Source: a virus
Lineage: Duplodnaviria; Caudoviricetes
Reading direction: 5' to 3' (one strand)
IMG/VR virus record: IMGVR_UViG_3300021387_000090
Coordinates: 64,001 to 128,000 of that record
DNA length: 64,000 nt
Part shown: positions 1-64,000 of the stretch, piece by piece
Numbering within the stretch: position 1 is the first letter of the stretch
Layout of the letters: every line of letters starts with the position of its first letter
Program-made: the position numbers and the translations under genes
The notes under the pieces: model-generated
Told to the model about the DNA's origin: nothing
Database searches by the model: none
What the model saw: the letters and a program-made list of their open reading frames with translations, nothing else

Positions 1-308
1 ATCTCTGTATCACGAGTGGCATATACAGAAAGCATCCAATGATCATCACTTCCGCAATATGAGTTGTCAATAATACCAATTCCATTAGCGACTATAAGCC
101 CAGTATTTTTAAACAGACTGCTTCTTGCTGCAACAATGGCCTCATAACCTTCTGGTAACTGCATACTTACGCCAAGATCAATCAATTTATGCTCACCTGC
201 TTTGATCTCTATATTTTCTGCTGATCGAAGATCTGTCCAATTACCTTTGCTAATACTCTTAATACGCTCCAACTCGTCATCATGATACATAATTTTGATA
301 ATCTGCAT
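1..308 (-). CDS. dut: dUTPase (trimeric), runs off window start
   Basis: Manual translation MQIIKIMYHDDELERIKSISKGNWTDLRSAE...ARSSLF...GIIDNSYCG shows dUTPase motifs (DL, RSS, GIIDxxY). Confidence 0.85.
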   Translation of the reverse strand, partial: MQIIKIMYHDDELERIKSISKGNWTDLRSAENIEIKAGEHKLIDLGVSMQLPEGYEAIVAARSSLFKNTGLIVANGIGIIDNSYCGSDDHWMLSVYATRDTE

Positions 309-1367
309 TTTATTTCTTCCTCTTTTTATAATTTTCACAAGGCTCGATGTGCTGACCAAATATCCATTTTCGATCTCGATCAGTACAATATACACTTTCA
401 ATTTTATTGTCTTTGAATACTTCACAGTATTCACATCCCTCACATTTAGCTGAATTACTTATTGTTTTTCTTTTCATCTTGCTCTTTTCTCCATTCAGCT
501 ATAGCCTTCGCCTGTTCTTCGTCATCATATTTTTGTCTTGAGGGATATTCCATATCAGCTTTTTCATTACTGACATGACCTATCCAAAAAAGCAGCGCCA
601 AGACAAACCATACAATGAAAAATAGAATGATATATCTAAGCAATTCTCTTTCTCCTTTTATGTGTAACAATACCTTTATAACCTTTTCGCCACAAGATAC
701 CTTTTGTACATAACATATCCATGTACTTATTATATCTGGCAACGACTTGAGTATAAATCTTATTATTTAATCTTGTTTCATTGCAATAAAAAGGTACATA
801 ATATTGTTTTGAATCATGTCTTTTCACTGTCAAAAACATGTGCGGTTCAACATCTTCAAAATCTATTTCTAAGTCAAGACAAACGACATCTTTATATAGC
901 CATTTGCGAATATAGAAATGAGAATAATATTGTTCGAAACCATTCCGCAATAATTTTTCACGGGTTATTTTCTTACTAATCTCATATTTATTTGGAACAA
1001 TCATTTATTCATCTACCGCCTCTACATTTTTCATAACTATCTGTATAACTCTATTTTCAAGTTGTTCTTTAATGGCAGTCTCAAATAACCGTTTGAAAGT
1101 GTAACCATTAAGTAAATGTGTAATTTGTTCTTTTAAATAATTCCCGCTTGAACATTCAGCATCTAAAGAAGCAAGTCTTTGATCCAAGGCTCTGTCTATT
1201 TTATTCTTGAGTTCTTCCTTCACCATCTCTTTAATAGCGCCCTGATTCAATCCTGCATCAGCAAGTAGCTGACTAATTTGTAATCGTAATTCTCTTTTTT
1301 CATCGTATGTCATTTGATTATTGTCCTTTACATAGTTAAAGCTTTATATTACAATTAAGACGAGATA

Positions 1368-1409
1368 GGGAATCCTGACTCAAGGTATGATCTTGAGTCA
1401 GGCATCCCA
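1368..1409 (-). terminator. Strong hairpin downstream of nrdG, possible intrinsic terminator
   Basis: Inverted repeat cctgactcaag / cttgagtcagg with extended ggga/tccc arms. Confidence 0.5.
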
Positions 1410-1428
1410 AAAAAGATCTGTCGGCCTT

Positions 1429-1914
1429 TTAACTAATTTGTTCAGCATACTGATTATCAGACGCTAAGTTAATGCCAAGAACTTCATCGTAATGGGGATT
1501 TTGATTAGGGATATAACGTCCGTATTTTATAATGATATTGTCAAAATTCTTTAATAAATTGATATAGTCAAATTTTTTCAATTCTTCTTTAGTATATCCT
1601 GTATAAATCACAACATCATCATTACAATGATACTGATTTCTCAGCCAAATCAAAAAATTATTTAACTCTCCAAAAGAATCAATTGGTTCTAAGCCTTGAC
1701 AAATTATAGCGTCTGTTATTGGATTATTTAAATATCTTTTAATGATCGTTTCACATGATACATCAATAATTTTTTCTTTTAACAAAGGACTGTTTTGACA
1801 TATAGCTTGCCCATAATCTTTGTCACATTTTAATGAGCAAAACGGAAACTCAATTATCATAGATGGTTTTTTATAATTGATAAAATCCTCATCAATAATA
1901 TTTATTATTCTCAC
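1429..1914 (-). CDS. nrdG: Anaerobic ribonucleotide reductase activase (radical SAM)
   Basis: CSLKC...C cluster motif, GLEP, VIYTGY, GRY and ASDNQ. Likely GTG start at 1914 overlaps the nrdD stop. Confidence 0.85.
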   Translation of the reverse strand: MRIINIIDEDFINYKKPSMIIEFPFCSLKCDKDYGQAICQNSPLLKEKIIDVSCETIIKRYLNNPITDAIICQGLEPIDSFGELNNFLIWLRNQYHCNDDVVIYTGYTKEELKKFDYINLLKNFDNIIIKYGRYIPNQNPHYDEVLGINLASDNQYAEQIS

Positions 1915-2979
1915 TGCATAATTCCGTCCTTTGAGAGAACATTCATCCATTTACGCTTATCAAATTCTTTACGTCTAATTTTTTGATAACCTGAAACAGG
2001 TGTATAGAAACCGACTACGCGACTATAGGTGTCGGCAATAGATTTGCCACATACTGGGCAAGTCTTTTCACTAATAAAAGCGTGACCCTCTTCACATACA
2101 CTAATTTTGGTTGTAAATGCAAAGTAGATCACCCCTTGAGAAGCTACATAATTAAGCATCTCCCATGCAGTTTCTTCATTAGGGAATCTATTTTCAATAT
2201 CAATATGGGCGATACATCCACCCCCACATTTAGCATCAAATAAAGATCCTAATCTACATTTTTCTTGAATAGTGCATTTTTCCATTAAGGGGATCCATTG
2301 ATTGGAATAAATAAAGTATTTATCATTTTCAAACAATAAATTATCTGCCTGACAAATTACTCCCGCACAATTTTCAGCAGGAATCATTTCAATATTAAAA
2401 GTAAAATCACATTCAAAATTATCTTTTACTTCATTCATTGTATCTAAGATTTGTGTGGTAAATTCAACAGCTTCGTCTGAATAAGATTTACATCCAAACT
2501 CATCTGTATTAATTAAACCGAACATATCCATTACTTCATACATTCCAATACCGCCAATGGTACAGAACTGTTTATCTAATTCAACGGCCCCATCTTGATA
2601 ATTAGGAAGTAATCCCTTTTCAATATTTCGTTTTAAAATATAACGCATAGAAGACAACGCTTTGCAATCAAGAAGAACCCTCTTCTTTAGAATATCAATA
2701 TACTTCTTTTTATTAAGGTCACTCTCATATGCAATTCTTACTAAATTAATTGTACTTACTCTGCAAGACCCTACAGATAACGCAGTACCACCAATACTAT
2801 TAATAAAAGCATCGAGTTTTGTTGTATCACTAAGTAATCTACAACAATTACTTAATACACCAACATTGTCACTAACAAAGAAATTAGAATCTGACCACTT
2901 AATATTATGTGCTGAACACCATTTGGCAAAATCTTCATCAACGAATTTACCATTTTGGAACAATAAGCTATATGTTAAT
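1911..2979 (-). CDS. nrdD: Class III ribonucleotide reductase, exon 2
   Basis: SNCCRL finger loop, C-terminal zinc Cys pairs and YSRVVGF glycyl-radical motif. In frame from 2978 (LTYSLLFQNGK). Confidence 0.9.
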
Positions 2980-3954
2980 CCTTTATGTTCATCATGAGTC
3001 GTTAATTCATGACCGTTTATAACAAACCGCTCTATGTCACCATAGAGAGCAGACTATATCATATTCTTTAATTCTATTACCGATTAAAGAACCCCAGCAC
3101 TTCCATCCACTTGGATGTACTCTACTCAGTTATTTACTTAATATTTCTATTAAGAAATCTTTTCGATAGTCGTTGCGCTTTCCCATCTATATGGGCTTAG
3201 TTCATGATTGTCTGTATAATGTATTTTCCAATGGCAGTTATGGCAAAGAACTACCAAATTGGATTCGTCCATCAGATCTTTATTATTAACTATTTGATCA
3301 TAAACGGAATTAATATCTCCATCATAATCATTTTTAATAAAATCTTCAAAAAGTAATTTAAAAGGCTTAATATGATGAGTTTCTAAATTTCCTCCTCTTT
3401 TACCACAACATTGACAAGTATAATTTTTTTCACGAATCAAACGTTTTGATATTGTTTTAAAAATTCCTCTTGCTACACGTTTTTCATCTTCGTAACCTTT
3501 ATAATTAGGATTATTATCTCCTGTAAATCGACCTATTAAAGATTCACTAATTTTATTTCTTTGTTCAATATCATCTATTTTCCCGTGTCTATCCTTTATT
3601 CCTTGTCTATTAAGAAGAATAGTAACATCTGATCTTGAGACACCTAACCTCTCAGCTATTTCGTAATCATATAAACCTTGATTATGTAGTTCCAAAACTT
3701 GCTGCCTACGATTCATTTCATATTTATGTAAGCCTAATTGATTAAGTTTTTTACCAACCGTACTTTTTGTATATCCTGTAATATCACTTATTTCTTGATA
3801 TGATAAATTTTGATTAAATAAATCAATTAATACCTCATCTGCCACTTTTTTAATTTTTATTACCTATCTTTCTTTGCCATTTTATAAATACAGACTTCCC
3901 ATGAATTCACTGGGTTTTCATAATAAATCACTTTATTATGCCGCTATATAATTA
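2980..3954 (-). mobile_element. Group I intron in nrdD
   Basis: 5' exon ends CCCGU and pairs with intron GCGG (P1 with U.G). R-like CAACGACUA and S-like GAUAUAGUC elements, terminal G at 2980. Splicing restores FTYPV-LTYSLL. Confidence 0.9.
3150..3845 (-). CDS. Intron-encoded HNH homing endonuclease with N-terminal HTH repeats
   Basis: CQCC...ETHHIKP...NLVVLCHNCHWKIH. The C-terminus (WESATTI) runs into the intron R element. Confidence 0.88.
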   Translation of the reverse strand: MADEVLIDLFNQNLSYQEISDITGYTKSTVGKKLNQLGLHKYEMNRRQQVLELHNQGLYDYEIAERLGVSRSDVTILLNRQGIKDRHGKIDDIEQRNKISESLIGRFTGDNNPNYKGYEDEKRVARGIFKTISKRLIREKNYTCQCCGKRGGNLETHHIKPFKLLFEDFIKNDYDGDINSVYDQIVNNKDLMDESNLVVLCHNCHWKIHYTDNHELSPYRWESATTIEKIS

Positions 3955-4811
3955 ACGGGATATGTAAACATCTGAATACTTCTAGTTTCATCTACCACTC
4001 TCATGAATTCTTTTTGCGCTTCAATTAAATCTTCAATATGATCTATCGCCATTTCCCCGTCAGGAAAAACGATTCCACCAAAAAGAGATTCAAGGTATGG
4101 TCTGTCAAAAATTGAAATATTTGTAAAAGCACTCTGATCAATTCTCAAGAACGGTTGGTTTAGTCTAAAAATTAATTTTTGGCACTGCTGTCTCCAGTAA
4201 TATTTCGGATCCTTAATATAATATCCAGTTTGAACATCTTTATACCAAAACCACCAGCCCCAAATTAACACATTAGGCATACCCACAGCGCCAGATTGCC
4301 TATTTGAGAGGAATGAAACGAATTCAATAACGTCATCTATATATGTCGTTAAATGTTTAGGCGGCTCATTGTTGTAATTGTTTAAAAAGAATAATCCTTC
4401 GGTTGCTAATCTCGTAAAATCATCTGCCCAACAATAGGGAAAATAACTAGCTGTTGTACTATCATTTAAATAAAACGCTCGACTAAACTCTGCTTCAAGC
4501 CATTGTTTGGCTGTGCGTAATCCCCATTGTTTTTTAATCGTTGAGAAAATTTTATTTAACCCAAATAATTTATCTTCACTCTTACCTTTTTCAGTCATAA
4601 AGCTACGAATATCTTTATTTCTTGCATTAGCATTTGGATCAATACTCTTATCTGCAAGCGCACCTTTATCAACAAAGTTATCAATAAATTCAGAAAAATC
4701 TAATTGACTAGGATGAAGACCATTAATATATTCAAAGTCTTCACCATATTTTTTCTTTAAATCCTCTAAACATCTTTCGAAATCTTTTGTAAGTTTTAAT
4801 TCAATATCCAT
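3955..4811 (-). CDS. nrdD: Class III ribonucleotide reductase, exon 1
   Basis: PYC, SNRQSGAVG, QSAFTNISIFD and FTYPV segments typical of phage NrdD. Confidence 0.88.
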
Positions 4812-4817
4812 TTACAA

Positions 4818-5018
4818 TTACCTCTCATTCACCCAATCTACAGCCTCCTTGAACATCAATCCTTTACCATCAATTTCAAGAACTGGTGCAGATCGCCACC
4901 CTTTCGCAATCATCTCATCAACATCATTATTCTCCTTATACTCAATTCCTTTTTCATCCAGCTTCGTTTTTAAAACATTACATTTTGGACAATGTGTACT
5001 ATAAAAAACTATACTCAT
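4818..5018 (-). CDS. Glutaredoxin/NrdH-like redoxin
   Basis: CPKC motif, SAPVL, 66 aa, adjacent to nrdD. Confidence 0.8.
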   Translation of the reverse strand: MSIVFYSTHCPKCNVLKTKLDEKGIEYKENNDVDEMIAKGWRSAPVLEIDGKGLMFKEAVDWVNER

Positions 5019-5230
5019 TCCCCTACCTCCTTTTCCATAAACATTTCAAATATCTTTTCATACATCTCTTGTAGACAATCCTCACACAAATAAAGAATAG
5101 TATCATTTACAGTAATTCTATACTCATTTGTTTTTAATAATTCTCCACAATTATCACAAGGAACCATCTCTACTTTTTCAATCTTCATAAGATAACTACC
5201 TCGCTATTTATATGATTTTTAAAACGCCTT

Positions 5231-5656
5231 TTATGTGTAATAGGTAACGATATATGCCATTGCGTCTTCAGCAGTATCAAATACACACTGACAATCAACA
5301 TACAGCCAACTATATACATTCTGATTACCAAAACCGATTACAGGGATTTCATGATCAATAGCATACTGCACTTCTTGGCAAGTCCCACAGGATGAAGCGC
5401 TATTATTGAGATTAACAAGAACTACATCGACCTTTTTAATCCTTGACAAATAGTACTGCTTTACTTGCTTATCATTTTGATGCCACATTTTTGAATATCT
5501 AAAATAAGTAAGCGGATTAATTAATTCAATTCCCAGAGCCTCATCATCCCAATCTCTTTTTAGAGCCTCCCGCCAACCCATCCCTTCATCAATTTCATGT
5601 TTACATGGGCCAGCTAAATAAATTTTAAAATTCTGCATATTTCTACCTCGCATCAT
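5231..5656 (-). CDS. Nucleoside 2-deoxyribosyltransferase-like protein
   Basis: KIYLAGP...INP...DVVLVNL...GTCQE..YA...IPVIGF pattern. Confidence 0.7.
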   Translation of the reverse strand: MMRGRNMQNFKIYLAGPCKHEIDEGMGWREALKRDWDDEALGIELINPLTYFRYSKMWHQNDKQVKQYYLSRIKKVDVVLVNLNNSASSCGTCQEVQYAIDHEIPVIGFGNQNVYSWLYVDCQCVFDTAEDAMAYIVTYYT

Positions 5657-5957
5657 TTTGTTCTTCTTCTTTGGTTTCAGTAAGTTCCATATATGTCATA
5701 ATCAAATAATTACACATATCTAAAATGGTATCTTCTATAGATTCATTTCTTACTTTTTGATCTGTTCCTTGTGTCAATGTTTTTAATCTATTCCACTTAT
5801 CTGATAATCGTACCATAGCAGCTGTAATGCCCCATTCTTTGAAGCTAAGTCCAAAAGAATCTCCATAGTCATTGTTTTTATTGGCATATATTGAATTCAG
5901 CATAAAACATATTTGTCTATGTCTCAGAACTTTACCTTTTATATCTTCAATATCCAT
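5643..5957 (-). CDS. DUF1599 / nucleotide-modification-associated domain protein
   Basis: KNNDYGDSF...RLSDKWNRL...ESIEDTILDMCNY. Confidence 0.75.
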   Translation of the reverse strand: MDIEDIKGKVLRHRQICFMLNSIYANKNNDYGDSFGLSFKEWGITAAMVRLSDKWNRLKTLTQGTDQKVRNESIEDTILDMCNYLIMTYMELTETKEEEQNDAR

Positions 5958-6314
5958 TAAAAATCCCCATTAGTCTTTCTGGCCTCTTTTTCTTTGGCCT
6001 TTTGTTCAGATAACTTTTCCAATTCATAATTAAATAAATGTGTTGCAATCTGAATTATCTTTTGCAGGTCTTGCATACCATCGTTTTGTTTCCAAGTACA
6101 AGATAATTTAATAAGATCTCCTGTATCTATGGCTTCAATCCCTTTTAAGTCAGATGTAAAATATTCCATTACATCCATCAAGTCTATCTTTTCTACCATT
6201 TCGGCCTCCAATCATCATCGTTATAGTCATTACTATTATGTTCAAGCAAAGCACCTATCATAACGCCAAACGAAAAACTAAATAGCATGAGACTTATTAT
6301 TAAGCACATCATTT

Positions 6315-6932
6315 TTATTCCTCCATAATTTCTTTAATATACGGAAGATCCTTTAAGATTCCTATGAACTGATTCCATTCTGTCAATTTATGTCCAGTTC
6401 TTTGCTTGATCATCGTGACCACATTTTCGTAGTTCATAGTTACTGTTCTTTTCTGATTATAAGAAGATGGAAGTAACTGTATTAACCCCCTCCAATATCT
6501 TTTATCTTTTGTTTCCAAATAGTATTTTCTCAACATTTCACAATCTGCAACAACATTAATAAAACAATCATTCATACTAATTCCTTCATCTGCTATATCA
6601 AACTCTTCTGTTGAAAAATCAGATAATGTGATTGGTTTACTTGTGATTTTATGCATAGTAGAACAAGAATTAGCAACAGTTCCAATTTTATAAGTGTCGA
6701 ATTCTTTCCACCAGTAAAGCGGAGCAGTAATGTCCATACTGACGAATATCTGACGAAGATATTTACGGTGAGAGGGGTCACCTCCTTTATATAATCTCTT
6801 CATAAGGTCTAAATCCTTTGTTCCAATAACAGCTGTTGTACTGTCACTCTTATCCCAACTATTCATAGGGTTTCTCATTCCTCTAATAGCGTGTTCAAAT
6901 CCCCACACATCTGTATTTTCTACTTTAATCAT
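6315..6932 (-). CDS. ThyX-like (flavin-dependent thymidylate synthase-like) protein
   Basis: HRKYLRQ..V..DITAPLYWWKEFDTY...NSCSTMH...LLPSSYNQKR...RTGHKLTEW, as in divergent phage ThyX-like proteins. Confidence 0.6.
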   Translation of the reverse strand: MIKVENTDVWGFEHAIRGMRNPMNSWDKSDSTTAVIGTKDLDLMKRLYKGGDPSHRKYLRQIFVSMDITAPLYWWKEFDTYKIGTVANSCSTMHKITSKPITLSDFSTEEFDIADEGISMNDCFINVVADCEMLRKYYLETKDKRYWRGLIQLLPSSYNQKRTVTMNYENVVTMIKQRTGHKLTEWNQFIGILKDLPYIKEIMEE

Positions 6933-7470
6933 TTTTATTCCTCTCTTCCGTAAAATTTACCGTTTCATTATCAGCAACTGTTACATCATAATCTTCAGGA
7001 ATTTTATCAAGTTTTACTTTTTTACCATCGATACGCAAATCCAATGTTACGGGAATTACGGCTGTGCTATCATTCTCGCCTAACTCAACGAATTCTGACA
7101 CAGCTTGTAGAATCCAATCAGATAACTGAGTACAATTACGTTTCAGATTATCAATATTTGTACCCCCTTGTTCAAGTGCCTGATCAGGATCTAATTCAAA
7201 ATGAGTAATTACAGAATATTCAGCATCAAATGTAATCATAATTTCGTCCTCCGTAATTTTACTATAGAATTAATCGCAACTATCTCCTCTAAACCATCTT
7301 ATGTAATACTTACCTTTGGTATGATACTTAAAGGGTGAATAAAAACCATATCCCGCTATAGGATAAGATCGATTAGCATAATTTTCTATCCATTCATAAG
7401 CTTTTTTAGGATCCATGTGTTCCAATGCTCTATACTCTTCTAAGGATATCTCTCTCGTCTCTGAAACCAT

Positions 7471-8052
7471 TTAGTCCTCCACCAAATAAACATCATAATA
7501 GCCTGTAATCAAATAACATTCATCAGTTGTGTAGCAAGCTACATCAACAACACCAGATCCCACGCCACGATCTTCTACAACATATTCTCCAAGTCCATCT
7601 ATATATATTCGTGTGCCAAAAGCCAAATCCTTCATGGCTACTGTTCTACCGGGCTCGCCAACCACACCAGATGCTGTGACACCATCTGATCTACCACCAT
7701 TCTCAGATGCAGCAAACATTCGATATCCTGTAATTTTATAATTACCCAAATATTCATAATCTGGAGCAAAGGGTTCGTCATCAGTTACATAGTCAGAATG
7801 AATATATCCTTCTTGGTTCTCATATTCGCACAATAACCATTCTTCATTGTATTTTCTATTCTCAATAATCTTTATTGAAGTCTTTCGAGTCAATACCTCT
7901 ATAATATTATCTTCTTTGATTTCTGGAGAATTTCGAAAATTAACCCGTGTTGTTGTATACATAATATTATCTGTATTGGATTCCTCTGCGTATATAATAG
8001 ATGGGATAGAAAAGGATAGAATAATTGTCAATACTAATAATCTTTTTATCAT
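7471..8052 (-). CDS. Secreted SH3 + 3D-domain (cell-wall binding/lytic) protein
   Basis: Signal peptide, SH3b-like VNFRNSP...GYIHSDYV, and 3D domain TASG...VEDRG...VDV. Confidence 0.75.
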   Translation of the reverse strand: MIKRLLVLTIILSFSIPSIIYAEESNTDNIMYTTTRVNFRNSPEIKEDNIIEVLTRKTSIKIIENRKYNEEWLLCEYENQEGYIHSDYVTDDEPFAPDYEYLGNYKITGYRMFAASENGGRSDGVTASGVVGEPGRTVAMKDLAFGTRIYIDGLGEYVVEDRGVGSGVVDVACYTTDECYLITGYYDVYLVED

Positions 8053-8067
8053 CTTTCATCTCCTATA

Positions 8068-8096
8068 TCATAGCACAATTCTGATAATCGTGCAAG
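8068..8096 (-). promoter_or_regulatory. Putative sigma-70/A promoter
   Basis: TTGCAC...TGCTATGAT (extended -10) upstream of the SH3/3D gene. Confidence 0.45.
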
Positions 8097-8128
8097 TCTA
8101 AAACTATGTTATCTTTGTATATTCTATG

Positions 8129-10393
8129 CTAAAACACCAACTTAGGATGTGCAACTTCGTCTAGCAACTTTTGCAGATGTGTTTGCTTTTTACTTACTGC
8201 TTCATTTCCCGTGGCATACCGAAGTGCATTTGTTTGAACAATAAGATCACAAGATTCCACAGCTCTAGTAATAGCTGTATATACCAATTCTCTAGTCAAC
8301 AGAGAATAAGCAGAAAAATCAAGTCCAATAATCACATGCTTGGCTTGTGATCCTTGATATTTATGAATTGTAATTGCATATCCTAGTTCCAAACCATTCC
8401 AAAATTCTTTAGGGATCTTAACTATACCAATGCTTAAGAATTCAGCCGTAATCTCTTCTTCTTCCAAATCAATATTTTTAATAACGCCAATACTACCATT
8501 ATAAATAATAGGATCAAGCTTATAGTTATTAGATGTATTGATAACCTTATCTCCTTCTCGTAACACATAAGGCTTACCATTACTGTATAAAGTGATTTCA
8601 TGCTTCTTTCTCTCCATGGGATTAACCAATTCTTGAATAGCGTTATTTAATTCATAAGTACAAGCCGAACCTTTGGTTTTAATAGCCACTAGAATTTGTG
8701 TCTGCATCATATCAAAATTTGGTTTTGCCATTGCTGTAGAATATGCTTCCATAATTTTATAATAAGTATTACTGGCATCAGAATATGCAGTAATTTTAAG
8801 ATCTTTTAATTGACCTCGAATGTCAGATCCTGTCCAATCTTTTTCAATAATTTGTTGACCAGAACGAATTCTAAAAGCTTCAGAAATAATACCAGAAGCC
8901 TCAGCTTGACGATGAATTTTTTTCAACATAACCGTTTCAATTTCTGGTGAAGCAATCATATCATGGGCTATATTTCCCGCACCAATCGCCTCAAGCTGTC
9001 CATGATCACCTAAACAAATTAATTTAGCACCAGACGGAATTGCTCTCAGTAATTGATAGAACAAAGTTGTATTTACCATTGAAATCTCATCTAAAATATA
9101 AATCTCATAAGGTAGCGGGTTTCCATCATGATAATAAAAGAGTTGCTTGGCTTCAGGAAAATAATTGGGATATCCTAATAGTCTATGAATAGTGAATCCT
9201 TGTTCGCCAGTAATCTCTGATAATCTTGAAGCTGCTCTGCCAGATAAGGCACACTGAACATAGGAATGCCCTTTTAACACCTCCAAAATACCAGAAACCA
9301 ATGAAGATTTACCTGTACCCGCCATGCCAGAAATAAGTATTACATTAGCCTGTAATGCACGATAAATTCCGTCTAGCTGTTCATCTGTATAATTCCACCC
9401 TTGTGCTTTTTCCAGTATTCTAACTTTATCTCGCCAATTTTCCCAATCTTCAGCACCAATAAAAGGCTCCGCATCTCTTAAACGAATCAATTCCTCTGCA
9501 ACACGTTTTTCTTCATCATAATAGAATTTCAACCCTATACAAGTTTTATCTTCTGAATACCATAATTTATAAGATATACTATGAATAGCTTCAGTAATTT
9601 TTTCATCAGGCACTTCATCCCCAATTTCGTCTAAAATAGCACCCAATAATTCATCTGTTGTAATCCATGATGCACCACTTTCTCCTGCTTGCTTTAAATA
9701 TTTTTGAATATATGCAGCAATGCGTCTAGGATCAAAATCACTAATACCGCCTTCTCTGGCAATTTGATCTGCTCTTGCCCATCCAATGCCATCGACTTCA
9801 TCAGCAAGTACATAAGGATTCGCTTTTACTTTTTCAATAACAAGGTCAGGAGATTGATATCGTTGAATTAATCTTGCAATCATATTATTGGTTAGATTGT
9901 ATTCGGATAGTTCAGTAAAAATACGACCCAAATAAAGGTTTGTATGAAATTTATTAATCATTTCATTAGCAGTGTACATTCCCACACCCTTAACTTGAAC
10001 CAAACTTTTACTATCTTTTGATTCTAAAACCTGATATGGATCTTCAAGTGTTTTATATAAATTATTTATTTGTTTTGGTGTAAAAATGGATGACAAAAAT
10101 TTCTTTTGCCCTTCTTTATCATTCTTATCAAAAACAATAGCAGAATACATACGGACAACTTCGTATTGTTTACCCCATTTTTTATCATCCACCAAATCTG
10201 CGGTAACATTATACATACTTCCGGGTTTGGGATCTGGCATATTACCTTTTAAAATAAGACTGTTATATTCATCTGTTATTGGCGTTCCTGAATTTACGGT
10301 ATCAATCGATACCTCAATAATCCCCCAAGAATCTTTGAAATATCTAATTCTTTCTACGGAACAAAGAATCTCAATCCTGTTTTTATTGTCCAT
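8129..10393 (-). CDS. recD2: RecD2-like SF1B helicase
   Basis: GMAGTGKS Walker A, ILDEISM, GDHGQL, HRQA, YAITIHKYQGSQ, YTAITRA. Confidence 0.92.
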   Translation of the reverse strand: MDNKNRIEILCSVERIRYFKDSWGIIEVSIDTVNSGTPITDEYNSLILKGNMPDPKPGSMYNVTADLVDDKKWGKQYEVVRMYSAIVFDKNDKEGQKKFLSSIFTPKQINNLYKTLEDPYQVLESKDSKSLVQVKGVGMYTANEMINKFHTNLYLGRIFTELSEYNLTNNMIARLIQRYQSPDLVIEKVKANPYVLADEVDGIGWARADQIAREGGISDFDPRRIAAYIQKYLKQAGESGASWITTDELLGAILDEIGDEVPDEKITEAIHSISYKLWYSEDKTCIGLKFYYDEEKRVAEELIRLRDAEPFIGAEDWENWRDKVRILEKAQGWNYTDEQLDGIYRALQANVILISGMAGTGKSSLVSGILEVLKGHSYVQCALSGRAASRLSEITGEQGFTIHRLLGYPNYFPEAKQLFYYHDGNPLPYEIYILDEISMVNTTLFYQLLRAIPSGAKLICLGDHGQLEAIGAGNIAHDMIASPEIETVMLKKIHRQAEASGIISEAFRIRSGQQIIEKDWTGSDIRGQLKDLKITAYSDASNTYYKIMEAYSTAMAKPNFDMMQTQILVAIKTKGSACTYELNNAIQELVNPMERKKHEITLYSNGKPYVLREGDKVINTSNNYKLDPIIYNGSIGVIKNIDLEEEEITAEFLSIGIVKIPKEFWNGLELGYAITIHKYQGSQAKHVIIGLDFSAYSLLTRELVYTAITRAVESCDLIVQTNALRYATGNEAVSKKQTHLQKLLDEVAHPKLVF

Positions 10394-13300
10394 CCTTAAT
10401 CCTTTCTACTTGTACTTGAAGTGTTCCGTCATTATTTACTGCTTTAATTAAATTCAAAGTATGCTTATAAATAGTATCGTTATAAATCATAGGCCAAAAC
10501 TGATCATCTCTTCGAATACCCGCAACCAACAGAAGATTTCCACGTTTCAACCAACTTTCTTCCAATCTGGTTTTAGTTCCATTTTCATCAATCTTAGAGA
10601 TTGTTTTACTATAAAAAGCATAGTGGCCTTTATTCATTTTGACATTAACCAACCCATATTTGGTTAATAATGCCACGGTATGATGATTATTATCAGCGTT
10701 TAATACGGTTCCTGCAATTCTGGTAATATTATATTTGGGTATAGTTTTAGGCTCACCGTTGACATATCTAGTGTAAAACTCATAGGCCGTTGGCTCTGAA
10801 GGAAGATCAAAGAAATTTGAAATGCCATATTTTTGTTCATCAACATTCTCTAATTCATGCTCTGACTCATAATAGCAAAGTGATTCCATAGACCAATGAG
10901 AAGGTGTACCCTCACCATATTTCTCCCACATTTCAATAGACAAATTCCAATTGTATCTATTAATCGCTTCTGGACTTACAAACCACTCTCTTAATGGTTG
11001 CAAATATAGTTCACATTCTTTCTCAATTTTCTTTTCTGATACAACATAATGCCCATTCACCACATCTACAATACAATCCTCTGTAAAGAAATCATTATAT
11101 TTTTCTTGAGCGATATCATCCAAGATAAACCATCTATCATGATATCCTCTTTTGAGCATTTTTTTATCTGGATCAATGTAATTTTTATAGAATCCCTCAT
11201 CATCTAGAATATACTTTTTCATTGCCAACATTTTTACAGATCGTTCGTATTGCTCTGGAATAAGATGTGCTTCTTTCATCTTATTTAATTGTTGCATTGT
11301 AAGTTTTGTTACTGGCGTAATTAAATAGTTTTCAATAAACCAATCCAAAGTTTCTCGTCTATTCTTGTTATGTAATTCTGTAAAGCAACCCGCTTTGATT
11401 AGCTTCACCATTTGAGCGTTCTTTACAATACCAGTATCCAACATCTTTTTTGCAAAATCTTCCATAGAAGCATAAGGACGATTTGCAATAATCTGTTGAG
11501 ATAATTCTGTATTAATTCCATTAATGCCTTTAAGCCCGAAGATAATACGTTGATTTTCAATATCTGGTTTGAACCCAAATTCAGCAGAATTGATTAGAGG
11601 AAAAGATATCGGGACACCTTCATGCTGAACATTTGCAATAGCAATTCCAATTTTACCATAATTAGTAGAATCGTTCGCTTTTTCATCCAACGATCCAGAA
11701 TCAACAATAAGATTTGCCGTGTTCCAATATATAATGGGATATTTATATGCGAGGTTTAGTTCTTGTAAACCTATTATACTATAGGAAAGTGTATGGGACT
11801 TGTTAAAGCCATATCCACGCTGAGTATTTATTAATACTTTCCAAGTATAGTTTGTTAAGGCTTCAGACAATCCTTTTTTCTTAGCATTCTCAAAAAATTC
11901 TTCTTCAAGTTTATCGAAGTCTTTAGGATTTTTTTTCGCCACTGCTTTTCTTAGCCTATCACCCCACACAATATCAAAACCACCAATCTTAGGATGACTG
12001 GTAAGAAGCACTAGATATTCCTGCGCTTCGCAAATCCCGTATGATACACCAAGAATCTCTTTTAATATATCTTGCTCTTCTTCCGTCAACCCATAATCAT
12101 CCATTTCTTTATACCATTGCGTAATATCACTCTTAAAACGAGCAAACTTATCCAACGGCTGTTCAGCGCCTTTTTCTTGTGCCATAAGACGGATGACGGA
12201 ATTCAAGGTAGCAAGATCATCTACAGAATGAGGCTTGGAAAGAGCAATAGCCTTTTTCCCAGATTCCTTTTCCATCTGAAAAAATGAAAGAACCTTATGA
12301 TCCCATAGCATTTTCCACATTTCTTCAGAGGAACGCTCTAAAGTATAAACACCCAAGTATTTCTCGTAAGTTCCTCTTAAAGATCCTTGCCATTCAATTA
12401 CACCATCTTTAAGAAGCAAATCTAATTCAGCATGAATTTTTTCAAGAGCGTCAATTGCTAACAAATCAATTTTGATTAGCCCCATTTTTTCTGCACTATG
12501 AAGATCTGATTGCGTAACCACATCACCAGATTTCGTCCTCATCAAGGCTGTAGCTTCAGTAAGAGGCTTATCATATATGATAACCCCACCTGCATGTTGC
12601 CCGCATCCACAAACAAGTCCTTCAATTTTTTCTGCTGTTCGCCACAAATTGGGATGAGCATCCATTTCTCGCACAAATTCTGGAGAAGGTGGGTACTCTT
12701 CATTACCATAATACATGGTCTTTAATGATCTTGGCATACCACGATCAAACACAACAAGCGAAGCTATATAAGAAGCGGTATCGTTATCAATGCCAAGTCC
12801 TCTGGCAGCGGTAAGAATAGCGCTTCTACTTTTTTCTGTCTGCAAAGTAAGAACTTTTGATACTTTATCAGCGCCATAAGTATCTTTTAATGCTTGAATG
12901 ATATCATCCCGTTTTCCTCCCTCGACATCTGTATCAATATCAAGCACACTTGCACGATAGGGATTAAGAAATCTCCATGGATAAGTTTTAGTAGTTTCTC
13001 GCAAAGGATCAATTTGAGTGATGCCTAATAAATATAATAAACAAAAACCTACACCAGATCCTCTACCTGCACCGACTAAACTCCCCGTTTGCCATGCTAT
13101 ATTAATATAATCACGAACCTGCATCAGATAAGCAGACCAATGGACTTTCATTTTTTCAGATGATTTAATTAAATAACTCAAACACTCATTGACTGCTGCA
13201 TATCCTCTTTCAGTTTGATAATTAGAATGATTATCAATTGACTTCACCAATTCTCGTAGCATATGTCTATCACTGTCTACTGGTGAATTTAACTCTTTCA

Positions 13301-14306
13301 GAAGAGGGATGCTTTTTTCATATTTTTCAATCAGTTTATTATCTGGCTCAGTATCTTCTAATGGCAAGTAGGGAATTTCCAACTGTTTGGTAATTCCGAA
13401 CGGTTGAATCATTTCATAAACACGCAATGTATTATCTAGCCCTATCTGAACAGTTTGACTATCCAGATAACCATCCATATATGAATGGATTTCCTCGGGA
13501 CTCATTACATAAGTTGAAGCATAAAACTCATCAACTTCACGATCACCGTCCTGTGCATTTAGAAAAGCTTTATGAATATCTCGATCTTCTTTCTTTAGAT
13601 AATGCGCATCTGTTGTAATAATATATGGTGTATTTGTACTTTTGGCTAACAGTACTAATTTATTATTTACATATATCTGTTCTTCAGATTTTGATGGTTG
13701 AAGTTCTAGAAAAAAATACCCATCACCGAATAAATCTTTCATATTTTCAATCCATAATTTACAAGATTCCCAAATAGTATCTTTCTCTAATTCATTTGCC
13801 ACTCTATATTGCAAAATCCTTCTTGGCAAACTACCTCCAATACAAGCACTAGAACCAATTAAATGTCCTTTATACTTCTCTAATATTTCTTGTAAGTCAG
13901 AATAATATGTGGGGACACGATACATAACAGACATAAATGAATTATCAACCCATGCCTTAGTACTTAATTCTCGTAATCCTTTATATCCATATTCATCAAG
14001 CGCCACAAGAATAAAATGGGGATAAACATTATCTTTAGCATTCTCAGTGGTTACTGTACTGGGACAAAGATAAATTTCATTACCAAGCCCCAGTTTAAAA
14101 TCTTTCCAATCAGGATCTTCTTTATGTGATTCTACATATTCAATAGCAGATAAATGGGCGGTAAGAGATTCATGGTCTGTAATACACAAACCTTTTAATC
14201 CTAAATTATGAACGTATTGGATAAGTTCTGGAACTTTATTTGTGGAGTCCCGTAGTCTTAAATTACTACCTGTATCTGTATGATTATGTATACTAAAATA
14301 AGTCAT
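10383..14306 (-). CDS. dnaE: DNA polymerase III alpha subunit
   Basis: PHP domain (HNHT, ITDHE, TTDAHY), GRGSG, LDIDTD, HAGGV, KIDLL, YGFNKSH. Confidence 0.95.
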   Translation of the reverse strand: MTYFSIHNHTDTGSNLRLRDSTNKVPELIQYVHNLGLKGLCITDHESLTAHLSAIEYVESHKEDPDWKDFKLGLGNEIYLCPSTVTTENAKDNVYPHFILVALDEYGYKGLRELSTKAWVDNSFMSVMYRVPTYYSDLQEILEKYKGHLIGSSACIGGSLPRRILQYRVANELEKDTIWESCKLWIENMKDLFGDGYFFLELQPSKSEEQIYVNNKLVLLAKSTNTPYIITTDAHYLKKEDRDIHKAFLNAQDGDREVDEFYASTYVMSPEEIHSYMDGYLDSQTVQIGLDNTLRVYEMIQPFGITKQLEIPYLPLEDTEPDNKLIEKYEKSIPLLKELNSPVDSDRHMLRELVKSIDNHSNYQTERGYAAVNECLSYLIKSSEKMKVHWSAYLMQVRDYINIAWQTGSLVGAGRGSGVGFCLLYLLGITQIDPLRETTKTYPWRFLNPYRASVLDIDTDVEGGKRDDIIQALKDTYGADKVSKVLTLQTEKSRSAILTAARGLGIDNDTASYIASLVVFDRGMPRSLKTMYYGNEEYPPSPEFVREMDAHPNLWRTAEKIEGLVCGCGQHAGGVIIYDKPLTEATALMRTKSGDVVTQSDLHSAEKMGLIKIDLLAIDALEKIHAELDLLLKDGVIEWQGSLRGTYEKYLGVYTLERSSEEMWKMLWDHKVLSFFQMEKESGKKAIALSKPHSVDDLATLNSVIRLMAQEKGAEQPLDKFARFKSDITQWYKEMDDYGLTEEEQDILKEILGVSYGICEAQEYLVLLTSHPKIGGFDIVWGDRLRKAVAKKNPKDFDKLEEEFFENAKKKGLSEALTNYTWKVLINTQRGYGFNKSHTLSYSIIGLQELNLAYKYPIIYWNTANLIVDSGSLDEKANDSTNYGKIGIAIANVQHEGVPISFPLINSAEFGFKPDIENQRIIFGLKGINGINTELSQQIIANRPYASMEDFAKKMLDTGIVKNAQMVKLIKAGCFTELHNKNRRETLDWFIENYLITPVTKLTMQQLNKMKEAHLIPEQYERSVKMLAMKKYILDDEGFYKNYIDPDKKMLKRGYHDRWFILDDIAQEKYNDFFTEDCIVDVVNGHYVVSEKKIEKECELYLQPLREWFVSPEAINRYNWNLSIEMWEKYGEGTPSHWSMESLCYYESEHELENVDEQKYGISNFFDLPSEPTAYEFYTRYVNGEPKTIPKYNITRIAGTVLNADNNHHTVALLTKYGLVNVKMNKGHYAFYSKTISKIDENGTKTRLEESWLKRGNLLLVAGIRRDDQFWPMIYNDTIYKHTLNLIKAVNNDGTLQVQVERIKDGQ

Positions 14307-14408
14307 TTTACAACCACCTTTGTATAATAGTGAGGATTGACTATTCTATATTCTTATACGAATATTACCTCCCTATTCAGGAACCAGTCAATCCTCACCC
14401 CGTGCTAA

Positions 14409-15341
14409 TTAAAGAAAATTTTTGACATATTGAAACATCGCCTGAACATCATTATCTAATTCGTCAATGCTATATCTTTTATCCAAAGGCTCCGTAGAAC
14501 TTTTCGCAAAAACATTATTAACCATATCAATATAAAAAGTCATGGTTCCGTCTTCGCCTTGAAAGAAGACATCCCAGATTTGTTTTGGTAAATGATCTTT
14601 TACATGAAGCTGTTCTATTGCGAGACAATCGAACGAAACTATTTTAAAATTATCAAACATTAAAGATAAGTTACGTTCAAGCATACCAATATTCCAATCA
14701 ACATCTCTGTCATATTGTGAATAATATTCATTTCCTCTACGAAGTTTCTTGTATCCTAAAATCAAAATTTTAAGATCTTTACCATGTTCCATTAAAACTT
14801 GAAGTTGATGTTCATTAAGAACTCCTGCAATTACATGAACAACTAAATTGGGGAATTCTTTAATTGCTGTAAAAAATTCTTCAGATGGATCTATAAGAGA
14901 TACACCAATTCCTCTAATCCTATGATGCCTTACAAGATAACGAATTAAATTAATGTTATCCATAAAGTGCTTTTGATTTACAGTAATATTGACAAATACG
15001 TGTTGGTAAGACAATTTATCCAAAAAGTCCAACAAATAAGGATGAGTAAAAATATTACCACCACCAAGAGCGATTTCTGTGTATGGTTTTAGTGTTTTAA
15101 CCCATTCAGCGGTCATAATATTGCCATGTTTTCCATTAGTCGTACTTCCTTCATGGCACATTTTGCATCCCATGTCACAACAATCAGTAATTTTAACGTC
15201 CAGATTTTCGGGATATTCAAAATCGAATTTATCATCCAACGAATATCGAATAACCGAACCATCATTAAAACGCTTTACAAAGACATTACCATTCGTATAC
15301 TCTGCAATTATATTTCTTATCACGCTCATATTTAATTCCAC
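14409..15341 (-). CDS. Radical SAM protein
   Basis: CDMGCKMCHE (CX3CX2C), IALGGGN, NITVN. Confidence 0.85.
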   Translation of the reverse strand: MELNMSVIRNIIAEYTNGNVFVKRFNDGSVIRYSLDDKFDFEYPENLDVKITDCCDMGCKMCHEGSTTNGKHGNIMTAEWVKTLKPYTEIALGGGNIFTHPYLLDFLDKLSYQHVFVNITVNQKHFMDNINLIRYLVRHHRIRGIGVSLIDPSEEFFTAIKEFPNLVVHVIAGVLNEHQLQVLMEHGKDLKILILGYKKLRRGNEYYSQYDRDVDWNIGMLERNLSLMFDNFKIVSFDCLAIEQLHVKDHLPKQIWDVFFQGEDGTMTFYIDMVNNVFAKSSTEPLDKRYSIDELDNDVQAMFQYVKNFL

Positions 15342-15889
15342 TTCTCAAAAATTTCGTAATCCTTTTCAGGAGTATTTTCTCTAAAATAAGCAATATCATC
15401 CATGTCACTATTGTCATTCGAAGTAAGGATCACACCATCGCCAAATAGATATCTTAAGAGTCTCTTTTCGTTACCAATAATGGCCTTAACAAAATTTATT
15501 AATTCATAGCCATGATCAATATATCCATTAGGCCAACCCGATGCGTCATAATCATCAGTATCAAATACAGCCTCAACACCATATTTACCCAACGTATCAT
15601 AGATCCAATTAATAGCTTCTTCTCTAAGTTTTAGATTTTCTTTATTTTCTTTGTTATCGTATTTGCCAAAAAATCCTCCCCCTGGATAAACTTCAAACAA
15701 TGCCTGATAGAGATAGGAGGCTTTTGAATCTACACCAAAATATACAATATGTTCCCAGCCATATTCACCATGATTAAAGTGGACAGTTAAAGGATTCAAA
15801 TCTTTTTCAATATTTTTCTTTGTGATTGAAATAGCGTGAACAGAACTACTATTAGTCTCCCATACACCCTTACGAATTGTTAATTTCAT
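15332..15889 (-). CDS. Hypothetical protein with N-terminal ETNSSSVH motif
   Basis: ORF track. Shares ~20 N-terminal residues with the next ORF. Confidence 0.7.
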   Translation of the reverse strand: MKLTIRKGVWETNSSSVHAISITKKNIEKDLNPLTVHFNHGEYGWEHIVYFGVDSKASYLYQALFEVYPGGGFFGKYDNKENKENLKLREEAINWIYDTLGKYGVEAVFDTDDYDASGWPNGYIDHGYELINFVKAIIGNEKRLLRYLFGDGVILTSNDNSDMDDIAYFRENTPEKDYEIFEKWN

Positions 15890-15901
15890 TTTGTTCTCCT
15901 T

Positions 15902-16192
15902 TTAATAATCATAGCCAGAATAACCAAATACTTTTATTTCATCGCCAGATGGGGATATAAAATCTTCTTCAAAACCTTCATATCTTTCAATATAATCATA
16001 ATAATCATCAACAGATAAATAACGATCTTCATCTTCTTGTTCAAGTTTATTGGTTACAATTTTATCATCCCAAATATCATAATATGCTTCACCGTTCAAC
16101 CATTTATCATAATCAGATTTGTTACAAATACACAACGCATGAACAGAACTACTGTTAGTTTCCCAAACTCCATTTCGTATAGTAATCTTCAT
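15902..16192 (-). CDS. Hypothetical protein with N-terminal ETNSSSVH motif
   Basis: MKITIRNGVWETNSSSVHAL, paralogous N-terminus. Confidence 0.7.
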   Translation of the reverse strand: MKITIRNGVWETNSSSVHALCICNKSDYDKWLNGEAYYDIWDDKIVTNKLEQEDEDRYLSVDDYYDYIERYEGFEEDFISPSGDEIKVFGYSGYDY

Positions 16193-16193
16193 A

Positions 16194-17237
16194 TTATTTC
16201 TCCTTAATAAGATAGTCGTTATTCAAAACTTTCATGGAGAGCCAACCAGAAATTTCTGTAGAATATACATGATTACTAATTGGACGAATTACAATTCCCT
16301 CTTTCTGCTGTCCAGATGAATACTTGCCCTTTGCTCTTTCAAGTAAATCTTCTACTGTATCATAAGAAAAGAATAAACTCTCTTCTTCAACAGGAACCAT
16401 ATTAAGGTCACAGTCATTACACAGCTTCTGAATCTCATATAGGCTATATCTTCTATCATTGACAAAATCAAGAACAGTAAATACATACCATTCTGGCCTC
16501 TTAAGTCCAAGACGGTTGCCCTGAATTCCGGGACCGCACCATTCTCCTTGAACAGCAATGTTCCGATACCCATATTTTTCTAAGGATTCAAAAATATTGT
16601 GTTCATGAGCATATTTCCACATTGCGCACTTATCGTCATCAGCCAATTCATTATTGCGTGAACATACACCATTATGATCGTAATAGTTATACATAGTAAC
16701 AGGACTACCGTCCATTTTAGTAGTAATGTAATAACCTTCACAAGATTTAAATTCGTCAATAAGTCTCGGATAAGATTGCACACGAAGTTCGTCTGTCTTA
16801 GGGACTCCAATGGAAGTGGGAAAGTCACTAATCACGGTTCCAGCAGCACTTGTATATTCTTCAATTTCCCACTTCTTAACTCCAAGAATATCAGTAACGT
16901 CATCACCAAGGAAATAATCACCTTCAGGCAGAATAGACATTGGCATAACCAATCCCTGAGAAATCTCGCCACGAAGCTTAACCGTTTTAAGTCTGAATCC
17001 CTCACCCATTAAATCGGTCTTTTTATAACTGCTATTCCGAAGGAATTCAAATTTCTCTTCTACAGGCAGAAAACTATCTACTTCAAAATATACACACCAA
17101 TCACCAACATGAAATTGTCCCTTCTGACAAACAACTTGCCATCCCAATACATGAACGAGTTCAATTCTATCAGCATCTTTAATAGGCGTTACATCATGTA
17201 CATACTGAATTGAGGCCAGCTTTCTTTTCGTACCCAT
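16194..17237 (-). CDS. ATP-dependent RNA ligase (DRB0094/Rnl2-like)
   Basis: N-terminal RKLASIQ...ADRIE OB-like domain, KMDG adenylation motif, QGEWCG, EGIVIR, terminal SMKVL. Confidence 0.88.
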   Translation of the reverse strand: MGTKRKLASIQYVHDVTPIKDADRIELVHVLGWQVVCQKGQFHVGDWCVYFEVDSFLPVEEKFEFLRNSSYKKTDLMGEGFRLKTVKLRGEISQGLVMPMSILPEGDYFLGDDVTDILGVKKWEIEEYTSAAGTVISDFPTSIGVPKTDELRVQSYPRLIDEFKSCEGYYITTKMDGSPVTMYNYYDHNGVCSRNNELADDDKCAMWKYAHEHNIFESLEKYGYRNIAVQGEWCGPGIQGNRLGLKRPEWYVFTVLDFVNDRRYSLYEIQKLCNDCDLNMVPVEEESLFFSYDTVEDLLERAKGKYSSGQQKEGIVIRPISNHVYSTEISGWLSMKVLNNDYLIKEK

Positions 17238-17246
17238 CTTTTCTCC

Positions 17247-18104
17247 TTAATTTTCTTTGCTCTTCTGAATTGCCTTTGCAATAATATCAATCTGCTCCTG
17301 ATTCTGCTGTTCTTTACGCTTCTCTCTACGTTTTTTATTTTTAGCTTTTCTACGAGCAATAATAGCTTTACGCTCTTCTTCTTCGGCTTTCTTTTTATCT
17401 TCTTCTTTTAGCCAATTATTGTAAGCTTTAATGGCACGATCAAATTCTTTATTTGACTTATTAAATCTATGAATATATGCCTGTGCAATATATTCAATCC
17501 CTTCTATAGAATAATCCAAATTATAGTGCTTATTATTATATTTTGCCCACGCAAGAGCAAGTGCATATTTTAAATCAAATACATCAGGCTCTTTACATAC
17601 CTGCTTATAAATATGTGGTGTACCATCATAAATAGTGATTTCCACAACTCTGTTAGGAACAAGCACATTAATATTTGCAATAAAAGGCTCTGTACGAAGT
17701 GCGAGTGGTGAAAAATCCTTCGGCAAAGTATTCATTATGTTTTTATCGACACCTTTATGTTCTGTTTTATGTTCTGTTTTATATTCTGTATATTCTGGCG
17801 GTTTTATTGCAAATGTACAACATTTATCAGAATAAAAATATCGATTGGGTTCTGCATCTTTGGGTTCTGCATCTTGCGCTACAATAGATTTTATCCAGCC
17901 AGAACCAGTAAGTGTTCCTATTGTAGCTGTGGTGGTTGTTAAAGGTGTAATATTAAATTCATTGTTCGGATTAATTGTATTAGTAGTGAAATTGCCAATA
18001 TTTGAATATGCGTTAGTAATTGAAGATTCCATATCCTTACCTCTCTTTTCTACAAAATTCTTTAAACCATTCAAGCATTCTATCTTCTTCTGTATAAAAT
18101 CCAT
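17247..18104 (-). CDS. Hypothetical protein with basic coiled-coil C-terminus
   Basis: ORF track. Short tandem repeats (DAEPK x2, TEHK x2-3). Confidence 0.55.
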   Translation of the reverse strand: MDFIQKKIECLNGLKNFVEKRGKDMESSITNAYSNIGNFTTNTINPNNEFNITPLTTTTATIGTLTGSGWIKSIVAQDAEPKDAEPNRYFYSDKCCTFAIKPPEYTEYKTEHKTEHKGVDKNIMNTLPKDFSPLALRTEPFIANINVLVPNRVVEITIYDGTPHIYKQVCKEPDVFDLKYALALAWAKYNNKHYNLDYSIEGIEYIAQAYIHRFNKSNKEFDRAIKAYNNWLKEEDKKKAEEEERKAIIARRKAKNKKRREKRKEQQNQEQIDIIAKAIQKSKEN

Positions 18105-18240
18105 CTACTTTATATGTCTGCGCTATCCATCCTAAAAAGTTCATTACCAATTGGCTCCAACGCCAATCAGGGAAACACTCCATATGTAGTTTTTTCATTT
18201 CATCATAAAAATTATCTAATCTATTTGGATCTCTCATTTT

Positions 18241-19350
18241 TTATACTCCTGTTATGTTCATTGAACTCATCATTTTTAAGATGTTTATGTTTTGACGAAT
18301 ATTGTCAAACAATCTATTAATATCACCCTTATCCACTTCATCAGGAAAACTAATTCTGATTGTTCTAGCAGCTTCTTCATCGCTCAAACCAATAGCTTTT
18401 AGTACATGACTGGGTTCAGAATTATACGAATTACAAGCAGAACCTGCGGATACATACTCGCCCTGATCATGAAGCAACCCAATTAACTGTTGACCATCAA
18501 TTGGTTCTTTAATTGTAAGACTTAAAATATTATAAAGCCTCTGTGTAGGATGACCGTTTACAGTTGCAAAATCTTGACAATGTTCTACAGCGTATTCATA
18601 TACTTCTTTGAAATAATTCTGTTTTGAATAATCAATTAATTCAACTGCTTTAGCCAAACCCATAATATAAGGTACATTTTCTGTACCACCACGCATATTT
18701 CGTTCTTGTGAACCATATATTAGTGGACTTAGGTATTCCTGCGAATCTTCTTTTATATATATAAATCCAATTCCTTTTGGCGCTCCAATTTTATGGCCTG
18801 AAACGGACAAAGAGTCAACGCCTAATTCCTTTACATCTATCGGAATTTTTCCATACGCTTGAACAGCATCTGTATGGAAAAAAATCTGTCTATCATGTGC
18901 ATACTTTACCAATGTTTTAATATCTTGAACTGTACCAATTTCATTATTTGCCATAATTACGGCAATAATAGCAGAATCTAGGTATACATCATCTAACCAA
19001 CTAGCATATGAAATAACACCAAATTGATCATTGTATAATGTTTTACTAGAATCTCTTACGCCCACGTCAATCGAATGATGTTCCAAACATGATGTTGCAA
19101 CCATAACATCATAATCGTTAGAAACTACCCATGAATTCCCTTCACTACCACCAGAGGTAAAAAAGATCTCCTCTGGTTTTGCATTAATACTTTTTGCAAT
19201 TATTTCTCTGGCCCTTTCAACGTCTCTACGAATTTCTCTGGCAGGTTCATAGATTGCTGAAGGGTTATACCACTTATCTGTAAAATAAGGCATCATAGCC
19301 TTTAATACTTCAGGCTTCACAGGTGTGGTTGCCGCTGTATCCCAATACAT
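18241..19350 (-). CDS. iscS: Cysteine desulfurase (IscS/NifS family)
   Basis: YWDTAATTP, FTSGGSE, ANNEIG, HTDAVQ, SGHK (PLP Lys), GGTEN, SAGSAC (catalytic Cys). Confidence 0.92.
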   Translation of the reverse strand: MYWDTAATTPVKPEVLKAMMPYFTDKWYNPSAIYEPAREIRRDVERAREIIAKSINAKPEEIFFTSGGSEGNSWVVSNDYDVMVATSCLEHHSIDVGVRDSSKTLYNDQFGVISYASWLDDVYLDSAIIAVIMANNEIGTVQDIKTLVKYAHDRQIFFHTDAVQAYGKIPIDVKELGVDSLSVSGHKIGAPKGIGFIYIKEDSQEYLSPLIYGSQERNMRGGTENVPYIMGLAKAVELIDYSKQNYFKEVYEYAVEHCQDFATVNGHPTQRLYNILSLTIKEPIDGQQLIGLLHDQGEYVSAGSACNSYNSEPSHVLKAIGLSDEEAARTIRISFPDEVDKGDINRLFDNIRQNINILKMMSSMNITGV

Positions 19351-19542
19351 ATCTTCTCTCCTTATACAATTTCTTCTTCTTCACGAATACGCTTCTTAGA
19401 ATTACGGATATCACCTTGTCTAGTTTCTTTTTTCAAGCGTTCATGAAAAGTTTTTAACTGATAATCTAATTTAGCCATTGTGCTTGTCCACTTTGCATAG
19501 TCTGTATCTCTACCGGGGTGCTTCTTACTCATTTTGTTCCTC

Positions 19543-20517
19543 CTAAAAAATAATTTTTCTCTTTTCTATAACCTTGTTATTTGGATCCCAAACTTTATTT
19601 ACATCAAATGTTTTATTTGAAGGTGTCCATTTACTGTAATAATCACATAGGGTTTTGAATTCATGAGCATTTGGATTATTATTACAGAAATTACAATAAT
19701 AACAAAGGGGAGTGGGATTGGGACTCCAAAAACCAGACTTCTTGTTATCATCAATCTTATCAAAAATGTTAGTAAGTTTTTTAATAAGTCGTTTTTCCCA
19801 ACCCTTTGTCAGTGCCAACTGACTATCATCTATACAAATAAAACGATATAAACTTTCAATAGGTAATCGTCCAAATTCATTTAGAATTGCAAGAGCATAT
19901 ATTCCAAACTGTAAAGATGTTGCCAATTTTGAAGCATCATATGGTTTCTTAGATGTTTTATAATCAACGGTTCTATATACAATCCCATTTTTACAATCAA
20001 TCCTATCTATAAAACCATGTATAATTGCTCGATCATCCCAAACAAATTCAAAAGGCTTCTCAAAAGCTATTGGTTCCCATCCGTCATCCTGCTCCATTTC
20101 TTCTTGCATCACATCATGGAATCTTTCAACCTTCCAATCATAAGTATGTCCTTCAGAATCTGGAACACTCCACGTTTCCCAATATTTGGCTTTAAGGTCA
20201 TTTAATCCCAACAAATCGTTTTTTGTTTTTTCTGTAATTTCATGAAATCCATACTGTTCAAGGTCATAAAGTTTTTCATAATTTACAGCAGTGTGGGTTA
20301 ACATCAATCCTTTGTTTTCAAGAACTAAATGAAATAATGATCCCAATTCAAGTGCCAAACTTGTATCAGAACTATAATGTTGATCTTGATACTTAAATTG
20401 ATAAGCCATTGGACAATTTAAGTATTGCTCTAATTTTGAATAAGAAAAAGTTTCTAAATTCTTCTTATCCTTTTCAGTTACATTTCTTATATACGGTCTT
20501 AACAAATCTTCATTCAT
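19543..20517 (-). CDS. PD-(D/E)XK nuclease (RecB/AddB/Cas4-like)
   Basis: FSYSKL..Y..CP, GFIDRID, VDYKT, QFGIYA, C-terminal C..C..C. Confidence 0.85.
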   Translation of the reverse strand: MNEDLLRPYIRNVTEKDKKNLETFSYSKLEQYLNCPMAYQFKYQDQHYSSDTSLALELGSLFHLVLENKGLMLTHTAVNYEKLYDLEQYGFHEITEKTKNDLLGLNDLKAKYWETWSVPDSEGHTYDWKVERFHDVMQEEMEQDDGWEPIAFEKPFEFVWDDRAIIHGFIDRIDCKNGIVYRTVDYKTSKKPYDASKLATSLQFGIYALAILNEFGRLPIESLYRFICIDDSQLALTKGWEKRLIKKLTNIFDKIDDNKKSGFWSPNPTPLCYYCNFCNNNPNAHEFKTLCDYYSKWTPSNKTFDVNKVWDPNNKVIEKRKIIF

Positions 20518-21682
20518 TCTTTTTCATTCCAATCTTCTTTATATCTTCTAATGTGATAACGTACTTCTCTTCCATTAATTCAAGAAGTATTTCTTTACCA
20601 CGATCTGTAGGGCTATCTTTAAATCCCAATCTATCTTTTTTATCTGCTACTATGCAGACCTTTACATAAGGAACCAAAGGTGCGACTTTCTTTAATTGCT
20701 TTTGCCACCAGACTTCAGCTTCAAAAGAATCTGCTTCATGATAATCACGATCTGGAGCATAAATTACTTCGCTAACCTTAAGTTCTTCTAATATAATTTT
20801 TATTTGTGTTAATGTTATCGCTGACCCACATGTTGCCACTGTAAAACTATCTTCACCAAAATAACTATAGCTTTGTAAGACAGATTTTTCTGCTTCAACG
20901 AGCATAATCTTTTTCTTTCGTAAGATAGCGTCTTTTACAACATGTAAACCATAAAGATTACTGCCAAGAGGATGAGATAATGTTTGCCCATTGATCTGAA
21001 GCGGAACATACTTACCAATAGCTTCAATATCTGCCTTATCTAAATACCTGCCCCGCACTCCAATAAGTCGATTATTACTATCAAAATGAGGAATCGTAAT
21101 TTGATTAGCCAAACCATAATATCCAATATCGAATCTACCTAATGCTTCTCGGCTAATATGATCATTAAGCCATTCCTCATGAGGAATATAACAAAAAATG
21201 TCTAAGACATTTTCATTAACCTCTGATAATGTTGGAACACTTTTTCTACGTTTTTGTGCAGAACGTATTCTATCTATCCAACTAAAATCTTCAACTTTAA
21301 CTTCATCCTGCTTAGATGTTGTAGCATATTCAAGTTTCCCAGTTACTTGTGCTATCCACCTTAAAGCTTTATACCATGTATACGTCTTGCCCTGTTGACG
21401 CATAGCTCGAATAACTAATTCAACAATATCATAGCTATCTGAGCAGGTATAACAATGGAACATTCCATGCCGCCGATTTTCATATTCAATACCGGGTTTA
21501 TGGTAATAAATAAGTTTGTATGGTGAATCTCCACCATGACAAATACAAGTACTAAAGCATGGATTACCCGCATTATCAATTTTATATTCAGGACTTCCCA
21601 GTAGTCCACAAATTTTAATAACATCATCTATAGTAAGCGAATCTAATATGTAATTTTTATCTAAATATTGCATACGACTCAC
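20510..21682 (-). CDS. DNA primase (DnaG-like)
   Basis: N-terminal zinc motif (CH...CYTC), IPHFD...GVRGR, TOPRIM VEAEKS and DRD. Confidence 0.85.
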   Translation of the reverse strand: MSRMQYLDKNYILDSLTIDDVIKICGLLGSPEYKIDNAGNPCFSTCICHGGDSPYKLIYYHKPGIEYENRRHGMFHCYTCSDSYDIVELVIRAMRQQGKTYTWYKALRWIAQVTGKLEYATTSKQDEVKVEDFSWIDRIRSAQKRRKSVPTLSEVNENVLDIFCYIPHEEWLNDHISREALGRFDIGYYGLANQITIPHFDSNNRLIGVRGRYLDKADIEAIGKYVPLQINGQTLSHPLGSNLYGLHVVKDAILRKKKIMLVEAEKSVLQSYSYFGEDSFTVATCGSAITLTQIKIILEELKVSEVIYAPDRDYHEADSFEAEVWWQKQLKKVAPLVPYVKVCIVADKKDRLGFKDSPTDRGKEILLELMEEKYVITLEDIKKIGMKKNE

Positions 21683-21686
21683 CTAC

Positions 21687-23342
21687 CTAAAATATTAATT
21701 TGTTATCTTCGTCAAATGGCAACTCGGGTTTTTCGTTCGTATCTTCATGGCTTTCTTCTAGTAAATCAGGATCGGTTTCAGCAATATTAATTCCCACACT
21801 ATTTTCTTTTACAATTGTATCGACTCTTTCAATCTGTGTGAGATCCATTGGCTGAAGTTCGAAATCAAAATCAGTAACAAAACAATCCTGAATTCTCATA
21901 GTGCCTAAATCAATATGGCTTAAAACAATGATACGAGATAGCTTACCTTGACGAACCTTATAACACCACTGCAACAAATTAATTTCAGGACATCCAATCT
22001 TATGTTTGGTAATTGCTTCTATTTTTTTCTTCTCAGCAGCGTTGGGTCTTGATGAAATAATACCAATATCTATTTTATTAGCAATAGCTTTGGAACCTTG
22101 CAAAACTGTATGGTCTTTATATCTAGCATCTATTGAATCAGCAGACAACTGAGTACCTGAAATAATAGCTATGTCTAATCTTTCAGCTAACGCTTTCATT
22201 CTAGTTGAAAAGATTAATAAGATCTGCCATTCCTGTAAACGCATACTTGACTTTTGATTTACTTCACTCGAAAGTCTCATGCTGTTTTGAAGGTAGTCGA
22301 AGATAAAAATCTCAACCTGATAAGTTAATACATACCGTTTAGCAATATTCTCAATATCTGTAATACTGTAATCATCACAATATATAAGATATAAAGGGCT
22401 TTCTGCAATATATCTGGCAGCTTCATGAACTCGTTCAAGTTCACCATCTTTATATTCACCCTCAAGAATATGCTCTTCGTTTACGCCTGAGACAGCGGCT
22501 AATACAATAGTCTGAAATTCTCTTAAACTACCTTCTGTACCTATGTATAAAGTAGGTACATTGTGTCCAGTATGAATAAACTTCTTTTCTTTTTGATCCC
22601 ATGTATAGGGCACAGCAAAATTGCAAGCATCCATGAGAAATTGTCTTGATTTGCCCACACCCGTACTTGCTGACCGTAAATAAAATTTACCTCTTCTAGC
22701 ACCTCGACATATGGCATTCAAAAAAGGACTTGTAAAACCATATCCCCAATCTGGCGTATCCAATAACTCATCGATCAAACTATCCATACCATCACCTGCC
22801 TGAATACTTTCTGAAAGCATTTCAGAACAATAATCCATTTTAGGTGATATCACGAATTCATTTTCGACAATATCGACAATATCCTTTTCAGAATAATTAT
22901 CAAATTTTTGTTTTTCTTGCTCTATTGTTTTTTCATCTACCGCCGCCCAATCATAAATCAATTTTCGAGTATCTAACCCCTTTGACTCATAATATCGCAG
23001 TAGTGATAACTTCTTCATTATGTGATAGAAGTAATCATAGTTTTCAAGACTGGCAATTTCTCTGGCATTGACCAAATACTCTAATCCATGATTATCCTGA
23101 AAAATTCTATATTGATCTTTATAATGGCTAAGATAAGAATCAATAGCAAATTCATCCAAATTCGTACACCCTTGTACATAAAGGTTGTACATTGCCACAT
23201 AAAGTAATTCATAAAATGGTTCACTCTTAAAATCTTGTCTACTAAGAGGATGATCCATGTCATCTATCAGAGAAGGATCTTGTTGAATGCATCCTAATAC
23301 ATTCAAGAAAGCCCTCTTATCAACAAGTCCTTCATAAGTCAT
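21687..23342 (-). CDS. Replicative helicase (DnaB-like)
   Basis: ASTGVGKS Walker A, IFDYLQ, TQL, KVRQG arginine finger. Confidence 0.88.
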   Translation of the reverse strand: MTYEGLVDKRAFLNVLGCIQQDPSLIDDMDHPLSRQDFKSEPFYELLYVAMYNLYVQGCTNLDEFAIDSYLSHYKDQYRIFQDNHGLEYLVNAREIASLENYDYFYHIMKKLSLLRYYESKGLDTRKLIYDWAAVDEKTIEQEKQKFDNYSEKDIVDIVENEFVISPKMDYCSEMLSESIQAGDGMDSLIDELLDTPDWGYGFTSPFLNAICRGARRGKFYLRSASTGVGKSRQFLMDACNFAVPYTWDQKEKKFIHTGHNVPTLYIGTEGSLREFQTIVLAAVSGVNEEHILEGEYKDGELERVHEAARYIAESPLYLIYCDDYSITDIENIAKRYVLTYQVEIFIFDYLQNSMRLSSEVNQKSSMRLQEWQILLIFSTRMKALAERLDIAIISGTQLSADSIDARYKDHTVLQGSKAIANKIDIGIISSRPNAAEKKKIEAITKHKIGCPEINLLQWCYKVRQGKLSRIIVLSHIDLGTMRIQDCFVTDFDFELQPMDLTQIERVDTIVKENSVGINIAETDPDLLEESHEDTNEKPELPFDEDNKLIF

Positions 23343-23358
23343 TGGTTACTACTCTCCT

Positions 23359-24489
23359 TTATTTAATACTCTCTCGCTCTTTCCCAGTAGAGTAAAGAGT
23401 TTGAATTGAATTTAAATTATCATACATATAATCAGGAACAGCAATCTCATTCTTATGAGTAATCACAACTTTAAATTCTCGATCAAATGAATCTTTTCTT
23501 AATCTCTCTAAGAAATTATAATCCATTTGTCCATATCTAATTGTTCCCTGAAATTCATTAGGAATATTTGTTTCATCATAAAGCCCTATACTTAATTGCT
23601 TATCTTCTTTAAAATTAGGATCAATACCATGCCTTGTCAAATAAGTTCTTGTAACATAATAAGGTTCTGTATAAAAACCAAGTTTTTGTTCAAGCACTCG
23701 GACATTATCGAGTCCTGTGTTTGATGGAGTAGTATGGACGTTATCAGGATCGTCATTTAATAACAACCCTTGACCGTTTTCAAAAATCACTTCATCGTAT
23801 TTTTTAATGATCTCTGCATCGCACCACATAGTATGATTTAACATAAAATAGCAATCTTGAAGATATTTTTCAATAATAGCATCATTCTCTGTATAAAGGA
23901 TTTTACTCCAGTTTAAAATAACTTGATTGGATATTTCTTGATTTTCTTTATATCGTTTAAAATTATAATCAAAATAATTCTTTCTAATTTTAATCCAATC
24001 ACAAAACGACTTAATATCACCCCATGTGCAAACAGAAAAATCATTATATAATTTTACTGTTTGCCAAATACCCATGCCACAACTACCGTGTCGCTTTTCA
24101 CCACGACTTTCTTCTAGCATTTGATTTAAATACATCTCATACGGAGTGGTAATGCGACATTTTTTATCAATATAAACGTGAGAATAAAATCCCATTTTAT
24201 TTAATTCTTTATATTCCTGTACAAAAACCATAGGGTTTATAATAAAGAATTCTGAAAGATAAGTATCTGCACCTATAAAAGTACCAGACCCAAAATGACG
24301 AAAAGCATGTTTGATACCTTCAACTAAGGAGACGGTATGAGAGCGTTGTGGGCCACCATTATTTAAAACTACTAATGTCTTATAACCTTTTTGAATTGCT
24401 TGATTAGCAAGATAATCTGTAACTAACCCTTTTCCTTCGTCACCCGCATTCATCCCTACTACAACCTTTGATCTCACATCTATTCCCAT
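23359..24489 (-). CDS. purA: Adenylosuccinate synthetase-like protein
   Basis: GDEGKG, GGPQRSHT, HGSCGMG, FENGQGLLL, TRTYLTRHG. Confidence 0.8.
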   Translation of the reverse strand: MGIDVRSKVVVGMNAGDEGKGLVTDYLANQAIQKGYKTLVVLNNGGPQRSHTVSLVEGIKHAFRHFGSGTFIGADTYLSEFFIINPMVFVQEYKELNKMGFYSHVYIDKKCRITTPYEMYLNQMLEESRGEKRHGSCGMGIWQTVKLYNDFSVCTWGDIKSFCDWIKIRKNYFDYNFKRYKENQEISNQVILNWSKILYTENDAIIEKYLQDCYFMLNHTMWCDAEIIKKYDEVIFENGQGLLLNDDPDNVHTTPSNTGLDNVRVLEQKLGFYTEPYYVTRTYLTRHGIDPNFKEDKQLSIGLYDETNIPNEFQGTIRYGQMDYNFLERLRKDSFDREFKVVITHKNEIAVPDYMYDNLNSIQTLYSTGKERESIK

Positions 24490-24507
24490 ATCGTCTCCTT
24501 TATTAAA

Positions 24508-25383
24508 TCACCAACTAATTTCACCTTGATTAATTACTGCCGAAGTGGAGGAAGTCCCATTATAATGATTAATAATTAAATCAATAATTATTTTAGCAAG
24601 ATCATCTATTTCCTCACAACAAACAACATTCTGATCGCCAATTATCTTCGCAAAAGTAGGTTTAATATTTTTATAATCATATATGCTTTCCTTATGATGG
24701 TTTACATGAATATGAAATACATCATATTTTTCCGACACTTCTCTATAAAGGTCTTTCGTATCAATGTCATTCTGCAAATCATCTCCAATTTTCGCAGCCA
24801 ATGTTTCTTTTGGAAGATAGGGATTTAATTGTTCATCGCCAATTGTAATAATAATTCCTTTTTGCCCACGCTTCCAACAATCAAGTTTAGTGTGTCTAGC
24901 TCCCATATACCATGCTACAGTATAGGATTCATATGAATTGCCTCCACCACCAAATTCAAAATACACTTTGTCCATTTGCTCTGCGATTCTAATATCGGAT
25001 TCAAACTGACTAATCTGAGTAGGATATCTGTCATAAGCAAGATCACCAATTCCCATGATACAAAATTCGACATCTATCAATTCCTTATACAAAGATTCCA
25101 TAATAATATTCAACTTTTTAGCTGCCTCAACCGCTGCATCGCCCATGCTACCAGTTACATCAAGCGCAATAATTACAGGCTTTGTTTCAGGATGCTCTTC
25201 TGTATCAAGGCATTCTCTCATTACTTGATAAGGGACCAAAGATTTATTAATTGATACCTGTTTGTAAATATCTTGAGTAGAATTTACACCCACAATAGAA
25301 CCAAGACTGTCAACTGTGGCTCCTGATTTTGTGCTTGTTGTGTAATTTATAAAGCTACTCCTCGTCCAAGATCCACTACCCAT
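24508..25383 (-). CDS. vWA (MIDAS) domain protein
   Basis: DVTGSM MIDAS, GGGN..ESY, TIGDE. Confidence 0.8.
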   Translation of the reverse strand: MGSGSWTRSSFINYTTSTKSGATVDSLGSIVGVNSTQDIYKQVSINKSLVPYQVMRECLDTEEHPETKPVIIALDVTGSMGDAAVEAAKKLNIIMESLYKELIDVEFCIMGIGDLAYDRYPTQISQFESDIRIAEQMDKVYFEFGGGGNSYESYTVAWYMGARHTKLDCWKRGQKGIIITIGDEQLNPYLPKETLAAKIGDDLQNDIDTKDLYREVSEKYDVFHIHVNHHKESIYDYKNIKPTFAKIIGDQNVVCCEEIDDLAKIIIDLIINHYNGTSSTSAVINQGEISW

Positions 25384-26036
25384 TATTCCATCTCCTTGTC
25401 TTCTGATTCATCCTCTTCAGTTTCGTCCATACCTAGATCGAAATTCACATCTTCCAAATTAAACATACCATCAAATATATTACTGACATTCCCACCACTA
25501 AGCATCATTAAAGGAAGCATCCATCCCAGACTATCCGTCATGCCATTGGATGCATTACTACCTTTCACCATCTGTGACATTAACATATATTTCATAATGT
25601 TATTAACGCCACCTTTTTTAGAAAAATTATTGCCAAATAAGCTAACAATTTTTCCATAAAAATAGGTCGATCCCATAAACACATGACGTTCAGGAAGTAC
25701 GTTCTCAATAGTACTGTCTTCATAATTGATAACTGTAATCTTTGTTTTATCAATATTGATTACACAACGAGGTGTCCCATTTACAAGAATAATATCTCCT
25801 TTTTCTACTTTACTGGTTGGAATTAAAAAGAAGAAATCTTCACCAATATCAAATACAAAGTTACTCTGATTAGTAAGCCTACCAGTTTTTACATTATAAG
25901 ATTTATAACCATTACTTGTCTTAATAGCAATTTTCCCATTCATAGTCATACGGCACATACCGGGAGCAATTTTTCCAAACATTCCATTAAACATATTTGT
26001 CATATTCATATCCTTATTCTCCTTTTTTAATAACAA
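25383..26036 (-). CDS. Hypothetical protein (co-transcribed with vWA and purA-like genes)
   Basis: ORF track. Met-rich C-terminus, overlaps the vWA start. Confidence 0.6.
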   Translation of the reverse strand: MLLKKENKDMNMTNMFNGMFGKIAPGMCRMTMNGKIAIKTSNGYKSYNVKTGRLTNQSNFVFDIGEDFFFLIPTSKVEKGDIILVNGTPRCVINIDKTKITVINYEDSTIENVLPERHVFMGSTYFYGKIVSLFGNNFSKKGGVNNIMKYMLMSQMVKGSNASNGMTDSLGWMLPLMMLSGGNVSNIFDGMFNLEDVNFDLGMDETEEDESEDKEME

Positions 26037-26813
26037 GGGTTATAATCATCATAATTAAATCTTTCTTCACCATCTATATAATCATAAATGCCTGTCTCTA
26101 AACTCTGATGAAGTTCATCTGCCATATGTTCAATATCTTCAATACTTTTAGGTTCCAGTGATTCAATAAAATCTGCAATAAATATTTCAAAATCAATAAT
26201 ATTTTTATATGGAATCATTTTACCTCTCCTATACTTGCGATATCTAATTCTTTTATTTTTCGTTTCTGTGGTTTTATCTGAATAATTTTCTTAGGGTAGT
26301 ATTTAGACCAATTAATTTTCTTGTTATTATCTTCAATATTCTTTAATTCTTGATTAAATTGTTCTGCTTCAGAATAATAATAGGGAATGATACCAACAAC
26401 GTCACCTTTTAATTCTTTTTGCAGAATTTCGTTAAGATAAACCAGTGTCTGATACATTCCCTCAAAAGTAAAATTATAATGATCTATATACCTTTCTGAA
26501 ACAGCTAATTGCTTTACAGACAGTTCTTCCTCTGGAATTAATGTTTTAAGATACGCATAATATTTTTTCTTTTTTGCGTACTCTTCTTCACTCATTCCGT
26601 CTTTAAGAAGCGCCTGTGGCTTTTGTTTTTTAACCGCTCCAGTTTTCTTCTTACCCTCCGCTTTAACAGCTAAAGTCGCCTTCTTTTGTTGATTAATTTC
26701 CTTCATGGCTGCATCAAAACAATGTTGATGAGCATATTTACCTTTATACGGCACACTAGACTCTGCAGGGGAGATATTCTCCCCGCAGAGTACGCATTTT
26801 CTTGGACGCATAA

Positions 26814-27884
26814 TTACAATAATCCTTGTAATTCATTCAGAATAACTTCTACAGCTTCCTGCTGTTTAGGGGTACAATTTGAAACTAAAGCGCCTTTACC
26901 AAGAACTGCTTCAACTACTTCCGTAAGCTTTTCTTTAGAACCGTATTTCTCAACAATCTTCATGCCAGTTTCCTGAACTTCTGTCATAAGATCATCAAAA
27001 TCCCGCTTTTCAGTTTCAAACATAGCGTCTCGTTCTTCTTTACTTACTGCCTTAATACCATCGGCTTTTTCCTGACGATCAATTGCATTATAGTAAGCCT
27101 GAATTAGATTATCTGCTGTAAAATCTTCAATCACAGGATCGAAGTATTCATTTCTTGTTCTAGCAAAATACTCATCAGTTCCTGCAAGCATTAAAGAAGA
27201 ATGAATAGGTTTCCCAGTATCGGGATCTACACCATTACCTTTTACATATCCAATCACATCACTGTGATTAAGGATGATAGGAAGCATTCTCTTTCTATCC
27301 CCAACAGGGAAGAATCTACCATCTTCATCTGCAATAGCGTGTAAGATAAAAATCACATAAAAACCGCTACCAATAATCTTAAGCATTGCAGACTCCCATT
27401 CAGCCTTTAAGTCACCCCAAAGGCCATAGCCACCATTGCCCTCTTTAATTTTATTAACACCTTCACTATTTGCTACATACTTCTCGCAATAAGAATAAAG
27501 GACTTCAACTTCATCTAAGATAAAGCCTTTATACTTCTTGTGCAGAGCGTCATAATTCTTAGGGTCTGAAACCGTTTTAACAAACTTCAAAAAATCACCC
27601 CAAGATTTAATAGACGTAAAAGCTACATTGTTCAGTCCACTTAATCCTGATTTACCAAAAGCCAAATATAAAGGATCTGGCATATCAACGGCTACGGGTG
27701 TCTTACCTAAACCGCCCAATCCGTACCAACAAGCAATGAAATTATCAAGTGATCTCGTTACTCTAGATACCTTGGCGTTTAAAATATCATCAAGCGAAAA
27801 GGCTGCAACTTTTTTAGTTTCTTCTACCAGTTCTTCAATTCCTACATTTTCGTTTTCTTGTTTCTCTTTTGCTTTAGTAGCCAT
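26814..27884 (-). CDS. AAA-family ATPase (Sak4/AAA_24-like)
   Basis: GLGGLGKT, ILDEVE, GYGLWG, FILH. Confidence 0.75.
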   Translation of the reverse strand: MATKAKEKQENENVGIEELVEETKKVAAFSLDDILNAKVSRVTRSLDNFIACWYGLGGLGKTPVAVDMPDPLYLAFGKSGLSGLNNVAFTSIKSWGDFLKFVKTVSDPKNYDALHKKYKGFILDEVEVLYSYCEKYVANSEGVNKIKEGNGGYGLWGDLKAEWESAMLKIIGSGFYVIFILHAIADEDGRFFPVGDRKRMLPIILNHSDVIGYVKGNGVDPDTGKPIHSSLMLAGTDEYFARTRNEYFDPVIEDFTADNLIQAYYNAIDRQEKADGIKAVSKEERDAMFETEKRDFDDLMTEVQETGMKIVEKYGSKEKLTEVVEAVLGKGALVSNCTPKQQEAVEVILNELQGLL

Positions 27885-27918
27885 ATTCTATTTCACCTCG
27901 CTTCTATTCACTTTTAGA

Positions 27919-28803
27919 TTAAAATCCCAGATCAAGAGTTCTTCCACGACTAGCGCCACTAGGTTTTGCAGTTTTCTTCGCAGTAGCATTAGCCTGTTCT
28001 TTCTGGCTCTCAATGCGATTTTTTCTTTCCTGAATACAAGCTTTGATTACTTCAGCGTCATAAGGCTTTTCAGGCGTTACACCTTCTTCATAAGGTTCAC
28101 TGGCACCAGTAATAATAAGTTCATTCTTGTAACTAGTTCTGGTTTCAACCTTCGGCTTACCAATAGCTACAGGAATTTCAATAGTCTTAACAACACGATT
28201 GTTTACAACATCACCGAAAAATCTTACAGTCTGTCCTGCTTCAAATGTAGATTCAACAGCATCCGCAACCTCTGTATCTGCAACCAGAGTAAGAGGCTCA
28301 ATACCATTCTCATACATAGGAACCCAACCCTTAACCAAAATTCTTCCAGTTTCTTCACCATCAGTGGTCATTTCTGGAGTCATCTGAGAGATAAACATTT
28401 CTACATCAAATGTCGCATGATAATTGGCATCTGCAGGATTGGCAATTCTATTAAAGAAATTAGACTTATACGATACAATATCATTTCCGCTCTGTACGCT
28501 ATGATACAAATTCAGATCACCAATGGTACGAACAATATCTGCATCAGCTTCACCAACGGCAGCAATTGACTTATATTCATTCATCACAGTTTTAATTCCA
28601 GGATAGGCACGATTATCTGTATTCACTTTTGTCTTTTCTCGAATATTAATTGGGAACTGAATGAAATTTACGTCTGATGTCTTCAGAGTCAATTTACCTG
28701 AAATCATGTTCACTCCATCTTTCATCTCTTCTTTCAGATCCATATCCGAAAGGATACCTTCAACACTCACTTTTGCAATTGCCTGTCTAATATTTGTTTC
28801 CAT
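27919..28803 (-). CDS. Putative single-stranded DNA-binding protein (OB-fold, SPbeta-like)
   Basis: Beta-rich OB-like sequence, LDLGF tail, and position beside the recombination ATPase. Confidence 0.55.
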   Translation of the reverse strand: METNIRQAIAKVSVEGILSDMDLKEEMKDGVNMISGKLTLKTSDVNFIQFPINIREKTKVNTDNRAYPGIKTVMNEYKSIAAVGEADADIVRTIGDLNLYHSVQSGNDIVSYKSNFFNRIANPADANYHATFDVEMFISQMTPEMTTDGEETGRILVKGWVPMYENGIEPLTLVADTEVADAVESTFEAGQTVRFFGDVVNNRVVKTIEIPVAIGKPKVETRTSYKNELIITGASEPYEEGVTPEKPYDAEVIKACIQERKNRIESQKEQANATAKKTAKPSGASRGRTLDLGF

Positions 28804-29083
28804 TCTTTAAAAACTCCTTTTTCTATGTATTTTCTAATCTTTAAAACCAACGAGTGTCTTTATTTATATCGAGGCTGGGATCCTCGTTATATTCTACAAT
28901 AATTATTTCATTGCATTCTGGACATTGACATAATTTAGTTGAATAGCCATATCCATTTTCATCCCACCATTGAGGTACTTCTTTTAAAATTATTTTTGTC
29001 TTACAACTTCGACATATTCGGACTCCTTGATCGCTTTTCATTCTCCATTATAAATCTCCTTTCTTAAGTTAGTCATGACATAA

Positions 29084-29158
29084 TACCCAGAATCGGATTT
29101 GAACCGATAAGCACGATATTTTGAGTATCGCAGGTCTGCCAGTTGCCGTCATCTGGGC
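29084..29158 (-). tRNA. tRNA-Leu(CAA), short variable loop
   Basis: GCCCAGA/TCTGGGT acceptor, CGATA-CTCAAAA-TATCG anticodon arm, ATCGG-TTCAAAT-CCGAT T arm. Confidence 0.75.
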
Positions 29159-29279
29159 AGGTGAGAAATAGAAATAAGGCCGTGTTAAAAAGGTATTGTT
29201 AGCGCTCCAATCGGGGTCGATTAAATGGTAAACCCGTTTCCCCATACCTCATCTCTATTTCTCTTTGGTAGCTAACCAG

Positions 29280-29418
29280 TCGGAGTGATAGGATTCGAAC
29301 CTATAACACACAGTTCCTTGTTCCTATGAAGTAAGTGTTATACTGCTTCATTTTACATGAGAATAATAATAACACTCAAATATATTATACTGTTGCTCTA
29401 CCGTTAAGCTACACTCCG
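29280..29418 (-). ncRNA. tRNA scaffold with a Ro60-binding (Y RNA) helix inserted in the anticodon loop
   Basis: CGGAGTG/CACTCCG acceptor, D arm, ACAGT/ACTGT stem, T arm. The insert carries TATTCTC-loop-GAAGCAG...TTACTTC, matching the Y-like elements at 37.6-39.9 kb. Confidence 0.75.
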
Positions 29419-29576
29419 TGGTGAGGTTAAAGTCCCTCAACTACACATATTACCAAGTTGGCCTATTGTCTTACATCCCTGTTCACCATTAATGTACATT
29501 AAAATATTCTATGACTACTAACGAAGCAAGTTTTTCAATACTGCGGATGGTATTCATTTGTTCTCGACCGCTATCA

Positions 29577-29649
29577 TCGGAATAGAGAGACTTGAACTCT
29601 CGCCTCATCGGTTAAAAGCCGATTACTCTACCAACTGAGTTATATTCCG
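29577..29649 (-). tRNA. tRNA-Lys(UUU)
   Basis: CGGAATA/TATTCCG acceptor, ATCGG-CTTTTAA-CCGAT, GAGAG-TTCAAGT-CTCTC. Confidence 0.9.
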
Positions 29650-30185
29650 AAAATAAATTATGGGTAAGGATTTGTACCTTATTATTCATCCAGACTTATC
29701 TGTAAGTTCAAAAAATTTATAACCATGATACAAAAAATAAATATAATCCCAATTCGTATCATAATTATCATTACCGCACCAGTCTTCTCTGTTAATTTCT
29801 ATATCCAAAATTTTCGCAAGTTTTTCAAGATTAGTTATCTGAATTGCTTTTTCGTGAAATGTGTCAGCAACTGTAATTGATTCAAAGGATTTTCTTCTCA
29901 TTTTTTCGGCTTTAATCTGCATATTCAACCATTTATATGCGTTGTCCATTTCTCTCATTTTCATTCTTTCTCCAAATAATTTTTTGGTTAAACTCATAAT
30001 AAATACAGGAATGAACTAACATTTGCAGTCTTCGCTAACATACCAGTCAATGTGTACTCATGAGGGGCATACCATTTTCCACTTGAGGCCCATATTCACT
30101 TATATACCGCACCGAAAGTTATCTACGGCTTTTACACTCGTAACTTTAATCCGTCGATTGTGCCCACGGCCATCCGTGCGGTTTA

Positions 30186-30283
30186 TTATGCGGGTAAGGA
30201 TTTGCACCTTACATGAGCAAGTTATTTACCGTAATTTCACATGCTCTTACGGACTATGTGTCTATCTATTCCACCACCGCATA
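30186..30283 (-). ncRNA. tRNA-like RNA with a predicted pseudoknot replacing the anticodon arm
   Basis: TATGCGG/CCGCATA acceptor, GTG/CAC D arm, GTAAGG-TGCAAAT-CCTTAC T arm. CCGTAA/TTACGG plus GAGCA/TGCTC pairings. Confidence 0.6.
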
Positions 30284-30331
30284 ACGTAGTCTTTCCTACT
30301 GTCAGATCCCTCCACTTTGCACAAGTGAAGA

Positions 30332-30532
30332 TCGGAACGACAGGAATCGAACCCGCAATCAAGTTATCAACTTGTAAGCCGTTTCAAACCTTTATTTTGA
30401 TACGAGGAATTAGTATCATTATCACGCTACCCTCGAATGGTTACAAGTCCTACGCTACCTTTTATAAGAACAAAGGGATGGTGATTAGCCAATTACATCT
30501 TCGTCCATGTCTTCCTATTCCATCACGTTCCG
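30332..30532 (-). ncRNA. tRNA scaffold with ~140 nt structured insert
   Basis: CGGAACG/CGTTCCG acceptor, ATG-GAATAGGAAGA-CAT D arm, GCGGG-TTCGATT-CCTGT T arm. Confidence 0.65.
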
Positions 30533-30591
30533 AAGTGAGAGATGGGTAATTACATCCCTTATTGGTAGTCTCTCATTCAGTTTTCTACCAC

Positions 30592-30663
30592 AGCTGAAGG
30601 TGGGACTCGAACCCATGACCCTTCGCTTGCAAGGCGAATGTTCTCCCACTGAACTACAAGCCC
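30592..30663 (-). tRNA. tRNA-Ala(UGC)-like with unpaired acceptor stem (pseudo-tRNA)
   Basis: Intact D, anticodon (TTCGC-CTTGCAA-GCGAA) and T arms. GGGCTTG versus CTTCAGC does not pair. Confidence 0.65.
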
Positions 30664-30773
30664 ATAAAAGTAGTTTTTTTATAGAAGATGCTACTAAACT
30701 TCTTGTTATCCTTGTTGCACTACCTATAATTTTAAATGCCCAATGGACCATACCTCCATTCGATAGGATAAAA

Positions 30774-30847
30774 TACTTCTAAAAGGATTTGAACCTTTAT
30801 TTCTATTGATAAAATAGAAAGTCTAACCGAACTTAACTTATAGAAGT
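30774..30847 (-). tRNA. Degenerate AT-rich tRNA-like element (nominal anticodon UAU)
   Basis: ACTTCTA/TAGAAGT acceptor, AGTT/GACT D stem, AAAGG-TTCAAAT-CCTTT T arm, atypical anticodon loop TTTATCA. Confidence 0.5.
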
Positions 30848-31074
30848 ACCAAATAATAAAAATCTTACTCAACGCCTAGACATTATTAAGGGGTCTGCGT
30901 TGCCTTCTTCCTTATCCTCATCCACTCCTCAGATTTTTATTAAATAAAATAATTAATTAATTAATTGAAGAGAAATCACACCTTTTTCTTCATATGGGGG
31001 TGTCTATTTAACATATAGATACGTTATCAGATATATCATTTCACTGATAAAAAGATTCACTTTGGGGAATCTAG

Positions 31075-31455
31075 TACGGGTAGTGGGACTTGAACCCACA
31101 CTCTCTTGCGAGAAACGGATTTTCTTACTACACTATGTCACCATAGCCATCTTAATGGATGTTGTAGTCTGGACTATGTTTTTACCATATCATTTCTGAC
31201 TTAGGTAGATGGTATATAGTCTCTACACATTTATAGATAGGGTTCGAGCGTCAATGATAACATGTTCATTCCGTCAGTCTCTCTTTTAAAAATAAACGAA
31301 CTAAAACGATTACTTCCCTATCTAATTTAGCTCGGCGTTCTCTTAGCCATTCACCGAATTAGCCATCTCCACTTATATCGTTTCCGATATAAGGCTCTCT
31401 TTTAATGTCTGCTAAGACGAAAGTCCGTTGCGTCTGCCTATTCCGCCATACCCGC
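31075..31455 (-). tRNA. tRNA-Leu(UAA) interrupted by a group I intron
   Basis: Exons 31455-31421 and 31123-31075 join to give ACGGA-CTTAAAA-TCCGT, a long variable arm and a T arm. Confidence 0.88.
31124..31420 (-). mobile_element. ORF-less group I intron (297 nt) in the tRNA-Leu anticodon
   Basis: Inserted after U34, ends in G. Core GAGACUA / UAGUCC (P7), AAUUCGGUGAA and GCCGAGCU (P4-P6 region). Confidence 0.85.
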
Positions 31456-31541
31456 ATATTATTTACTGCCCCAACTCTTCCCAAAGACAGTATGTCATGC
31501 CCATGATCCACGACTTCCATTTCACTTCATTATATTTAACC

Positions 31542-31835
31542 TCAATCCTCTTTCCTTTTCATTAGCCACATTGTAGGCTTGACTTTCTGAAAACCACATT
31601 TCTCATAAACGTGGATCGCTCTACTGTTATCATCATTTACCCACAAGCAGTTAATGTCATAATCCTTAATAAACTTTTCAACAATCTCTGTCCCGTACCC
31701 TTTTCCTTGATAAGGCTCATAAATAGTCAGCCGTGACAACATCTTACCCTTAAGGTCAACTTCGGCTTCACCTATTTTTACGTCATCATCAAATAATTCA
31801 AATTCTTGATACAGTTCGTTCGTTTTATATCTCAT
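31542..31835 (-). CDS. GNAT acetyltransferase
   Basis: YQGKGYG acetyl-CoA motif and N..AIHVYEKCGF. Confidence 0.85.
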   Translation of the reverse strand: MRYKTNELYQEFELFDDDVKIGEAEVDLKGKMLSRLTIYEPYQGKGYGTEIVEKFIKDYDINCLWVNDDNSRAIHVYEKCGFQKVKPTMWLMKRKED

Positions 31836-34800
31836 CGTCCCTCATCTCCCCCCGTATACGATGCAGGAAGTGGCATCCACGCAATTACATCTGCATTCAT
31901 GTACCAACTTTGACAATCACCATCACCATTCGTACATTCTTCGTACCAACCCTCTAAGCAATAGTAATCATCTAATTCTTCATTATATTCTTCACAACTA
32001 TCATCTGGTAAATCTGTCCACTTATCTTCAATCTTAATAGTAAATCTGGGAATCCAGCATCCAATAGTTTGAAAATATCTATATCCATCTGGCCACGCTT
32101 TACCACGACATTGCATAATAACTTTTACGTTAGGATCTGGCATTGTTTCTGGTGTGCAAGGAATCCATTTTTCTTCTGACAAATCGCATGGTTCTAACTG
32201 CTTTCTTGTTTCATAATGATAGCTTTCACACTCTTCCTTCCAACAATCTGTGTTACAATGATTAGTGTTTGAACGCTTAACTCCTAAATAACCCAAAATT
32301 ATGGCACGTTCATTAGGACACATATTCATATAAGCCATTTTTTCTGATAAAGCATCTGCTATCTTTTTCAGTTTATCTTCAAGGTCTACGGTGGGCAGAC
32401 TTCTCACGGTACTTGCGGTTGGATACTTGCCAGAGCGCCAACCATCTGACAACATCTTGATGACATCATCCTCGTTGATCGCTCTCATGCTTGTTCACCT
32501 TCTTCCCTCATATCAGCACCGCACATACAGCAAAATCTAGGTTTTTCATCATCATCAAACCATTGAATAGGATTTCCGCATATATTGCAATCTGCAATAT
32601 TATGACCGTTATCATTTCGGTGATTTATCCATTGCCCCTTTTTCCGATTTAGTTCATAGACAGGCGCTTTCTCAATCGCATTATTTAACTTTTCCCATAG
32701 CCAACCAGCATCTATAGGCAGACCAGCAACAGACATTACTTCTACGGCATTACACATATCATTGTATAGCACCTCTGCATCAATCAACCACATCACGCTC
32801 ACCTTCTTCCATCTTTGCGCCACAGTTCGGGCAGTAGTTTGAAGTTTGACTATCTGCCCACCAGCTGTAAACACTCCTGCATTCGCTGCATTTATAGCAG
32901 TCTCCGATAAATATCCACTTCCCTTTCTTTCGCTCTGGTTCAACTTCTATAGATACGTGTCTACCGTCAATAGAAACTCTGTACAAACCGCTCTTACGAA
33001 ACACAATTCCATATCCCACATCGAAAGTAGTATAAGTATATGTCTTGTTTTCAAACGTTATCGGCTCATCAACACCAACCGATATAGGCTCTCCACCTAC
33101 AAATTCAGCCATTCTACTCACCTTCTCTCCTATATGGCTCTGGCAGTGGCATCCATGCAATCACATAACTATTACAACGCCCAAGCACATCACTTACAAA
33201 CGCAGGATTTTCATGATAATGTGGATTTCCAAGCGTATATTCCATGATGGTTATACAGTCTTCTGTTTGCACTAAATAGTGTCCACCCTTTTTTGGCGGC
33301 CTCTCACTACACGGAATCCACCGCTGCTCTGGCTGTGCGGACGGAATCTTATCCAGATCGCATTTGACAGTTGTCAAAGCACAGTTAAAACCATTCGAGT
33401 GCATCCAATGCCCAAATTGTGAAATATCAGGATCGTCCATATAAGCTATGAATTTTCCGTGCGCTTCATACGCATCTGGATTTGTGTTGACCGTTTCTTT
33501 TCGGAGACAGTATTCAACGGCACTTCTCGGGATCGTGTCTTTTGTAAAGTCATCCATCACTTGTCACCTTCTTCCCTATACGGTTCTGGCAATGCACCGT
33601 CTTTGTACATCCACCAGTAGACACTCTTATATGTATTTTTCTTCCACTGCCACCGATGAATGTTTTCTTCGCCATTGATGTGACCGAAGCCTCTGTATGT
33701 TCCGAAGTCCCATGTGCCTTTTAACCCCTTGACAATAACCACTTTGCCTTCTTCGGGTAGCGTGTCTTTTGTCACCGGAATCCACCGATGTTCTGGCTGT
33801 GCGGATGACACATCATCAAGACAGTCAACACATTTGTCGTGGAAGTCAGAAAAAGATTCCCCATCTTCCCATATAACCCTTGCTACCTTCAGTTTTGCCG
33901 CCTGTCTACTAATAGCATCATCTTTCATAATGATCCTCTATCCTTCTTTTGCAACGTGTACATGGAGATGGATATCCGTATTCAACTTCATTTTCCCATT
34001 TACCCAAGTGCTTACATCCTTCACAGGTTTCTAGCTGTGCGGTAGGCATATCCTTGATAGTTTGCTCAATCCTTATCATATTCCAACATCCAATATCCAT
34101 CAGCACGATTTATATTTTTATTGAGCAATTCGTCAGCGTCTATTGGCCTCATTCTTCGCCCTCCTGTCTAATGTATCCGCAATTCGTGACAGCTGATACG
34201 CGATATTTCTCAAATCTGTATGGTAATCGTGTCCATTCGGAATGCTCAGTATTATCGCCAAAGATACCATCGCACCAGCAATGAATATCATCCCCTCCAC
34301 TTCTGTTCACCTTCTTCTCTGTACGGCTCTGGCAGTGGCATCCATGCTAATACTGCTTTGTTTGTAAGTGCGCCAAATTCTGACCACCATTCAATCTTTC
34401 CGCTTCTTGGATCAGCAGACCTTTTTGCTTTGATTACCTTCTGTTCGTAACCTTTAATTTTAAAAGGCTCCTTAGTGATAAGCACATCATGTCCTTCTTC
34501 AGGCAACCTTTCAGCACATGGAATCCACCGCTGTTTCGGCGTGACGAACGGTAATTCATTTAACGCCTTACAAATTTCATCTGTATACAAAAATTCCGCA
34601 TGATTTGGTCTATCCAGAATTTCCATCAGTGCATCAATTGCCGCATTTCTGCTCACCGCATTCTCGCACGTTTCTGGCTGTTCCTCTTCGCACAATTTCA
34701 GAAAATCAAGCTTCGACTTCTCTTTTATGTCCAATGTCCCCAATTCGTGTGTATAAACTGGTCTGTCATACAGTTCATCGAGATATTGATAAAACACATC

Positions 34801-35269
34801 TAACTTTTTGCCTTCAAGCATACAGATCCCAGTATGTGCCATAACGATGGCCTTTTCTCTATCAGTCATTTGACACCTTCTTCCCAGTATGGTTGTTGTA
34901 CACTAACGAAATAACCGCTTCCATTATATCACCGACCGTATCCTGAAAAATTGGATGATCGATTTCGCAACCCCAGATGTGACCAAACATATCCTGTAAC
35001 TCATTTTCAAATTCTTCTCGTGTTAATCGTGCGGATGGTAGTTCAGATAATATATCCTCTATGCTAGAAGATATAGTTTGACCATCACTTTTAAAATCAA
35101 GAATTGCATCATAATTTTTATGTACTGCATCAATTGCCTCTTGTAAATAGATCGTATCATCCATTCGATCTATCTTCTCTGTATGTTTCATTGTATCTAC
35201 GACTCCATACCTTGTTTTAGGCTCAAGAGCAATAATGGGCGCTTGGAAATATCCGTCATCACCGTGCAA
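31832..35269 (-). repeat. Array of small modular paralogous ORFs (DUF551-like WIP...AWMPLPEPY modules, ISRxAAI and zinc-ribbon modules)
   Basis: ORFs 31832-32488, 33114-33560, 33557-33928 and 34288-34869 share motifs. DNA repeat ggctctggcagtggcatccatgc at ~33136 and ~34325. Confidence 0.75.
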
Positions 35270-36485
35270 AAAATTTTTTTTGCTATATTGATCACCTTTT
35301 TCTTTCCCCTCTTAATAACTATCCCCAACTCTGTATTTCCAAATCACGGTTTTATAAAAATCCCAATTGGTTTTTACCATTTCTAATGAAACTGTTCTCC
35401 AAGAAACACCATGTTGCGATTCATTATGTTCTCGTTCCATAATATCAGTAATTTCTTTTACGATTTTCATCGCTTCTTCATCAGAATTTACATCATAAAT
35501 TGTAAACTCAAACCCAAACCCATTATCAATTCCTTTATAATAAATATCTATATTATCATTTACTTTAATTCGTAATTCTATAGGTATTGTTAAATCTTTA
35601 GGAATATAAAATTTAATAGCACTCATTGTTTACCTCAAATTCTCATTGTACACTATTTCATCATTGGTAATAATAGATCTTACCATCCAATCATAACCAC
35701 AAAAACCACGATTAGATTTTCTTAATTTATTCGCTTCTTTAGCATCAATAATTCTACAAGTAATACAAGCAGTCCATCCATCGTTCCATCCATAATAAAA
35801 TGATTTTCCATTTAATTCTTCACATCTTTTTTTACCAATCTGTCTATCTGTCTTAGTAATGATATGAATATCTTTTTCCCCAGACCATCTACCATTCCAA
35901 CTACCACAATTAGGCATTGATAATTCAAAACAAAGAATCATTTCTTCTCCTCATATGTCTCAATTGTTGTACCATAATAGTGCTTATCAGGATATGATCT
36001 TTCCACAATGATATGATAATCAGTAATATCATCTTTTACGAAACTATGAACCATTAAAAGATCATCACGGTCTAAGAAGAATATACAATGTTTTACAATC
36101 CACCAAAGTATTTTACTCATCATCTATCTCCGTCATTTTTGCACCACAATAGGGGCATTCCTTTTCTAATGGCTTTGGATGTTCTACACCATAACATCTA
36201 CCATTACCACAATGAGTACATTCATAATATGGATCACCACCCGGAGTACATACACCACGGATTCGAATCCATTTCGCTTTCAAATCAGATTCAACAATAG
36301 GACAGGAATCAGGACAAGCAATATATAATCCAGAGTGCGCACTAATTAATTCCTTTGTTACTGCACATTGAATAGAGTCATCAAACGGATTCCATTTTGC
36401 TAAATAGCACATATCACACGAAGATGGTTTGTCTAATCCTCTTATAAAAACTGACATTATATAACTCCTTTCCTGTTGTAGTAAA

Positions 36486-36559
36486 TTGGGAATGTGAGAT
36501 TCGGACTCACGACACACGGCTTATAAGGCCGCCGCTCTAACCGACTGAGCTAATTCCCA
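36486..36559 (-). tRNA. tRNA-Ile(UAU)
   Basis: TGGGAAT/ATTCCCA acceptor, GCGGC-CTTATAA-GCCGT, T loop TCCGAAT. Confidence 0.82.
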
Positions 36560-36560
36560 C

Positions 36561-36651
36561 TGGCGGGGCCTGAAGGATTTGAACCATCGCACGACTTTCA
36601 TCGCCTAGCTGATTTCAAGTCAGCCCTCTTCAACCACTTGAGTAAGACCCC
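36561..36651 (-). tRNA. tRNA-Ser(UGA)
   Basis: GCTGA-CTTGAAA-TCAGC, long variable arm, encoded GCCA end. Confidence 0.9.
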
Positions 36652-36655
36652 AGAA

Positions 36656-36728
36656 TTGCCAACCGTGGAATTGAACCACGACCTCTTCCGTTATAGCTGG
36701 AGTGTGCTATCCTTTACACCAATTGGCG
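36656..36728 (-). tRNA. tRNA-like element with irregular anticodon arm (undetermined)
   Basis: GCCAAT/GTTGGC acceptor, GTGT/GCAC D arm, CGTGG-TTCAATT-CCACG T arm, poorly paired anticodon stem. Confidence 0.55.
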
Positions 36729-36860
36729 TTTGCCTTCCATATCCTCACAACTGTTCGTGTGTTGATCAGACACAACCCTCGTACCTACACTCTTGCTAAA
36801 ACCCGCCTTGTTGACTCTACTTTTTGAAAGGCACTATAATAAAGGATCCTTATTAACTAA

Positions 36861-37385
36861 TTAAGGCCATTCACCTAATGGCTTACCTACATTAGCCACA
36901 TCAGTACAGAAATGCACTGGAATATTTTCAAATATTTCTTTTGCAATATCCTGATACAAAGTGGATCTCATTCCATTAATATCACCAAGATTGTCATTAT
37001 AATACTGAACCACCTGATTCCTAAATACAACAAAATCCATTTGCATTGCATAAGGATTATCTACCGAATGAAAATAAGATACAATAGGATTATTCTTAAA
37101 AGCTGCCTGAATAAGTTCAAATGGACTCATTTCATTTGTGGGATTAGCAGGAATAACAATAATCTTAATACAAACATTTCCGAAATATTTCTCAGAGGGG
37201 AGAAGCTGTGTTAATGCATCTGCTTTTTCACTACCAGTCACATACAACTTGATCTCATCTGTATTTTCATTAAAAACAATTTTAATATCAGGATCTTCCT
37301 TAAACAACTCTTCTAACTCGTTATAATACTCACACCAAGGTGGTGACAAATTCAATTCATTACTATTTCTAACTTCTTCGTCCAT
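36861..37385 (-). CDS. Hypothetical phage protein within the tRNA cluster
   Basis: ORF track with SD (AAGGAG). Confidence 0.65.
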   Translation of the reverse strand: MDEEVRNSNELNLSPPWCEYYNELEELFKEDPDIKIVFNENTDEIKLYVTGSEKADALTQLLPSEKYFGNVCIKIIVIPANPTNEMSPFELIQAAFKNNPIVSYFHSVDNPYAMQMDFVVFRNQVVQYYNDNLGDINGMRSTLYQDIAKEIFENIPVHFCTDVANVGKPLGEWP

Positions 37386-37489
37386 AGTTTTTAATCTCCT
37401 TACTTATTATTTAAACCATAACTCTATTTATCTTTGCGGTTATTTGTCGTTTGGTGGAAATCATTTTCTTTTTTTGAGTCATGATTTAG

Positions 37490-37562
37490 AGCCGCCAGAG
37501 GGACTTGAACCCCCAACCTGCTGATTACAAATCAGCTGCTCTACCAATTGAGCCATGACGGC
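37490..37562 (-). tRNA. tRNA-Thr(UGU)
   Basis: GCCGTCA/TGGCGGC acceptor, GCTGA-TTTGTAA-TCAGC, canonical D and T arms. Confidence 0.92.
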
Positions 37563-37617
37563 AAATGGATGGCCTGATTACCCATCCTGCAGCAGTTTGC
37601 TCCTGCTTGCCAAGTTA

Positions 37618-37713
37618 AAGCTGAGAATAATAAAACGAGTTTATATAATACAACACCCATCATCAAAAAAACTTACCTACTTGTTAGAAGTAACTCGTTT
37701 TCCGCTTCAGCTT
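37618..37713 (-). ncRNA. Y-RNA-like element 1 (D-arm-like insert only)
   Basis: AAGCTGAAGCGG-AAAACGAGTTACTTC...AACTCGTTTT-ATTATTCTCAGCTT terminal helix. Confidence 0.75.
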
Positions 37714-37733
37714 ATCTGAAAGGACTTTTTATC

Positions 37734-37839
37734 AACCGAGAATATTTGAAGAGTTCATATGGGATTCGAACCCACTTAGTTAGATTTACAGTCTAGTGAT
37801 AAACCAAATATCGAAGTAACTCTTCAGGCCGCTTCGGTT
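37734..37839 (-). ncRNA. Y-RNA-like element 2 with D, anticodon (GUA, Tyr) and T arms
   Basis: Conserved helix enclosing GATA/TATC D arm, CTAGA-CTGTAAA-TCTAA and GTGGG-TTCGAAT-CCCAT. Confidence 0.8.
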
Positions 37840-37857
37840 ATATTAATATTCATGTTA

Positions 37858-37971
37858 ATAGCCGAGAATAATGATAGGGTTTTATACCTTGGGATTCGAA
37901 CCCAAATAATCCAATTACCAATTAGAAGCATTACCATTATGCGAAGTAACCCTAACAACCGCTTCAGCTAT
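37858..37971 (-). ncRNA. Y-RNA-like element 3 with D, anticodon (GGU, Thr) and T arms
   Basis: Conserved helix enclosing GCAT/ATGC D arm, TCTAA-TTGGTAA-TTGGA and TTGGG-TTCGAAT-CCCAA. Confidence 0.8.
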
Positions 37972-37987
37972 ATAATTTATCATCATA

Positions 37988-38120
37988 ATAGACGAGAATA
38001 AGATAACAGTTTTTTAGTATCTTTCAATTGGAATCGAACCAATAATAGTTTTCTTAAAAGGAAAATGACTTAACCGTTTGTCTATAAAAGAGAAGTAACT
38101 GTTATAACCGCTTCGCCTAT
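37988..38120 (-). ncRNA. Y-RNA-like element 4 enclosing a complete tRNA-Lys(UUU)-like cloverleaf (38019-38091)
   Basis: GGCGAAGCGG...GTTACTTC, then TCTTTTA/TGAAAGA acceptor, D arm, TTTTC-CTTTTAA-GAAAA, ATTGG-TTCGATT-CCAAT, then AACTGTTAT-CTTATTCTCGTC. Confidence 0.8.
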
Positions 38121-38126
38121 ATTTTA

Positions 38127-39791
38127 TTACTGTTTATTTCGTTTTCTATTATCTTTTTCTTGATCTTTCTGATCCCATAACTTGATCATAGCATCAGCAA
38201 AAACAAGTTCTTTACCAGTCCAACCATACATAATGTTTGTTCTATATCCGTATTCAGGAACCAATACATTACTGTATCCCGCAGTTTGTACACAGAACAC
38301 ATTTACTTTAGGATTAACTTTGTTTCTGTATTCCTGAATAAGTTTGGCTACATCAATGTAAGTTATTCCACAGCAAAAACCAGCTTCTCTATATTCACGC
38401 TCACCTTGAAGTGTTCCATAAAGCCCACCATGACCAGCTTGCATATCTGAATAGATAAAGATATTATCCCAATGTTCTTTCTTTTTGATGGCGTCTCTAA
38501 AGAAAATCCAAACACCATTTTCTGTACCGCCACCGACATCTCTACTCCGTCCACTGGTAATTTTTTCAGCCTGTGTTAATACACCATTCCGTTTGGAAAT
38601 GGGCGTAATAATTAACTCATCCCCAAACTTACCAACATACCCCTCGTCGCTATTCTTGGCAGTAATAACAGAACTTAGATTATCAATCTCCGCAACAGTC
38701 ACGCTACCATACTCAGAATTAAAAGCGCCCCATGCAGATCCGCTATTATCAGAAAGACACATTGTCTTACCTTTTAGCTTCGGCATATTATCACAAGCAA
38801 TATCAATACATTCTTCCAAAGCATCAAGTACTATGGGCTTATGATATATGTCTGCCTTTTCAAGCATTTTATATGCAGACCAATAACGGAAAGGGAACTG
38901 CTTTCCATTGATTACACCTTTCTTCAGATAATCAAGGATTCTTTTACATAAATCAGCATCCAAAATCTCTGTAAAGATATTCCTTAAATTACGAAGGAGG
39001 CTCATGTGATTAAGAACTTTGGCATCCCAAATCTCTCTCCAAGTTTTTCCTGCGGATTTTAATCTTTCCCACGTTGACTCATTATCTTCTACTTTAATTG
39101 TACCAGTGGTCATTAATTCATCAATCACTGAATTATTTGCATGACAAATTCTTACGGTATCAATCATGCCCACGTTTGCGTTTTTATATTTCGCCAGTTC
39201 ATATCTGGTTCCATTCTTCAAACGCTTTGCCCAAGATCTTTTTAAAATAGAAGGAATATGATTCTTCTTTCCGTTTCTATACAGCCAATAAGTAAGCTGA
39301 GAACTAGGTTCGTCTGCTCTACTCATTACCTGATAATTAATTTCAGAGAAAAGACCGGGATGTTCTTCGTCAAACTGTACTCTCTTTGGATGCATTGCAG
39401 CACGAACCATAATCACTTGCGGATTCAACCGCATATAATAATCTTTTCGTAATTCCAAAGCCCAACGAATGGTAGCTTCAAAATCTGCATCCAGAGCGTC
39501 ATCAATAACTGTTTCCATTACTTCAGAAGTCTTTTTACCATTCCACTGATCACCAATTACAGCATAATCAGCAAAGGTTCTATTCAATGTAAAAATACCA
39601 TCAAGGACTCCTTTTTGGGCAAATTCACCAGTTCTATAATACTGAGGTTCGCCCATGATCGAGGATGCTGTAACCATTTTCATTGTTTCCACGGGAGAAA
39701 GTCCATAAGATATACCCCCCATATAATTGGTTTGGGCCTTTTTTGTTTCTGTAGTTCTCTTTTCTGTTACCGCTCTAGCCATTCTACTCAT
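38127..39791 (-). CDS. rsr: Ro60/Rsr TROVE-domain RNA-binding protein with C-terminal vWA
   Basis: N-terminal NYMGG, helical TROVE (SLLRNLRN, QFPFRY.SAY), MIDAS DNSGS, GGT, IYSDMQ, GW at the C-terminus. Confidence 0.9.
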   Translation of the reverse strand: MSRMARAVTEKRTTETKKAQTNYMGGISYGLSPVETMKMVTASSIMGEPQYYRTGEFAQKGVLDGIFTLNRTFADYAVIGDQWNGKKTSEVMETVIDDALDADFEATIRWALELRKDYYMRLNPQVIMVRAAMHPKRVQFDEEHPGLFSEINYQVMSRADEPSSQLTYWLYRNGKKNHIPSILKRSWAKRLKNGTRYELAKYKNANVGMIDTVRICHANNSVIDELMTTGTIKVEDNESTWERLKSAGKTWREIWDAKVLNHMSLLRNLRNIFTEILDADLCKRILDYLKKGVINGKQFPFRYWSAYKMLEKADIYHKPIVLDALEECIDIACDNMPKLKGKTMCLSDNSGSAWGAFNSEYGSVTVAEIDNLSSVITAKNSDEGYVGKFGDELIITPISKRNGVLTQAEKITSGRSRDVGGGTENGVWIFFRDAIKKKEHWDNIFIYSDMQAGHGGLYGTLQGEREYREAGFCCGITYIDVAKLIQEYRNKVNPKVNVFCVQTAGYSNVLVPEYGYRTNIMYGWTGKELVFADAMIKLWDQKDQEKDNRKRNKQ

Positions 39792-39808
39792 ATTATTTTC
39801 TCCTTTTA

Positions 39809-39903
39809 AATTCGTGAATATTTAAGAGTGCTTAAAAATATATGTAGGGAAGATTTCAAGTCTTTTCTTTATAATTGAAGTAACACTCTTACCGCTACGA
39901 ATT
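39809..39903 (-). ncRNA. Y-RNA-like element 5 (leader of the Ro60 gene) with a UGA (Ser) anticodon-like stem-loop
   Basis: AATTCGTAGCGG-TAAGAGTGTTACTTC...AAGA-CTTGAAA-TCTT...GCACTCTTA-AATATTCACGAATT. Confidence 0.75.
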
Positions 39904-39924
39904 GAGACATATGTTCGCCTCACA

Positions 39925-39996
39925 CTGGGCTAACTGGATTCGAACCAGCGAATGCAGGAGTCAAAGTCCTGTGCCTTACCGCTTGGCGATAGCCCA
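39925..39996 (-). tRNA. tRNA-Gln(UUG)
   Basis: TGGGCTA/TAGCCCA acceptor, CAGGA-CTTTGAC-TCCTG, GCTGG-TTCGAAT-CCAGT. Confidence 0.92.
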
Positions 39997-40047
39997 TCGT
40001 TCTATGTATATTCTAATCTTAAACCCTTAACTCTTACTACATCATGG

Positions 40048-40077
40048 ATTATATCATATTACCCAAGCCTTTGTCAA
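40048..40077 (-). promoter_or_regulatory. Consensus sigma-A promoter for the tRNA-Gln/Y RNA/Ro60 transcript
   Basis: TTGACA-18 nt-TATAAT with TG extension. Confidence 0.75.
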
Positions 40078-40136
40078 TAGCTTTTTTCTCACTAAATGTA
40101 TTTTCTATTCTTTAGCCCCGGCTTTAAACCGGGTAC

Positions 40137-41021
40137 TTAAATCAAATAACTTCTATACTGTCGTAAAAAATCCCATCTAAAGCGGCTTATATTATATTGA
40201 TTTTTTACTTTATCATACAATTCCTGTGTAGCAATTACTGTATATGGCTGTATATTATTTTGCTTTGCCAAACAATTAATATAATGAACTATACCAGCGG
40301 TTACAATATCTGTTACAGAACAATTATATTCCATTTCTTTTAATGCTTTAACCACCTGCGCATAGATCTTTTTGTATCTTATAATAGGATCAGTTGAAGA
40401 ATCCTTCTGATAAAAATCTTTTAAGATCCGACCATTATCAATAAGATCTCTCGTAGAATGGCCCCAGGGTACAGAGTCTTCTTCTTTTGCTTGATGGATC
40501 ACTTTCAATAATTCATCAGAAATTGTAACTGTCCTGTCAATCAATTTCAATTCATGTCCATTAATATCCTCTTCTTTTGCATCAAGAAGATCCCGAAAAT
40601 TATTTTTGCCGCCAACTTCAAATAGCATCAGCATAACATATTTCATTCTTGCTGTTCGAAGTTCTTTAAGATGCAACAGAAAATCTTCACGAGTAATAAG
40701 CTGATCTTTGATTCCTTTTTCAGTAAGAATATTTTCAATTTCTGTACTGTTTATTCTGCGGGCTTCATTTACTTTACAGTATCCTTTCTGGATGCACCAA
40801 TCTATATAAATTGTAATTATGTTTTTGTACTTTTCTATGGTATAAAAGCGTTTACTTTCTGTAGTCTGAAGAAGAAATAATATTTCTTCTTTTGAAAAAT
40901 CACATACGTCTTTTTCAAACAATTCCTCAATTTCAGAAATAGAACGGAACAAAGAATCAGTTAAGTCATTACGGTTTATATCCGAATTTATAAAATCATT
41001 TTTTCTATCTTCGTTATACAC
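40137..41021 (-). CDS. MrpR (YopR)-like repressor, tyrosine-recombinase fold
   Basis: MYNEDRKNDFI...EELFEKDVCDFSKEEI...IYIDWC N-terminus resembles SPbeta YopR-type proteins. Lacks a clear R-HxxR-Y set. Confidence 0.6.
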   Translation of the reverse strand: MYNEDRKNDFINSDINRNDLTDSLFRSISEIEELFEKDVCDFSKEEILFLLQTTESKRFYTIEKYKNIITIYIDWCIQKGYCKVNEARRINSTEIENILTEKGIKDQLITREDFLLHLKELRTARMKYVMLMLFEVGGKNNFRDLLDAKEEDINGHELKLIDRTVTISDELLKVIHQAKEEDSVPWGHSTRDLIDNGRILKDFYQKDSSTDPIIRYKKIYAQVVKALKEMEYNCSVTDIVTAGIVHYINCLAKQNNIQPYTVIATQELYDKVKNQYNISRFRWDFLRQYRSYLI

Positions 41022-41811
41022 CGTTTACCTTCTTTCTTAATTCTATCTTATTATATTCTATTTGCTGTTTAATAAAATCAGTTTCTTCTTGATCGTTATA
41101 CTTTGTTAGCCTAATAGGGAAAGACATGTCTTTAATTTTATTTTTCAGAGCATCTGACATTTCCTGAATAGCAAGTATCAACTCAAGACCATCAATTACA
41201 AATAGTTTATCTTTTAATTCTTTTATAACAAATTGGTTTTCTGACTCATAGTATTCAAATTTTATCAATTCAGAAAAAATATTTGCAGTAATTATAGGCG
41301 CTTTAAAACTATCATCGCCAATACTCTTTATAATTAAACGAATCGACTCTCTTAAGTAATGATAATAATAATCATTACCATCTTTCTTCCCTATTAATTG
41401 TGTCATCTTATTGATATTATTTGAAAGGCAATCATGTTCAACCAATGTCAGAAGTGTACTGTAATCAACTTTCCCTATCCATTCTTTCTCAGATACCTGC
41501 ACACAATTTATTTTTACAGGTAAGTAATCCATAGATACTTCATAGCAAATATTTTGCTTTGCATTAATTTCTTCTTCAGAAAATAAATTTGTTACCCAAT
41601 GTGTGCCGCAAGCAAAATCCGTTCCATTAGCCAACATAAAAATCTCATCTTCAGTAGCTTTAAAGAACTCTCTTGTTGCTAAACGTATGGATTCTTTTAA
41701 AGGTAAGTTGTAATTTTTGACACAATAAAAGCCTATCTTCCTTTGAGCCGACATATCCATCTTAATACTATCCAAGTATTTTGCATATTCGCTCAGACAT
41801 TCGGTAAACAT
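41014..41811 (-). CDS. Hypothetical protein, possibly degenerate ParB/DndB-like (YopQ-like position)
   Basis: VIDG segment and adjacency to the MrpR-like gene. Confidence 0.4.
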   Translation of the reverse strand: MFTECLSEYAKYLDSIKMDMSAQRKIGFYCVKNYNLPLKESIRLATREFFKATEDEIFMLANGTDFACGTHWVTNLFSEEEINAKQNICYEVSMDYLPVKINCVQVSEKEWIGKVDYSTLLTLVEHDCLSNNINKMTQLIGKKDGNDYYYHYLRESIRLIIKSIGDDSFKAPIITANIFSELIKFEYYESENQFVIKELKDKLFVIDGLELILAIQEMSDALKNKIKDMSFPIRLTKYNDQEETDFIKQQIEYNKIELRKKVNGV

Positions 41812-41900
41812 AAAGCCCTCCTTTCAGTCTACTTTATATTATCATACTTCCGTTTTTTTGTCAAGCGATCTACATAGTATTTTCTATTCTATTTTATCTT

Positions 41901-41939
41901 AAAGAGGTGATGAAATTGTTTCAACCTCATCACCTCTTT
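41901..41939 (-). terminator. Inverted repeat, probable terminator
   Basis: aaagaggtgatga / tcatcacctcttt. Confidence 0.55.
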
Positions 41940-41948
41940 TATTATTAC

Positions 41949-42983
41949 TTAAAAAACAAAATCAGCTTTTTCTTCTCTTTCAACGGAATCCGTCAAATAT
42001 TTTGTCAGATCCTGAATCATGGCATCATATCTGTTCTGCACGGCCTCCTTTCTTGCAGAACCAGATCCAACATAAGTTACATACTGTTCTACAAGATCAT
42101 ATCGCCCATCACAGAAGAAATCCTGAATCCATTTAATCAGTGTCTCTTTCTCTACAAAACCATCTTTCAGCACCTTATTAATTACAGGAACAAGACTAAG
42201 AAGATGAATTCTGGTCACAATCCGTTTCTGTACCTTCTTCTTAAAGCAACCCACATAAGCTTCATAAATAATATCATAAATCTTATTCAACTGATCTACA
42301 TCATCCTGAGACAGTTCAGCGTCATTCATAACTTCACGGACTGTCTTAGTACTAAGATCCGTTTCCTCATTATTAATAAGTACATAAGACTTCATTACAA
42401 TCTCTTCATTTGCATACTTAGCCATGGCTGCCTGAGTAAAAGTAGAAGTAAACAACTGATGCTGACCGATTTCTTTTACCTTGTCAAAAGATTTTGCTTT
42501 AACTCTCGTCAACTCAATTCCAGACAACGGCTTACCATTATTTAGTCTAAAAAACAGTTCGTTTACTTCTTCATCAGTAAGGCCAGAGAAAGACCATACC
42601 TTTACCTGATACTGATCAATGAGATCTTTTACCTCTTCAGGCAATTCAGAATATCTAAAACCTTCAAGTCCCATTTCTTCTGTCCCATGGTCTGTATCAA
42701 AAGTGATATCTGGAACTTTAGTCAAAGCAAACTCATCATTTCTAAACGCTGCGATAGTAGTTAATCTCTGTTTTCCATCAAGAACATCATAAATACCATC
42801 TTCTCTTGTGGTAATAATCGGAGGCATAGGGAATCCGTACAGCATCGAATGAATCAGCAAAGATTTCTGTTCCCGATTCCAAGCAAGTCCTCTCTGTACT
42901 TCATTCTCTACAGTGATTTTATTATTCTTAAGCATAGTCATAATCTGTTTCGCGGTCCAGCTTTTAGAATCAAGATCAAACAT
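41949..42983 (-). CDS. DUF262 (ParB-like) domain protein
   Basis: VQRGLAW...LIHSML.G.P.PPI, VLDGKQRLTT, FFRLNNGKPLS. Confidence 0.85.
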   Translation of the reverse strand: MFDLDSKSWTAKQIMTMLKNNKITVENEVQRGLAWNREQKSLLIHSMLYGFPMPPIITTREDGIYDVLDGKQRLTTIAAFRNDEFALTKVPDITFDTDHGTEEMGLEGFRYSELPEEVKDLIDQYQVKVWSFSGLTDEEVNELFFRLNNGKPLSGIELTRVKAKSFDKVKEIGQHQLFTSTFTQAAMAKYANEEIVMKSYVLINNEETDLSTKTVREVMNDAELSQDDVDQLNKIYDIIYEAYVGCFKKKVQKRIVTRIHLLSLVPVINKVLKDGFVEKETLIKWIQDFFCDGRYDLVEQYVTYVGSGSARKEAVQNRYDAMIQDLTKYLTDSVEREEKADFVF

Positions 42984-43990
42984 TATATATTCTCCTTTAG
43001 TATTGTATTATTAGTTGTTTTGAGGAACCCATAGCCAGTTAACTTCGGCTATATATCCTGTTTTACCTTTGCGTTCGCCAGTTAGATATATGAAACGACA
43101 ATCGTATCCTTTGTATCCTATTTCTATAATTTCTACTTTGTTTCCCGATCTAGTGTAAGCAATATCACCTACATGATACTCTTCAGGAATTTTCTGTGTC
43201 AAACCCTTTTTACACATATCTAATCTCCAATTACATTCTGTTTACATCCATCAAAATACTAATCATTTCATTTGTCCTCCTTCCACAGTACGCTTTCATC
43301 AAATTGTTCTCCACATTCATCACAATAGAACAACCATTCTCCAGTATGTTCATATTTAACAGATCGAAGTTTGTGACCAATTGTACCATTGTCACGAAGA
43401 TAAAACACTGTTCCATAATTCCCAATAGCTTCAGCCACAATCCTACCACCACATTTTGGACACCTATTTTTAACTTTCATTTTGCTTCTCCGTTACAGTC
43501 TCATACATAATCTCATTAATATCTTGAGTTAATCAATCAATAGCCAAATGGATGCTCAACATCCCACTCTGCAGCGGCTTTATTTTGCTCTTCCAAAAGC
43601 TTGTTCCAAATTTCCATATATTCAGTTGGCGTAAGATCATCTGGCATATCTTCCCAGCTTGAACCCGGATCCGTTTTCGCATAATGCCTGAACATTTTCA
43701 GATCATCTTCCGCTGTCTTAATATCCATTGGTTCAACCGTTCTAGCTTCCAAAAACAAATTATTTACAAAATCGAATTTATTCATTGTTTTACTCCCCTT
43801 TCTGATTTTTTCCACTTCTTTATAAAAATCTTCCCATGAGTTAAATTGCATATTATTTACGCCATACTTTTTTATTATTTTTTTTACATCATCCCAAGAT
43901 GAAATTGATTTTGGCATAGATATCGCTTCAGGCGTTTTACCAATTCCTCCCGGGCCATAATAAAAATAATTACCACTCATTATTATCACC

Positions 43991-44407
43991 TCACGGTTTA
44001 ATCAAATGTTTATCAATAACAAACTCTCGAATCTTACACCATTCCTTTAATGGGATACCTCCACAATCATACTTCTCTTCTAAGTTGTAATAACACTGAC
44101 GGAAATAACGGTCATCGTGCCATTCAGGGAAAATATCTTTTATATCCCATTCAAGGTTTCTATTAATTCTCCACTGTGTAAATTTATTCCAATCACATTC
44201 ATATCCTCTATTTTTTATTTCTTTATAAACGTGCCATGCGAAGACATTGAACTGTGCCTCTGGGTAATCAAGAACTTTATTTACAAGGATATGATTAGGA
44301 GAACTCTTGATTGCAATTGCCTTTGCTATAGCGCAACACTCTTTCCATTGAGAAATCAACTGTTTCCTAGGAAGAATTGGAATTAAATCTTTATGCCATA
44401 ATCTCAT
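43991..44407 (-). CDS. Pyrimidine-dimer DNA glycosylase/DenV-like protein
   Basis: MRLWHKDLIP.LPRKQL.SQW.EC...EIKNRGY...FPEWHDDRY..QC..NL.EK. Confidence 0.7.
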   Translation of the reverse strand: MRLWHKDLIPILPRKQLISQWKECCAIAKAIAIKSSPNHILVNKVLDYPEAQFNVFAWHVYKEIKNRGYECDWNKFTQWRINRNLEWDIKDIFPEWHDDRYFRQCYYNLEEKYDCGGIPLKEWCKIREFVIDKHLIKP

Positions 44408-44422
44408 TTTTCTTTCCTTCTT

Positions 44423-44620
44423 TCAAATGTTTAATTCAGAAGTCATAAACTCAATAGCTTCTTTCCTTGCATCATTTCTTTGAGTAATATAAATACTTGT
44501 GGTAGAAATACTTGCGTGGCCCACTGCTTTCCGTGTTGCTTCAATATCGCCACTACTAGCTTCATAATACAATGAAGTAAAAGCAGCTCTTAATTTATGA
44601 GGACTGATTTCATAACCAAG
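44423..44620 (-). pseudogene. C-terminal remnant of a second tyrosine recombinase
   Basis: Manual translation LGYEISPHKLRAAF...KAVGHASISTTSIY...* has no in-frame start or N-terminal part. Confidence 0.75.
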
Positions 44621-44730
44621 CTAAGCATAAACTGTCAACACTCAAACAAATGAATACCAATCACAATAAAGCTTAAGACAATTTCGATATTAGACTTCAT
44701 ATATAATTACTCCTTTTTTTAAAAATACGT

Positions 44731-45717
44731 TTACAGTAAATTACTCATAATATCAGATGCCTTTTTAGTTACATCAGCCTGACCACGAATATATCTTTCC
44801 GTAGTAGTAGGAGAATTATGTCCCATTGCTTTCTGTACGAAATAAATATCCTTTGTTGCCTCGTATAATTGCGTACCATACGTTGCACGAAGTTTATGAG
44901 GTGTAATATGTTTTCCGTTAATATCACAAGCATACTTGGTTACAATTGCACAAAGACCATCATCTTTCAACCTATCACCATACTGATTCAGAAACAAAGC
45001 AGAAGTCTGTTTACCGTTTAAAACTGCGTCTCTACGCTTAAGCCATTCAACAATAGCGTCTTCGGTTCCTTTATTCAACTGATAATCTTTTACCTTCCCG
45101 CCTTTATCTGTAACCCAAAGTATATGTCTCTCTAAATCTACATTCTCTACGTCCAAACTTTGCATAGCTGATCTTCTAATACCAGTAGTAAGAAATACAA
45201 GAATAATAGCATAGTCTCTTTCTTTCATACGCATTTGACAGCGTTTAGCGTTTTCACTACCAACCCCCTCTTTAACGGAGGTAAGATATACTTTCAATTC
45301 TTCTTTTGTCAAAAAGCTTTTTGCTCTTTTTTCAATAGTCTTTTGGCTTTCAATAGGTTTTGGACGAGCAATAGAATCCATATAATTAGTTGGCAAAATA
45401 TTAACTTTAACTAAATATTCATTATACAACTTAAGAGCATGATATTGTTGAATCATAAAGCTGCTTGTTTTAGCTTCACCATTTTCATCATAAGCGGTAC
45501 TACTCATAAAATAAGTAAAATCATCAAACCCCAATTCATTTGGCTTCTTATGTAAATCATGTAAAAGTCTATCTGCAATGGCGATATAACGATATACAGT
45601 ATTCAAAGATTTATTAATGCGAAGATAATTATAAAATCCTCTTACATCAGGATGCGAAAGTAAATAATTTTCAATAGTATTAATACGATCATTTTTCATT
45701 TCGTTGTAACCAGTCAT
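44731..45717 (-). CDS. Tyrosine recombinase/integrase
   Basis: TGIRRS, KGGK, PHKLRATY, MGHNS, TTERY, a full catalytic set. Confidence 0.92.
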   Translation of the reverse strand: MTGYNEMKNDRINTIENYLLSHPDVRGFYNYLRINKSLNTVYRYIAIADRLLHDLHKKPNELGFDDFTYFMSSTAYDENGEAKTSSFMIQQYHALKLYNEYLVKVNILPTNYMDSIARPKPIESQKTIEKRAKSFLTKEELKVYLTSVKEGVGSENAKRCQMRMKERDYAIILVFLTTGIRRSAMQSLDVENVDLERHILWVTDKGGKVKDYQLNKGTEDAIVEWLKRRDAVLNGKQTSALFLNQYGDRLKDDGLCAIVTKYACDINGKHITPHKLRATYGTQLYEATKDIYFVQKAMGHNSPTTTERYIRGQADVTKKASDIMSNLL

Positions 45718-45729
45718 TATTCGGCCTCC

Positions 45730-46998
45730 TTAATTTTTTCTTCGCTTTGCCTTGCGCTCTTCTTCTTTTTTCTTATCACGCTCTATTTTCTCTTTATTAT
45801 ATTTCGCACTAGAATATTGTAAAGCTGAAATTTCAGGATGAACAAGACCCAATCTGCCAAAAATTTCGTATTCGATGACAACACTATTAAGATGTTCTTT
45901 ATCTGTTCCACTAAAAAATTCACGATATCCTTTACAATAAACCAATGAAAGCCTACTAATAATCGAATCAATAACGCTAGTTACTCTTCGATAATCTCTA
46001 TATTTATCATCCCAATTCGGCAATTCATTATATTCCCAAAATTTATTTCGGAAATCATCTAATATATTTCTAATAAGTCTTACATACGGATCTACCTCTT
46101 CTTGCATTGAACGTAATTTTATATCTTTTCTAATTTTATCTTCCCAATCTGGATCATATGGAAATAAATTATAAGGATCCATTTTCTTTTTCAACTTCTT
46201 ATCTTTAGAATACTGATAAGCTTTAAGCTGGCGGGGCTGTTCTTTTTCAATTTTTGCATTTGTTCGAATATTAACTTCTGCCTGAAATCCCAAATCTTTT
46301 GTTAAATCTTCTAAAACTTTTAATGCTTCTTTATATTCCATCATAGCCTGAATTACATAAGGCTTCATTTCATCGCAACAATTTGGTTCAGTATTCCAAA
46401 CATTGGCATTACAAAAATTATTTTTTTCTACCTCTTTTCTGCGTTTAACTTCTTCGTCCCACTCATTTTCCTTCTTTCTTTTTTCTTCCTCAATAAGCTT
46501 GGGAGAAGCGCTCAACAAATGATGTCCTTTCCCATAAATCTGATCCAGTTCCATTACATATCTATAATATGCAGTTTCTCTTTTTTCCCGATCTTTAATT
46601 TTCTCAATTTCTTCAAGTCTATGGATAATCGTATCAAGATTATCCATAGTTCTCAGATATGATTGATAATCATAAGAAAAATATGCGTATCCATATTCAA
46701 ATACATGATTGGATCTATTAATATAATGATGAGCAGGAATCATTAAAATATATAAGCATATTAATCCAATAATATAAATATATCCACCATTAAACAGTGG
46801 CATAACGATCCCTAACCCAATCCAAAGTGGAGCATAAAAAGTCAAAACATACATTACTTTTAGAATTGGCTCTTTAGACAAAGCATTTCCAATTTTAGCA
46901 TCTTTTAAAAATCTACTAGTAAAAATAGGAAGATTATGACCATATTCTTTTTCACCCTGACTAACAAAATTATCTTTCTTAGTCAATTCCTTACTCAT
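45730..46998 (-). CDS. Membrane-anchored hypothetical protein
   Basis: Two N-terminal hydrophobic helices followed by a charged helical domain. Confidence 0.6.
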   Translation of the reverse strand: MSKELTKKDNFVSQGEKEYGHNLPIFTSRFLKDAKIGNALSKEPILKVMYVLTFYAPLWIGLGIVMPLFNGGYIYIIGLICLYILMIPAHHYINRSNHVFEYGYAYFSYDYQSYLRTMDNLDTIIHRLEEIEKIKDREKRETAYYRYVMELDQIYGKGHHLLSASPKLIEEEKRKKENEWDEEVKRRKEVEKNNFCNANVWNTEPNCCDEMKPYVIQAMMEYKEALKVLEDLTKDLGFQAEVNIRTNAKIEKEQPRQLKAYQYSKDKKLKKKMDPYNLFPYDPDWEDKIRKDIKLRSMQEEVDPYVRLIRNILDDFRNKFWEYNELPNWDDKYRDYRRVTSVIDSIISRLSLVYCKGYREFFSGTDKEHLNSVVIEYEIFGRLGLVHPEISALQYSSAKYNKEKIERDKKKEEERKAKRRKN

Positions 46999-47759
46999 CT
47001 CTGCCCTCCTTTCCTACACTCACACATTAGTCTGCCTTGAATTATGATATTGGTTTCCATATTCATAATTATAGCCGTTCTCTTCTTCACTCTTCACCCA
47101 ACGACATTACCGCTCATTGTTTTCCAGAACTCGTTACCTTTATATTCCTTGAATCCATGTACCTTCTTGCATACAGGACACCATAGATCCTTAATATGTC
47201 CCTTTTCTCTCTGCCTATACATTCTTGGTAAAGGCATTACGGTTTCACATCCAAGACCAACAAAACGAGATGACTTATAAATATTGTTTCTTCTTTGCAT
47301 TTTATTACCTTCTTTCCTCATTATAAAGTATTCCATCTTCTCTGTCAAACAACTCGTTAAACCACTTAAGTTCCTCATTCTCAAAGAAACTATCAATACG
47401 AATATTATCTCTAATCTCTTTTAGCTTCTCAAATAGTTCTGCTTCATCCTGTGTTTCAGTCCGATTCCAATCAACCCATACAGTTTCAAATGTGTTGTTA
47501 TCTTCACACCTCATATAAATATCAAACCGCTTTCCATCTTCATCGTGCCATTTATTAATAGCAATAACAATCTCTCTATCAATTTCGCTTTCACCATCTA
47601 CCTCATCACTCTGAAGTTCAGCAATGATATAATAGCCTACATAGTCTGTAATATTATTGGTATCACCAAGATCAACGGCATCAGAAGCAATCTGTCTTAA
47701 GGTCGCATCAGAGTAATCAATAAGTTCCAGTTTATTAATATTCATTTTAATCTCCTTTT

Positions 47760-48188
47760 TTAACTGCACTTTTTCAAGAATGACTCTATCGCTTTTAAAA
47801 GTTCAATTATATCTTCTTTGTTTGAATAAGTACTAATTCTTTCTGCGAACTCAAGACAATTGTTAAAATATGGATTTTTTATCCTTTCCTTAAAAACTCT
47901 CAATGCTTGTTCAGTTTCTTTAAAATCTATTGTATCAATTCTAAGTTCCATATTTTCATTGCCAGATATAAATGTTTTTAAATATTCCTTATCTTCATCA
48001 TTAATTTCTTTATCAATATAATCAATTGGGAATCCATAATAACTTGATATAGCATTCTTCATTTTATCAGAGATTTTTAGTTTTCGATTTTCCCATTTAG
48101 AAAGTGAACTAATATCTCTTTCTAAAGGTTTAACAAAATCTTCTCCCTTAATTCCTGTCAGCAACCTCATGTATCGTAATCCAATCAT
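47760..48188 (-). CDS. XRE-family HTH protein
   Basis: GLRYMR...ISSLSKWEN HTH pattern. Confidence 0.65.
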   Translation of the reverse strand: MIGLRYMRLLTGIKGEDFVKPLERDISSLSKWENRKLKISDKMKNAISSYYGFPIDYIDKEINDEDKEYLKTFISGNENMELRIDTIDFKETEQALRVFKERIKNPYFNNCLEFAERISTYSNKEDIIELLKAIESFLKKCS

Positions 48189-49585
48189 TATCTGTTCTCC
48201 TTATATTTCATCTCCCTTACCATGGCTGAACTACAAACACATCGCCAATACTCTTATAATTCTCAATAGAACTCACATACATCCAACCTGAGATCATGTT
48301 ACCATTTTCTTCGGTCTTCTTAATCCGTCCCTTTGTATCAGGGTACATTTCTGAAAGCTTTTCAATTGCTTCTTCGTAGCTTTTAGCTAATACGATACCC
48401 CTGTCACCATAATCTCTTTCGTATACCCATCCATATTCCTTCAACAACTCATTTAATGCAGTAATCATAATCATTCCTCCTCACAGACAGCAATAACAAC
48501 ACGGCTCTTCAATAATGCTGGTATCCATTGTGCATCTTATCTTATTACTCATCCAGAGATCTCCCTTATCTGATCATAAGTATTATCCAGTACTTCAATA
48601 ATATTGTCCATAGTATCAATCATTTCCTGCATCGTATCCCCACGGTCACTATCTCTAATACCATCTGGCAGATTATCATAAGCTTCTTCTTCGTCATCGT
48701 TTGCTCTGGCTATAATTAACTTCGCTTCATAAATCATTTCTGCTGCCTGTCTCAGTTTATGTCTTCTATCTTTATTCATAAGTCCTCCTTTATAATCGAC
48801 TTTTGACAATTAGCGTCCGTTGGATTAAATATTTAAACGAATATATCTTCATATCCGTCTTCAGGATTGCAGATCAATCTGCCTTTCCAATCTTCAATAA
48901 TCACTTCACAACCTATCCAATCTATAATTGTTGTTTCAGGATGTTCTCCATCTACATATTCAAACAATCTATCTGCAATTGTTTTATTCCCTCTAGCAAT
49001 ACGCAGAAAATCTTTTGCATTGTACCAATCTGTATTACCAAATGCTACTTCATCATCTGGTGCATAACATGGTGATGACAAGTTATTGTAATATGCGTTC
49101 CAGTTCTTATAGATATGCCATCCATCGCCATAGTAGGCTTCCTTCTGAAACCCATCCAATGTTAAGCGACCAACTGTTTTAGGCAGTTCCTTCATAAATC
49201 GACTTCCTTTCTTCGAATGAAATTGTGAACAAAGTGTGAAATTTGGATCGAATGGGTGTACTATAGATTTAACTATATTAATGATGTTTTTAGGTACGTT
49301 TATTGATTCGAAATTCAAAGCCCTTATTTTACTTGGCTTCCGGGGCTTTAAACTCATTTATTTTCGTTTTTGCAAAAGTGCAATATTTGCACTTTGAAAA
49401 TTAATACGACTATATTTTAACCTTTTATTCAACTTACTCATTTCCTTAATACTTATATAAAGAAATCTACCCATAACCTTTTCGGTTGATAAAGTTATCG
49501 ACCATACCCCTTTATCCTTTCTCCTTACAATTCCTGTAGTAAGAATTAAGCATAGAATTGATCTCTGTACTCTTTAACCTCTCTA

Positions 49586-49885
49586 TTAATTCATCTTGTT
49601 CAGCAATGCCTGAAGACCTTCCAGTTCCTTACCACTAAGTGTGATTCCCTTGCGACATACTTCCTTCCCAGTATCATCTACCTTCCAGTACCTGAGATCA
49701 TATTTTTCAGCGCCGCCATTCCATTTCATGTATCTCAACTTCATTTCCCAATCCTTGTCAGTGCAAACTGTTCCACACTCTTCCAGAACTTCATAGGTAA
49801 AATCATTATTCTTTTCTGTAGTCTTTTTAAATGCCATATTATTTATTCTCCTTTTTTTCATCTTCATTATCTTTAAGTCCGGCAC
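49586..49885 (-). CDS. PC4/YdbC-family ssDNA-binding protein (true start probably MAFKK)
   Basis: WNGG..KYDLRYW...KGITLS..EL. Confidence 0.75.
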   Translation of the reverse strand: MPDLKIMKMKKRRINNMAFKKTTEKNNDFTYEVLEECGTVCTDKDWEMKLRYMKWNGGAEKYDLRYWKVDDTGKEVCRKGITLSGKELEGLQALLNKMN

Positions 49886-52800
49886 TACTCATAATCCAAA
49901 ATGCAATTCCAAAGAGCAATCCTGATACAAAAGTGCAACCAAATGTATTTTCATTTGGTTCAGCCATAACACTAATCCACAATAATGATGCGGCGAAAAA
50001 TACAACAACAAAGGTTAATGCACAATAAATTATTCTATTCATTTATTCCTCCTCAGTGATAGTCCTCAGTGATAGTAGGAAATAATTCAGAATTTCCTTC
50101 GGGCCATAGATGATTTGCCTTTTCAACAGCTTCGTCTTCATTCTTTGCAAATACATCAATAACGACTACATAAGTTAATCTGTACTTTTTATTTTCTTTT
50201 TCTAGTTCTTCCATCAGATAATAATCAGCGCCACCTTTATATTTCTGATCAAGGATATTTCTGATAATGTCTTCTTTGGTAATATTGTAGTCTACTTTCT
50301 GATATACCATAGATCCGTAAGGATCTTCACAATAACAAACAATATATTTACCTTCTGGAATTTTATAATCAAATTCTCTTATATGATCTTTTCTTTCTAA
50401 ACATTGTTCGTGGAACATATCCTTAGATCTATTACAAGGTACATATCCTATAATTTCAGCGTCTGGATAAGCGTCATAAAAATCAGCATCATCCCTTCCG
50501 TCCCAAAAATAATATTCATTATTACTTGCTTTAAATAAAATTCTATCATTTTCGTGAGTCATTTTCCTTACCTCCTTAATTATAATTACACACAATTGAT
50601 TCCAAATTATCTTCAATATTGATTAGTTCGTATGCAAATTCAATCCATTCTCTTGTACAGATAAACTGAATTAAAGAAGGATCCTCAACAAGACTATTCC
50701 TTGAAAAACTTGTTATATGATTTTTTAATCCATGATGTTTATGGCAAAGCCAAAAATCAATCATAGTTTTATGATCATAACCCTGCATAATTTCTACATA
50801 ATATTCGTCAGCAACATCAATTCGTTTTACTTCACCCTCATTCGGCAGATCAATCTTATACTTATCGTTCATTTTTATCTCCTTTCTTTTCCTTTTCATT
50901 ATATTAATTAATCATACCAACAGTACAAATTTTCAATATCGAATTCATCTGCATATCTAAAAAGATCGGTAAAATCCTTTATCGTTTCCATATCTTTTTC
51001 AGCATATGTGCCATCTACACCCTCAATAGACACTCTATAATCATGTCTTTCAGGCGAGACTACATATCCATACGCTGTGAAGCCGGGATGATCTACCATG
51101 AAATCATAGATGTCTTTAATACAAGGAGCGTCGTTCTGCTGTTCTTCTGGATCTGCAAAATGTTCATCTAAAAGAGCCTTTAAAGTATCTACATTCATTT
51201 CTTTAAAATGATAAATACCACCCCACCTATATTTTTCAATATCTGCCTCTCCAGAAATAAGTTCGTCTCTTTTTTCCCAATCTTTGTTGTATTCAAATTC
51301 CATTTTATTACTCCTTTCTAGTATAATTTATTAGTTGTTATTATTATCAATACCATTCCTGATAAAAGAAAGCATTACTCTTTGTCCATCTAGGTTTTCT
51401 GAATTTATATCCATACTTTCTGCACATCTTACTGATCTCGTTCAGCATATCATCACTAAGACTGTGCATCCCACAATTCTGAATTTCTTTCGTGGTTTCT
51501 TCGAAGTACATATCATAAATCTTTTCCTGAAGTTCGTAAAACTTACGCCAGTAAGCCACTTCTTTTTGCTTGTATACAATAAGATGCCTCGGCTTATTTA
51601 CGATATAATTCTCAAATTCTTCGTTAGTAAAATTAACAATAATTTTCTTTTTACGGTAATCGCTAGATCCATACTCATATTCAATATCAGCAGTATTACG
51701 ATAAGAAGCTCGGAATAAATAGTAATCATCAGGAATATTATGTTCCCTTTTTACCTTTTCCAGATCGCAGTATTTAATATTAACAGGAACAGTAATAGTA
51801 TATGGAAGAAGATCTTCAATAAATTCTTCGTTTTTCTGATCAACTTCTTCCTTAATATAATAGGAGAAATCAGGAAGATCAGAGATCTCTTTATAACTCA
51901 TATTATTCAGCATTGCAATTTCCTTCTTGGTCATCTTCTTAACTTCATACATCCACATATCAAGTCCCATATTATTCTCCTTTTATTGTTATTAAACATC
52001 ACAACTAATACCGTAATAACAAATCCATTTTCCATTTACGTTGAATAAGCTATGCCAACTGGTAAACAACTGGCCTGTACAGTCATAAGGCGAAGGATAA
52101 TAAAATAATTCTTCGTTTTCATGGAACCATTCTTCCGCATCAAATTTTGTTTTTACATATTCAGGACATTCGACCCTTAAGATATAACCATCAATTCCAT
52201 AATCATGGATAATTCTTCTATCAGAAACAGTTTCCTTATTTCTTTTACGGATTTCTTCTTTAATCTGTCGAATGAACTGCTGAATAATTGGATTCATGGT
52301 GCGGTCTTTATTTATATATTCAGTTTTTAATATATGTAAAAATTCATATAAACGTCTTGTCGTATAATCTGAAAACATATTTATATAAGACCCCCTTTCT
52401 ATTTAATTTTTCTTGTAATACTTTGTATCAAAAATCTTTTCAACCATACAGAACTGAATAATTTCAATAGAACTGTCAACATTTTTTGCAATCTCTCTGG
52501 TAAGTCGAACTAGATCCTGAATAAATTCCTTTGTCATCAATTCATTTTCTTCTAATTCATCAATATCTTTATCTGTAATAGATACGGCCTGTCTATAGCC
52601 AATATCTAACAGATGTGCGGTTGCCATTATGAATACATCTAAACGGTTGTTATCATAAATTTTCTTCAGATTCTTATACATCATTTTCTCCTTTTTAATC
52701 TTCAATTCTCTTATAAATTACCATTACTTTAGTAACGCCATGCGGCATTGGCATAGGCTTAATATCAATAATGTTCATCTCGTATTTTTCAAGAAACATA

Positions 52801-52957
52801 TTAAGTTCCTTTGCGTGTATATCATCTTGTTCAACTTCAAATAACTTTACACGAATACCAGACATTTTGTAGTAACCATAATTCGTGTTATAATTTTCCA
52901 TTTTTATTTACCTTTCTGGGAGACGGATTGTTAGTCCGTCTCCCTTGGTGTGTAAGA

Positions 52958-53893
52958 TTAAGCGGCTTTAATCAATTCATAAGCCTTATCCATAAGTGCA
53001 TGACCATCAATTACATTCATAAACAGATTCTCTTTGTAACTCTTAGTCAGTCGCAGTGGCTCAGAATGAGTTACAAAGTCACTGACTGCATTCAGGAATC
53101 TATAACCAGATTTTTCAATATCTCTCAGATCAGGTGCCTCCTGATAGCGATACATCAGTTCCGCTCTCTTCTCCGTGATATTCAGAATCTTTCTCTTCGT
53201 ATCATTTTCTTCATCCATAGGGAGAAGCGCATCAATGAACTCTTTTACCTTGTCATCGGTCAGCTTCTTCAACTTCAGTTCTCCAAATTCTTCTTCCATT
53301 TTGTCCAGATAATTTTCTGCTCTGGAGAGAGTTTCATAAGCTTCCTGCAGCTTTCCCTGAACGTCTCCCTTGTGCATACAAGACCACGACCGGGATGCAC
53401 CGTTCAATGCCATATTCAAGGTATTCTGGCAAACCACGCGAACATTTGTCAGTGCTACTTTAATGGCTCCAGTACCATCATGGCTGTTAGTGAACACCAG
53501 ATACGGCAGAAACTGTTCATCGGTCATCATTCTACCTTCCATTTTTGCAAGCAACCAAACTCGCTTACCAGAGGAAAGAGAGCCAGCAGTTTCATACTTA
53601 ACACCCTCGCCCAGAAGAGCATCTGTAAAGTCAAATGCTTCTTCGTTCTGGCAAATACGATAACGGTTAGTAACCATACCAAGAGGTTTATTATCAATAT
53701 CTCTTACGTTAATTTTGAACCCCGGAATCAGAATGCCTGTCTCTTTATCTACCACATCATGCTGAATTACTTTCCAATCGAGTCCTGCCAACTTAATAGC
53801 ATCTTTCGAAGTAGGGGCCTCCTGTACAATAATTCCCTGATTATGCCACGGTACTTCACGAACGCTGAACATATTTTCCACACAAGCTGCCAT
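52958..53893 (-). CDS. DUF932 (TIGR03299-like) phage/plasmid protein
   Basis: PWH..G, AGLDWKV, QNEEAFDF, ETAGSL..GKRVW, NSHDG, VRVVCQNTL. Confidence 0.85.
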   Translation of the reverse strand: MAACVENMFSVREVPWHNQGIIVQEAPTSKDAIKLAGLDWKVIQHDVVDKETGILIPGFKINVRDIDNKPLGMVTNRYRICQNEEAFDFTDALLGEGVKYETAGSLSSGKRVWLLAKMEGRMMTDEQFLPYLVFTNSHDGTGAIKVALTNVRVVCQNTLNMALNGASRSWSCMHKGDVQGKLQEAYETLSRAENYLDKMEEEFGELKLKKLTDDKVKEFIDALLPMDEENDTKRKILNITEKRAELMYRYQEAPDLRDIEKSGYRFLNAVSDFVTHSEPLRLTKSYKENLFMNVIDGHALMDKAYELIKAA

Positions 53894-55279
53894 GATAATA
53901 ATCTCCTTTTCTTTGTTTTATATATTGTTGTTTGTTTTGTTTGTTTGCTTTGTATTATCTACTCTATGAACAATTCAACTCATATCTGCTTTGTCTACAC
54001 AAATCAACCTGTCTTCCGTCAAATCTTCATTGAATTCACTTTTCCAGAATTCATAGAGGATTCCCGTATTATCCCAATCGCAAATATCATGCCAGATAAT
54101 TCCAGCACCATAATAACCGAAAATTAACGAGTGATTCTCAAAGAATTTCGTACATGCAATTCCATACCATCCAATAGGTTCTCCCTCTTTATATAGATCT
54201 TCAGGTGTATCAGCAGTAAAACCGATTTCCTTCTCGGGATGTTCCATTGCATAATCAATCAGTTCCTGTGGTGTAACAAATTTCCATTTAATAGCTCCCA
54301 TTATTGTACCCCCTTAGAAGTAAGAATAGACGCTAACATCATGGTCAATCCATTTGTCAAAGGTCAGATTCAATTTCAATTTCTCTACCACGTTCTTAAG
54401 CAATCCCTTATCCATATAAGTGAGATCCAGAACTTCAACTTCAGGAACCATTTCCGTATATAGAATATGATCAATCTGATATGCGTTCTCTTCACCAATG
54501 TCATATCCGAAGAGTGTGTTCAACCAAGCGTAGCGATCAATATCAAACATGTCCAGACCCTCCATAAGATTCTTGATATAGAACTCACTTGCATCACTCT
54601 TCTCATCAATATCTGTTTCCCAAAAAATATCGTTATCGAGCAGTACACCAATAGCTTCTTCTCTTGTCATTGTTATAATGTTCTCCTTTCTTACTCACTC
54701 ACTGCAAATGTCACCACAATACAAGCCACCAGATTTATTTGCTCTAGTCATAAGTCGCAGGAACAGCGCCATAAGATCCTTGAAGTTATCATCTTCAATG
54801 TAGTAGTCATAATTCTCTTCATCGCTAGGCAACATTTCAAGTTCGCCGTAAGGAATATCCTCGTCAGCTACACCAACTATGAACCAACTCATTAAAATAT
54901 CTTCGTCATTGATCTGCCTTGCAATAAACTCCATTGCCTTGACCATCTTCATACGCTCTATGTTCTTGTTCATTCTTCGACCTCCCCAAAGATTTCTTCA
55001 TATTCATCTACGTCCAAATATCTTTCTGCCCACTCTTTTGCTTTCTCAATTGTAAGCGGATAAATACGCTCACCGCTCTTCCAACAATTATTGCCACATA
55101 ATTCTGCATATCCAGTTGCGGGGCCACCAAAAGCATACATAAAATACTCACCCGTTTTCTTTCTATACAGTTCTTCTTCCCAAAACGAGAAATCATTCCG
55201 TGAAGCATTAGAACAAGCATACCCTAATTTCGTTGCGGTTTCCGTATCGTACTTCTTTCCTTTGATAATTCGCTTCATA

Positions 55280-55780
55280 TTATGCCGCTCCTTTCTTTAC
55301 CTTAATTACTTTCTTATAAATCGTTACATCATAACCCATACTTTTTATCAATTCTGCATACCAATCTGTTCTTGCGTTTCGCTGATATGTATCCCTACTA
55401 GATGCCTTACCTACGCCAGACTTATCGCCCTCATAAACCGTAAAATAAGCAGTTTCGCTTATATCACATACAGTTTTGATAATATGTTCTACTATGTCAT
55501 TCTCCGCAATAACATTCAGTACATTGCTACATACTCCATAATCAACTTTACCTTTTGGTAATGTGGATTCAGGAAGATTATATGGATCATAGGGATAGTA
55601 TTTGCATCCTTGCTCTTCTACTTTCTGTCTAATGTGTGCAATATACTTACCACATCCATAATCCAGAACGGTACTTCCCTTGTTAAATACTATCTTACTA
55701 AAAACGGCTGGCAATTTATTTTTGTTAATAGATGTGCCAGCCGAAGTGTATCTTTGAGTTTTCTTTGTTTCTAACACCAT
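55280..55780 (-). CDS. Class I SAM-dependent methyltransferase
   Basis: VLDYGCGK, YDPY, CSNVLNVI. Confidence 0.75.
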   Translation of the reverse strand: MVLETKKTQRYTSAGTSINKNKLPAVFSKIVFNKGSTVLDYGCGKYIAHIRQKVEEQGCKYYPYDPYNLPESTLPKGKVDYGVCSNVLNVIAENDIVEHIIKTVCDISETAYFTVYEGDKSGVGKASSRDTYQRNARTDWYAELIKSMGYDVTIYKKVIKVKKGAA

Positions 55781-55832
55781 TTTACCTCCGAAATATGTTT
55801 ATGTCAAGCATTTTTCTTTGTATTATCTATTC

Positions 55833-56600
55833 TTAATGAGCATAAACAGCGATCTTATCTCCCTTTTTACCTCTCCTGCATCGCTTGCACATGGAACAAG
55901 TCACGCCAGTTTCATGTCCGTTCTTATCCACAGCAGGACAATGGAACATATTCTTCAGTTCAGGATCTGTTCCATCATCATAATGGAACTCTGCGAATCT
56001 ACGAGGATTTGCGTAATTATTGTGCCATTCGCTTACCCAAGGATGAAGATTCGGAACGGCCTTTTCCAGATCACTACCAAATTCATCTTCGATCTCTTCC
56101 AACCATTCGTATCTCTTGGTGTAGAAATAGAAAGTAGTTTCAGGATTTCTCTGAATGAATTTGATTGTTTCCATCATGTATTCATAACTGAAGAACTCGC
56201 CACCAACATGAATTCGCATGACTTTAATTTCGTTTCTGTCAATCGCAGTCTGCAATTCAGCAAAGAATGTACTAGGATCTTCCCTTGCAAGCATAGTGTT
56301 CTCACCCCATGCTTCAATTACTCTATTATGATGCAGTTTGGCAGAATTGATTGCATAACAACATCCCTTGCAACCATCACAGCAATCATTGCAAGTTCCT
56401 GCAATGTTGGTTAACTGTACACCACATTTTAATGTCAGAGGTTCGTCACCGGGAAGAAGACTGATATTCCATACACTTTTGCCAAGCTTCTCATTTCCCT
56501 GTGTAATGTGTACATGAGTATTTTCATCAATATACAGATAATACACAACACCATTGGTCAGCTTATACTTTTTTGTGTTGGGGTTTTTCTTCCTTGCCAT
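55833..56600 (-). CDS. Gp88-like Fe-S/radical-SAM-related protein
   Basis: GNEKLG, C...C..CYA, RIHVGGEF, FYFYTK, C-terminal CPA...C..C..C. Confidence 0.65.
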   Translation of the reverse strand: MARKKNPNTKKYKLTNGVVYYLYIDENTHVHITQGNEKLGKSVWNISLLPGDEPLTLKCGVQLTNIAGTCNDCCDGCKGCCYAINSAKLHHNRVIEAWGENTMLAREDPSTFFAELQTAIDRNEIKVMRIHVGGEFFSYEYMMETIKFIQRNPETTFYFYTKRYEWLEEIEDEFGSDLEKAVPNLHPWVSEWHNNYANPRRFAEFHYDDGTDPELKNMFHCPAVDKNGHETGVTCSMCKRCRRGKKGDKIAVYAH

Positions 56601-56700
56601 AATATAACTTCCTTTCTTTTGATATATTTTATAGATAAGAAAAAGAGCCAGTGTGAACTGACTCTCTTCCTTATTATATAGTTACCTTGTTTATCTTGCC

Positions 56701-56877
56701 CTATGCAGCCGTATTCCCTTCAATAAACAATGTTTCAAATAATTCAATATATAATTGTTCGATGCATTTTTCACACAATATCACTTCCCTTCCGTTGATT
56801 GAAATTTTATATTTCTCATTTCTAATCACTTCTCCACAATTTTCACACGGTTCGACACTTTCAATTTTGTTAATCAT
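56701..56877 (-). CDS. Small zinc-finger protein (58 aa, below ORF-track cutoff)
   Basis: MINKIESVEPCENC...LCEKC..., preceded by AAGGAG SD. Confidence 0.6.
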   Translation of the reverse strand: MINKIESVEPCENCGEVIRNEKYKISINGREVILCEKCIEQLYIELFETLFIEGNTAA

Positions 56878-56909
56878 TTTTAAATTTCTCCTTCTCCACG
56901 CACCTTGTT

Positions 56910-56923
56910 CGAACGTATGTTCG
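56910..56923. promoter_or_regulatory. Firmicutes LexA (SOS) box
   Basis: Perfect CGAAC-GTAT-GTTCG just downstream of a TTGCAA-16-TATAAT promoter (56930-56957, minus strand). Confidence 0.75.
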
Positions 56924-58189
56924 ATTATTATTATACTCGTTTACTTTGGGATTGCAAACATTTTTTCCATATGGATATAATACATTCTTAATATTTAAGA
57001 TGCGTGAGCGTCAGGCGGCATATAATTTACATACTTTTTATTTAACACATATTCAACCTCCTTATTTCCATAGACTTTATCTGTTAAAATCTTATTATAA
57101 ATATCTGTTCCCTTAATACCGCATAGATATTCAGGTTCAGAACTATTAAAAAAATCTTCAGTGGATTGTTTTATCTTTTTGGCTTCTTTATTATTAGGGC
57201 ACTTTTTCAATCTGTCATAGCTATGACACCAATCAAGAATGGCTTGTGTTACAATAGCAGCGGCTACTTGACGATATGCGTGATCAACACTACCAGATTC
57301 TGGTGGTTTTGAATTAATTGGTGTATGCAATCGTGTAATTCCCCGTTCGGGTGACATTCTGTAACAATTCATTATTCAGTCTCCCTTTATCTTATTCATA
57401 GTAATATCTCCTCTTCTTAACCTTGCAACCACTGCACAGCTTTGCATATGCAGGTAGATCAAACATAGCGTCTTTCATGGAATGATAATCACGACTTACT
57501 TCTGCACCAGAACCATCAACAATAATGAAACGGTAATAATACTTTCTCTTCATATTATGTTCTCCTTTCTAGTTTCCGTACATTAAATCCTTTGCGACAC
57601 TGATCTTGAACGCACGTTCAAACCAATGCCAGATTTCTTCCCTATGGGTTCCTCTCGGGAAACAATACCAATCCTGATCAATGGTTTCGCTTTCAGGATT
57701 CATAGGCACATCTTCGAGTGAAGCCCACAAATTTCTTGCAACATTAAGAATATAATCTTTATTTAGTTTAATTCCCCATTCATTAAAAATAGAAATCATT
57801 TCACTTGCAAGAAAGTAATAATTATCTTCCGTAATGCCATCCTCTATATCAGAATTCAGAATAAACGTATCTATCGTATCAGCAATCATACCAATAAATT
57901 CTCTGCTATCATCATAGTTGAATTTCGTCATTTTATTTTTCCTTCCTATTAAATTAAAAGAGTTCTGCAATTAAGACATAAACCATTTCATCTGCAATCT
58001 TCTTGTGATTATTCATAGTCAACAGATCGTATGCGTCCTTTGCGTTTTCAGGTTCAGGAGATTCTTTAATAATTTTGTCGAGCCTTTCTCTTTGCCAGTC
58101 AAGGCATTTATAAAGCATGAACTTCCGTTCGAACGTGTCCATGTTTTCAAACTGATTATCAAGTCTTTCATAGATCGTAGGGTTTTCCA

Positions 58190-58762
58190 TTATATCATCC
58201 TCCATTCTACAATATGAGTTTTAGGAACATAATTGCGTGTCCCTTTTACCTTGAACCAATATGTTTTGAACTGGTGATTTGGTTCACACTTCACCAGTTC
58301 AAATTCCTTTCCTGTAAAACTTTTCGCAATAATCTCTGTTCCATACGGCAGGTCTTTCAGATCGTTTTTCTTTCGTTCTTTTGTCTTCTCATTATACTCA
58401 TGGCACTTCTTACGCCATGAGTTCGCCCATTCGTTTTCCGTTGGAGTAAGAAGATTCAGAATAGATTCAGGGCATCTGCAAGCCATTGGCCCCATTGTTT
58501 CAGAGATTTCCTTATACAGGAAATTGCATCCCGATCTTTTGTCTTGAGAAGTCAGAACCACATATCCCACAACTTCCTCTTCATCTTTTGGTTTGTGATA
58601 TATTCGGATGGCAGCATAGTATGTACTGCCAACCATTCTGCTTTTCACTACGGAAACATCCCGTTCAAGGCTGTGCCAAGTAAAAATTTTATCCAATTCT
58701 TCTTTTACTTTTACTTTCCCATTAGGATAAGTATTAGTACACCAAGTTCCTGTCCAACCCAT
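58190..58762 (-). CDS. Conserved phage/plasmid hypothetical protein (DUF6927-like)
   Basis: MGW...STYYAAI...YKEISETMGP..C.CP.SILNLL...WRKKC. Confidence 0.6.
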   Translation of the reverse strand: MGWTGTWCTNTYPNGKVKVKEELDKIFTWHSLERDVSVVKSRMVGSTYYAAIRIYHKPKDEEEVVGYVVLTSQDKRSGCNFLYKEISETMGPMACRCPESILNLLTPTENEWANSWRKKCHEYNEKTKERKKNDLKDLPYGTEIIAKSFTGKEFELVKCEPNHQFKTYWFKVKGTRNYVPKTHIVEWRMI

Positions 58763-61530
58763 AAAGACCTCCTTTTACTTTGTATATTCTATTTTCCAAT
58801 CGTAATTTTTAGGAAGAGGTGTAACATACCAATAACAAGCATCCATGTAATCAAGATAACAACCATACCTAGCAAGAATTCCTTGCAGTTTATGTACCTG
58901 TATTCCCCTCTCTCCATAATTTAATTTCTCATAAATCGAACCATCAACAGACATGGACAAAATGTTAATATCAGGAAACCACTTACAAAAATCTTTGTGA
59001 TGTATTACCTTCACGAATTTTTTGTAGTGACCAGTTTTGAAATCACCATTCCATGCCCAACCCATTTCTTTCCCGTTATAGAAGATCCATGCTTCTTTTC
59101 CGTTATGTGTTATCCACGACATAACTTCTCTTGCCATATGTTCAATATCTTGTTTGGTAAGGGTTTTGGTGGTACGAATCCTTTCATAATCTTCCTTGGT
59201 ATATTTCCTGTACATTACCACTCCTCCTTTACGATTTCTGTTCTTCCATAAAGTGTTCTTCTGTGTTGGCAATTGTTTCTTTTATCAAAACACTTAAAGT
59301 CTCGTCATATGCGTCAATGCATAAGTCGCAAATAGGATTCATAGGACAGGCTCCGCAACCGATTTTATTTTCTGTTAAACACTTATTATGATCAGAGCAT
59401 TCATAACACTCTATCTCTTCTTTGTTACTCTGATCACAAGCTTCTGCGATTAAAAGCATGGCAAACGCCATTTTATCTTCCCAATTTATTTTGAGCATAC
59501 TTACTTCTCCTTCCTATTGTTATATAATTCTATGACAATTGCTTTGACGTTGTATAATGCCCATTTAACCAGTTCAGAATCGCTTTCTTTAGACATATTA
59601 TCTATTGCTTTCAGAATGTCGTCTTTATATTCTTCGAGTCTGTCCATAATCACATCTCCCTTGTAAGTGATTTTCTTTGCCATTAGCGTTCCTCCTCATT
59701 CTCATCTTCTAATTTGTTATCCATCTCTTTTGCATACAAAGTAATTACAATAGATTCATTAGCCCATTCTTCAATGAAGTCTATACTATATTCATTTTCG
59801 TCATCGAACAGATCAGATATCTCATATGGTCTACCATCTTTTTCAGCAGCTTTTAATGCTCTCCGTTTTAATTCTTCAAAGGTTTCTTTTGCCTTTTCAA
59901 AAGTAGAGCGATAATAGACAGCACTACTATCCCACATACGACCATCAAGATATTCATCACGATATGAACTTCTTTTCACTTCATAAAATTTCATTTCCTT
60001 CTCTCCTTATAAATAAGTCCACGGCTGTGCGTTCAACACATCTGCAATCTTACTCATTTTAATATTGAACGGTACTACTTTTACCAATGATTCTCCCTTG
60101 AATTCTGGATTCTTGGAAATATCTGTTGGTTTCCAGATCAACCAGCACCAAGTATCCTGCTGAAAAGTATATCCATTGATCTCGGTTCCCTTGGAAAGAG
60201 TATCGTGAACATACTTTTTACGTTCAGACCATTTTCCAAAAGTAAGAAACTTTAGTGCTTCAGTGATGATTTTGTTCTCTTCTTCTCTGGTCATTTGCTT
60301 TCCTCCTTGATTAATAATACATCCAACCAGTATTCCAATAATCAGTGTGATATTTATCAATCCCACCATTCTGATTGATAAAAAGATTCATTTCTCTTTC
60401 AGGAATGATATAATCTAATCCAAGATTGTCCATAGCATATTTCTGAAGATCTTTTTTCCCTTTCATCGTGCCATATGTGTTGGTAATACGAACACACAGA
60501 GTTCTATAAACCCGTTTTCCATTTTTAATTTTGGGAGGACAGACAGCATCCCAAGTCTGTCCATGATCCAGATGAACGATCAGCGTTCCGTTATTCAGAT
60601 AAATATCTCTGGCTCCAGTTGCCAGTACTTCTCTGATAGTCCTCATTTACTTTCCTCCTCGTAATGAAGTTTCTGCATGAAATCAATCATGCTTTCAAGA
60701 TCCAGAAGTTCATTTTTTCTTCTGTCAAGCATTTCCTGTCTGAATCTGATTCTGCTTTCGTTTACGTTATCTTCCACAGCATCATCATAATCATGCTGTG
60801 CAGAACGAACCCAATCTTTCTGAAACTTGATCTGTTTCAGCAGATACTCAATGATCTGTTCGATGTTTTCCTTTTTGTTCATTTGTTTGCCTCCTTTTTC
60901 TTCAAGATATATTCGTCATCGTTTTTAGGTGATCTATGATAAACCATATCATATCCCAATGCTTCAAAGATTTCCTTCATCGTAGACAACCCACAAGCAC
61001 CATTTACCTTGCCATCATACTGACGCAAACCGTAATATTCTTTTTCCTTGTCGAGTGCTTTCAACTCTTCAGGAAAAGCATTGTTCATAAATTCACCAAA
61101 ACACCAACCACACATATCATAGCCGCCACCATCACAACGGCCTACCTTGGCTCCATCAACAATACAGGTACAAATATTATATCCGTAAGTGTCTCTTGCC
61201 TTACTTGTTGTCCATTTCCAGTACATCAATACAGGATACCCTGTATCTAGTACCGCTTTTACTTTGAGTGCATTTTCCTGCGTCTTCGTCATTTTCCTTG
61301 CCATAGTTATGACCTCCTTTTTATGTGTATTATTTGTTAATGGGTAACATAATTCATCACCTATTAAAGGAGGTCGGCAAGTCTAAGTTTCACCTTGCCG
61401 TAATAGATGATGAATTACATCACTCATTAGCAAAGCGAACGTGTGTTTTGTTTCCGTTGTGTAAGAATCATAACACACGTTCGCTTAAATGTCTAATACT
61501 TATTTTATGTTACTCTGTATCTTCTATTCT

Positions 61531-62493
61531 TTATGCGATGTATCTCCCCTCTACGTTCTTATCAATCAGGCGTTCAATTCCCAGATTATTGCACACCAGA
61601 TCTTCCAGATACAGAGCGTTTGCGTTGCTCGGTTTGCGGTTCACATAATATCCCTGTGCAACCGCTCTGAACTTCACAGGATCCCATCCACGAAGAACTC
61701 TGGCAAGTTCTGCCTTGACCAGTGGATTACTACCATGTGCAGCCAGAACATTTCTGACCATACGGAAGGAATGGTTACCTAAACCAGTTCCCACAATATT
61801 CCATTTCGCTTCGATCAGGATATCAACTACGTCCTGAAGGAAGTTTTTTCCGTATGCTTCGGAAATCTTCGCCGCTTCGGAATACCCTGTTAAAGTTCCC
61901 TTCGGCTGTCTCCCTCTGTTTGCGTTAGTCTTGAACTGGATACCGTTGGTATTCTTTATAACCTCGTCCAGATCAACATAAGCCTGAATACCGCACAGAA
62001 CCTTTGCCTTGTGCTGATTGATAGGGGACATGGGATCAACGCCCTCCTGCTGTTTGTAGAAAGCGTCTGCTTCTTTGATCCTTCTTTCTTCAGGTGTCCC
62101 AGAATAGAAGCGGATCTCACACTCCAGATTCTCAACTCCATTTTCCTTTGCAGCAAGGAACCGATGAACACCATCAATAATGTAGAACCGTTTTTCTTCT
62201 TCGTGATCAGATACCAGAAGAGTGTCCATCTTTTCTTTATTCCATTTTGTGATAAGATCCTTTACCTTTTCGGGATTCAAGGTATCCACTCTCTGATATC
62301 CTTCATCAATATCCATACAATCTGTGGGAATACTGGCGTAATACTTATCCCCGATCTTCTGCATATTTACCTTGACCATTTCATAGAGACGATCAGTAAA
62401 GGCTTCTTCCGCAGTCTTGGTAACAGCAACTTCGTTTTCGCTTTCGTTCTTAACCAGACCAGCCACCAGATTGAACAGATTTCTCTTTGCCAT
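61531..62493 (-). CDS. ParB-like N-terminal domain protein
   Basis: IDEGYQR and YIIDGVHRFLAA motifs. Confidence 0.75.
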   Translation of the reverse strand: MAKRNLFNLVAGLVKNESENEVAVTKTAEEAFTDRLYEMVKVNMQKIGDKYYASIPTDCMDIDEGYQRVDTLNPEKVKDLITKWNKEKMDTLLVSDHEEEKRFYIIDGVHRFLAAKENGVENLECEIRFYSGTPEERRIKEADAFYKQQEGVDPMSPINQHKAKVLCGIQAYVDLDEVIKNTNGIQFKTNANRGRQPKGTLTGYSEAAKISEAYGKNFLQDVVDILIEAKWNIVGTGLGNHSFRMVRNVLAAHGSNPLVKAELARVLRGWDPVKFRAVAQGYYVNRKPSNANALYLEDLVCNNLGIERLIDKNVEGRYIA

Positions 62494-64000
62494 AATATGA
62501 CCACCTTTCGTGTATGTGTATGAATTTTATTGTGTTTTTATTTGCTTTGCCTTGGGGTTGCTATTCAGTTGTAATAATTATCAGTGATTAAAACGGATGT
62601 ACCATTGTGCCGCTAATCTTAGGGGTAAATTTCATTTCTGTCCCCCCTTATTCGTAGTCATCTAGTTTTATCTTGTCTGTAATTGCCCACAGAATCTTTT
62701 TGAAGACCCCGGCATTCTGGATCTTCCAATATTCCTTGATTCTCCGCTGACGATCAGCGGAAGAACGAATAGGAGATACCTGAATATCAATTCCCTTCAG
62801 CGGCATTACATTAGTGTTGATCATAGTCATTTTAGATTTCCTCCTCTATTCTCTTTTTGATTTCCATACGTTCTCTGAAAGACTTTTCCCAGAAATCGGG
62901 ATACCGTTCTTCGCATTTTTTGTACAATAGCTTCCTTCTTTCTTCGTATTTACGGATGTTTTCTCTTGTAACATCCTCACGAATAGAGAAGCATTCCTTT
63001 GGATACATCATCAGTATGCCTCCTCGATCTTAATAATGTCTTCCTTTGGAATACTCATCACGTTAAACCTATCACGGTAGCCGTATAACAGGCCACCAAT
63101 TTCCCACGTTCTATCCAAATATACAGTCCGCTCATGGTCAATCCGTTTGAAGTCAAACGGTTTGCCTTTCTCAATAAAGGTGATCTTTTTCATTAGATTT
63201 CCTCCTCTTCTTTGATAATCAGGTCTTCGTCTGTGGGTAACAGAATGTTCTTAAAACTATCTGCCTTGGCGAAACAGATCTCCTCCGCATCGTCAATGCG
63301 GTTCAGACTCTTTACCAAAGCTTCTGCACACTTTTTACAAATTGTTACATTGGAACATTTAATATATCCATCATTATCAACATTCCAACGATCATCCGTT
63401 TCTGTTGCAGGACGAATGGTAGATATTCTATAACCAGAGACACCAATAACTTTCTCCATTGCGTCATATGCACCCATAGTATTCTCTTCACCACGATCTT
63501 TCATTTCCTGAAGCTGTGCCCTGATTACCTCCATTGCACGGGAATACAGATCACAGAATACACACTCTTTGGTTTCCATCTTCTGCACACGCATCTTCAT
63601 CATTTTTTCTTTTGCCATCGTATTATCCTCCTTTGGATTATGTGGTTTATGGTTTGCCTTACGCAATCAGAGCAGAAATACTCTGAAATACAACGACTCC
63701 GATCTGAGATGGTCTAAAATGTTTCTGTTCAGTCCGTCTCAATTCATGCTCCATTTTCCTCTGTCTTGCAGTGACCATAATGTGGTCACGTTCAGCGTTA
63801 GACGCTGCTCTTTCGAGTGCATCCAGAACATCGTTCCCGTAGCACAATTCCTTTGCTACGGTTTTGTACTGATTCTTTGTCATGCTAATACCTCCACTCC
63901 TGTAATTACAAATTGATGGTCTAACCGATCACCAAAAACCGTATCCCTTTCAAGCTGACAAGGGACAAGTGATTCCATCAAAAAAGAAGTTGAAGGAGGC

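What the first reader, a model, noticed from the sequence alone, without database searches (positions are those of the whole stretch)
29280..29418. Circularly permuted Y RNA: Ro-binding helix grafted into the anticodon loop of a tRNA body
Seen: about 8 kb from the Ro60 locus, a tRNA has normal acceptor, D and T arms and an ACAGT/ACTGT anticodon stem. Its loop is replaced by GAGTGTTAT-TATTATTCTCAT-[GTAAA]-ATGAAGCAG-TATAACACT-TACTTC. This is the same two-strand motif as the five Y-like elements but in reversed order (3' strand first, closed by a 5-nt loop). Inference: a Y RNA with free tRNA-like ends that RNase P and CCA-adding enzyme could mature and that might even be aminoacylated, presenting an acceptor end on Ro60. 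It is the topological complement of the acceptor-blocked elements and would be missed or miscalled as an intron-containing tRNA.
Basis: partly seen in the sequence, partly recalled or inferred. Interest (0 to 1): 0.9.

Follow-up and report, generated by a model that had tools for sequence, protein, structure and literature searches.

The report
tRNA-shaped phage Y RNA, free ends
A 155-kb phage encodes a small RNA with a normal tRNA body whose anticodon loop is replaced by the docking hairpin for the phage's own Ro60 protein; known bacterial and phage Y RNAs of the YrlA type have the opposite connectivity, and this form was not found described in the papers searched.

Summary
On the minus strand, 29418..29280 is a tRNA-shaped gene with perfect acceptor, D, anticodon and T stems. 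A 74-nt insert replaces its anticodon loop.

The insert carries the three motifs shared by the five Y RNA-like elements flanking the phage Ro60 gene: UUAUUCUC, GAAGCRG and UUACUUC. Here they run in the reverse order and are closed by a 5-nt loop. The motif pair occurs five times in the window against zero expected.

The architecture recurs in at least five phage lineages, with 2-3 copies in some. All helices covary: 26 of 33 pairs changed on both sides, and no shuffle of 500 matched the observed score. Every record with enough context also encodes Ro60. A covariance model built without the window sequence finds it at 56 bits.

Normal-connectivity members of the same motif family give sub-threshold hits to Rfam YrlA. 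Published YrlA is described as a circularly permuted tRNA with a closed acceptor loop. This element is therefore the native-tRNA-order YrlA, with a free acceptor end and a closed Ro60 handle.

An intron reading is unlikely. Ro60 binding, RNase P and CCA maturation, and charging are all untested, and charging of this copy looks improbable. I rate it a new variant of a known kind.

The parts
29412..29418 (-). Acceptor stem, 5' strand (CGGAGUG)
   Evidence: 7 of 7 Watson-Crick pairs with 29281-29287. All 7 acceptor pairs covary in A3.
29395..29409 (-). D arm (GCUU-AACGGUA-GAGC) with G18 G19
   Evidence: Rfam tRNA alignment. D helix 100% paired in A3.
29389..29393 (-). Anticodon stem, 5' strand (ACAGU)
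   Evidence: 5 of 5 pairs with ACUGU at 29310-29314, at canonical spacing (1 nt after the D stem; 5-nt variable loop before the T stem). The relative L178 has UAAGA/UCUUA at the same place.
29378..29388 (-). A/U-rich 5' joiner (AUAAUAUAUUU)
   Evidence: Read from the sequence. Relatives have A-rich joiners here.
29369..29377 (-). Handle helix H2, first strand (GAGUGUUAU). It corresponds to the 3' strand of H2 in the linear Y elements.
   Evidence: 9 bp with 29333-29341. The outer H2 pairs covary across lineages.
29359..29366 (-). Conserved motif UUAUUCUC (3'-strand motif of the Y handle)
   Evidence: Exact match here and in three of the Ro60-flanking elements. AUUCUC is conserved in most permuted relatives.
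29348..29360 (-). Handle helix H1 closed by a loop: UCAU-GUAAA-AUGA
   Evidence: Folds. Several relatives cap H1 with GNRA tetraloops (GUAA, GCGA, GUGA, GAAA) and the H1 stem covaries.
29343..29349 (-). Conserved motif GAAGCAG (5'-strand motif; compare the published GNCGAAN0-1G of YrlA)
   Evidence: motif definition in PMC4201824.
29333..29341 (-). Handle helix H2, second strand (AUAACACUU)
   Evidence: Pairs with 29369-29377.
29328..29334 (-). Invariant motif UUACUUC next to H2
   Evidence: GUUACUUC/CUUACUUC is identical in all 15 aligned permuted elements and in the five Ro60-flanking elements.
29315..29327 (-). 3' joiner AUAGGAACAAGGA, similar to AUAUAGGCAAG in the relative L015
   Evidence: There is no intact anticodon arm here, unlike the five-arm relatives.
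29310..29314 (-). Anticodon stem, 3' strand (ACUGU)
29288..29309 (-). Variable loop GUGUU and T arm AUAGG-UUCGAAU-CCUAU
   Evidence: Rfam tRNA alignment. T helix 100% paired in A3.
29280..29287 (-). Acceptor stem 3' strand (CACUCCG) plus discriminator A; no encoded CCA
   Evidence: The downstream sequence begins CUG.
38127..39791 (-). Phage Ro60 (TROVE) gene, the presumed protein partner
   Evidence: Pfam TROVE 25.8 bits. Matches PDB 9KOP/9L5Y, Thermus phage Ro60, at E 6e-11. 60% identical to Bacillus phage G gp540.
37618..38118 (-). Four tandem linear Y RNA-like elements downstream of Ro60, with the handle at the acceptor end and D-to-T order
39809..39903 (-). Fifth linear Y-like element, upstream of Ro60, with variant motif CGUAGCGG / AAUAUUCACG

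Best explanation
This is a real non-coding RNA gene: a YrlA-type Y RNA written in native tRNA order.

What the RNA looks like (shown from sequence and covariation): it has a complete tRNA upper body, with a 7-bp acceptor stem, D arm, T arm, the conserved tertiary nucleotides and an anticodon stem. The anticodon stem continues, through an asymmetric internal loop, into a closed hairpin. That hairpin is the Ro60-docking handle also found on the five Y RNAs next to the phage's Ro60 gene.

How it most likely works (inferred steps):
1. It is transcribed with the neighbouring tRNA-Lys and tRNA-Leu genes of the RNA island.
2. RNase P cuts its 5' end. Its 3' end is trimmed and CCA-tailed by host enzymes. 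The acceptor/T-arm half that these enzymes recognise is intact, and the phage has no CCA-adding enzyme of its own.
3. Phage Ro60 binds the hairpin.

The result would be a Ro60 particle that displays a tRNA elbow and, unlike canonical YrlA, a free acceptor end. The likely role is the usual Y RNA role: tethering or gating Ro60 towards a tRNA-binding factor. Here the factor would be one that needs, or tolerates, an open 3' end.

The form probably arose from tandem YrlA copies by reading from one copy's acceptor strand to the next copy's acceptor strand, with the inter-copy spacer shrinking to a capping loop.
For: Motif identity with the Ro60-flanking elements: 5 matches against 0 expected, and these are the only matches in the genome.

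Body: full tRNA model score of 51.5 bits with the insert confined to the anticodon loop. The cloverleaf plus hairpin folds within 3.3 kcal/mol of the minimum free energy.

Recurrence: the same architecture occurs in related phages at 76% Ro60 identity (L013/L015/L022/L178), in L014, in the L065/L151/L200/L203/L237/L238 group (2-3 copies each) and in L231.

Independent recognition: a covariance model built only from other lineages finds the window element full-length at 56 bits, E 6.6e-11.

Covariation on 15 sequences: 89.8% of cells are paired, against 73% in shuffles and 39-49% with slid partners. 26 of 33 pairs changed on both sides, and 0 of 500 shuffles reached the observed value. RNAalifold recovers the five helices on its own.

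Window against L015/L178: every helix differs in sequence but stays paired, while UUAUUCUC, GAAGCRG and UUACUUCAUA are kept.

Ro60 co-occurrence: a Ro60 gene is present in every record with enough context.

Link to YrlA: normal-connectivity members of the same motif family hit Rfam YrlA RF02553 at E 2.5e-5 to 0.06.

Precedent: M. smegmatis YrlA with a 7-bp acceptor stem is cut by RNase P and CCA-tailed in vivo, and both halves co-precipitate with Rsr (PMC4201824).

Possible intermediates: tandem YrlA arrays with 14-nt spacers (L043/L075) also score in the tRNA-order reading, at 58 bits.
Against: Ro60 binding is inferred only from motif sharing and co-occurrence.

The published motif GNCGAAN0-1G is only partly matched (AAUGAAG). 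RF02553 does not hit the element.

The element lies 8.7 kb from Ro60, not beside it.

The covariation alignment was fitted to the model, and the number of independent lineages is small (about 5-6).

The minimum-free-energy fold of the single sequence prefers an alternative pairing of the T region.
Confidence: 0.7

Rival explanations
1. tRNA chassis only. The tRNA body is a generic expression and stability frame that gives defined ends and nuclease resistance. It is not an effector-binding domain. The active part is just the Ro60-binding hairpin, acting for example as an extra Ro60 gate or titrator.
For: The same RNA island holds other tRNA frames with unrelated inserts in the anticodon region: 30330-30533 with 113 nt and 31074-31455 with 297 nt (earlier notes). 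L014 has a sister frame with a different insert, 5727-5854. The tRNA bodies differ between lineages in acceptor sequence and discriminator (A, G, C or U across lineages), so no single tRNA identity is conserved.
Against: The tertiary-core nucleotides and the elbow are strictly kept. In YrlA it is the elbow that is thought to bind the effector (bioRxiv 10.1101/312249). Many relatives also keep an anticodon-like arm with a YU-NNN-RA loop next to the handle. That is more than a chassis needs.
Confidence: 0.17
2. Intron-containing tRNA. The insert is removed after transcription and the product is an ordinary decoding tRNA. The resemblance to the Y handle only reflects an intron derived from a Y RNA.
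For: The insert sits in the anticodon loop. Excision could leave AUAAGGA, with U33 and anticodon AAG. The phage has another tRNA with a long insert, 31074-31455.
Against: At 74 nt it is too short for a self-splicing group I intron, and no intron family is hit.

The phage has no RtcB. On present knowledge, bacteria lack a tRNA splicing endonuclease (stated in bioRxiv 10.1101/312249).

In the relatives L015/L013/L178 the 5' side of the loop reads GAAAAA. No excision can therefore give U33.

The conserved positions of the insert are exactly those conserved in the Ro60-flanking Y RNAs.

No insert-less copy of this tRNA body was found in viral contigs. This was an exact-pattern search, so it is a weak negative.
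Confidence: 0.06
3. Inert recombination relic. A Y element recombined into a tRNA gene, leaving a dead chimera.
For: Its H2 helix (AUAACAC) is nearly the same as that of the first Ro60-flanking element (AUAACAG), so intragenomic exchange is plausible.
Against: All six helices are intact. The architecture is kept, with compensatory changes, in several diverged phage lineages and in multiple copies.
Confidence: 0.04

Closest known systems
YrlA (Y RNA-like A; Rfam RF02553; Chen et al. 2014, PMC4201824; structure in Wang et al. 2018, bioRxiv 10.1101/312249)
   Same: A Ro60-binding helix carrying a (N)CGAAG-type motif is attached at the anticodon-stem position of a tRNA-like core. The core has D and T arms, an acceptor stem and tRNA tertiary nucleotides. 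It is encoded in genomes that have Ro60, phages included. Normal-connectivity members of the same phage motif family hit RF02553.
   Different: Connectivity. YrlA begins and ends in the Ro helix and its acceptor stem is a closed loop, so it is described as 'a circularly permuted tRNA'. Here the RNA begins and ends at a 7-bp acceptor stem and the Ro helix is closed by a loop. RF02553 does not detect it. It lies 8.7 kb from Ro60.
[quoted passage not shown]
   Same: A Ro60-bound YrlA with an open, CCA-tailed acceptor end exists in vivo. This is the same final shape proposed here.
   Different: In M. smegmatis it is a two-piece RNA made by cutting a canonical YrlA. Here it would be a single chain encoded directly in tRNA order.
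D. radiodurans Yrn1 and the window's own Ro60-flanking elements
   Same: They share the Ro60 handle motifs. The D arm precedes the T arm.
   Different: In those RNAs the handle occupies the acceptor end, leaving no free acceptor. Here it occupies the anticodon end.
Circularly permuted genes of tRNA-like RNAs: permuted tRNA genes of Cyanidioschyzon (cited in bioRxiv 10.1101/312249) and two-piece/permuted tmRNA genes (own knowledge)
   Same: They set a precedent that one tRNA-like fold can be encoded in two circularly permuted gene orders.
   Different: Those are processed into canonical tRNA or tmRNA function. No Ro60 handle is involved.
Engineered 'tRNA scaffold' for recombinant RNA expression (Ponchon and Dardel; own knowledge)
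   Same: A foreign structured RNA replaces the anticodon loop of a tRNA. The chimera is processed and stabilised like a tRNA.
   Different: That is a laboratory design. This is a natural, conserved phage gene.

Membership tests
YrlA (RF02553) | Ro60-binding stem with the GNCGAAN0-1G motif on its 5' strand | tested here: inconclusive
   The element has AAUGAAGCAG. The GAAG core is kept, but G1 and C3 are replaced. Two of the Ro60-flanking elements likewise read GCUGAAG (motif from PMC4201824).
YrlA (RF02553) | tRNA-like core with D and T arms and conserved tertiary nucleotides | tested here: met
   RF00005 at 51.5 bits. U8, A14, G18G19, U54U55C56, A58 and A15/U48 are present.
YrlA (RF02553) | Ro helix at the anticodon-stem position | tested here: met
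   The handle hairpin extends the ACAGU/ACUGU stem.
YrlA (RF02553) | Gene order Ro 5' strand, T arm, closed acceptor stem-loop, D arm, Ro 3' strand | tested here: not met
   The order here is acceptor 5', D, handle hairpin, T, acceptor 3'. This is the circular permutation.
YrlA (RF02553) | Match to the Rfam covariance model at the gathering score | tested here: not met
   No RF02553 hit on the element even at E up to 1-5. Canonical-order relatives reach 28-40 bits against a gathering score of 69.
YrlA (RF02553) | Encoded next to a Ro60/Rsr gene | tested here: inconclusive
   Same genome, same strand, 8.7 kb away. The distance is 2.5 kb in L023 and about 10-11 kb in L014 and L065.
YrlA (RF02553) | Bound by Ro60 in vivo | not testable with these tools
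   Needs co-immunoprecipitation or EMSA.
tRNA (RF00005) | Cloverleaf with acceptor, D and T arms | tested here: met
   51.5 bits against a gathering score of 29.
tRNA (RF00005) | 7-nt anticodon loop with U33 and an anticodon | tested here: not met
   74 nt lie between the anticodon-stem strands.
Intron-containing tRNA | Recognisable intron (group I core or bulge-helix-bulge) and a canonical anticodon loop after excision, conserved in orthologues | tested here: not met
   No intron family is hit. L015/L178 cannot give U33 after any excision. The phage has no RtcB.

The most novel reading that the evidence does not exclude
These tRNA-order Y RNAs are matured, CCA-tailed and engaged by the machinery that handles the tRNA acceptor end: aminoacyl-tRNA synthetases, EF-Tu, or host toxins that modify or cut the 3' end. 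Phage Ro60 would then carry a bait, or even a charged tRNA-like end. In the five-arm relatives, an intact anticodon arm sits beside the handle (for example L014:5367-5495, which is a complete tRNA-Arg(UCU) shape plus the handle between nt 26 and 27). Such an RNA could be a working tRNA with a Ro60 docking arm.
Probability: 0.1. Interest if true: 0.9.

Novelty: new variant of a known kind. Interest (0 to 1): 0.62.

Why it matters
Y RNAs of the YrlA type are described as circularly permuted tRNAs without a free CCA end. Their effector is unknown and their origin is debated; one model derives them from dimeric tRNA transcripts.

A conserved, naturally encoded YrlA in native tRNA order shows three things:
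- The Ro60 handle and the tRNA core work as separable modules that tolerate either connectivity.
- Some Ro60 particles may present a free acceptor end, which widens the list of candidate partners.
- Tandem YrlA arrays in phages offer a simple duplication route between the two forms.

There is also a practical point. These genes are missed or miscalled as intron-bearing tRNAs, so phage tRNA counts and Y RNA censuses are both biased.

Finally, the element is a natural counterpart of the engineered tRNA scaffold.

Tried and rejected
- Chance: rejected.
- Coding potential: only ORFs of 29-30 aa overlap the element.
- Group I or another known RNA family in the insert: none found.
- Dedicated promoter or terminator: nothing above the shuffle level.
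- Homologues in isolate phage genomes by blastn: only T-arm fragments.
- Bacillus phage G, the closest isolate by Ro60 (60% identity): no tRNA-order element within 12 kb of its Ro60.
- Insert-less orthologue of the tRNA body in viral contigs: none, from an exact pattern.
- Bacterial and archaeal genomes: 53 pattern hits, none tRNA-framed.
- Pattern scans: most hits in viral and metagenome contigs were chance matches in coding DNA or junctions of tandem canonical YrlAs.
- MAFFT alignment of all members (A1): it misaligned the handle and was not used for counting.
- Phage-encoded CCA-adding enzyme or RtcB: none.
- Alternative reading of the window element as a five-arm form, with an anticodon arm UUCAU-AGGAACA-AGGAA after UUAC: rejected. 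It has one mismatch, no U33 and a 9-nt variable loop. The ACAGU/ACUGU stem is perfect at canonical spacing, and L178 covaries there.

Full report
**1. What is there**

The window is bases 64001-128000 of a complete 154,699-bp virus record with terminal repeats. GC is about 34% and essentially all genes are on the minus strand.

The finding lies on the minus strand, 29418..29280. It sits in an RNA island between a tRNA-Lys(UUU) at 29650-29576 and a tRNA-Leu(CAA) at 29159-29083.

Rfam's tRNA model aligns it end to end at 51.5 bits, with 72 nt inserted in the anticodon loop. Default ARAGORN does not report it. With introns allowed, ARAGORN calls it 'tRNA-Leu(aag) with a 67-nt intron'.

All four tRNA stems are fully paired, counting one G-U wobble in the D stem, and the tertiary-core nucleotides are present. 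No CCA is encoded. Only 29-30-aa ORFs overlap it.

**2. The insert is the Ro60 handle in reversed strand order**

A TROVE/Ro60 ORF lies at 38127-39791 on the minus strand. It scores Pfam TROVE at 25.8 bits. It matches the solved Thermus phage Ro60 at E 6e-11 and is 60% identical to Bacillus phage G gp540.

Five RNA elements flank this ORF. Each has:
- a terminal helix H1;
- an internal loop formed by GAAGCGG on one strand and UUAUUCUC on the other;
- a second helix H2 whose sequence differs from copy to copy;
- the heptamer UUACUUC, followed by tRNA-like parts.

In the finding the same pieces occur in this order: H2 strand, UUAUUCUC, H1 closed by GUAAA, GAAGCAG, H2 strand, UUACUUC.

The pattern GAAGCRG-N6-14-TACTTC matches five times in the window: four flanking elements plus this one. 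None is expected by chance. There are no further matches in the rest of the genome.

**3. It is a conserved class, not a one-off**

Pattern scans of viral and metagenome contigs were filtered for a tRNA frame. They recovered the same architecture in these groups:
- three phages related to this one at 76% Ro60 identity (L013/L015/L022), plus L178, L182 and L220;
- a 211-kb record (L014);
- a group comprising L065, L151, L200, L203, L237 and L238;
- L231.

A covariance model was built from L014, the L065 group and L231 only. It finds the window element full-length at 56 bits (E 6.6e-11). Ordinary tRNAs in the same search score 47 bits or less. The model also reveals second and third copies in L014, L065, L151 and L237.

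On the 15-sequence alignment:
- 89.8% of pair cells are standard pairs, against 73% in column shuffles and 39-49% when partners are slid;
- 26 of 33 pairs show changes on both sides;
- no shuffle out of 500 reaches the observed score.

That alignment was fitted to the model, which favours it. However, RNAalifold on its own recovers the acceptor, D, H2, H1 and T helices, with 20 compensated pairs.

Between the window and L015/L178 every helix has a different sequence yet stays paired:

| Helix | Window | L015/L178 |
|---|---|---|
| Acceptor | CGGAGUG/CACUCCG | GGGGAGA/UCUCCCC |
| Anticodon stem | ACAGU/ACUGU | UAAGA/UCUUA |
| T | AUAGG/CCUAU | GAUGG/CCAUC |
| H2 | GAGUGUUAU | AACUGUUA |

The unpaired motifs are kept. 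Several members cap H1 with GNRA tetraloops (GUAA, GCGA, GUGA, GAAA).

A Ro60 gene is present wherever enough flanking DNA is held. This covers the window, L015/L023, L178, L022, L013, the records of L014 and L065, and L200.

The same pattern in 185,579 bacterial and archaeal genomes gave only chance hits. With this motif, the class looks restricted to phages.

**4. Two sub-forms**

In the window and its relatives the handle sits inside a retained anticodon stem. No anticodon arm remains.

In L014, the L065 group and L231 a 5-bp stem with a 7-nt loop follows UUAC directly. The loops look like anticodon loops, for example CUUCUAA, CUCUUAA and AUGAUAA. The handle therefore emerges between the D arm and an apparently intact anticodon arm.

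**5. What it is relative to known families**

Chen et al. 2014 (PMC4201824) define YrlA by three features:
- a Ro60-binding stem with the motif GNCGAAN0-1G;
- a tRNA-like domain in the order T arm, closed acceptor stem-loop, D arm;
- the Ro stem at the anticodon position.

Wang et al. [quoted passage not shown]

Normal-connectivity members of the motif family studied here include one in Bacillus phage G (L049). They hit Rfam YrlA below threshold but significantly, at 28-40 bits and E 2.5e-5 to 0.06. These hits fall at the places where the motif pattern matched.

The finding is therefore a YrlA-type RNA whose gene is written in native tRNA order. The acceptor is open and the handle is closed.

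It is not a simple permutation of the window's own flanking elements. The four downstream of Ro60 are in D-to-T order with the handle at the acceptor end, like D. radiodurans Yrn1. The fifth, upstream of Ro60, shows no clear tRNA arms.

No paper in the searchable library describes this form.

**6. How it probably works**

- Shown: the fold elements and their conservation, the motif identity with Ro60-adjacent RNAs, and the co-occurrence with Ro60.
- Inferred: co-transcription with the flanking tRNAs. They are on the same strand, and no promoter or terminator signal rises above shuffle level.
- Inferred: RNase P cleavage, 3' trimming and CCA addition by host enzymes. The phage has no PolyA_pol-family enzyme. 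The precedent is direct: M. smegmatis YrlA, the one tested YrlA with a 7-bp acceptor stem, is cut by RNase P and CCA-tailed in vivo, and both halves co-precipitate with Rsr.
- Inferred: Ro60 binds the hairpin, giving a particle that displays a tRNA elbow plus a free 3' end.

Charging of this copy is unlikely, because it lacks an anticodon, G3:U70 and a long variable arm.

**7. Rivals**

- Intron. The insert is too short for group I and no intron family is hit. The phage has no RtcB. The relatives L015/L178 cannot yield U33 after any excision. Selection acts on the insert's Y motifs.
- Relic. This is contradicted by the covariation.
- Pure chassis. This is not excluded. The island holds other tRNA frames with unrelated inserts (notes), and tRNA identity is not conserved between lineages.

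**8. Origin**

L043/L075 carry tandem canonical YrlAs separated by only 14 nt. Read from one copy's acceptor 5' strand to the next copy's acceptor 3' strand, they already score 58 bits on the tRNA-order model. Duplication followed by shrinkage of the spacer to a capping loop is a simple route to the permuted gene.

**9. Limits**

There is no binding test. E-values from the home-made model are rough. Only a handful of independent lineages are available.

**Verdict**

The structural interpretation is supported, and the biochemical inferences are open. This is a new connectivity variant of a known RNA family.

Noticed in passing
No Rfam intron family was hit in the stretches searched.
   Followed up: no
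window 29419-29440 (-): The spacer directly upstream of the element ends in a hairpin followed by CCA (UGAGG-GACUUUAA-CCUCA-CCA). This abuts the first base of the acceptor stem, and UGGUGA about 50 nt upstream is complementary to UCACCA. It may be another small structured RNA or a processing signal.
   Followed up: no
window 38019-38091 (-): The first Ro60-flanking Y element encloses a complete tRNA-Lys(UUU)-like cloverleaf, acceptor stem included, inside the handle.
   Followed up: partly
L014:5727-5854: A tRNA frame lies between two tRNA-order Y RNAs and carries a different insert of about 55 nt: a long hairpin with no Y motif.
   Followed up: no
L043:9475-9902 and L075:3285-3712: Tandem canonical YrlA-type elements are separated by 14-nt spacers. 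These are too short to hold promoters, so the array must be co-transcribed and could be processed into either connectivity.
   Followed up: partly
L034:4376-5019 (-): A full-length ROOL RNA (RF03087, 284 bits) lies in a phage tRNA cluster a few kb from YrlA-type elements.
   Followed up: no
L250 (Bacillus phage G 395414-421039): Phage G, whose Ro60 is 60% identical to this phage's, has an annotated CCA-adding enzyme (gp522) 10 kb upstream of Ro60, and a tRNA cluster plus a tmRNA downstream. The window's phage has no CCA-adding enzyme.
   Followed up: no
L179:1697-1842 and L227: A tRNA-like frame with an 8-bp terminal stem and the GAAGCAG...UUACUUC motifs, but an atypical D region and H1. It may be a further diverged member.
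   Followed up: no

What the first reader, a model, noticed from the sequence alone, without database searches (positions are those of the whole stretch)
37618..39903. Phage Ro60 locus with an array of Y RNAs displaying different tRNA anticodon arms (Tyr, Thr, Lys, Ser)
Seen: five elements flank the Ro60 gene and share a terminal helix, 5' (C/T)GAAGCGG-stem-GTTACTTC ... stem'-TATTCTC 3'. Stem sequences differ between copies but stay paired, including a compensatory CGA/TCG to CGT/ACG change in element 5. The enclosed cargo differs: D arm only (1), D-anticodon GUA-T (2), D-GGU-T (3), a full Lys UUU cloverleaf (4), and a UGA anticodon stem-loop (5). Known: bacterial Ro60 binds Y RNAs encoded nearby via a GNCGAAN0-1G-type helix, and YrlA RNAs mimic tRNA. 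As I recall, YrlA places the Ro helix at the anticodon position and has no anticodon loop; here it sits at the acceptor position and 7-nt U33-containing anticodon loops are kept. Inference: a modular set of Ro60-tethered, non-chargeable tRNA decoys against host anticodon nucleases (PrrC and PARIS cut tRNA-Lys; some defence effectors target tRNA-Tyr), or adaptors for tRNA repair/turnover.
Basis: partly seen in the sequence, partly recalled or inferred. Interest (0 to 1): 0.95.

Follow-up and report, generated by a model that had tools for sequence, protein, structure and literature searches.

The report
Phage Ro60 RNAs displaying anticodon arms
A 155-kb phage encodes a Ro60 ring protein flanked by five small RNA genes that share one conserved docking handle but each carry a different insert, four of them copies of tRNA parts that include intact anticodon arms; this is a variant of the known Ro60/Y RNA particle that I did not find described in print, and its job is untested.

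Summary
Five same-strand elements flank a Ro60/TROVE gene and share a two-helix handle. A covariance model built only from other phages finds all five (40.7-52.9 bits).

The same handle lies beside Ro60 homologues in 75 of 79 further phage contigs. All 154 hits are on the Ro60 strand, and arrays reach five per locus there (seven in Bacillus phage G). It is almost certainly the Ro60-docking module of phage Y RNAs. One phage G copy carries a YrlA-type permuted tRNA.

In the window, the inserts are:
- three native-order D/anticodon/T bodies with anticodons GUA, GGU and UUU, the last a full cloverleaf;
- one lone anticodon-like hairpin (UGA);
- one insert that is not tRNA-like.

Family-wide, 7-nt CU-NNN-AA loops on 5-bp stems are about 20-fold enriched over shuffles. 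The stems covary, and orthologous elements keep the D and T arms but change the triplet.

None matches Rfam YrlA, which lacks an anticodon loop. D. radiodurans Yrn1 partly anticipates the topology. The anticodon-nuclease decoy idea is untested, and I give it about 0.2.

This scan has already found similar Ro60 RNA arrays on other phage DNA. I found no paper describing them. Verdict: a new variant of a known kind.

The parts
40048..40077 (-). Consensus sigma-70-type promoter (TTGACA, 18 nt, TG-TATAAT) upstream of tRNA-Gln, E5 and Ro60
   Evidence: 12 of 12 hexamer matches. No terminator-like site lies between 40300 and 36300, so one transcription unit is likely. This is inferred.
39925..39996 (-). 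tRNA-Gln(UUG), an ordinary tRNA heading the unit
   Evidence: ARAGORN and Rfam tRNA, 63.2 bits.
39811..39901 (-). E5: handle (CGUAGCGG ... UAUUCACG) with a lone anticodon-like hairpin, AAGA-CUUGAAA-UCUU. It ends 5 nt before the Ro60 ribosome-binding site.
   Evidence: R1 45.1 bits. MFE fold. Sequence orthologue L117:5864-5957 keeps the loop with compensatory stem changes.
38127..39791 (-). Ro60/TROVE-family protein, 554 aa
   Evidence: Pfam TROVE 25.8 bits against a cut-off of 23. PHROG 850 'RNA-binding protein', E 3e-43 over the full length. Best solved relative is Thermus phage phiLo Ro60 (9KOP/9L5Y), E 6e-11. 65% nucleotide identity to Bacillus phage G gp540.
37991..38117 (-). E4: handle enclosing a complete AU-rich tRNA-Lys(UUU)-like cloverleaf (38019-38091) with a 7-bp acceptor stem, U73 and no encoded CCA
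   Evidence: R1 42.7 bits. Rfam tRNA 58.9 bits. ARAGORN. Orthologues lose the acceptor stem and change the anticodon.
37861..37968 (-). E3: handle with D arm, anticodon arm (loop UUGGUAA, GGU) and T arm. The handle stem stands in place of the acceptor stem.
   Evidence: R1 40.7 bits. Rfam tRNA 37.8 bits, model positions 10-63. ARAGORN Thr(GGU).
37735..37838 (-). E2: handle with D arm, anticodon arm (loop CUGUAAA, GUA) and T arm
   Evidence: R1 48 bits. Rfam tRNA 36.4 bits. Orthologues in L126 and L127 carry UUU instead.
37620..37711 (-). E1: handle with a 45-nt G/U-rich cargo that is not tRNA-like
   Evidence: R1 52.9 bits. No Rfam hit. No conserved cargo among the loci held.
37489..37562 (-). 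tRNA-Thr(UGU), an ordinary tRNA following the array
   Evidence: Rfam tRNA 71.4 bits.
29280..29418 (-). Sixth copy of the handle, circularly permuted. It lies outside the finding, inserted at the anticodon-loop position of a free-ended tRNA body.
   Evidence: Read directly: UAUUAUUCUCA, a loop, UGAAGCAG, a stem and UACUUC sit between the two anticodon-stem strands. Rfam tRNA 51.5 bits. The lead came from an earlier scan note.

Best explanation
The five elements are Y RNAs, the partner RNAs of the phage's own Ro60 ring protein.

Each RNA has two modules.

1. A constant handle. It consists of a terminal helix, a conserved internal loop (5' strand A/U-GCGG, 3' strand UAUUC), a 9-11-bp inner stem and a conserved ACUUC linker. 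This is the Ro60 docking site.
2. A variable display module held at the top of the handle. Here it is three tRNA-shaped bodies in native D/anticodon/T order, one bare anticodon-type stem-loop, and one cargo that is not tRNA-like.

The RNAs are probably transcribed with Ro60 and the flanking tRNAs from one promoter and then cut out.

By analogy with characterised Y RNAs, which tether Ro60 to another protein such as PNPase, I infer that the display modules bring Ro60 together with proteins that recognise tRNA bodies and anticodon arms. That would tie the particle to tRNA damage, surveillance or turnover during infection.

Shown: the anatomy, the covariation, the linkage to Ro60, and the conservation of anticodon-loop architecture.
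Inferred: Ro60 binding (about 0.9), display or tethering to tRNA-recognising factors (about 0.55), and the biological purpose.
For: Handle is a real structure:
- Helices covary in 13 elements from other phages: 88% paired, 11 of 15 pairs with changes on both sides, 0 of 500 shuffles reach this.
- A model from those 13 finds all five window copies.

Linkage to Ro60:
- 154 hits in 75 of 79 Ro60-bearing phage contigs, all on the Ro60 strand, at a median of 187 nt upstream or 246 nt downstream.
- 0 of 80 bacterial or archaeal loci that match the bare 15-nt pattern hold a full handle.
- Handle variants differ in frequency between Ro60 identity classes.

Link to known Y RNAs:
- The same handle encloses a YrlA-type permuted tRNA in phage G (Rfam YrlA 36.2 bits, E 1e-5).
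- Phage G is cited as having a Y-like RNA in PMC12135203, reference 29.
- E4 begins GGCGAAG, which fits the published GNCGAAN0-1G motif.

Anticodon arms are constrained:
- 30 CU-NNN-AA 7-nt loops on 5-bp stems among 160 unique elements, against 1.4 +/- 1.3 in shuffles.
- 26 distinct arms with 12 triplets, none with A at position 34 (P about 2e-5 to 6e-4).
- In native-order elements all 5 anticodon-stem pairs show changes on both sides, 95% paired.
- Orthologues keep the D and T arms but carry UUU/GCU/GCA, or GUA/UUU.

The permuted sixth copy inside a tRNA body shows that the handle is an autonomous module.
Against: - There are no expression, processing or binding data for any member.
- The Ro60 assignment rests on profile matches: TROVE is only 2.8 bits above its cut-off, though PHROG 850 gives E 3e-43.
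- Only E4 fits GNCGAAN0-1G exactly.
- The cargo is very heterogeneous. Most family members carry short loops without tRNA features, and E1 has none, so tRNA mimicry is not obligatory.
- The anticodon triplets are AU-rich, like the genomes, so the excess of UUU may only reflect composition.
- My shuffles use my own approximate dinucleotide-preserving routine, and related sequences are not independent.
- R1 E-values are rough.
Confidence: 0.55

Rival explanations
1. Anticodon-nuclease decoys. The displayed anticodon arms, held on Ro60, act as pseudo-substrates or competitive inhibitors that soak up host tRNA-cleaving defence nucleases. The real tRNAs are thereby spared.
For: - Canonical 7-nt loops with U33 and A37 are strongly enriched, and the triplets vary between orthologous elements and within arrays.
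- Lys-type loops (UUU or CUU) are the commonest, 7 of 26 arms.
- From my own knowledge, not checked here: tRNA-Lys is cut by PrrC and PARIS, and tRNA-Tyr by a retron effector.
- A Ro60-like gene of phage Bas63 was reported to counter a defence system called ppl (PMC11482910).
- The phage also encodes an RNA ligase.
Against: - No nuclease, host or phenotype is known for this phage.
- The excess of UUU is what AU-rich composition predicts.
- Many relatives carry only short cargos that are not tRNA-like.
- The Bas63 defence (ppl) is proposed to act on DNA, not tRNA.
- A later check of a similar bold reading elsewhere in this scan priced it at 6 in 100. That is a lead, not evidence.
Confidence: 0.2
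2. tRNA maturation scaffold. The handle is a leader-trailer pairing on tRNA precursors. At least E4 is released by RNase P and 3' processing as a second, functional tRNA-Lys(UUU), with Ro60 acting as chaperone or quality control for phage tRNA precursors.
For: - E4 is a complete cloverleaf with a 7-bp acceptor stem, G18G19 and a canonical T loop.
- The genuine phage tRNAs read here (Thr, Lys) also lack encoded CCA.
- M. smegmatis YrlA is cut by RNase P and receives CCA in vivo (PMC4201824).
Against: - E2, E3, E5, E1 and most family members have no acceptor stem of their own.
- E4 orthologues shorten the acceptor stem to 5 or 2-3 bp.
- Those orthologues carry GCU without the long variable arm that tRNA-Ser needs, or GCA. 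The lineage is therefore not selected for decoding.
- E4 has U73, whereas the phage's genuine tRNA-Lys has A73.
- The phage already has a normal tRNA-Lys(UUU) at 29577-29649.
Confidence: 0.1
3. Evolutionary by-product. Y RNA loops in tRNA-rich operons repeatedly capture pieces of neighbouring tRNA genes by recombination. The anticodon arms persist only as stable hairpins that fill the loop and have no role of their own.
For: - The arrays sit inside tRNA clusters.
- All permutations of tRNA parts occur: native order, permuted order, T arm only, lone anticodon-type hairpin.
- The triplets match the tRNA species commonly carried by AU-rich phages. That match is my inference.
Against: - Loop architecture (C32, U33, A37, A38, 7 nt, 5-bp stem, no A34) is kept while the stems turn over by compensatory change. 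This indicates purifying selection on the anticodon-loop shape, not decay.
- Some cargos hold two such arms in tandem.
Confidence: 0.15

Closest known systems
YrlA (Y RNA-like A; Rfam RF02553) of Salmonella, Mycobacterium and phages (Chen et al. 2014, PMC4201824; Wang et al. 2018, 10.1101/312249)
   Same: - Encoded next to Ro60 on the same strand.
- The 5' and 3' ends form the Ro-binding stem with a CGAA-type motif.
- The second module mimics tRNA, with real D and T arms.
- A YrlA-type member in phage G uses the very same handle.
   Different: - YrlA has the permuted order T arm, closed acceptor hairpin, D arm.
- In YrlA the Ro helix continues from the anticodon stem, and there is no anticodon loop.
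- The window's E2-E4 have native order, the handle at the acceptor position, and complete 7-nt anticodon loops.
- None hits RF02553 even at E <= 10.
Deinococcus radiodurans Yrn1 (Chen et al. 2013 and 2014)
   Same: It was modelled with the Ro-binding helix closing the molecule and a stem-loop in the anticodon position between D-like and T arms. This is the same overall topology as E2 and E3. It is known to tether Ro60 (Rsr) to PNPase.
   Different: - The Yrn1 'anticodon' loop has 6 nt, there is no full D arm, no variable region, and only one such RNA type.
- Here the loops are canonical 7-nt CU-NNN-AA, the D arms have G18G19, and an array displays different triplets.
Thermus phage phiLo Ro60 with Yrl1 and Yrl2 (PMC12135203)
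   Same: - A phage-encoded Ro60, the closest solved relative by sequence.
- Two Y-like RNAs encoded beside it, with a 5'-3' stem and a CGAA-bearing internal loop.
- Binding and PNPase ternary complexes were shown in vitro.
   Different: No tRNA or anticodon-arm cargo is reported there: 'anticodon' occurs 0 times in the text. It has two RNAs, not an array of five or six.
Mycobacterium smegmatis YrlA processing (PMC4201824)
   Same: A Y RNA whose tRNA-like part has a 7-bp acceptor stem is cut by RNase P and receives CCA. This is the precedent for possible processing of E4.
   Different: In that case it is the permuted acceptor hairpin that is cut. E4 is a native cloverleaf nested in the handle. 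No data exist for E4.
Phage-encoded tRNAs that evade or neutralise tRNA-cleaving defences (T5 tRNA-Lys against PARIS, T5 tRNA-Tyr against a retron effector; from my own knowledge, not read here)
   Same: Phage RNA genes in tRNA clusters whose relevant feature is the anticodon arm of Lys or Tyr species.
   Different: Those are functional, chargeable tRNAs that replace cleaved host tRNAs. The elements here mostly lack acceptor ends and are linked to Ro60.

Membership tests
Bacterial/phage Y RNA (Ro60 partner RNA) | Encoded close to the Ro60 gene and on the same strand | tested here: met
   All five lie within 520 nt of the ORF, on the minus strand. Family-wide, 154 of 154 hits are on the Ro60 strand in 75 of 79 loci.
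Bacterial/phage Y RNA (Ro60 partner RNA) | The 5' and 3' ends pair into a stem that carries the conserved 5' motif GNCGAAN0-1G | tested here: inconclusive
   The closing helices covary. E4 has GGCGAAG, an exact fit. E2 (ACCGAAG), E1 and E3 (GCUGAAG) and E5 (UUCGUAG) each differ from the motif at one or two positions.
Bacterial/phage Y RNA (Ro60 partner RNA) | Physically bound by Ro60 | not testable with these tools
   Needs RIP or EMSA.
YrlA (Rfam RF02553) | Permuted tRNA-like domain (T arm, closed acceptor hairpin, D arm) with no anticodon loop | tested here: not met
   E2-E4 have the order D, anticodon arm, T arm, with 7-nt loops. E1 and E5 have no T or D arm.
YrlA (Rfam RF02553) | Score at or above the Rfam gathering threshold of 69 bits | tested here: not met
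   No RF02553 match in 36300-40200 even at E <= 10. As a positive control, the phage G element scores 36.2 bits.
tRNA (Rfam RF00005) | Cloverleaf scoring above the gathering threshold of 29 bits | tested here: met
   E4 58.9 bits, E3 37.8 bits (partial, positions 10-63), E2 36.4 bits. E1 and E5 have no hit.
tRNA (Rfam RF00005) | Own 7-bp acceptor stem with free ends able to receive CCA and an amino acid | tested here: not met
   E2 and E3 have the handle stem plus a 5-nt ACUUC linker in place of the acceptor stem. Only E4 has a 7-bp acceptor stem, and it is buried in the handle. Its orthologues lose that stem. Charging cannot be tested here.
D. radiodurans Yrn1-type Y RNA | Ro helix at the acceptor position with a stem-loop in the anticodon position between D-like and T arms | tested here: met
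   This is the topology of E2 and E3, compared with the description. There is no sequence model for Yrn1 in Rfam hits, so homology was not tested.

The most novel reading that the evidence does not exclude
Phage Ro60 particles are a programmable display platform. One protein-docking handle presents a changeable repertoire of anticodon arms (Lys, Tyr, Thr, Ser, Asn, Leu, Met/Ile, Arg, Gly and others). These act as RNA decoys or baits for host proteins that read anticodon loops, namely tRNA-cleaving defence nucleases or anticodon-loop modification enzymes. The arrays would then be an RNA-based counter-defence system whose specificity evolves by swapping three nucleotides.
Probability: 0.2. Interest if true: 0.9.

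Novelty: new variant of a known kind. Interest (0 to 1): 0.7.

Why it matters
What the tRNA-like half of bacterial Y RNAs binds has been open since 2014.

This phage family offers a natural experiment. One conserved Ro60 handle carries many interchangeable cargos, including bare anticodon arms whose loop architecture is under selection while the triplet changes. That points to partners that read anticodon loops, and it gives concrete, short RNAs for pull-downs and binding tests.

The arrays are also a practical annotation issue. tRNA finders call E3 and E4 tRNA-Thr and tRNA-Lys, which inflates phage tRNA counts.

If the link to tRNA-targeting immunity holds, this would be a new class of RNA-based anti-defence.

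Tried and rejected
- **Rfam on the locus.** At E <= 10 it gave only tRNA hits and noise, with no YrlA, Y_RNA or ribozyme family.
- **Pseudoknot or alternative pairing between GAAG of the 5' motif and CUUC of the ACUUC linker.** Rejected. Copies with GAUG or GUAG keep ACUUC unchanged, so the pairing breaks without compensation. The CGA/UCG terminal helix does covary.
- **My first two regex scanners.** They mis-paired the 3' partners, so I replaced them with the covariance model.
- **The bare 15-nt pattern.** It is not specific. About two thirds of the IMG/VR matches are chance, and all 80 examined matches in cellular genomes are chance.
- **Single-sequence MFE z-scores.** They are weak (-1.7 to +0.3). 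The support comes from covariation, not thermodynamics.
- **E1 as 'D arm only'.** No support.
- **Short-BLAST of the cargos.** It found orthologues only for E4 (D arm) plus generic T arms.
- **RtcB.** It is absent from the phage, so there is no Salmonella-like rsr-rtcB linkage.
- **Two review papers** (PMC10870794, PMC6047535). They are not held in the library.
Full report
**What is there**

The finding lies on the minus strand of a complete 154.7-kb phage genome with direct terminal repeats. The window is bases 64001-128000 of that genome.

Read 5' to 3', the region contains, in order:
- a perfect sigma-70-type promoter at 40077-40048;
- tRNA-Gln;
- element E5 (39901-39811);
- a 554-aa ORF (39791-38127);
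- elements E4 (38117-37991), E3 (37968-37861), E2 (37838-37735) and E1 (37711-37620);
- tRNA-Thr.

No terminator-like site interrupts this stretch, so a single transcription unit is likely. That is inferred.

The ORF is a Ro60-family protein:
- Pfam TROVE, 25.8 bits.
- PHROG 850 'RNA-binding protein', E 3e-43 end to end.
- The closest solved structure by sequence is the Ro60 of Thermus phage phiLo, E 6e-11.
- The closest annotated phage gene is gp540 of Bacillus phage G, a TROVE protein.

**The shared handle**

All five elements have the same plan:
- a terminal helix of 3-6 bp;
- a conserved 5' strand A/U-GCGG;
- a 9-11-bp inner stem whose last three pairs use GUU;
- a conserved single-stranded ACUUC;
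- the cargo;
- the 3' strand of the inner stem;
- a conserved UAUUC;
- the 3' strand of the terminal helix.

The core pattern occurs 4 times against 0 expected. The fifth copy (E5) has CGU...ACG where the others have CGA...UCG or UGA...UCA, which is a compensatory change. The genome holds no further linear copy.

**The handle is a family trait linked to Ro60**

- Phage G has seven copies around its Ro60 gene.
- A pattern scan of IMG/VR, followed by tblastn, placed the handle next to Ro60 homologues of 23-76% identity in at least 16 contigs.
- I aligned 13 short-cargo copies from other phages. The two helices are 88% paired, 11 of 15 pairs show changes on both sides, no shuffle of 500 reaches this, and slid controls collapse.
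- The covariance model R1 built from them finds all five window elements at 40.7-52.9 bits, although none was in the training set.
- In 79 further Ro60-bearing contigs R1 gives 154 hits in 75 loci. All are on the Ro60 strand, at a median of 187 nt upstream or 246 nt downstream, with up to five per locus.
- Two of the four loci without a hit have Ro60 at the contig edge.
- As a specificity control, none of 80 bacterial or archaeal loci that match the bare 15-nt pattern contains a full handle.
- Handle variants (GAAGCGG, GAUGCAG, GUAGCGG) differ in frequency between Ro60 identity classes.

**Link to known Y RNAs**

One phage G copy (L001:7678-7829) encloses a T arm, an acceptor hairpin ending in CCA, and a D arm. 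That is the YrlA arrangement. It is the only element that hits Rfam YrlA (36.2 bits, E 1e-5, below the 69-bit threshold).

Phage G is cited as having a Y RNA-like RNA (citing Chen et al. 2014). E4 begins GGCGAAG, which fits the published GNCGAAN0-1G Ro motif; the other four differ at one or two positions.

I conclude that the handle is the Ro60-docking module of a phage Y RNA family. Binding itself is inferred.

**The cargos in the window**

- E4 encloses a complete AU-rich cloverleaf with anticodon UUU (Rfam tRNA 58.9 bits; ARAGORN). It has a 7-bp acceptor stem, U73 and no CCA.
- E3 has D, anticodon (GGU) and T arms (37.8 bits over model positions 10-63).
- E2 has D, anticodon (GUA) and T arms (36.4 bits).
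- In E2 and E3 the handle's inner stem stands where the acceptor stem would be.
- E5 has only a hairpin with loop CUUGAAA.
- E1 has a G/U-rich cargo with no tRNA feature.

None of the five hits YrlA even at E <= 10.

**Are the anticodon arms real features?**

In relatives with 74-76% identical Ro60 (L117/L127, L126), and in the more distant locus L149, the orthologues of E4 keep nearly identical D and T arms. Their acceptor stems shrink from 7 bp to 5 bp to 2-3 bp. Their anticodon arms are entirely different in sequence: UUU, GCU, a degenerate arm, and GCA. Orthologues of E2 carry UUU instead of GUA.

Across eight native-order elements all five anticodon-stem pairs show changes on both sides, with 95% of cells paired. 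The E5 orthologue keeps CUUGAAA with compensatory stem changes.

Across 160 unique family members:
- There are 30 hairpins with a 5-bp stem and a 7-nt loop CU-NNN-AA, against 1.4 +/- 1.3 (maximum 5) in 100 shuffles of the cargos. The shuffling routine is my own approximation.
- The 26 distinct arms carry 12 triplets: UUU 6; UAA, GUU and UGA 3 each; GCU, GUA and CAU 2 each; UUA, UCU, UCC, GAU and CUU 1 each.
- None has A at position 34, as in real tRNAs (P about 2e-5 to 6e-4 by simple binomial).
- 25 of 26 have A or U at position 36.
- These counts ignore shared ancestry.

Some cargos hold two such arms in tandem, and their MFE folds reproduce handle plus arms. Two orthologues, L135 and L130, differ by UUU against UCU on an identical stem.

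Other members combine the parts differently:
- permuted YrlA-type bodies;
- permuted bodies that still keep an anticodon arm (L099 with CAU, L144 with GAU);
- T arm only;
- short plain loops, which are the majority.

A sixth copy in this genome (29418-29280) is a free-ended tRNA body with the handle, circularly permuted, at the anticodon-loop position. The lead for that copy came from an earlier scan note.

**How it most likely works**

Characterised Y RNAs dock on Ro60 through the stem and use their other module to gate the ring or to tether Ro60 to a second protein. PNPase plays that role in Deinococcus and, in vitro, for phage phiLo.

The simplest reading is that this phage makes a set of Ro60 particles whose second module is a tRNA body or a bare anticodon arm, and that these recruit or occupy proteins that recognise such shapes. 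Selection on loop architecture, together with free variation of the triplet, fits either specificity determinants or a generic anticodon-loop reader.

The phage has an RNA ligase (PHA02142 OB fold plus PF09414; window 16194-17237) but no RtcB. That is compatible with a role around tRNA damage, but only weakly so.

The decoy idea is attractive but untested. UUU dominance is also what AU-rich composition predicts. The one published phenotype for a phage Ro60-like gene concerns a defence thought to act on DNA.

**Comparison with what is known**

YrlA has a closed acceptor hairpin, the Ro helix runs from the anticodon stem, and there is no anticodon loop.

The acceptor-position topology, however, was already drawn for D. 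radiodurans Yrn1, with a 6-nt loop and no full D arm.

What I did not find in the papers searched:
- this handle family;
- arrays of up to seven copies;
- canonical anticodon arms as Y RNA cargo.

The PhageMaP preprint only speculates that some tRNA genes next to a phage Ro60-like gene might be Y RNAs. Two relevant reviews were not available to me.

Within this scan, similar arrays next to Ro60-like genes have already been reported on other phage DNA. This window is therefore another instance, not a first sighting.

**Verdict**

It is a new variant of a known kind (Ro60 with Y RNAs), and its function is open.

Noticed in passing
window 29280-29418 (-): A tRNA-shaped RNA (Rfam tRNA 51.5 bits) whose anticodon loop is replaced by a circularly permuted copy of the same Ro handle: UAUUAUUCUCA, a loop, UGAAGCAG, a stem and UACUUC. 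Model R1 misses it because of the permutation.
   Followed up: partly
window 36656-36728 (-): An odd tRNA-like gene. ARAGORN gives an undetermined type with a 2-nt 'anticodon', and Rfam tRNA scores only 33.5 bits. L117 has a counterpart at 3094-3165.
   Followed up: no
L099:7953-8090 (-) and L144:5297-5423 (+): Handle elements whose cargo is a permuted tRNA (T arm, acceptor hairpin, D arm) that still keeps an anticodon-type arm (CUCAUAA and CUGAUAA). The break point of the permutation therefore differs from classical YrlA.
   Followed up: partly
L135:5342-5439, L130:5292-5390, L148:3344-3442, L129:5358-5460: Single handles carrying two anticodon-type hairpins in tandem (UUU+UAA, UCU+UCC, GUA+GUU). 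The orthologues L135 and L130 differ by one loop base (UUU against UCU) on an identical stem.
   Followed up: partly
window 16194-17237 (-) and 18241-19350 (-): An RNA ligase (PHA02142 OB fold plus PF09414) and a class-V aminotransferase or cysteine-desulfurase-like gene lie about 21 kb from the Ro60 locus. The phage has no RtcB.
   Followed up: partly
window 40137-41021 (-) and 41949-42983 (-): Upstream neighbours of the locus: an integrase-like protein (PHROG 5830; MrpR N-terminal domain) and a protein with a GmrSD_N-type DUF262 domain.
   Followed up: no
L023 (whole 7.7-kb contig): Two handle elements, one YrlA-type and one with a lone CUGUUAA arm, with no Ro60 homologue detectable by tblastn on the contig. 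Either Ro60 lies beyond the contig end or it is too divergent to detect.
   Followed up: no
L001 (Bacillus phage G) 187-247, 5679-6352 and 7678-7829 (-): Phage G has seven handle elements around gp540, none of them among the features annotated in the stretch of the record examined. Only the YrlA-type one resembles a published Y RNA class.
   Followed up: partly
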